Shown here: positions 1 to 24,598 of the stretch, one piece after another
Layout: each line of letters begins with the position of its first letter
Position numbering within the stretch: the stretch's first letter is position 1
NCBI GenBank assembly: GCA_039679545.1
Contig: JBDKUT010000133.1
Span: 1 to 24,598, forward strand
DNA: 24,598 bases
DNA from: Thermotogota bacterium
GTDB taxonomy: Bacteria; Bipolaricaulota; Bipolaricaulia; UBA7950; UBA9294
Direction: 5' to 3'
The notes under the pieces: model-generated
The model's input: only the letters and a program-made list of their open reading frames with translations
Databases searched by the model: none
Told to the model about the DNA's origin: nothing
Program-made: the position numbers and the translations under genes

Positions 1-1011
1 GGCGCCGTCGGCGCGGCGGAAGAGGTTCCAGCGGCCGGCGACGGCGGGGAGCGATGGCAGACGCTCGATGACGACCGACCACGGAACGCCGAGCGCGAGC
101 GCCGCGCCGAGCGCCGCCAGGGCGTTCGACGCGCCGTAGAGCCCATGCACCGGCGTCGTCACCCGAGCCGTCTCCCGGCTCCACGCGACCGAGAGCGTGA
201 TTCCACACGCATCCTCCGCTACCGCCTCTGCCTTCAGGTCCGCGGGGTGCTGGATGCCGTAGGTAATGGTTCGGCAGCGGCACGTCCGCCGAAGGGTCTC
301 TGAGTACGCGTCATCGGCGTTGAGCACAGCGACCGCCGACGGGGCCAACCCGCGGAACAAGATGGCTTTGGCCGCGCCGTACGCGTCGATCGTTCCGTGG
401 AGATCGAGGTGGTCGCGCGTCAGGTTCGTGAACACACCGACGTCGAACGCGATCTCGTCAAGGCGGTGTTGCTCCAGGCCGATCGACGAAGCTTCGAGGA
501 TGAGGATCGTCTTCCCTTGATCCACGGTTTCCCGGGCGATCCGCTGGATGGCCGGGCTGGAGGGGGTCGTCAGCGCTCGGAGGCCGCGCGACAGATTCTC
601 CACCGTGCCCACGACCGTCGTTGACTCCGGGCCCACGAGGTGGGCGACGAAGTGGCACACGCTCGTCTTTCCGTTGGTGCCCGTGACGCCGACCGTACGG
701 AGCCGCCGGGTTGGGTGGCCGTAGAATGCCGCCGCCCACCGTGCGAGCTCCATGCGTCCGTCCGCCACGACGAAGTGAGGGCGGTCGCCCACGTCGATGT
801 CCCGCTCGCAAATGACGGCCGCGGTTCCCCGTGCGACGGCGTCTGCCACGTGGGCGTGCCCGTCGTCGTGCGTTCCCCGATGGGCGACGAACAGCACGCC
901 GGGCGAGACGGCGCGCGAATCGTCGGTGATCCCCTCGATCTCCACCGCCGCCCAATCGGGGGGGCAAGGGATCCCGAGATCGGAGGTGAGGTCACCCAGC
1001 TGCTTGGTCAT
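1..1011 (-). CDS. murE: UDP-N-acetylmuramoyl-tripeptide synthetase MurE (3' end outside window)
   Basis: Absent from the ORF track; translated manually from ATG at 1011, open to the window edge. MTKQLGDL...DSRAV, P-loop GVTGTNGKTS, TTPS, LEASS, FTNLTRDHLDLH, NADD, SNALAA and AGRW are Mur-ligase/MurE motifs. Confidence 0.92.
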   Translation of the reverse strand, partial: MTKQLGDLTSDLGIPCPPDWAAVEIEGITDDSRAVSPGVLFVAHRGTHDDGHAHVADAVARGTAAVICERDIDVGDRPHFVVADGRMELARWAAAFYGHPTRRLRTVGVTGTNGKTSVCHFVAHLVGPESTTVVGTVENLSRGLRALTTPSSPAIQRIARETVDQGKTILILEASSIGLEQHRLDEIAFDVGVFTNLTRDHLDLHGTIDAYGAAKAILFRGLAPSAVAVLNADDAYSETLRRTCRCRTITYGIQHPADLKAEAVAEDACGITLSVAWSRETARVTTPVHGLYGASNALAALGAALALGVPWSVVIERLPSLPAVAGRWNLFRRADGA

Positions 1012-1534
1012 TGGCCGTCCTCATCCGGTAGACGTAGATCGGATAGCCGCCCTGGGCCTCTCCGATGACGTCCGGTTCCCATCCCCACATCGGATGGTAG
1101 TAGGAGACGACGCGTGCCCCCGAGCGCAGTGTCTTCTTCAGCTTCTCTTGAAGCTTGAAGTTGGAGGTGGCGGAAAGGAACAGGATCACGACGTCGCTGT
1201 CGCGTACGTCGTAGGTGTACATGTTCCCGCGGACGATCCTGGCCCTTCGAGGGACCCCCGCGAACAGGGCATAGAGGCGTGCCCAGATCACGCGGAAGGG
1301 GTCGATCTCGACACCGACGGCCCGGGCGCCGAACTCGCGTGCGGCGGCCACCACGATTCGACCGTCCCCGCATCCAAGGTCGACGACCCGCTCGCCGGGC
1401 CGAACGGAGCCGAGGAGCAGGATCCGCCGAACCGTCACCCGGTCGGTGGGCTGCCACAACGCGTCAAGCGTGAGGTTCCAGCCAAGCCAGAAGAGGGATA
1501 GGGCACCGAGAGCGACGCCCACCACCCAGGCCAT
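992..1534 (-). CDS. Class I SAM-dependent methyltransferase with N-terminal membrane anchor
   Basis: VVDLGCGDGRIV, GVEIDP, DVVILFL motifs; hydrophobic N-terminus; overlaps the murE start by 20 nt. Confidence 0.88.
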   Translation of the reverse strand: MAWVVGVALGALSLFWLGWNLTLDALWQPTDRVTVRRILLLGSVRPGERVVDLGCGDGRIVVAAAREFGARAVGVEIDPFRVIWARLYALFAGVPRRARIVRGNMYTYDVRDSDVVILFLSATSNFKLQEKLKKTLRSGARVVSYYHPMWGWEPDVIGEAQGGYPIYVYRMRTANDQAAG

Positions 1535-1996
1535 CTAGAACACGACGAAGAGGCCGGCCTCATAAACCGGTCCCGTCGTCCATCCAGACGTCGACCAACG
1601 AACGAGGTATCGCGCCTGCGCGAAAAGGCCCACGGGCTCAAAGAGAGGGATGCGGACTCCTCCTACGGCTTCGAAGACGACTGCGCTCGTATACTGAGGC
1701 GGAGTCAGCGCGGCGCCGACGCCAAGGCCTGCGTACGGATCGACCGGCGGTGTCGGAACATGGAACAGGACCGACGTAGTGGCAAGCATCAGTCCCGAAA
1801 TGCTCTCCGAAACCGCGAAACCAACCTCGGCGCGGAGGTCGAACGACGGAGAGAGGGCCGTCTCCGCCATGGCGCTCACAACCCAGAGCCCGGTTGGTTC
1901 GACGCCGACCCCCAGTCCCGCCGCCGCGGCGCCGACGCTGCACGTCACAGCGGCCAGGATCCCTACCATCACCAGAACCGCCGCTACCTGTCTCAT
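1535..1996 (-). CDS. Exported protein, probable small outer-membrane beta-barrel
   Basis: Signal peptide, PYAGLGVG-type amphipathic strands, C-terminal Phe, AAGGAGG SD; its stop abuts the next ATG. Confidence 0.7.
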   Translation of the reverse strand: MRQVAAVLVMVGILAAVTCSVGAAAAGLGVGVEPTGLWVVSAMAETALSPSFDLRAEVGFAVSESISGLMLATTSVLFHVPTPPVDPYAGLGVGAALTPPQYTSAVVFEAVGGVRIPLFEPVGLFAQARYLVRWSTSGWTTGPVYEAGLFVVF

Positions 1997-2016
1997 CCCC
2001 CCTCCTTACGCTGCAC

Positions 2017-3927
2017 CTAGATGTCGAGCGACGTCACCTTGTCGCTGTTCTCCATGATGAAGGCGCGTCGCTTCCCGACATCGTCCCCCATCAGGGTCGA
2101 GAAGATGTCGTCCGCTTCCAGCTCGTCGCGGATCTCGATCTTCTTCAGGATTCGTTTCTCGGGATCCATCGTCGTTTCCCAGAGCTCCTGGGGGTTCATC
2201 TCTCCCAGTCCCTTGAACCGCTTCACCGAGTAGTTGCCCACGTTTGCGCGCCGGTACGCCTCAAGCTGTTCATCTGAGTGCATGTAGATCGTCTGCTTGC
2301 CATTCTTGACTTGGTAGAGAGGGGGCTTGGCGATGTAGATATTGCCCTGCTCGATCAGCCGGGGGAGGTAGCGGTAGAAGAAGGTCAGGATGAGGCCGGA
2401 GATGTGCCCGCCGTCCACGTCCGCATCCGCCATGATGATCAGTCGGTTGTAGCGGAGCCTGTCCAGGCTGAACTCATCGCGGATGCCGGTGCCGATCGCG
2501 GTGATCATCGCTTTGATCTCGGCATTGTCCAAGAGCTTGGCGACTCCAGCCTTCTCGACGTTCAGAACCTTCCCGCGCAGGGGAAGGATTGCCTGGAACT
2601 CGCGGTTCCGACCTTGCTTGGCGCTGCCCCCGGCCGAGTCTCCCTCCACGATGAACATCTCGCAGTTCTCCGGCTCGCGGCTGGAGCAGTCGGCGAGCTT
2701 CCCCGGGAGCGAGGTCGAGGCGAGCGGCCCCTTTCTCCGTGCGAGCGTACGCGCCTTGGAGGCGGCCATGCGGGCCCGCCCGGACTGGACCGACTTCTCA
2801 ATGATCAGGCGGGCGAGCTTGGGGTCCTTCTGGAAGATAAGGTTGAGCTGCTCGACGAGGATGTCGCTCGTAATGCTCTGCACTTCGGGGTTCCCGAGCT
2901 TCGTCTTCGTCTGCCCTTCGAATTCCGGGTTGGGGATCTTGACGCTGATGATCGCGACAAGCCCCTCGCGGATGTCCTCGCCCCGCAGGTTGGGGTCTGC
3001 TTTCGTGAGGATCTTCTTTTCGCGGCCGTAGTCGTTCAGGAACTTTGTCAGGGCCGCCTTGAACCCGAGGAGGTGCGTTCCGCCGTCCACGGTGTTGATG
3101 TTGTTGGCAAACGCGTAGATTGCCTCGTCGTACCCCTTCGTGAACTGCATGGCGATCTCGACTTCGATGTCCTGTTCGGCGCCCTTCAAGTAGATCGGGT
3201 TCGGGTGAAGCGGCTCGCGCTTCGTCGCCAGCTCGGCGACGAACGACTTGATCCCCCCAACGTTCTGGAACTCCCGAGTGACCCCCGCCGCCTCGTTCTC
3301 CAGGATGATCTTCAGCCCGCCGTTGAGGTAGGACAGCTCGCGCAGCCGGTGGGACAGCTGGGGAAAGTTGTAGTGGATCTCGCCGAAGATCTGGGAGTCG
3401 GGGAGAAACGTCGTCGTTGTTCCGGTCCGGTCGCTCTCTCCGACGATCTCGAGTTCGGTGATCTTCGGTCCGCGGGAGAACTCCTGATGGTAGACCTTGC
3501 CGTTGCGGTGGACCTCCACCGTGAGGTGTTCCGAGAGGGCATTCACGACGGACACGCCGACGCCGTGGAGTCCCCCGGCGACGTGGTAGCTCTTGTTGTC
3601 AAACTTCCCGCCTGCATGGAGCGTCATCATGACGAGCTCCAAAGCGGGGGTCCCGGTCTCACGGTGGATGCCGACGGGCATTCCGCGGCCGTTGTCGGTG
3701 ACGGTCACGCGGTTGTCGCCATGGACCGTCACGCGGATCTCATCGCAGAACCCGGACAAAGCCTCATCGATGCTATTGTCGAGGATTTCCTCAATCAGGT
3801 GCATCAATCCAGACTGACCGGTACTCCCGATGTACATGCCGGGGCGAAGGCGTACCGGTTCGAGATCCTCCAAAACCTTGATTTGGTCGGCCTCGTAGGC
3901 CTGTGACTCCTGGTGCTTGGCAACCAT
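2017..3927 (-). CDS. gyrB: DNA gyrase subunit B (short type, 636 aa)
   Basis: RPGMYIG, DNGRGMP, LHAGGKF, GGLHGVG, FEGQTK, VEGDSAGG, PLRGK, DADVDG, KGLGEM. Start moved to ATG 3927 because the longer ORF start overlaps the predicted promoter. ParE is not strictly excluded. Confidence 0.93.
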   Translation of the reverse strand: MVAKHQESQAYEADQIKVLEDLEPVRLRPGMYIGSTGQSGLMHLIEEILDNSIDEALSGFCDEIRVTVHGDNRVTVTDNGRGMPVGIHRETGTPALELVMMTLHAGGKFDNKSYHVAGGLHGVGVSVVNALSEHLTVEVHRNGKVYHQEFSRGPKITELEIVGESDRTGTTTTFLPDSQIFGEIHYNFPQLSHRLRELSYLNGGLKIILENEAAGVTREFQNVGGIKSFVAELATKREPLHPNPIYLKGAEQDIEVEIAMQFTKGYDEAIYAFANNINTVDGGTHLLGFKAALTKFLNDYGREKKILTKADPNLRGEDIREGLVAIISVKIPNPEFEGQTKTKLGNPEVQSITSDILVEQLNLIFQKDPKLARLIIEKSVQSGRARMAASKARTLARRKGPLASTSLPGKLADCSSREPENCEMFIVEGDSAGGSAKQGRNREFQAILPLRGKVLNVEKAGVAKLLDNAEIKAMITAIGTGIRDEFSLDRLRYNRLIIMADADVDGGHISGLILTFFYRYLPRLIEQGNIYIAKPPLYQVKNGKQTIYMHSDEQLEAYRRANVGNYSVKRFKGLGEMNPQELWETTMDPEKRILKKIEIRDELEADDIFSTLMGDDVGKRRAFIMENSDKVTSLDI

Positions 3928-3943
3928 GACACCACCCAGCGAA

Positions 3944-3972
3944 ATTCTACTGAAACGCCGAGTGGATTTCAA
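3944..3972 (-). promoter_or_regulatory. sigma70-type promoter for the gyrB run
   Basis: TTGAAA-17bp-TAGAAT on the minus strand just upstream of ATG 3927. Confidence 0.7.
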
Positions 3973-4043
3973 TCTCCGGCGTTTCCGCCCGCCCGACGGG
4001 AGACCATCAAACCCGGAGGCGGCAGGCGCCCTCGGGGGCTCTC

Positions 4044-6203
4044 CTACTGGTGCTGCTTCACCACGGCGACGACGTCGGGGAAGTCGATCCCGAGATCCTT
4101 CAGCTTGGCGAGCGTCGGGACTCCGTCTTGTGTCCAGCCGCGACGTACGTACACGGCGTCGATGAGTTTCTCGTACTGAGCCTCGCGATAGGAGCGCAGC
4201 GCCTTGACCTTCTCTTCCGTCGTCATTCCCGCCGGATCGGCGCCCACGGCGTCTCGGAGTACGGCGTCGTACCGGTCGGCGCGCGACTCGTACTCGGCGA
4301 CCGTCACCGGCCCCGCCGAGCGGTACGGAATGGCGTCATGCTTCCGAGTCCCAAACCCCATGCGCACGTTGAACACGCGCTGGAAGTTGTAGACGCGCTC
4401 CGACTGCCGAATGATGTCGGGTGGGGTCACCTCGATTCCGGTGACGCCGGCGAACAGGTTCGAGTAGTTCTCGACGTGCTCGGGGACCTTCGCTGCCTCG
4501 ATCCCTTTGTACTTCGTCCGGTTGTCGGCGGGCTCGATGTCGTTCCACGGCAGCTTGCAGAGGCCCATCAGCCCGAACCACGTGCGCCACATCGGGAAGT
4601 AGTGCAATGCCTCCGCTTTGTCGGCGAAGGTCGGCAGCTGCTTGTTCACCATGTCCATGAAGATGAGCCATGCCTCGTCGTGTTGCGGCCCTTTGTTGGC
4701 GAGTCCGTACCCGCCCTGCATGGCGAGAGACTCCTTCGTGACGTACTCGGAGTACTCGAGCCCCTTGCACTCCATCCCGATGTCGTCAAGGAACGCGCGA
4801 TTCGCGCCGTACGCCTTGACGAAATGGTCCTTCATGCGGCGGATCCCCTGGCCGGCGATCGCGCCGAACCCCTCGCCGCGAGCCATCTGGTGCAGGAGCT
4901 CGAGTGCCGCCTGGGCGTTGCCGAATCGAAGGTCGAGGTCGCCCGTCTTCTCCTTGTCGAGGACGCCGGCCTCGTAGCACTCCATGATGAACGCAGTTCC
5001 GGTGGCGAAGGAGATCGTGTCAATTCCGTACGTATCGCAGTAGAAGTTGTACTCGAGCACGAAGTCGGCTTCGAAGATGCCCATGTTGGCGCTTCCCGCT
5101 GCGGTCTCGTACTCTGGACCGTCCACGATCACCTTGGTGCCTTTGTACGGGCCGGTCTTGAGAGTGAATCCATCCACCGCGTGGGCGCACGCCATGGTGC
5201 AGCCGAACCAGCATCCATCCGGGAGCCCCTGCGTGAACCGCGTTCGCCACACCGGGGACGAGATCGCATCCGCTTCGGGATGCGATCCGAAGCGGTAGTT
5301 CTCCACCGGCAGAAGGTCGAACTCGTTCATCACCTCGACGATGTTCGACGTACCGACGCTGCGCATGTCGTTCTGCTTGGCGTCGAGGTCGAGGATCTCC
5401 TTCGTGATTCGCGCTCCCGCCTTGCGCAGGCGTTCGATGTCGGCGGGGCCGTTCAGCTCTGTGCTGACGCCGCCGGGGTGCTTGACGACGAGGGCGGCAA
5501 TTCGCTTGTTCCGAAGCACTGTCCCAATTCCGCCGCGCCCCGCCTGCTTCAAACGAAGTGCCTTCCGCCGCATGTCGTAAAGGCTGAAGTTGAGGCATCC
5601 AAGTCGCGTGTGCTCGGCACCGGCTCCCGCAGAAACTGTTGCCACCGCAATGAGGTCCTTGGGCGCGCCGGAGTCGGCGAAGTCTCGCGTCAGCGTGTCG
5701 GCGAGGACGTGGGTGTTGACGTCCTTGTGGGGGCACTCGAGGAGACGTACGACGCCGTCGGCTTCGTCAACGACGACGACCACGTCTTTCTTTGCCTTCC
5801 CCTGGACTTCGATGGCGTCCCAGCCGGCGAACTTCAGGTACGGCCCGAAATACCCCCCGACGTTGCAGTCGATGGCACACCCGGTCGTCGGTGAGAGGCT
5901 GACAACGAGCGACTTCCCTGTTCCCGCGTACTGGGTGATCCCGCCGATCGGTCCCGAGGAGATGACGATCTCGTTCTTGGGATCGTCCCAGGTGGTGGAC
6001 GAGTCGACGGCGTTCCACAACCGCCACAGGCCGAAGCCGCGCCCGCCGATGAACACGTCCTTCATCTGCTGTGTGACGGGTCGTTCCTCGATGGCGCCGG
6101 TGCCCACGTTGACGTAGAGAGTCTTCCCCGTGTAGCCGCGGTATGCGCGTGCTCGTTCGTAGGGCTTCTCTGCGATGACTCGATACCCCTGCGGTGCCGC
6201 CAT
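4044..6203 (-). CDS. aor: Aldehyde:ferredoxin oxidoreductase family (tungstopterin, 4Fe-4S)
   Basis: FIGGRG, SLSPTTG, GGYFG..LKFAGWDAI..G, AGRGGIG, CxxCxxxC (CWFGCTMAC), GPEYET, CDTYGIDTIS, Y..RGW..DGVPT...L..LG. Confidence 0.93.
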   Translation of the reverse strand: MAAPQGYRVIAEKPYERARAYRGYTGKTLYVNVGTGAIEERPVTQQMKDVFIGGRGFGLWRLWNAVDSSTTWDDPKNEIVISSGPIGGITQYAGTGKSLVVSLSPTTGCAIDCNVGGYFGPYLKFAGWDAIEVQGKAKKDVVVVVDEADGVVRLLECPHKDVNTHVLADTLTRDFADSGAPKDLIAVATVSAGAGAEHTRLGCLNFSLYDMRRKALRLKQAGRGGIGTVLRNKRIAALVVKHPGGVSTELNGPADIERLRKAGARITKEILDLDAKQNDMRSVGTSNIVEVMNEFDLLPVENYRFGSHPEADAISSPVWRTRFTQGLPDGCWFGCTMACAHAVDGFTLKTGPYKGTKVIVDGPEYETAAGSANMGIFEADFVLEYNFYCDTYGIDTISFATGTAFIMECYEAGVLDKEKTGDLDLRFGNAQAALELLHQMARGEGFGAIAGQGIRRMKDHFVKAYGANRAFLDDIGMECKGLEYSEYVTKESLAMQGGYGLANKGPQHDEAWLIFMDMVNKQLPTFADKAEALHYFPMWRTWFGLMGLCKLPWNDIEPADNRTKYKGIEAAKVPEHVENYSNLFAGVTGIEVTPPDIIRQSERVYNFQRVFNVRMGFGTRKHDAIPYRSAGPVTVAEYESRADRYDAVLRDAVGADPAGMTTEEKVKALRSYREAQYEKLIDAVYVRRGWTQDGVPTLAKLKDLGIDFPDVVAVVKQHQ

Positions 6204-6258
6204 GCGTTCCTCCCGGAAGCTCGCTCAAGCAAGCCTGCTGTCGCCTTATGTCCGCCAT

Positions 6259-6287
6259 AGTGTAGGAGAGGTGGAGAGGGTTCTCAA
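6259..6287 (-). promoter_or_regulatory. sigma70-type promoter for aor
   Basis: TTGAGA-17bp-TACACT on the minus strand. Confidence 0.65.
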
Positions 6288-6406
6288 ACCCCCTTGAGGT
6301 GAAAGTTGGTTGTCGTCTCGGTCTATGGTCCGGGCACTCCAGGAAGAATCTCCTCAACGCTGGCCTGTTGGAACGGGAACTGTCCAAGGCAAGAGAGTGA
6401 ATGGTT

Positions 6407-6444
6407 GAGGGGGACTGCCGGGCGGCTTCGCCCTGCAGTCCCTC
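6407..6444 (+). promoter_or_regulatory. 5' leader stem-loop upstream of the pilin-like gene
   Basis: GGGACTGC/GCAGTCCC with inner GGGCG/CGCCC, ending about 12 nt before the AAGGAGG SD. Confidence 0.5.
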
Positions 6445-6467
6445 TGTCATCGCAGAAGGAGGCCGGA

Positions 6468-6974
6468 ATGACGGGTAGGCGTGTAGGGATCGTTCTTCTC
6501 ACCGCGGCTCTCGTGTCGCTCTCCATCGGTGTGTACGGAGGCAACTCCGACACGATCACGGTGAACTACGAGGTTCAGGCCATTAACGAGATCACCATCA
6601 GCGCGGCATCCGTGACGCTAACGGTCTCCACAGCGACCGCCGGCTCGCAGCCGGACAGTGTAACGGACAACTCGACGGCCACGTACGCACTGACGACGAA
6701 CTCCACGACCGCGGACTCCAAGAAGATCACCGCCGCGATCGACACTGCCATGCCGTCGGGGGTTACGCTCTACCTAACGTTGGCCGCCCCGACGGGCGCG
6801 ACGAGCACGGGCGAGACGGAGATCACCAACGTCGCTGCTAGCGTTGTGACCGCCATCGAGGCCGTCGCGGAATCGGGGCTCGTCATGACGTTCAAGCTGT
6901 CAGCGACGGTGTCTTCGGGGGTCGTGGCTTCTGCGGCGAAGACGCTGACGCTGACCCTTACTGACGTTTCGTAG
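6468..6974 (+). CDS. Secreted Thr/Ala/Ser-rich beta protein, putative major pilin/fibre subunit (168 aa)
   Basis: AAGGAGG SD + ATG 6468, signal peptide, N-terminal alternating strand TITVNYEV, C-terminal alternating strand TLTLTLTD. Confidence 0.7.
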   Translation: MTGRRVGIVLLTAALVSLSIGVYGGNSDTITVNYEVQAINEITISAASVTLTVSTATAGSQPDSVTDNSTATYALTTNSTTADSKKITAAIDTAMPSGVTLYLTLAAPTGATSTGETEITNVAASVVTAIEAVAESGLVMTFKLSATVSSGVVASAAKTLTLTLTDVS

Positions 6975-6993
6975 ATCGACGGTCGAGCGGCCG

Positions 6994-7026
6994 GCGACCG
7001 GGAACCCTGAGCCCGGTTCCGGTTGC
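6994..7026 (+). other. Stem-loop after the putative major subunit gene (mRNA stabiliser or attenuator)
   Basis: GCGACCGG(G)AACC...GGTTCCGGTTGC; no U-tract. Confidence 0.5.
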
Positions 7027-7056
7027 TTGACTTCTCCGCCGGCGGAGCACGGTCGC

Positions 7057-7572
7057 ATGCGTTCACCGAGACCACAAGCAAGCAGGCGCAGTCTGAGGTC
7101 TTTCGCTGTCCTGGGAACGGTCGTCGTCGTCTTGACGCAGGCCGTTGAGGCCCTGCCTGCGATTGTCCTCGTATGCACAGGCTCGTGGAGTCCGGTGATC
7201 GGGGCTGCCGATCTTGTCGCCGGGGCGGGGAGCGCTCTTCGGAGCACCTACGAAAGCGCTACGGACCAAATCAGCGTGACGATCTCGGACACGGCGGGTT
7301 CGGGCGACGCCTGGAGGGTCGACGTCCGGCGCGTCGACGGAACGTGGAACGACGACGTCAACCTCTGGATCGTTCGGACGAGTGACGGTACCGGGGGAGC
7401 GGTGACGGGGGGGACGTCGTACGTTCAGGTCACGACGAGCGATCAGACGTTCTTCAGCGGAAGCGACGACGTGAGCGACATTACGTGTCGGCTCAGGTTG
7501 ACGGGGGTTTCCATCGCTGTCCCTCCGGGGTCCTACGGGACCACAGTCTGGCTCACGGTGGTTGACACCTGA
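7057..7572 (+). CDS. Secreted beta protein, putative minor pilin-like subunit
   Basis: Basic+hydrophobic signal region, two Cys, C-terminal PPGSYGTTVWLTVVD strand typical of pilin/spore-coat-U-like folds. Start uncertain (7027 or 7057). Confidence 0.65.
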   Translation: MRSPRPQASRRSLRSFAVLGTVVVVLTQAVEALPAIVLVCTGSWSPVIGAADLVAGAGSALRSTYESATDQISVTISDTAGSGDAWRVDVRRVDGTWNDDVNLWIVRTSDGTGGAVTGGTSYVQVTTSDQTFFSGSDDVSDITCRLRLTGVSIAVPPGSYGTTVWLTVVDT

Positions 7573-8411
7573 TGGAGGAGAGCATGAACGAGGTCGTGAG
7601 CAGGGACGGTGCGCGGATGCGACGAATCCTACGGGCTGCCGTCCTGGGTCTTGCGGGGGTCGCTGGTGTGGCGGGGGCAGCGGTGGGGCAGCTTGCGATT
7701 CCTGGGGAACTCACGCACGAGTACGTCGTCGCAGCGGGCGAGGAGATCGCAGCAGAGCTGCTCATCGAGAACACGTCCGACGAGCCGGTCGTCGTCGTCG
7801 TCCGCCAGGCGGACTACTCGTTCTCCGCCGACGGGACGAATCACTACGACGAGCCCGGAACCGCGGAGCGATCGAACGCTGCGTGGATCCAGCTTGCGCT
7901 GCCCGCGAAGTTGATTATCCCCCCCCGCGGGGAAGTGCGGGTCGCGTACTGGATTCGTGTTCCCGATGCCCCGTTCCTCGTGGGCACGTACTGGAGCATG
8001 CTGCTTGTCGCTCCGGAGATCTCCCCGACGCCCGCGGAACCGGGGGCGTTCGGAGTTCGGACGGTCCTTCAGTACGGGGTTCAGATCGTCACCCACGTCG
8101 GCGACACCGGACTTCGTGCGATCCATATCGAGAACGTCCAGCTCGTGCGAGAATCCGAGGGCGTCGTACTCGAAGTGGACGTCGCCAACGTCGGCGAGCG
8201 CTGGGTGCGGCCCACCGCGTGGGTCGAAGTCTACGACTCGAGTGGCGCGCTCGTCGGACGCTTCGACAGCGGTCGACAGCGGATCTATCCGGGCACGTCG
8301 GTCCGCCACCGCTTCGTCCTCGACATTCCGGCCGGCGAGTACAAGGCCCTCGTCGTCTTCGACAACGGCGACGAGTACGTCTGGGGAGCCCAGTACACGC
8401 TTGCGTGGTGA
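7572..8411 (+). CDS. Exported two-Ig-domain protein, putative pilus chaperone
   Basis: Signal peptide, IENTSDEP, SNAAWI, GTYWSMLLV, NVGE, IYPG, PAGEY. TGATG coupling to the previous gene; alternative start 7584. Confidence 0.65.
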   Translation: MEESMNEVVSRDGARMRRILRAAVLGLAGVAGVAGAAVGQLAIPGELTHEYVVAAGEEIAAELLIENTSDEPVVVVVRQADYSFSADGTNHYDEPGTAERSNAAWIQLALPAKLIIPPRGEVRVAYWIRVPDAPFLVGTYWSMLLVAPEISPTPAEPGAFGVRTVLQYGVQIVTHVGDTGLRAIHIENVQLVRESEGVVLEVDVANVGERWVRPTAWVEVYDSSGALVGRFDSGRQRIYPGTSVRHRFVLDIPAGEYKALVVFDNGDEYVWGAQYTLAW

Positions 8412-8506
8412 TCCGGGAATCCCCCGTTGCTGCACAAACGTCCTCTACGAGGGCGAACAACGCCGGGGTCTGTGCAACACGCCGACGGCATGCTTGAGTC
8501 CGAGAA

Positions 8507-11200
8507 ATGATGCTGCGTGGACGTAGCGTACGAAAGCATGCGCTGGGAACGGTCGGGATCCTGGTTGTTCTCGGTTGCGGAGCCTTCGCCCAAGGCATCG
8601 TGCTCGAGCCGACACCGGGGAGCGTGTCGGTAGAGCCTCCCTCCCTCGTCACGTTGGGGTTTCGCATCACGAACGAGACCGCGGTCGACGAAGGCCTGCG
8701 CGCTGAAGTGACGGTCCCCACGGATTGGCGCGTCGTGGCCTCGCTTCCCTCGGTCGATCTCCCTGCGGGAGGAGCAGACGTTCTCCTCGTTCTGATCCGT
8801 GTGCCTCAGGGGACTCCGGCCGGCGAGTATCCGGTCGAGTTCCGGGTTCGCCGGACCTCGAACGGGGAGCTTCTGGCCGAGGCATCCGCCTCGGTGCACG
8901 TGGTGGAGGCGTTCGGCCTGACCGTTCGGGCGATCGATGACACAGCCAACGTTCTCGCGGGGCAGCTGGCTACGTACGAGGTCACCGTGACGAACGTGGG
9001 GAACACGACGTGCTGGTTCAGCGTGGAGGTTGCGGCGGAGTGGCCCGCGTATGCGGCGCCAAGTTCAGGGACTCTCCCCCCCAACGGTGCCGCGGCTGTG
9101 GCCGTCTTCCATGAGGTTCCCGCCGGCCTTGACGCTGGCTCGGCCGATTGGCTTCACATCACGGTGCGCGGCAGCGACGGGGCCGAGGAATCCGTCACCC
9201 TGAAGACAAGGGTGGCGCCTCCTGCGGGTCTCTCCGCTTCCTCGAACCTGTTTGAGGACGTTCCGACCACGGTCGTCTACGCGATGGAACACGATGTGCT
9301 CGACCGAACCTTGTGGACGAGCGTTTCACTATCCTCGTTTGCGCGGGTCGGCGACGGCCGGTTTCTGGCGGCGGGGACGGTCCGCTCCCTGATCCCTTCC
9401 GAGTCTCCTACCCTCACATCGGGCCTCCTCTCCTACCGAACGCCGAGTGTCTCGTTTGCGCTGGGTGACACGACGGCCTCGTGGGGAAATCTGCTTCGCC
9501 TCTCGCTGCGAGGCGCGGCCGGGAGCTACGACGGCGGATGGGTTCGAGTGTCGGGGTCGGCGGGCCTCGAGGGGGAGCAAGCCTGCGCGGGTGGGGAGCT
9601 CGCGTTCGGCCCGTCGTGGCTGTATGTCGCTTCGGCCTACATGGAGCGCCGCAGTGCCACCGAGCATGGTCAAGGATGGACTGTTCGGGCCCACGCCGCT
9701 CCGCTTCCGGGCCTGCGACTCGATCTTGACGGGGGGCTGGGCGTGGAGAACGGCTACCGAGGTCATGCGGTCTCCTTCGCCGCGGTGTATGAGGGGGCGA
9801 ACACGCGAAGCAACCTTGAGGTCTTCTCGGTGGGTCCCTGGTTCCCCGGCGTGCGGCAGGACATTGCAGGTGTCCTGGTTCGCGAGCGCGTGTGGATGCG
9901 GGAGTTCGACGGCTCGGCGTCGTTCAAGCATACCCGGGATAATGTCCTCGACCTCCCGGCGGTGACGCCGTCGTTCTGCGACCGACTGGATGTCGCGCTG
10001 GCGCTCCGCCCGACCCCTCCCGCTCCCGCCATGACACTTGGTGGGTCGTGGGAGTGGGAGCGCGACCGGAATCTTGTTGCGGAGGACGAGTCACTCATCG
10101 AGGTCTTCGGTGGTCTATCTGGCGCTTTGGGAACAATCTCGTATGCGCTGCGCGGCGGGGTTTCGGATGAGTCGAGCAACATCACCGGAAGCGACGTGCG
10201 CGACACCTCGTTCTCCGAGCGGTTTGCCATCCTCATCGAAGGAATTCGGGTCAACCTTGACCTTGCCCAGACTTCGTCGACGGACAGGGACACCGGAACA
10301 TCGCTGGGTGGAAGCGCGGTGGCGTGCGTGGGGCTTGCCGTCGATGGGGTGCCTTGCACGCTCGACCTCTCTACGAGCACGGAAGACGAGTCTTGGACGT
10401 GTGATGCGACGGTCGGAGTTCGGCTGAGCGAGGTGCTCGGCGGCTCGATGGGGGTGTCGTGGGATTGGGTTCGTGGGGATCCCGACTCGTTCGGCTTCTG
10501 CTGGACGGCGGCGTGGCGTTGGTCGTTCGACGTCCCCGTTCCGTTTCTTGTGACGCGAAGTCAGGTCGAGGGTGTTGCTTTCCTCGACACCGACGGCGAC
10601 GGAGTCCAAGACGTTGCCGAAGGGGGGCTTGCGGGAGTCTTGCTGGTGCTGGGGTCAACCGAAGCGTTGTCCGACGCCTCAGGCCGGTTCCGGTTTCCAT
10701 CCGGCCGTCCCGGGGATGAGAGTGTGGCGCTCGTCTCATTCCCTCCCGAGACGGTGCCGCTCGGGGCGTTCCCACTTGCGGTGCGACTCGTCGCGGGTCA
10801 AGTGACCCACGTCTCTCTAGCCTTTGGCATGGCCGCTGCGGTGGAGGGGAGCGTTACGCTCCGCGCGAGCGAGGAGGCGCACGAACGACCGGCGGTGGTT
10901 GGCGACGGAGCGGAGAAGGACGGACCGATCGCCGGGGCGAGTGTGATTCTTGCTGGACCCGGGGGGGAGTTCTCCCGCAAGACCGACGCTCTCGGGCGGT
11001 TCCGGTTTGACCGGCTTCCTCCGCGGGAATGGGTCCTCCGCGTCGACCCGGCTACCGTGGGGAGGTACCGGGAACTCATGAACGAGTCCGTGACGCTTTT
11101 CCTCCAGCCGGGAGAAGTCCGCTCGGTCGAGATTGACGTTGTCTCCGCCGAGCGTCCGCTGCAGCTCATCGATGGGGGCACGGTCGAGTTGGCTCCGTAG
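8507..11200 (+). CDS. Large exported protein: N-terminal Ig-like repeats, central beta-rich (barrel-like) region, C-terminal SdrD-B/carboxypeptidase-regulatory-like domains; putative usher-like
   Basis: Signal peptide, VP.GTPAGEY and VTNVGN Ig motifs, amphipathic strands, G.AFLDTDGDGVQD..E.GL.GV and TD..GRFRF..L motifs. Confidence 0.65.
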   Translation: MMLRGRSVRKHALGTVGILVVLGCGAFAQGIVLEPTPGSVSVEPPSLVTLGFRITNETAVDEGLRAEVTVPTDWRVVASLPSVDLPAGGADVLLVLIRVPQGTPAGEYPVEFRVRRTSNGELLAEASASVHVVEAFGLTVRAIDDTANVLAGQLATYEVTVTNVGNTTCWFSVEVAAEWPAYAAPSSGTLPPNGAAAVAVFHEVPAGLDAGSADWLHITVRGSDGAEESVTLKTRVAPPAGLSASSNLFEDVPTTVVYAMEHDVLDRTLWTSVSLSSFARVGDGRFLAAGTVRSLIPSESPTLTSGLLSYRTPSVSFALGDTTASWGNLLRLSLRGAAGSYDGGWVRVSGSAGLEGEQACAGGELAFGPSWLYVASAYMERRSATEHGQGWTVRAHAAPLPGLRLDLDGGLGVENGYRGHAVSFAAVYEGANTRSNLEVFSVGPWFPGVRQDIAGVLVRERVWMREFDGSASFKHTRDNVLDLPAVTPSFCDRLDVALALRPTPPAPAMTLGGSWEWERDRNLVAEDESLIEVFGGLSGALGTISYALRGGVSDESSNITGSDVRDTSFSERFAILIEGIRVNLDLAQTSSTDRDTGTSLGGSAVACVGLAVDGVPCTLDLSTSTEDESWTCDATVGVRLSEVLGGSMGVSWDWVRGDPDSFGFCWTAAWRWSFDVPVPFLVTRSQVEGVAFLDTDGDGVQDVAEGGLAGVLLVLGSTEALSDASGRFRFPSGRPGDESVALVSFPPETVPLGAFPLAVRLVAGQVTHVSLAFGMAAAVEGSVTLRASEEAHERPAVVGDGAEKDGPIAGASVILAGPGGEFSRKTDALGRFRFDRLPPREWVLRVDPATVGRYRELMNESVTLFLQPGEVRSVEIDVVSAERPLQLIDGGTVELAP

Positions 11201-11218
11201 ATGAGTCACCACGTGGCG

Positions 11219-11247
11219 TTGTTCGGCGTACACGACTCCTCTATCCT
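11219..11247 (+). promoter_or_regulatory. Possible sigma70 promoter for folE
   Basis: TTGTTC-17bp-TATCCT. Confidence 0.45.
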
Positions 11248-11264
11248 TGCGGCAGGAGGTCGGG

Positions 11265-11822
11265 ATGGATCAGAAGCGGATTGAGAAGGGCGTCCGGGAG
11301 GTGCTCGCCGGCATCGGAGAGGATCTGCTGAACTCCGACGTGCTCACGAATACCCCGCGGCGCGTGGCGGAGATGTACGCGGAGTTCTTCTCGCAGATGC
11401 GCGTCGCCCCCGCGGAGGCCCTCGGCGTGGTCTACGACGAGCCGTACGAGGAGATGATTGTGATGAAGGACATCCCGTTCTTCTCGATCTGCGAGCACCA
11501 TCTGCTTCCGTTCATGGGGACGGCCGACGTTGTCTACATCCCGCAGGGCCGGCGCATCGTCGGTGCGAGCAAGCTCGCGCGCGTCGTCGACATCGCGGCG
11601 GCCCGGCCACAGTTGCAGGAGCGACTGACGTCGCAGATTGCCGATGCCCTTGTCGAGCGCCTCGATCCGCTCGGAGTCCTCGTGCGCCTCGAAGCAACCC
11701 ATCTGTGCATGACGCTACGCGGCGTCAAGAAGACCGGCTCGACGATGGTGACCTCGGCGCTCCGCGGGAGCTTCCACAAGAACCCGGCGTCCCGGCAGGA
11801 AGCGCTCTCGCTCATTATGTAG
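11265..11822 (+). CDS. folE: GTP cyclohydrolase I
   Basis: TPRRVA, SICEHHLLPF, GASKLAR, QLQERLT, HLCMTLRG; AGGAGG SD before ATG 11265. Confidence 0.95.
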   Translation: MDQKRIEKGVREVLAGIGEDLLNSDVLTNTPRRVAEMYAEFFSQMRVAPAEALGVVYDEPYEEMIVMKDIPFFSICEHHLLPFMGTADVVYIPQGRRIVGASKLARVVDIAAARPQLQERLTSQIADALVERLDPLGVLVRLEATHLCMTLRGVKKTGSTMVTSALRGSFHKNPASRQEALSLIM

Positions 11823-11834
11823 GGCGAGACAGAC

Positions 11835-12878
11835 CTACCCGCCGAGTCGCCATGCCGCGATGCGCGGGTCGGCCGGATCGAGGGGAACGACGTCGATGAC
11901 CTTCTCGGTTCCGGATTGGAGGACCCTCAGCCGGATGGGATCGCATCCGGCGTGGTCGCTGTAGCGGGATCCCAGCGCCCCTGCGAGGACGAGATCGTCG
12001 TCGCTCGGCGCGCCCTCCACGAGGACCGTCGGTCCCATGATGTCCATCGGCTCGATGCGGACCCGATCTCCGGCGAGCCGCGCTAGGGCCATGTTCTCTC
12101 CCTCGTCGCGACCGACGATAACCTTGACGCCTTCGGAGAGGCGAAAGTGCCGGCCGACACCGAGAAGCTCGAAGTCTTCGACACCAATGGCGTCCTTTCT
12201 CGTGTGGCCAAACGCGTCGCGCACTCTCGCCGCGTAGACCTTCTCCGTGAGCAAGCAGCCGCCGGCAGGCTGCGGAAAGCCGACGACTCCAAGCCTTGCT
12301 GCGAGCGCGAGTTGGGCGTCCCGCCCGCGCCCTTGGATGGACAGGAGGTTCTCGCGGCGCAGCCAGCCCCGCTCGACCGGAAGGGTGTCGGGGAGGAGGT
12401 TCGCCGACAGCGGCCGCACAAGACGGTCTCCAAGCCCGCTCTCCTCTGCGATCTCAAGCAGCGCCTTGTAGTGCTGTGATTTCGGTCGTTGGCCGAGGAC
12501 CTCGCCGGTGATGATGAACTGTCCCCCCATCTCCTCCATGACACGCTTGGCCACCTTGAGGAGGAAGATGTGGCAGTCAACGCACGGATTCACTCCGGCG
12601 CCGTAGCCGTGCTTCGGGTAGCGCACGATGTCCAAGTGCTCGACAGTCGCGTCCGCGATCTTGAGCGGCAGACCAACGCGATCCGCAGCGGCCTGCATTC
12701 TCCCTTCTGCCTCCGCGCCGCCGCTCCAGAGGTGCCGCACGTGGAGAAGAGTGACGCCGATCCCTTCTCGGTGAACAAGGGTTGCAGCCAGAATGCTGTC
12801 GAGGCCGCCGGAGAACGCGGCAATGGCCTTGATCGCTCGATCAGCTTCGAGCCCATTTCCGTGACGGGAGTCCTTCAT
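11835..12878 (-). CDS. PP-loop ThiI-like/tRNA-modifying adenine-nucleotide alpha-hydrolase
   Basis: FSGGLDS, NPCVDCH, TGEVLGQRP, PAGGCLLT, GRHFRL; no N-terminal THUMP domain. Confidence 0.82.
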   Translation of the reverse strand: MKDSRHGNGLEADRAIKAIAAFSGGLDSILAATLVHREGIGVTLLHVRHLWSGGAEAEGRMQAAADRVGLPLKIADATVEHLDIVRYPKHGYGAGVNPCVDCHIFLLKVAKRVMEEMGGQFIITGEVLGQRPKSQHYKALLEIAEESGLGDRLVRPLSANLLPDTLPVERGWLRRENLLSIQGRGRDAQLALAARLGVVGFPQPAGGCLLTEKVYAARVRDAFGHTRKDAIGVEDFELLGVGRHFRLSEGVKVIVGRDEGENMALARLAGDRVRIEPMDIMGPTVLVEGAPSDDDLVLAGALGSRYSDHAGCDPIRLRVLQSGTEKVIDVVPLDPADPRIAAWRLGG

Positions 12879-12953
12879 AATGCGTTCACATTCCTTCCTA
12901 CAGTGAGTATGCGGTAGCCATTTTCGAACGACCAGTCATGGAGGAGGAACCCC

Positions 12954-14474
12954 ATGCGCAAAAGACTTCTTGCAGGATTGCTCGCCCTCGTCGTCGTGGG
13001 CGGTGGACTCACAGTCGCCTGGATGACGACATCCGACGTCGCCGTCGCTATCCAACCGATCGCTGCCGTCGCCGCGAACAGCGCGGCGACGACAACCGCA
13101 TTCTTGAACCAGTCGATCACCGACTCCGGGCAGGCCGCTGTGAAGGCTGCCATTGCCGCGGCAGGGCCCGCCGTCGTCCGTATCGACGTGACCGCAACGG
13201 TTACGGTCAACAACCCGTACGCGGACATGTTCGGGGACCGCTTCTTCCAGTACTTCTTCAATGCACCGCAGGACTCAACTCCCCAGGAGCGCGAAACCAA
13301 GGCCATGGGGTCGGGCGTCGTCATTGCGTACGGTGGCGAGAAGTTGATCCTGACGAACGCGCACGTCGTCGCTCAGGCGAACACGATCACCGTCACCGAT
13401 GTCTTGGGAAACGAGTGGGAGGCCGACGTCGTCGGCTCCGACCAGATGCTCGACGTTGCCGTGCTTCGGCTTCGCGGAGACACCGCCGGACTGGCCGTGG
13501 CGACACTCGGCGATTCCGATGCCATTGAGATCGGTGACTGGGCCATCGCAATCGGAAATCCGCTTGGGCTTTCCTACACTGTCACGATGGGAAACATCAG
13601 CGCCGTTGGCCGGGACATTGCGAAGCCTGAGGGGAGTGGACGCTACTACAACCTGATTCAAACCGACGCAGCCATCAACCCGGGGAACAGCGGTGGCCCG
13701 CTCGTGAACGCGCGGGGAGAAGTCATCGGACTCAACACGATCATTGCCCGGACATCCGGTGCGGGGGTCTCGATCGAAGGGATCAACTTCGCCGTCGCGA
13801 TCAACGGCGTCAAAGACGTCCTCGGGCAACTGGTGGCGTCCGGCGCCGTCACCCGCGGGTGGCTCGGCGTTGCCATTGCTGACGTGGATCCGCAGTCGAC
13901 TAAGGAGTTTGGTGTTGATCCGAGCGTTCCCGGTGCCGTTGTGGCCCAAGCCTTCCCGGGCGATCCGGCGGACAGGGCCGGGATCAAGACCGGCGACGTG
14001 ATCGTGCGCGTCGGGGATGCGCCGATCGCTTCGGCTGACGACCTGTCCAGGACCGTGGCGCTGTTGCGCGTCGGCTCGACCGTGGAGGTCGAAGTCGTAC
14101 GGTTGGGAGATCACCTCGTACTCCAGGCCACGCTGGCCGAGCGCCCGGACGAGGAAACCCTCGCGGACTACCAGGGGAACGTTCCGCAGACTGAGGCGAC
14201 GACGGCCCTCGGCCTGACAGTCGGCCCGATTACGCCGATCGTCGCTCAGCATCTGGGATTGAATTCGACAGACGGCGTGGTCATAATGGGCGTTGCCGCC
14301 GACAGCCGCGCCGGCAAGGCCGGCCTGGCCGAAGGGGACGTCGTCCTCGAGGTCAATCGTCAGCCGATTACGTCGGTCGAGGACTGGAACAAGGCCGTTG
14401 CGGAGCTGAAGCAGGGCACGAAGGTGATCCTGACCGTGCTCCGCGAAGGGCGCATCGGGTTCATCGCGCTCTAG
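12954..14474 (+). CDS. degP: HtrA/DegP-family serine protease with two PDZ domains
   Basis: GSGV, LTNAHVV, DVAVL, GNPLG, IQTDAAINPGNSGGPL, GWLGV and two PDZ-like segments. Confidence 0.93.
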   Translation: MRKRLLAGLLALVVVGGGLTVAWMTTSDVAVAIQPIAAVAANSAATTTAFLNQSITDSGQAAVKAAIAAAGPAVVRIDVTATVTVNNPYADMFGDRFFQYFFNAPQDSTPQERETKAMGSGVVIAYGGEKLILTNAHVVAQANTITVTDVLGNEWEADVVGSDQMLDVAVLRLRGDTAGLAVATLGDSDAIEIGDWAIAIGNPLGLSYTVTMGNISAVGRDIAKPEGSGRYYNLIQTDAAINPGNSGGPLVNARGEVIGLNTIIARTSGAGVSIEGINFAVAINGVKDVLGQLVASGAVTRGWLGVAIADVDPQSTKEFGVDPSVPGAVVAQAFPGDPADRAGIKTGDVIVRVGDAPIASADDLSRTVALLRVGSTVEVEVVRLGDHLVLQATLAERPDEETLADYQGNVPQTEATTALGLTVGPITPIVAQHLGLNSTDGVVIMGVAADSRAGKAGLAEGDVVLEVNRQPITSVEDWNKAVAELKQGTKVILTVLREGRIGFIAL

Positions 14475-14514
14475 GCTCGGTGAGCAGCGCAGCAGGCCAC
14501 GGACGGTGGCCGCA

Positions 14515-14589
14515 CGGAGAGTGGCGCAGTCTGGTTAGCGCGCAGCGTTCGGGACGCTGAGGCCGCCGGTTCGAATCCGGCCTCTCCGA
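14515..14589 (+). tRNA. tRNA-Pro (anticodon CGG)
   Basis: Full cloverleaf; acceptor CGGAGAG/CTCTCCG, anticodon arm CAGCG-TTCGGGA-CGCTG, GTTCGAATC; CCA not encoded. Confidence 0.95.
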
Positions 14590-14595
14590 CTTGCC

Positions 14596-14666
14596 GCGGG
14601 AGTAGCTCAATGGTAGAGCGCTGGCCTTCCAAGCCGGTGATGCGGGTTCGATCCCCGTCTCTCGCT
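14596..14666 (+). tRNA. tRNA-Gly (anticodon TCC)
   Basis: GCGGGAG/CTCTCGC acceptor, CTGGC-CTTCCAA-GCCGG, U73 discriminator. Confidence 0.95.
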
Positions 14667-14862
14667 CTGCCGGGTCCGGCGGGATTCGTCCCAGGGCCAC
14701 GGGCGCGCTAGAATCCGGTTCGCTAGTGACGACGGCAGGTTTCCGCCTGTCGATAGCATCGGAATGGAGGAGTTCGAGTAGCGAACTCCCCAGGGAACGG
14801 ATGATGAGACTGCAACTCCGCGTTCAAGCGCGGAACTGCCGAGCGGCACGAAGTGCCGCCAA

Positions 14863-14935
<73 letters not shown>

Positions 14936-14942
14936 CATCCAT

Positions 14943-15019
14943 GGGGAGCGTGGCGCAATGGCTAGCGCACTGGGTTGTGGTCCCAGGGGTTGCGGGTTCG
15001 AGCCCCGTCGCTCCTCCCA
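14943..15019 (+). tRNA. tRNA-His (anticodon GTG)
   Basis: Encoded G-1 and C73, CTGGG-TTGTGGT-CCCAG, CCA encoded. Confidence 0.95.
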
Positions 15020-15113
15020 GAGGGTGGGCATGTAGCATGATGCCCGTCTTGCCTTGGTCCGTGAACCGGGAGTTCGCGGAGCGAACTCCCTAGCTGCGTC
15101 GCAGCGCAGCCCT

Positions 15114-15187
15114 GCGCCCGTAGCTCAACTGGATAGAGCATCGGTCTTCGGAACCGGGGGTTGGGGGTTCAAGTCCCTCCGGGCGTA
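15114..15187 (+). tRNA. tRNA-Arg (anticodon TCG)
   Basis: GCGCCCG/CGGGCGT acceptor, TCGGT-CTTCGGA-ACCGG, GTTCAAGTC. Confidence 0.93.
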
Positions 15188-15644
15188 AAGCGAGCGAGGG
15201 GGCACTCTTGCCCCCTCGCTCGCTTTCTGTCTGGAGCCACCTTGGCCCTCTGGAGTTCGCGACGTCTGAGCCAGCGAACTCCCTAGCCGTCCGAAGAGTG
15301 ACCGTGCGCCTCGGACGGCCGGGGTTACAAGTCCCTCCGGGCGTAAAGCGAGCGAGGGTGCACCCTTGCCCCCTCGCTCGAATCACGTCTGAAGCCACCT
15401 TTGATCTCCTGGAGTTCGCGACGTCTGAGCCAGCGAACTCCCTAGCCGTCCGAAGAGTGACCGTGCGCCTCGGACGGCCAGGGGTCTCAAGTCCCTCCGG
15501 GCGTAAAGCGAGCGAGGATGCACCCTTGCCCCCTCGCTTTACGCCTGAAGCCACCTTGACCGCCTGAGTTCGCGCCTAGCAAGCCACGCGAACTCCTTAG
15601 CCGTCCGCAGGACGGCCGGGGTCTCAAGTCCCTCCGGGCGTAAA
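15170..15644 (+). repeat. tRNA-linked tandem repeat: three full units plus a fourth copy of the core
   Basis: Identical CAAGTCCCTCCGGGCGTAAA at 15170, 15328, 15488 and 15625 (periods 158, 160, 137); the intervening sequences are homologous. Confidence 0.95.
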
Positions 15645-15855
15645 AGAGAAGAAATTCTCCCATCCATGCGTTGTTCCCGCGACTGCTTCGAGCGCCTGGG
15701 GGTGCCTACATCCTGTCAGGAGCACGGAGCAGGGTGCTATCTGGATGACAGGAGGGTAGCCGGGCGGCGAAGCAGTGAGGTCGGGCGCAACACCGCTCGT
15801 CAGGGTTGAGACACCGACTGCAGCGTCGCGAGAGGATCCCGTCTTCGTGCCAGAA

Positions 15856-16596
15856 TCACGCGCTCGGCTTTCGCAAGTAGTAGTACGTGTGAACGCTTGG
15901 GAAGCGGTTGACTCGATCGGGATACTGAGCCATCCACTCCTTTTCCGAGCAAGCCGGCCGAGCCTCTGGGCAGAGAGTCCGCCACTCAGTTTCGGTTGTT
16001 CGCTCTCCATGTCCTCGCTGGACCTGCTCTATCCTCTCCTTGTGGAGGACCTCCCAATCGCACCGCGTCGGCCTGTTGGTCAGTGAGGATTGCGTGGCAC
16101 TCCACTTCGCCGTCTCCCGCACACATGCAGTACACACTGGGAGATCGCTCCGCTCCGTATTCAGACAGCGGTCATGGCTCGGTCGACATCACGCCGAAGA
16201 AGGCCAGACCGCTCGGTTTGAGAACTCGGCGCATCTCCGAAAGCGCCTGGGCTGTACCAGCTGGATCGAGGTGGCATAGCGAGAAGTGCTCGTAGACGTA
16301 GTCAAACGTTGCGTTGTCGTAACGGGAGCTTCCGCATGTCTGCCTTCCGGAACTTGACGGCGATCCCGTTCTCACGACAGAAGTGGCGTGCTCGTGTGAG
16401 TTGGCGGGAGTCGATGTCGATTCCGTAGGCCTCCATGCCATGCTCAGCGAACAAAGCGACAGGAGGTATGTCGCCTCCTGCACCACATTCGAGGCTTCCT
16501 CCTCTCCAGGACTTTCCCGCCATCGAGGAGCGGATCGATGACCGTCAGGAATCGGTGCACGGACGATGCCTTCGGATGAAGGACCAGCGGAGTCAT
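15856..16596 (-). pseudogene. Decayed class I SAM-dependent methyltransferase
   Basis: GGAGG SD + ATG 16596. Fragments LECGAGG / GIDID / ADMRKLP / FDYVY / EMRRVLKPSG lie in different frames, with frameshifts near 16496, 16321 and about 16060 and an in-frame TGA at 16172-16174. Confidence 0.85.
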
Positions 16597-16735
16597 CGCG
16601 TTACTCCTCCGCGCTCGAGAGTATCCGCATCTCACCCAATGTCCCTGTTGCCATCGCAGATGGGTTCTCCGCCCGCCGCAGCGCTTCCACATATTGACAT
16701 CCAGGTCGCTGGCCTGGCCAGGCTGCATTGCCACC

Positions 16736-17572
16736 CTAGACCGGGTGGGCTCCGGCCCTTGCCCGTCTCCGCTTCGGCGACGCTACGACTGACAACAGGA
16801 AGATCCCGGCGGCCACGATCGTGATCGCGGCCCCCATGGGCAGGTCGACCATGAGCGACAGGACCGCTCCACCCAGCGAGGCCGCGATACCGAAAGTAGG
16901 TGCGAGGAGAAGCGCCTTCTTGATGTCATACACCCACTGCAACGCGGCCGACGCTGGAAGGATCATCAGCGAGTAGATGAGGAGACCTCCCGTCACCCGC
17001 AGGGATGTGGCAACGACAAGCGCCACCAGGAACAGAAGAGCATAGAACGGTCCGTCCACCGGCAGCCCGCTGGCCAGCGCTAGCTTTCTATCAAGCAGAA
17101 GGGCAAAGAACGGCTTCCAGAAGACTAGCAGGACCGCGACGAACACTCCTGCAACCGCCGCAAGGACGAGGACGTGCGGCATCGTGATGCCAAGAAGGCT
17201 CCCCCACAGGAGACTGAGCGCGCCGTTGCCAATCCCGGAACTGGGAGCGAGGTTGAGGAAGACAAGGCCGAGGGCCATAGTGACGGGGAAAACCACCGCG
17301 AGAATCGTGTCCACGCTCATGCGGGATGCGTCCGCCAGGGGGCCCAAAATTGCTGCGGCGAGAAGCGCCAGGACAAGCGCCATCCAGATCGGGTCAGCCA
17401 CGCCGAGCAGGATGCCAAGCGCGGCCCCCGCGAACGCGGCGTGCGACATGGCGAAGCCGAGTGACGTCAGCTTCATTCGAATCACAAACACGCCAAGAGC
17501 GCTGGACAGGGCGCCGGCAAGGAGGCTCCCCAGGAGGGTCGGCAGGAGGATGTGCCACGGAAGTCCGAACAC
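16736..17572 (-). CDS. Metal ABC transporter permease (ZnuB/ABC-3 family)
   Basis: AMSHAAFAG, LLWGSLL, GGLLIYSLMILPA, DLPMGA; multiple TM helices. Confidence 0.92.
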   Translation of the reverse strand: MFGLPWHILLPTLLGSLLAGALSSALGVFVIRMKLTSLGFAMSHAAFAGAALGILLGVADPIWMALVLALLAAAILGPLADASRMSVDTILAVVFPVTMALGLVFLNLAPSSGIGNGALSLLWGSLLGITMPHVLVLAAVAGVFVAVLLVFWKPFFALLLDRKLALASGLPVDGPFYALLFLVALVVATSLRVTGGLLIYSLMILPASAALQWVYDIKKALLLAPTFGIAASLGGAVLSLMVDLPMGAAITIVAAGIFLLSVVASPKRRRARAGAHPV

Positions 17573-17574
17573 GA

Positions 17575-18276
17575 CTAGCTCATCCCCACGAGAGCCTCGT
17601 CCGCAACCAGTCGTCCGGCGACGATCCTGACCACACGGTCCGCCATCCGCAGCAACGCGCCATCTTCATGGGTCACCACAAGAGCGGTGGCCCCTAGGTC
17701 ACGGCGGACGGCCTGAACTAGCTCGGCGACCTCGATCTTCGACTCCGGGTCCAGGTTCGCCGTTGGTTCGTCGAGAAGGAGGAGAGAGGCATGTTGGGCG
17801 AGGGCGCGTGCCAGGAGAACCTTGCGCTGCTGGCCCCCAGAGAGTCGCCCTACCGGGCGTCCGCCCAAATCACTGATACCGATTGCCACCAGAGCGGACC
17901 TCGCTGCGGAGCGATCGCCCGCAGTCGGCCAGCGCAACCGGCTCGAAAGCCCGAAACGAGCGGCAAGGACGACGTCCGACACAAGGAATGGGGTGTCGGA
18001 GGGAAACATCGCGTCCTGTGGGACATACCCGATTCGGGCCCTCAGTCGGTGGCTTCGACGCGACACGGGCTGCCCGTGAACTTCAACGGCTCCTAAGACG
18101 AACGGCAGCAGGCCGCTCACAACCTCGAGGAGTGTGGTCTTTCCGGCGCCGTTGGGACCGACAACTCCAACCTGCTCTCCCGCTCGAACCTCGAGCGAAA
18201 CGTCGTGAAGCGCTGCGTGCCGTTCTCCTTCGTAAGACGCGGAGACACGACGCAGCGAGACTACGCAATCGTCCAC
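17575..18276 (-). CDS. Metal ABC transporter ATPase (ZnuC-like)
   Basis: GPNGAGKTT, YVPQ, LSGGQ, LLLLDEPT, VVTH. Start set at GTG 18276, overlapping the fmdE end, rather than 18495. Confidence 0.9.
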   Translation of the reverse strand: MDDCVVSLRRVSASYEGERHAALHDVSLEVRAGEQVGVVGPNGAGKTTLLEVVSGLLPFVLGAVEVHGQPVSRRSHRLRARIGYVPQDAMFPSDTPFLVSDVVLAARFGLSSRLRWPTAGDRSAARSALVAIGISDLGGRPVGRLSGGQQRKVLLARALAQHASLLLLDEPTANLDPESKIEVAELVQAVRRDLGATALVVTHEDGALLRMADRVVRIVAGRLVADEALVGMS

Positions 18277-18692
18277 TCGAACAGCTCCTCGGAAGGGCGG
18301 TGTCGCAGCGTCGTGCCGAACTCGTCGACCTGGCCGCCGCGGATCTCGGCGAGGATCTCGCGCCGAAGCTCGATCGTGGCAGACCTGCCACTCTCTGTCG
18401 TGAATCGCACACACGGGCGAGTACGCGCGGCGACGATGAGGTTCCCCTTCCCCGTTGTACAGCCGGCACCAATCTGTATGCCGTCGTTCAGGCAAGACAG
18501 CGGGGGAGTCCAGCCAGCTTCGGAATGTGCTTCAAGACCGAAGTAACCGGGGTGCTCGAGCAGTTCGAGAGCCAGGAGCCCCATGCGAATCCCGACCACG
18601 AGGAACGGCCCAAAGTGGCCGTGGAGCAGGGCACCCCGCTCCACGGTCGCATCGATGTCGATCGATCGCGGATCGATCGTGAGGCACTTCAA
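18261..18692 (-). CDS. FmdE/FwdE-family protein
   Basis: HGHFGPFLVVGIRMG, CLNDGIQ...GCTTGKGNL. Confidence 0.88.
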   Translation of the reverse strand: MKCLTIDPRSIDIDATVERGALLHGHFGPFLVVGIRMGLLALELLEHPGYFGLEAHSEAGWTPPLSCLNDGIQIGAGCTTGKGNLIVAARTRPCVRFTTESGRSATIELRREILAEIRGGQVDEFGTTLRHRPSEELFEWTIA

Positions 18693-19504
18693 GGCGTTCC
18701 TCCCACCGGGAGCTGAAGGGCTGCAAAGAGCGCCGAGGCATTGGCCGCCAGGAGCTCCGGCACGGTCGCCGTATTCGGCATGGCGCCCGGGAAATTGGAG
18801 AGAACGACGTGCACGGCCGCGACCTCGTGCGCCAGCTTCGCTCCGAAGTCCAGGCCGGATTGGAGGTTGTCAATGACCATCTGGGCGCCTGCCTCACGCC
18901 CTGTCGCAGTAAGCGAGACGAGATCCGAGAGTGAAAGGGTTTCCGGCTTCCCGTAGGTCGCGACAACGTGGAAGCCAAGCCAAGTAACGAAGCTCTCCTG
19001 CCACGCCATGCACACCACGGGGACAGATCCGGCGGCATGTGCTGAGGCCTGCGCATGAAGATCGCTTGCGAGCGCTTCCAGTTGAGCGATGTACGCGGCG
19101 GCGTTTGACGCTAGTTTCTCCCTCTGATCGGGAAGGAGATCCTCGAGCGCTGTCTCCACCGCCTGAACCTTAGCGATCGCAGCGTCGGGGGTGTTCCACG
19201 TGCCGGGCAGTTGGATGACCTTTGCGGTGCTTGCCGTGGCCGTGGCGAGCGTGCCAATCCATGACTCGAAGCCGGAGTAGAAGATGATCGAGGCTCCTAC
19301 TACAGCGCGAACATCACTAGGAGCGAGGTCGTAGTGGTCGGGGCAGAAGCCGGATGGGATGATGGTGATCACATTCACCAGGTCGCCTCCGACGACGCGT
19401 GCGAACTCGCCGTACACAGCATGGGTGGCAACGACAGTCGGGACTGCCCCGGTGACGAGCGAGAGAGCTGTGACGATGATGAGTGCCGTGACGATCCGTT
19501 TCAT
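18689..19504 (-). CDS. Metal ABC transporter substrate-binding protein (ZnuA/TroA-like)
   Basis: Signal peptide, VVAT, VGGD.V.V..IIP.G..P.HYDL.PSD, GFESW, NAAAY...L..L. Confidence 0.85.
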   Translation of the reverse strand: MKRIVTALIIVTALSLVTGAVPTVVATHAVYGEFARVVGGDLVNVITIIPSGFCPDHYDLAPSDVRAVVGASIIFYSGFESWIGTLATATASTAKVIQLPGTWNTPDAAIAKVQAVETALEDLLPDQREKLASNAAAYIAQLEALASDLHAQASAHAAGSVPVVCMAWQESFVTWLGFHVVATYGKPETLSLSDLVSLTATGREAGAQMVIDNLQSGLDFGAKLAHEVAAVHVVLSNFPGAMPNTATVPELLAANASALFAALQLPVGGTP

Positions 19505-19518
19505 GATGGGTCTCCTTT

Positions 19519-19932
19519 CTAGCGAAGCTTCTTTCCAGTGGAGGTGGCCGTGAGCGCACCGTGCTTGACGCCCTTGAGACTGGTCATTTGGTCTGCCAGC
19601 TTCTGGATCGCTTGGGCCTCGCCCTTCACGGCGACGAACTCAAGGCAGTTGTCGGCGTCGACGTGAACGTGCGTTGCAGAGATAACCTCCGCAAGTGCGT
19701 GGTGCTGTATCTCAGTCAGTGCTTCGGAGACGCCATGCCGATGATGGTCGTACAGGAGCGTGATGACTCCGGCCACCTCGTCGTCCCGCTCCCACTCCTG
19801 TCGCACCAACTGGGAGCGCATCGCGTCCCGTAGGGCTTCGGAGCGGTTCGTGTAGCCCCGTGCATGAGCTAGCGCAGCGAACGCATCAACCAGCTCCTTG
19901 TCGATCGATACGCTGAACCGAACGAGTGGCAT
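19519..19932 (-). CDS. nikR: Nickel-responsive regulator NikR
   Basis: RFSVSI, YTNRSEALRD, YDHH, HVHVDADNCLE (HxH...C Ni site), KGVKHG. Confidence 0.95.
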   Translation of the reverse strand: MPLVRFSVSIDKELVDAFAALAHARGYTNRSEALRDAMRSQLVRQEWERDDEVAGVITLLYDHHRHGVSEALTEIQHHALAEVISATHVHVDADNCLEFVAVKGEAQAIQKLADQMTSLKGVKHGALTATSTGKKLR

Positions 19933-19936
19933 GCCA

Positions 19937-19963
19937 GTGCTACCTCCTATAGATTCGTAACAC
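19937..19963. promoter_or_regulatory. NikR-type operator
   Basis: Minus strand GTGTTAC-N13-GTAGCAC, one mismatch from the palindrome GTGTTAC-N13-GTAACAC; overlaps the nikR SD. Confidence 0.8.
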
Positions 19964-19967
19964 TCCT

Positions 19968-19997
19968 ATTTTACCCACACTGGCCCCCCGTGCGCAA
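19968..19997 (-). promoter_or_regulatory. sigma70-type promoter of the nikR operon
   Basis: TTGCGC-18bp-TAAAAT directly upstream of the operator. Confidence 0.55.
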
Positions 19998-20417
19998 GGG
20001 ACGAAGCAGCCAAGATACGCGCTACCTGGTGTTCATCCTCAGCCCCTGTAGGCGCCAACACCTAGGCCACGGTGCTTGAGTTATGCCGCTGCTGCGGCCA
20101 CGGGTGAGATACAGCGGCTCCGCGTGCTGCTCGTGTCGGCCGAACTGCTTGTGTACGCCTAGCTGCCCAACCGACTCGGTACGCCCACAGCCGCGCACCG
20201 GTCATGTGCGTACTCCAGTCAGTTCACCGGGTTCCAGTTCTAGAGGTCGAACCGCGTACCTGGTCCGACGCGCCCATGAAGCTTGTGCCGCCCCGTGAGC
20301 CGAACAAGGTGAGAACCGAGATCGGAACCGTTTGATCCCTCTCTGTCATCGGAGAAGATGCGGGGCTCTGAGTTTGAGAGTTGTTCCGCAGGGTAACCGG
20401 GGTTACGGGCCCCGCGG

Positions 20418-20472
20418 GCGCCCTCAGGAGACGAAGCCAGGTCGTCGACCTGGTTTCGTCTCCTCCGGGCGC
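20418..20472. repeat. Long inverted repeat
   Basis: AGGAGACGAAGCCAGGTC-gtc-GACCTGGTTTCGTCTCCT (17/18 Watson-Crick) plus outer GCGCCC/GGGCGC. Confidence 0.85.
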
Positions 20473-20550
20473 TTGTGGACTGGAGTCCGGCGAACTCCCT
20501 GAGTTGGTCAGCCCAACGTCATGCGGACTCGCTCGTGTTGCGATGGTCGG

Positions 20551-21270
20551 CTACAGGTAGTTCGCGATCTCAGCCTTCACGGCCTCTGTGAGGTCCATGC
20601 TCGCGGAGGGGCCGGGGTAGAGAACAACGCCATTCTGCTGCAGAACGAGGTCGAGGCCCTTTGCTGTCGCGATCTTCACCGCCGCCTGCTGGATCTTCAG
20701 CGTCAACACCTGATTCGCCAGCTTTTCAAGCTGGGAGTAGCCGGCCTGCGTCTGCGACAACCGCATCTGGAACTCGCTCGTGCTCATCACACCGCGCTTC
20801 ACCATCGACGAGAGGTTCCGGGCGTCATCGACGAGCGGCTGGGCTTGTTGACGCACCTGTTGGAGCGAAGACCGCACGTCGGAGAACGCCGACGAGGCGA
20901 TCATGCGGTCGAGGAGGGTCGCGTACACCGAGATGTTCACCTCGACCAATTCGGCGCTGAGTACGCTGGCCTGCTTCTGGAACTGGTCTTCTTTCACGGT
21001 CCCCGTGCTGTAAGCGACCTGCAGGTCGGTGATCTCCTTGGCCTTGGCGGCACTGCGCTCGCGCAGATCGCTGACCGCGTTCAGGAAGACCGTTCCGGCA
21101 GAGTCGACGTTGACGAAGCCCACCTTGAACCCAGTCGGACTGCCTTTTGCGGCGGGTGCTTGAGGTGCGTTCTCCCCCTTGGAAGGAACGACGAATGGCA
21201 CCACGAGCGCCGCCGCCGCGAGAACCAAGGCGACACAGGCGAGCACGATGAACAGGGTGTTGCGCGACAT
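20551..21270 (-). CDS. OmpH/Skp-like periplasmic chaperone
   Basis: N-terminal hydrophobic helix, KVGFVNV, long coiled coil, IA..KGLDLVL...VLY....DLT.AV; AAGGAGG SD before ATG 21270. Confidence 0.78.
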   Translation of the reverse strand: MSRNTLFIVLACVALVLAAAALVVPFVVPSKGENAPQAPAAKGSPTGFKVGFVNVDSAGTVFLNAVSDLRERSAAKAKEITDLQVAYSTGTVKEDQFQKQASVLSAELVEVNISVYATLLDRMIASSAFSDVRSSLQQVRQQAQPLVDDARNLSSMVKRGVMSTSEFQMRLSQTQAGYSQLEKLANQVLTLKIQQAAVKIATAKGLDLVLQQNGVVLYPGPSASMDLTEAVKAEIANYL

Positions 21271-21452
21271 GGACTCCTCCTTACTCACAAAGAGCTTCGA
21301 TTATGCCGCGGTCGAAGAGGCTCTGCATAGGCTCCGCGATCGAACGAGCGGAGGCGGCCGGCCGCCTCGATCGATCTCCTGCCCCAGGAAACGGCAGGCT
21401 CTTCGCGGATGGGCCTCTCCCGGCAGGTCCGCCGTGGCGAGGTCGATCCGGT

Positions 21453-21872
21453 TCACGTGGGCAGAGTGAGAGGCTTCTGCATGAAGGCGCGCCACTGCCC
21501 TTCGGGGAAATTCTCGAGTCGACCAAACTCGCTGTACCCGTGAGCCACATAGAATTCTCTCGCCTGCCACGTAAAAGTGTCGAGGTAGGCGGCCTTGGCT
21601 CCGAGGCGCAGGCTCTCTGCCTCCGCCTGGTTGAGCAGGGCCGTGCCGATGCCGCGGCCGCGGTGAGACTCCGCGACCCAGAGCACGTCGATGGCGAGCC
21701 AACCGAGGAACACCGTTCCGATGAACCCGCCTACGAGCGCACCGGACTCGTCCCGCGCGACGAGACACACAGGCGAGTACGCGATCTCCCCGATCGCGTC
21801 GTGATTGAATAACCGCAGGTTGTCGCCGACCGCCTCAATGTCTTCATCTGTCGCTTGTGAGATCTCGATCAT
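21453..21872 (-). CDS. GNAT acetyltransferase
   Basis: LWVAESHRGRGIG, LDTFTWQA..FY...GY. Confidence 0.92.
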   Translation of the reverse strand: MIEISQATDEDIEAVGDNLRLFNHDAIGEIAYSPVCLVARDESGALVGGFIGTVFLGWLAIDVLWVAESHRGRGIGTALLNQAEAESLRLGAKAAYLDTFTWQAREFYVAHGYSEFGRLENFPEGQWRAFMQKPLTLPT

Positions 21873-22072
21873 GGCGTTTCTGGTTCCCGTTTCGTCCGTG
21901 AGGGGCGCTTCGATCCTGCGGATCAGTGTACCGAACCTCGTGCTCGATTCCAGTGAGATAGACGGCGCGGCCGTCGTGGCCGTCCGGCAGTTGAGCGAAG
22001 CGTTGTTCCGACTCGGCGGTCGGAGTACAGTGCTGTCGGCTTCGCGGGGTGAAGCGTACTAGGAGGGCAAGG

Positions 22073-22924
22073 ATGCCGAAACGCGCGGGAGTGGCTTTCG
22101 CCCTCGTCCTGCTTGCGGGGATTGGGCTTTACGGGCAAGACTGCTCGACGCAATCGTACTTGGTCACGCGTGGAACCGCGGAAGCGGCCCAAGGCGCCAT
22201 CGTGCAGACAATCGACGGCGCCACGCGCTCTCTGGACGTTGCCGTGTCCAGCTTCGCAGACGGCGCGATCGGCGACGCGGTGGTTCGAGCTGGCCAGCGT
22301 GGGGTCTCGGTGCGCGTGATTCTCTCGGTGTCCGTTCGAACGGAGGTCAGCGGGCAGTACGCGAAGCTGGTGGCTGCAGGTGTGCCACTGAAGCTTGTGC
22401 CCGCGTCGACACCGTTCTCGTATCGCTTCGCCGTGATCGACAGAGCGACCGTTGTTGGGGGAAGCTACGAGTGGGCAAGAGGCACGGACCAAGCGACGTA
22501 TGGGACTCTTACGGTGATCCGGTGCGGGTCCGTAACCTCTGGGCGTTCCAAGGCCGAGGAATACGCCGCGGACTTCTCTCGGCTCTGGGACTCGCTCCCC
22601 GGCGTACAGGCGGCGATCAAGCCGGCCGGGGCGGCGCCGATTTCGATGCTGGTCGCCATCCAGGAGGTCGATACCGACCAGCAGTGCGTTCTCCTGTTCA
22701 ATCGAGACACGGCCGCCGCAGATCTCAGCGGTTGGATCGTCACCGATTCCGAAGGGCGGTATGTGTTCCCGCAAGGGTTCGAGCTCGCTCCCGGCGAGCT
22801 GTATCACCTGTGCATCGGTGAGCTCAACCCGGTTGACGTCTTTCTCTTCTACCTCGATCCTGAGCACGACGAGCTCTACCTGATTGCGCCCGACGGAACG
22901 CTCGTCGACCAGATCGTGTGGTAG
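22073..22924 (+). CDS. Secreted PLD/Nuc-fold protein with degenerate HKD motif and C-terminal lamin-tail-like domain
   Basis: AGGAGG SD, signal peptide, IDGATRSLDVA, A.QRGVSVRVI, SYRFAVID...GSYEW, and LFN....DLSGW.VTD....YVFP....LAPGE. Confidence 0.8.
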   Translation: MPKRAGVAFALVLLAGIGLYGQDCSTQSYLVTRGTAEAAQGAIVQTIDGATRSLDVAVSSFADGAIGDAVVRAGQRGVSVRVILSVSVRTEVSGQYAKLVAAGVPLKLVPASTPFSYRFAVIDRATVVGGSYEWARGTDQATYGTLTVIRCGSVTSGRSKAEEYAADFSRLWDSLPGVQAAIKPAGAAPISMLVAIQEVDTDQQCVLLFNRDTAAADLSGWIVTDSEGRYVFPQGFELAPGELYHLCIGELNPVDVFLFYLDPEHDELYLIAPDGTLVDQIVW

Positions 22925-23022
22925 CCGCGCGCAACGCTTCCCGAAAATGCGCGAGAACCCTTCTTGCCGTCGCAACACGTTGAATTCCGGCATCGTCGTG
23001 CTTCGTGCCACGTAGCGCAGGG

Positions 23023-23052
23023 TTGACTTCCAGGCAGCAAAGCGGGTAGCCT
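23023..23052 (+). promoter_or_regulatory. sigma70-type promoter upstream of the riboswitch
   Basis: TTGACT-18bp-TAGCCT; the predicted start falls a few nt before P1. Confidence 0.55.
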
Positions 23053-23064
23053 ACCAAAGTTCAA

Positions 23065-23147
23065 GGTGCTCGAAAACGCAAAACCGCCGGAAGGCGGTGA
23101 CGCAAAGCCACGGGGCCTGAGGAGGTTAGCCGAGCTGCCGAAGCGCC
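23065..23147 (+). ncRNA. c-di-GMP-I (GEMM-I)-fold riboswitch aptamer, variant
   Basis: P1 GGTGCTCG/CGAAGCGCC; GCAAA-ACCGCC-GGAA-GGCGGT-GACGCAAAGCC; P3 CGGGGCCT...AGGTTAGCCG; 3' GCTGCCGA. Confidence 0.88.
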
Positions 23148-23203
23148 AAGTCTGGTGTGGAGAGGCGCGACAACATGCAAGGACAGTGTGGCTACGCTGT
23201 GAT

Positions 23204-23232
23204 GCGGTCCGTTCGCGGGCCGTTTTTTCTTT
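23204..23232 (+). terminator. Intrinsic terminator, probable riboswitch expression platform
   Basis: GCGGTCCG-TTCG-CGGGCCGT followed by TTTTTCTTT. Confidence 0.75.
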
Positions 23233-23467
23233 GGGACTGCCCATAGGAACAAGGAGGATGGGAGTTCGGTAGAGCGACACAACCCGACCTGAGAGACAAG
23301 ACGAAGGGAGCCTAGCGATTCGCCCAAGTTGTCCCGTGCCCACGGAACCGCTCTGCTCCTCTCTAGTGCTCCCTCGCCTTTCCTCTTAGTCTAGCCGAGC
23401 TTCTTGGTGCAGTCAGGGGACCGCCGCGGCGGCGAGCGGGGACAGAGGTTCGTGGGCGGAGGGGTGG

Positions 23468-24598
23468 ATGGCTAGGGAGACGCGGAGTGTGAGACAAAGC
23501 GGCGCGGGGGCAGTCGAGCCCGCACGGGGAAAACCCCAGCCGGGCGAACGCTGTCGGCTGGTGTTCCTGGCAATCGCTGCGATGATCTTCGTCGTGGCCA
23601 ACTGGACGGCGTTTGGCGGAGTCCTATCGGGGCAGTTCGGACTGGAAGTTGGGGTTCGCAGGATCCCCTCTACGCTGACCGGCGACATCGTGCTCGATAC
23701 CCCTACGGAGTACGCCGAACTCGAATTCGCCATGGCCTCCGACCTCAACGTGAGGGTCGACGGCGGCTTCGCCAACATGCTCATCGATGCGGTCGTCAAC
23801 ATGGCTGGGCCGGAGCACGCGGTCTTGATGGGCGATCTTCCCATCGAAGACCTGACGCTTTACGGATTCGTAATCGACAAGCTGCGCTTCGTACCTGAGG
23901 TGTGGTTCGCCATTCCCTTCGGATCCGTCACCGACGTCAACAACCTCGCGAACTCAACCGTGATCCCGCCCGGCGGCGCGCTCTTCGTGACGGGTCGTGT
24001 CTCGACGACGTGCACGATCGGCGGGTTCACCGTGAAGCACGTGGCGATGCTCCAGGACGTCAATTTCCCGAAGCCGAGCGAGACGTATACCCCGCCAAAC
24101 ACGTACCAGGCCTCGGACCAAGACTTCGCCCTGGGTAGCCTTCTCTACGTCTCGTGGCGGTCGCAGTTTGGGTATTCCGCGCGCGCAACGCTCGGCGTGA
24201 ACGCCAGCCAAGCGAGCACGAGCGTCAAGGGATACTCGGCGGTCGGCACCGTGGATCCGGGCAACTGGTTCGCTTCCGGTTCCATCAGCGGAATCGACCT
24301 GGACGTCCTCGCGGGAGCGTCCGGCTGGCTGACCGACGCGCAGATCGGGGCCGGATTCGTGGTCTCGACGACGCAGACGATGTCCGGCTCCGTCGACTTC
24401 TCGGCGCGCCTCCCGGGAGGGATGGGCGTCGGCGCGTCCCTCGGGCTGTTCGCCAACGCCGGTTCGTTCAGCGGGATCAGCGTTTCGGGAGGAGTCGGCT
24501 GCTTCCACTTCGCCGCGATACTCGATCAGTTGGAACTTACGTCGTTGTCTGCGCGCTTCAACCAGTCCCTCAACCTCGGCGTGATGAAGGGCGCGTTC
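23468..24598 (+). CDS. Large exported beta-strand-rich hypothetical protein (3' end outside window)
   Basis: Absent from the ORF track because there is no stop in the window. GGAGG SD + ATG 23468, open for 377 codons: MARETRS...LVFLAIAAMIFVVANWTAFG/GVLSGQFGLEV...; alternating amphipathic strands. Confidence 0.8.
   Translation, partial: MARETRSVRQSGAGAVEPARGKPQPGERCRLVFLAIAAMIFVVANWTAFGGVLSGQFGLEVGVRRIPSTLTGDIVLDTPTEYAELEFAMASDLNVRVDGGFANMLIDAVVNMAGPEHAVLMGDLPIEDLTLYGFVIDKLRFVPEVWFAIPFGSVTDVNNLANSTVIPPGGALFVTGRVSTTCTIGGFTVKHVAMLQDVNFPKPSETYTPPNTYQASDQDFALGSLLYVSWRSQFGYSARATLGVNASQASTSVKGYSAVGTVDPGNWFASGSISGIDLDVLAGASGWLTDAQIGAGFVVSTTQTMSGSVDFSARLPGGMGVGASLGLFANAGSFSGISVSGGVGCFHFAAILDQLELTSLSARFNQSLNLGVMKGAF

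Follow-up and report, generated by a model that had tools for sequence, protein, structure and literature searches.

The window, that is, the whole stretch of 24,598 nucleotides analysed here, carries a c-di-GMP-I (GEMM-I) aptamer near its 3' end, at 23066..23146 of the forward strand. An intrinsic terminator (23204-23232) and a same-strand ORF beginning at 23468 follow, which places the aptamer in a 5' leader. The ORF (23468..24598, forward strand) has a signal-peptide-like N-terminus and runs off the end of the contig; it is the inferred regulated gene. The gene on the upstream side, at 22049-22924, has a signal-peptide-like start with PLD-like and lamin-tail domains. Elsewhere in the window, five tRNA genes are clustered at 14515-15187, and the reverse strand at 16736-19932 holds what we take, by eye from the translations, to be a NikR-like regulator with a metal ABC transporter set and an FmdE-like ORF behind it.

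The whole locus was sought by DNA search of 61 genomes and was present in two genomes of the same genus, referred to as G005 (80% identity) and G001 (75%). A highly conserved leader segment (23250..23370, forward strand) lies between the terminator and the start codon, with 115/121 positions (95%) identical in G005 and 109/121 (90%) in G001; it is more conserved than the aptamer (85% and 89%, respectively) or the first downstream codons (78% and 70%). The leader includes a short palindrome (23334-23345) and, at ~23255-23273, a 4-codon frame directly after a Shine-Dalgarno-like run. The segment returned no Rfam match at cut-off and has no second copy in the genome, and the consensus fold of 23236-23470 drew no covariation support from the three sequences. 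It is possibly a second promoter, a protein-binding site or an RNA element.

For the product of 23468-24598 we predict an outer-membrane beta-barrel, and it belongs to a family found throughout the lineage, with homologues in 38/121 genomes of the class. In the closed homologues the C-terminus is an alternating strand whose last residue is F or another hydrophobic one. A structural model built for the G001 orthologue is all-beta (pLDDT 78, pTM 0.65); the best fold matches to it are porins and ushers, whose TM values are low (0.2-0.5). Searches with the downstream protein gave no Pfam family above cut-off, no PDB sequence match, no longer homologues and no Atlas feature match reaching 0.9. Members of the family (L366-L396) are ~430-570 amino acids long, and a single genome has up to 6 matches. 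The start of contig C100 carries the 3' part of the 23468 gene or of a close homologue, without an exact overlap.

The aptamer and its position 20

A cmscan of the whole window matched RF01051 (c-di-GMP-I) at 23067-23142 of the forward strand with 60.4 bits (E 9.5e-10) against a cut-off of 35, and the alignment is full length, covering 87/87 model positions. On the aptamer map, P1 is formed by 23066-23072 with 23139-23146, where A95 (23141) is bulged; P2 spans 23078-23103 with a GNRA loop at 23089-23092, and P3 spans 23107-23137, all on the forward strand. Vc2-numbered positions were mapped by hand, most of them taken from the conserved and tertiary contacts given in the accessible portion of PMC3764141, and 20/21 carry the canonical base (G14, G21, C22, A23, A25, G32, A35, G42, C44, G45, C46, A47, A48, A49, C59, G79, G83, C92, C93 and A95). 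The P1/P2/P3 junction, the GNRA tetraloop, the receptor pair C59-G79 and C44-G83 are all present at the level of sequence, and identity to the G005 and G001 copies further supports the assignment. Both the RF01051 alignment and the position map place A23104 at A47, which stacks between the ligand bases, and C23138 at C92, the Watson-Crick partner of the ligand's second G (both forward strand), so that these two ligand contacts are kept. The sole exception among the mapped positions is C23077 (forward strand), which falls on the first G of the GGC in RF01051, that is, on the column of the ligand-contacting G20 of Vc2. The first-pass annotation had proposed both an intact c-di-GMP-I fold and a C-A-C triad in its pocket, and both proposals hold.

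The canonical G-A-C pocket is absent, with C23077 where G20 is expected, and we file the aptamer as a pocket variant of the c-di-GMP-I family rather than as a canonical member on the basis of these alignments. With Vc2 and RF01051 it shares the three-way junction, the tetraloop and its receptor C59-G79, C44-G83, A47-A49, C92, the G14-C93 pair with bulged A95, a score over the family cut-off and a place upstream of an envelope-protein gene; it differs in having C20 instead of G20, a 5-nt J1/2 and a terminator-type platform. The Rfam variant models c-di-GMP-I-GGC and c-di-GMP-I-UAU share the scaffold and take their names from the three pocket bases; the triad here is C-A-C. GEMM-Ib has A20, where this aptamer has C23077. 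The c-di-GMP-I-GGC model (RF03167) scored 57.0, below its cut-off of 59, and needs G47 where A23104 stands. The c-di-GMP-I-UAU variant is defined by U at positions 20 and 92, occupied here by C23077 and C23138. No C-A-C model appeared among the Rfam scan results. Six further aptamers in the same genome have G20 in 6/6 cases.

C23077 is not an assembly error. It was checked in the contigs of eight sequencing runs: contigs from X1 and X2 (possibly the source study) and from X3 and X4 (two other studies) cross 23077 with 0 differences, and X5-X8 gave no contig of this locus over that position. The first-pass annotation had named sequencing error as a ground for dismissal, and the same C in contigs from three studies disposes of it. 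Contig depths are 4-7, with about 4 in each of X3 and X4. In X4 there is, in addition, a divergent copy with a loose end that agrees with the G001 allele. The other technical concern was that an alignment might place another base at position 20. RF01051 puts C there, as claimed, and RF03167 puts a gap there, the J1/2 junction being 5 nt. On the RF03167 alignment, C20 could be read as a deletion of G20 from a 6-nt junction; this was ruled out, as the junction is likewise 5 nt long in both orthologues and has G at this site, which makes the change a substitution. An artefact of sequencing, assembly or alignment would be suggested by that gap and by depths of just 4-7. We regard it as almost certainly not the explanation, given the identical base across three studies and the equal junction length, with G, in the orthologues.

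Promoter, terminator and predicted switching

A candidate sigma-70-type promoter is inferred at 23023..23052 of the forward strand, with a -35 box at 23023-23028, an 18-nt spacer and a -10 box at 23047-23052. It has 8/12 consensus matches, which is under the threshold of the promoter scanner (0 promoters reported); both boxes have counterparts in G001 and G005, identical for -35 and similar for -10. The terminator (23204..23232, forward strand) has an 8-bp stem, a UUCG loop and a U tract and begins 57 nt past P1. It was found by a terminator scan that returned 3 sites against 1.0 expected by chance, and its stem and U-rich tail are kept, with base changes, in G001 and G005. Of the flanking elements described in the first-pass annotation, the terminator is accordingly upheld by scan and orthologues, and the promoter keeps its candidate status, its boxes being conserved and the scanner having missed it.

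Unconstrained minimum free energy folding predicts a ligand-free alternative at 23137..23166 (forward strand), in which a hairpin at 23143-23158 takes the 3' strand of P1, and 23137-23139 pair with 23164-23166 and hide C92 and C93. A corresponding hairpin occurs in the unconstrained folds of 3/3 orthologues. The 181-nt region folds no better than its shuffles (z -0.21). In the mechanism that we propose, the P1 3' strand and C92/C93 would be drawn into the alternative hairpin (23137-23166) without ligand. Binding of c-di-GMP, in which C92 would pair with one G of the ligand and A47 would stack between its two bases, would lock P1, and locked P1 would alter formation of the terminator at 23204-23232 during transcription. 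Constrained folding of the present allele gave a terminator probability of ~0.8-1.0 whether or not P1 was locked; in G001 the value fell from 0.9 to 0.26 with P1 locked, an ON-like response, and a truncated G005 transcript went in the opposite direction. Since all three orthologues have the terminator in their ligand-free folds, the folding models lean slightly towards an ON switch.

The lack of a ligand-dependent change in the terminator probability of the present allele would also suit a weakened or decaying switch, whose affinity lies beyond the physiological range and whose gene is in effect locked in the ligand-free state or else expressed from the conserved leader beyond the terminator; the segment at 23250-23370 could carry such separate control signals. 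We consider decay unlikely, for reasons that emerge from the comparison with other genomes and from the pocket itself.

C20 in relatives and across bacteria

At position 20, both sister-species orthologues (G001 and G005) have G, before the same gene. Identity in the upstream gene is 93% with G005 and 83% with G001, and this closer relationship to G005 implies, by parsimony, that the G-to-C change postdates the split from the nearer relative; on these comparisons the change is recent. Having C20 in 1/3 of the genomes with the locus is compatible with decay, and with C20 at the locus confined to one species a mildly harmful and a neutral change would look alike. The aptamer is nevertheless intact in all other respects: P2 has a U-A type pair at its base, where G005 has a mismatch, and positions 23-25 have the consensus AAA here and AGA in both orthologues.

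Among distant relatives, 28 loci where the downstream gene has a homologue were fetched and 18 scanned, and an aptamer was found at 6. One match, on the opposite strand, was dropped; the remaining 5/5 same-strand aptamers, which precede homologous genes in other genera and are possibly not strict orthologues of the present one, all have G20. That a same-strand aptamer occurs at just 5/18 of these loci is again compatible with decay. The first-pass annotation had named a singleton C20 as a ground for dismissal and had asked whether C20 is conserved among homologues. At this locus, which three genomes hold, C20 is a singleton and is not conserved, with G20 in G001, G005 and the 5/5 distant aptamers; across bacteria it is not a singleton and recurs at other loci.

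A fixed pattern applied to 184 genomes of the class found 497 matches, with G at position 20 in 472, A in 17, C in 8 (1.6%) and U in 0; this pattern misses other stem lengths and a pyrimidine at position 19. The C20 matches lie in 7 genomes, including the present one. Because C20 occurs 8 times and U20 never among these matches, the counts suggest that C is better tolerated than U, which runs counter to decay. The A20 aptamers of the class, which are GEMM-Ib-like (17, L116-L132), are spread over 15 genomes, 5 of these in genus g4, and a class relative, G041, has 27 c-di-GMP-I matches in 3.7 Mb.

A stricter pattern, applied to GTDB genomes, gave 41 further C20 loci in Chloroflexota, Bacillota, Elusimicrobia, Myxococcota, Actinomycetota and other groups, several of them in clusters of related genomes. 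Recurrence in related genomes of other lineages likewise speaks against decay. A metagenome scan yielded 121 fetched C20 loci, from an estimated ~650 stored stretches, and 105 distinct aptamers (L170-L290) passed a pairing filter. C92 is kept in 81/101 of those with a readable 3' side, as judged with a rough template. Position 19 is a pyrimidine in 50/105, and G19 is present in 3/105, as against 43/92 G20 aptamers from class loci, an uncontrolled comparison between different collections. The scarcity of G19 may reflect a register or stacking constraint. Viral contigs contained no C20 in 76 matches (72 G, 4 A).

The recurrence of C20 over many phyla, and the hint of a co-varying pocket in the G19 counts, could be taken to mean that C-A-C aptamers are a class apart, sensing a different cyclic dinucleotide that contains one G (such as G-pyrimidine or G-inosine) and is made by an unrecognised enzyme. 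We find this very improbable. The gene context is not distinct: behind the 41 GTDB loci 37 ORFs were called and 27 scanned, giving 6 S8 peptidases, 2 CAP, 1 GGDEF, 1 MCP, 1 HAMP and 1 PAS protein, 6 from other families and 9 familyless. These genes are of the usual GEMM sort and none stands out as a sign of a distinct regulon. Moreover, C92 is retained in most C20 aptamers at the count given above, the same genes are preceded by G20 in some genomes and by C20 in others, and no candidate synthase was found.

Smith et al. reportedly measured position-20 mutants in 2010 and noted natural variation. As a natural variant the C-A-C triad is a minor one, with neither an Rfam model in our scans nor a description in the open-access literature searched. 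That literature yielded no natural C20 aptamer, and cases under another numbering (like Cd1 G11C, discussed below) could escape such a search; C20 is not mentioned in the accessible sections of PMC5888326, PMC8835794, PMC6200980, PMC7266159 and PMC11218506. Taken over all the genomes compared, C20 marks a genuine variant of the pocket in a known riboswitch class, one that arose recently at this locus and recurs elsewhere.

Ligand and pocket chemistry

The genome encodes the enzymes of c-di-GMP metabolism, with 9 GGDEF domains, 8 of them intact, and 8 HD_5 (HD-GYP-type) domains. According to the part of PMC6456294 available to us, Hypr GGDEF domains are defined by Ser at a position that is Asp in 8/8 of the intact domains here, so that the Ser type is found in 0/8. 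Searches with DAC, SMODS, NF041078 and NF041117 gave no match in the 93.6% complete genome, the NF041078 search being a weak one in that no control genome matched either; at this completeness a synthase could be absent from the assembly. Asp is likewise present in all GGDEF domains that could be read in five other genomes with C20, namely 21/25 domains in G032, G151 and G158 (4 degenerate), 20/20 in a Paenibacillus genome and 6/9 matches in an Elusimicrobia genome; the domains not counted as Asp are degenerate, partial or unread. From these profile searches, c-di-GMP appears to be the only cyclic dinucleotide with a synthase in the present genome, and the different cyclic dinucleotide envisaged in the first-pass annotation finds no enzyme in the survey.

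G20 recognises one ligand G at its Hoogsteen edge and the second G pairs with C92, as described in the accessible text of PMC6140456, and G20 and C92 are said in an excerpt of PMC9049102 to be conserved less than A47. Published mutants at this position diverge. The passages seen of PMC4744006 cite a 30,000-fold drop in binding on mutation of G20 in Vc2, and report binding by G20U Vc2 as lost in dialysis and by Vc1 G12U as partially lost; these losses indicate that a pyrimidine at position 20 can be costly, which favours decay. Conversely, the portion of PMC9262584 consulted reports that Cd1 G11C and G11A, altered at the G20 equivalent, keep c-di-GMP binding by NMR with no large effect, a qualitative result obtained at high RNA concentration with an aptamer that lacks a canonical P1. 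Cd1 G11C, from Clostridioides difficile, has the same G-to-C change as the present aptamer; it is engineered, whereas the present aptamer is natural with a 7-bp P1. Binding by this mutant argues against decay and against a separate class alike.

The reading that we consider probable, from the sequence comparisons, is a class I c-di-GMP riboswitch or attenuator in which G20 has become C, which would still sense c-di-GMP, probably with lower affinity, and would control termination before the beta-barrel gene. That c-di-GMP is still the ligand is suggested by the retained C92, which requires one of the two ligand bases to be a G, and by the c-di-GMP binding of Cd1 G11C. A retuned sensor is favoured by G20 in the orthologues and in the 5/5 aptamers at homologue loci, and a different cyclic dinucleotide is left unsupported by searches that found no synthase for one. 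The first-pass annotation had offered two meanings for C20: a weakened or retuned c-di-GMP sensor, which fits, and a receptor for another cyclic dinucleotide, against which stand the G20 orthologues, the negative synthase searches and the Cd1 mutant.

C20 would have the donor/acceptor pattern of A20, an amino group and a ring nitrogen, on a base that is shorter. In the accessible text of PMC6140456, A20 aptamers bind cGAMP, and often c-di-GMP too, through a protonated A20; by analogy, C20 may contact the Hoogsteen edge of the other G via its amino group and possibly a protonated N3. A smaller base with the A20 pattern implies a looser hold on the ligand G, which would raise the switching threshold and weaken discrimination against 3',3'-cGAMP in vitro; the same analogy makes a looser selectivity likely. 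If the probable reading is right, the locus exemplifies one-base affinity tuning, possibly via a protonated cytosine, which is a modest result.

The shared pattern also raises a bolder option, that C20 mimics A20 and that the aptamer is a 3',3'-cGAMP sensor, or a dual c-di-GMP/cGAMP sensor, of relevance in the cell. C and A share a Watson-Crick donor/acceptor pattern, as we infer. Some C20 hosts belong to Desulfuromonadales and Polyangia, groups that have Hypr enzymes. In GEMM-Ib (A20; Geobacter Gs1761) the scaffold, A47, C92 and a non-G base with an amino donor and a ring-nitrogen acceptor are the same as here; the present aptamer differs in having C20, no Hypr GGDEF found and G20 in its orthologues. 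Binding of cGAMP by the often bispecific A20 aptamers (PMC6140456, as far as accessible) and the description of the G20-equivalent position by the authors of PMC9262584, in the section available, as a selectivity factor rather than a hard filter add to its appeal. With no Ser-type GGDEF here or among the readable domains of the five other C20 genomes, no CD-NTase match in the present genome and G20 in the orthologous switches, we think it rather improbable that cGAMP matters to this switch.

cGAMP riboswitches were found through GEMM-I pocket variants, and each recurring triad deserves a test for that reason. The broader proposition, that C-A-C is an undescribed, repeatedly evolved GEMM-I specificity variant found in many phyla, in which C20 reads cGAMP or another G-containing cyclic dinucleotide in hosts without a recognised enzyme, strikes us as decidedly doubtful; if true, it would point to an unknown cyclic-dinucleotide synthase. 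Any difference in ligand would be important, though the evidence points away from it and a new ligand for the C20 aptamer is unlikely. For the retuned c-di-GMP sensor, the locus offers a clean natural pair, C20 versus G20 in two sister species, in aptamers 85-89% identical and before the same gene.

A second locus bears on the same reading. Seven of the 8 class C20 matches lie at a tandem switch, in its second aptamer. Across the 12 copies of this second aptamer in the family, C20 and G20 each occur 6 times, C20 in genus g12 (5 genomes, across which it is kept) and once in g3, and G20 in genera g1, g3, g5 and g14, so that g3 has both states. A small secreted-type protein family lies downstream in 11/12 copies. 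The alternation of C20 and G20 before the same protein family favours a retuned c-di-GMP sensor, and the retention of C20 across g12 is difficult to square with decay. From these copies, the tandem locus is a better conserved test case for C20 than the present locus. In the present genome and genus its second aptamer has G20; the tandem c-di-GMP-I riboswitch of the present genome is at G000:C15:47619-47777 and precedes a secreted-type protein of ~155 amino acids, with copies at L158-L169.
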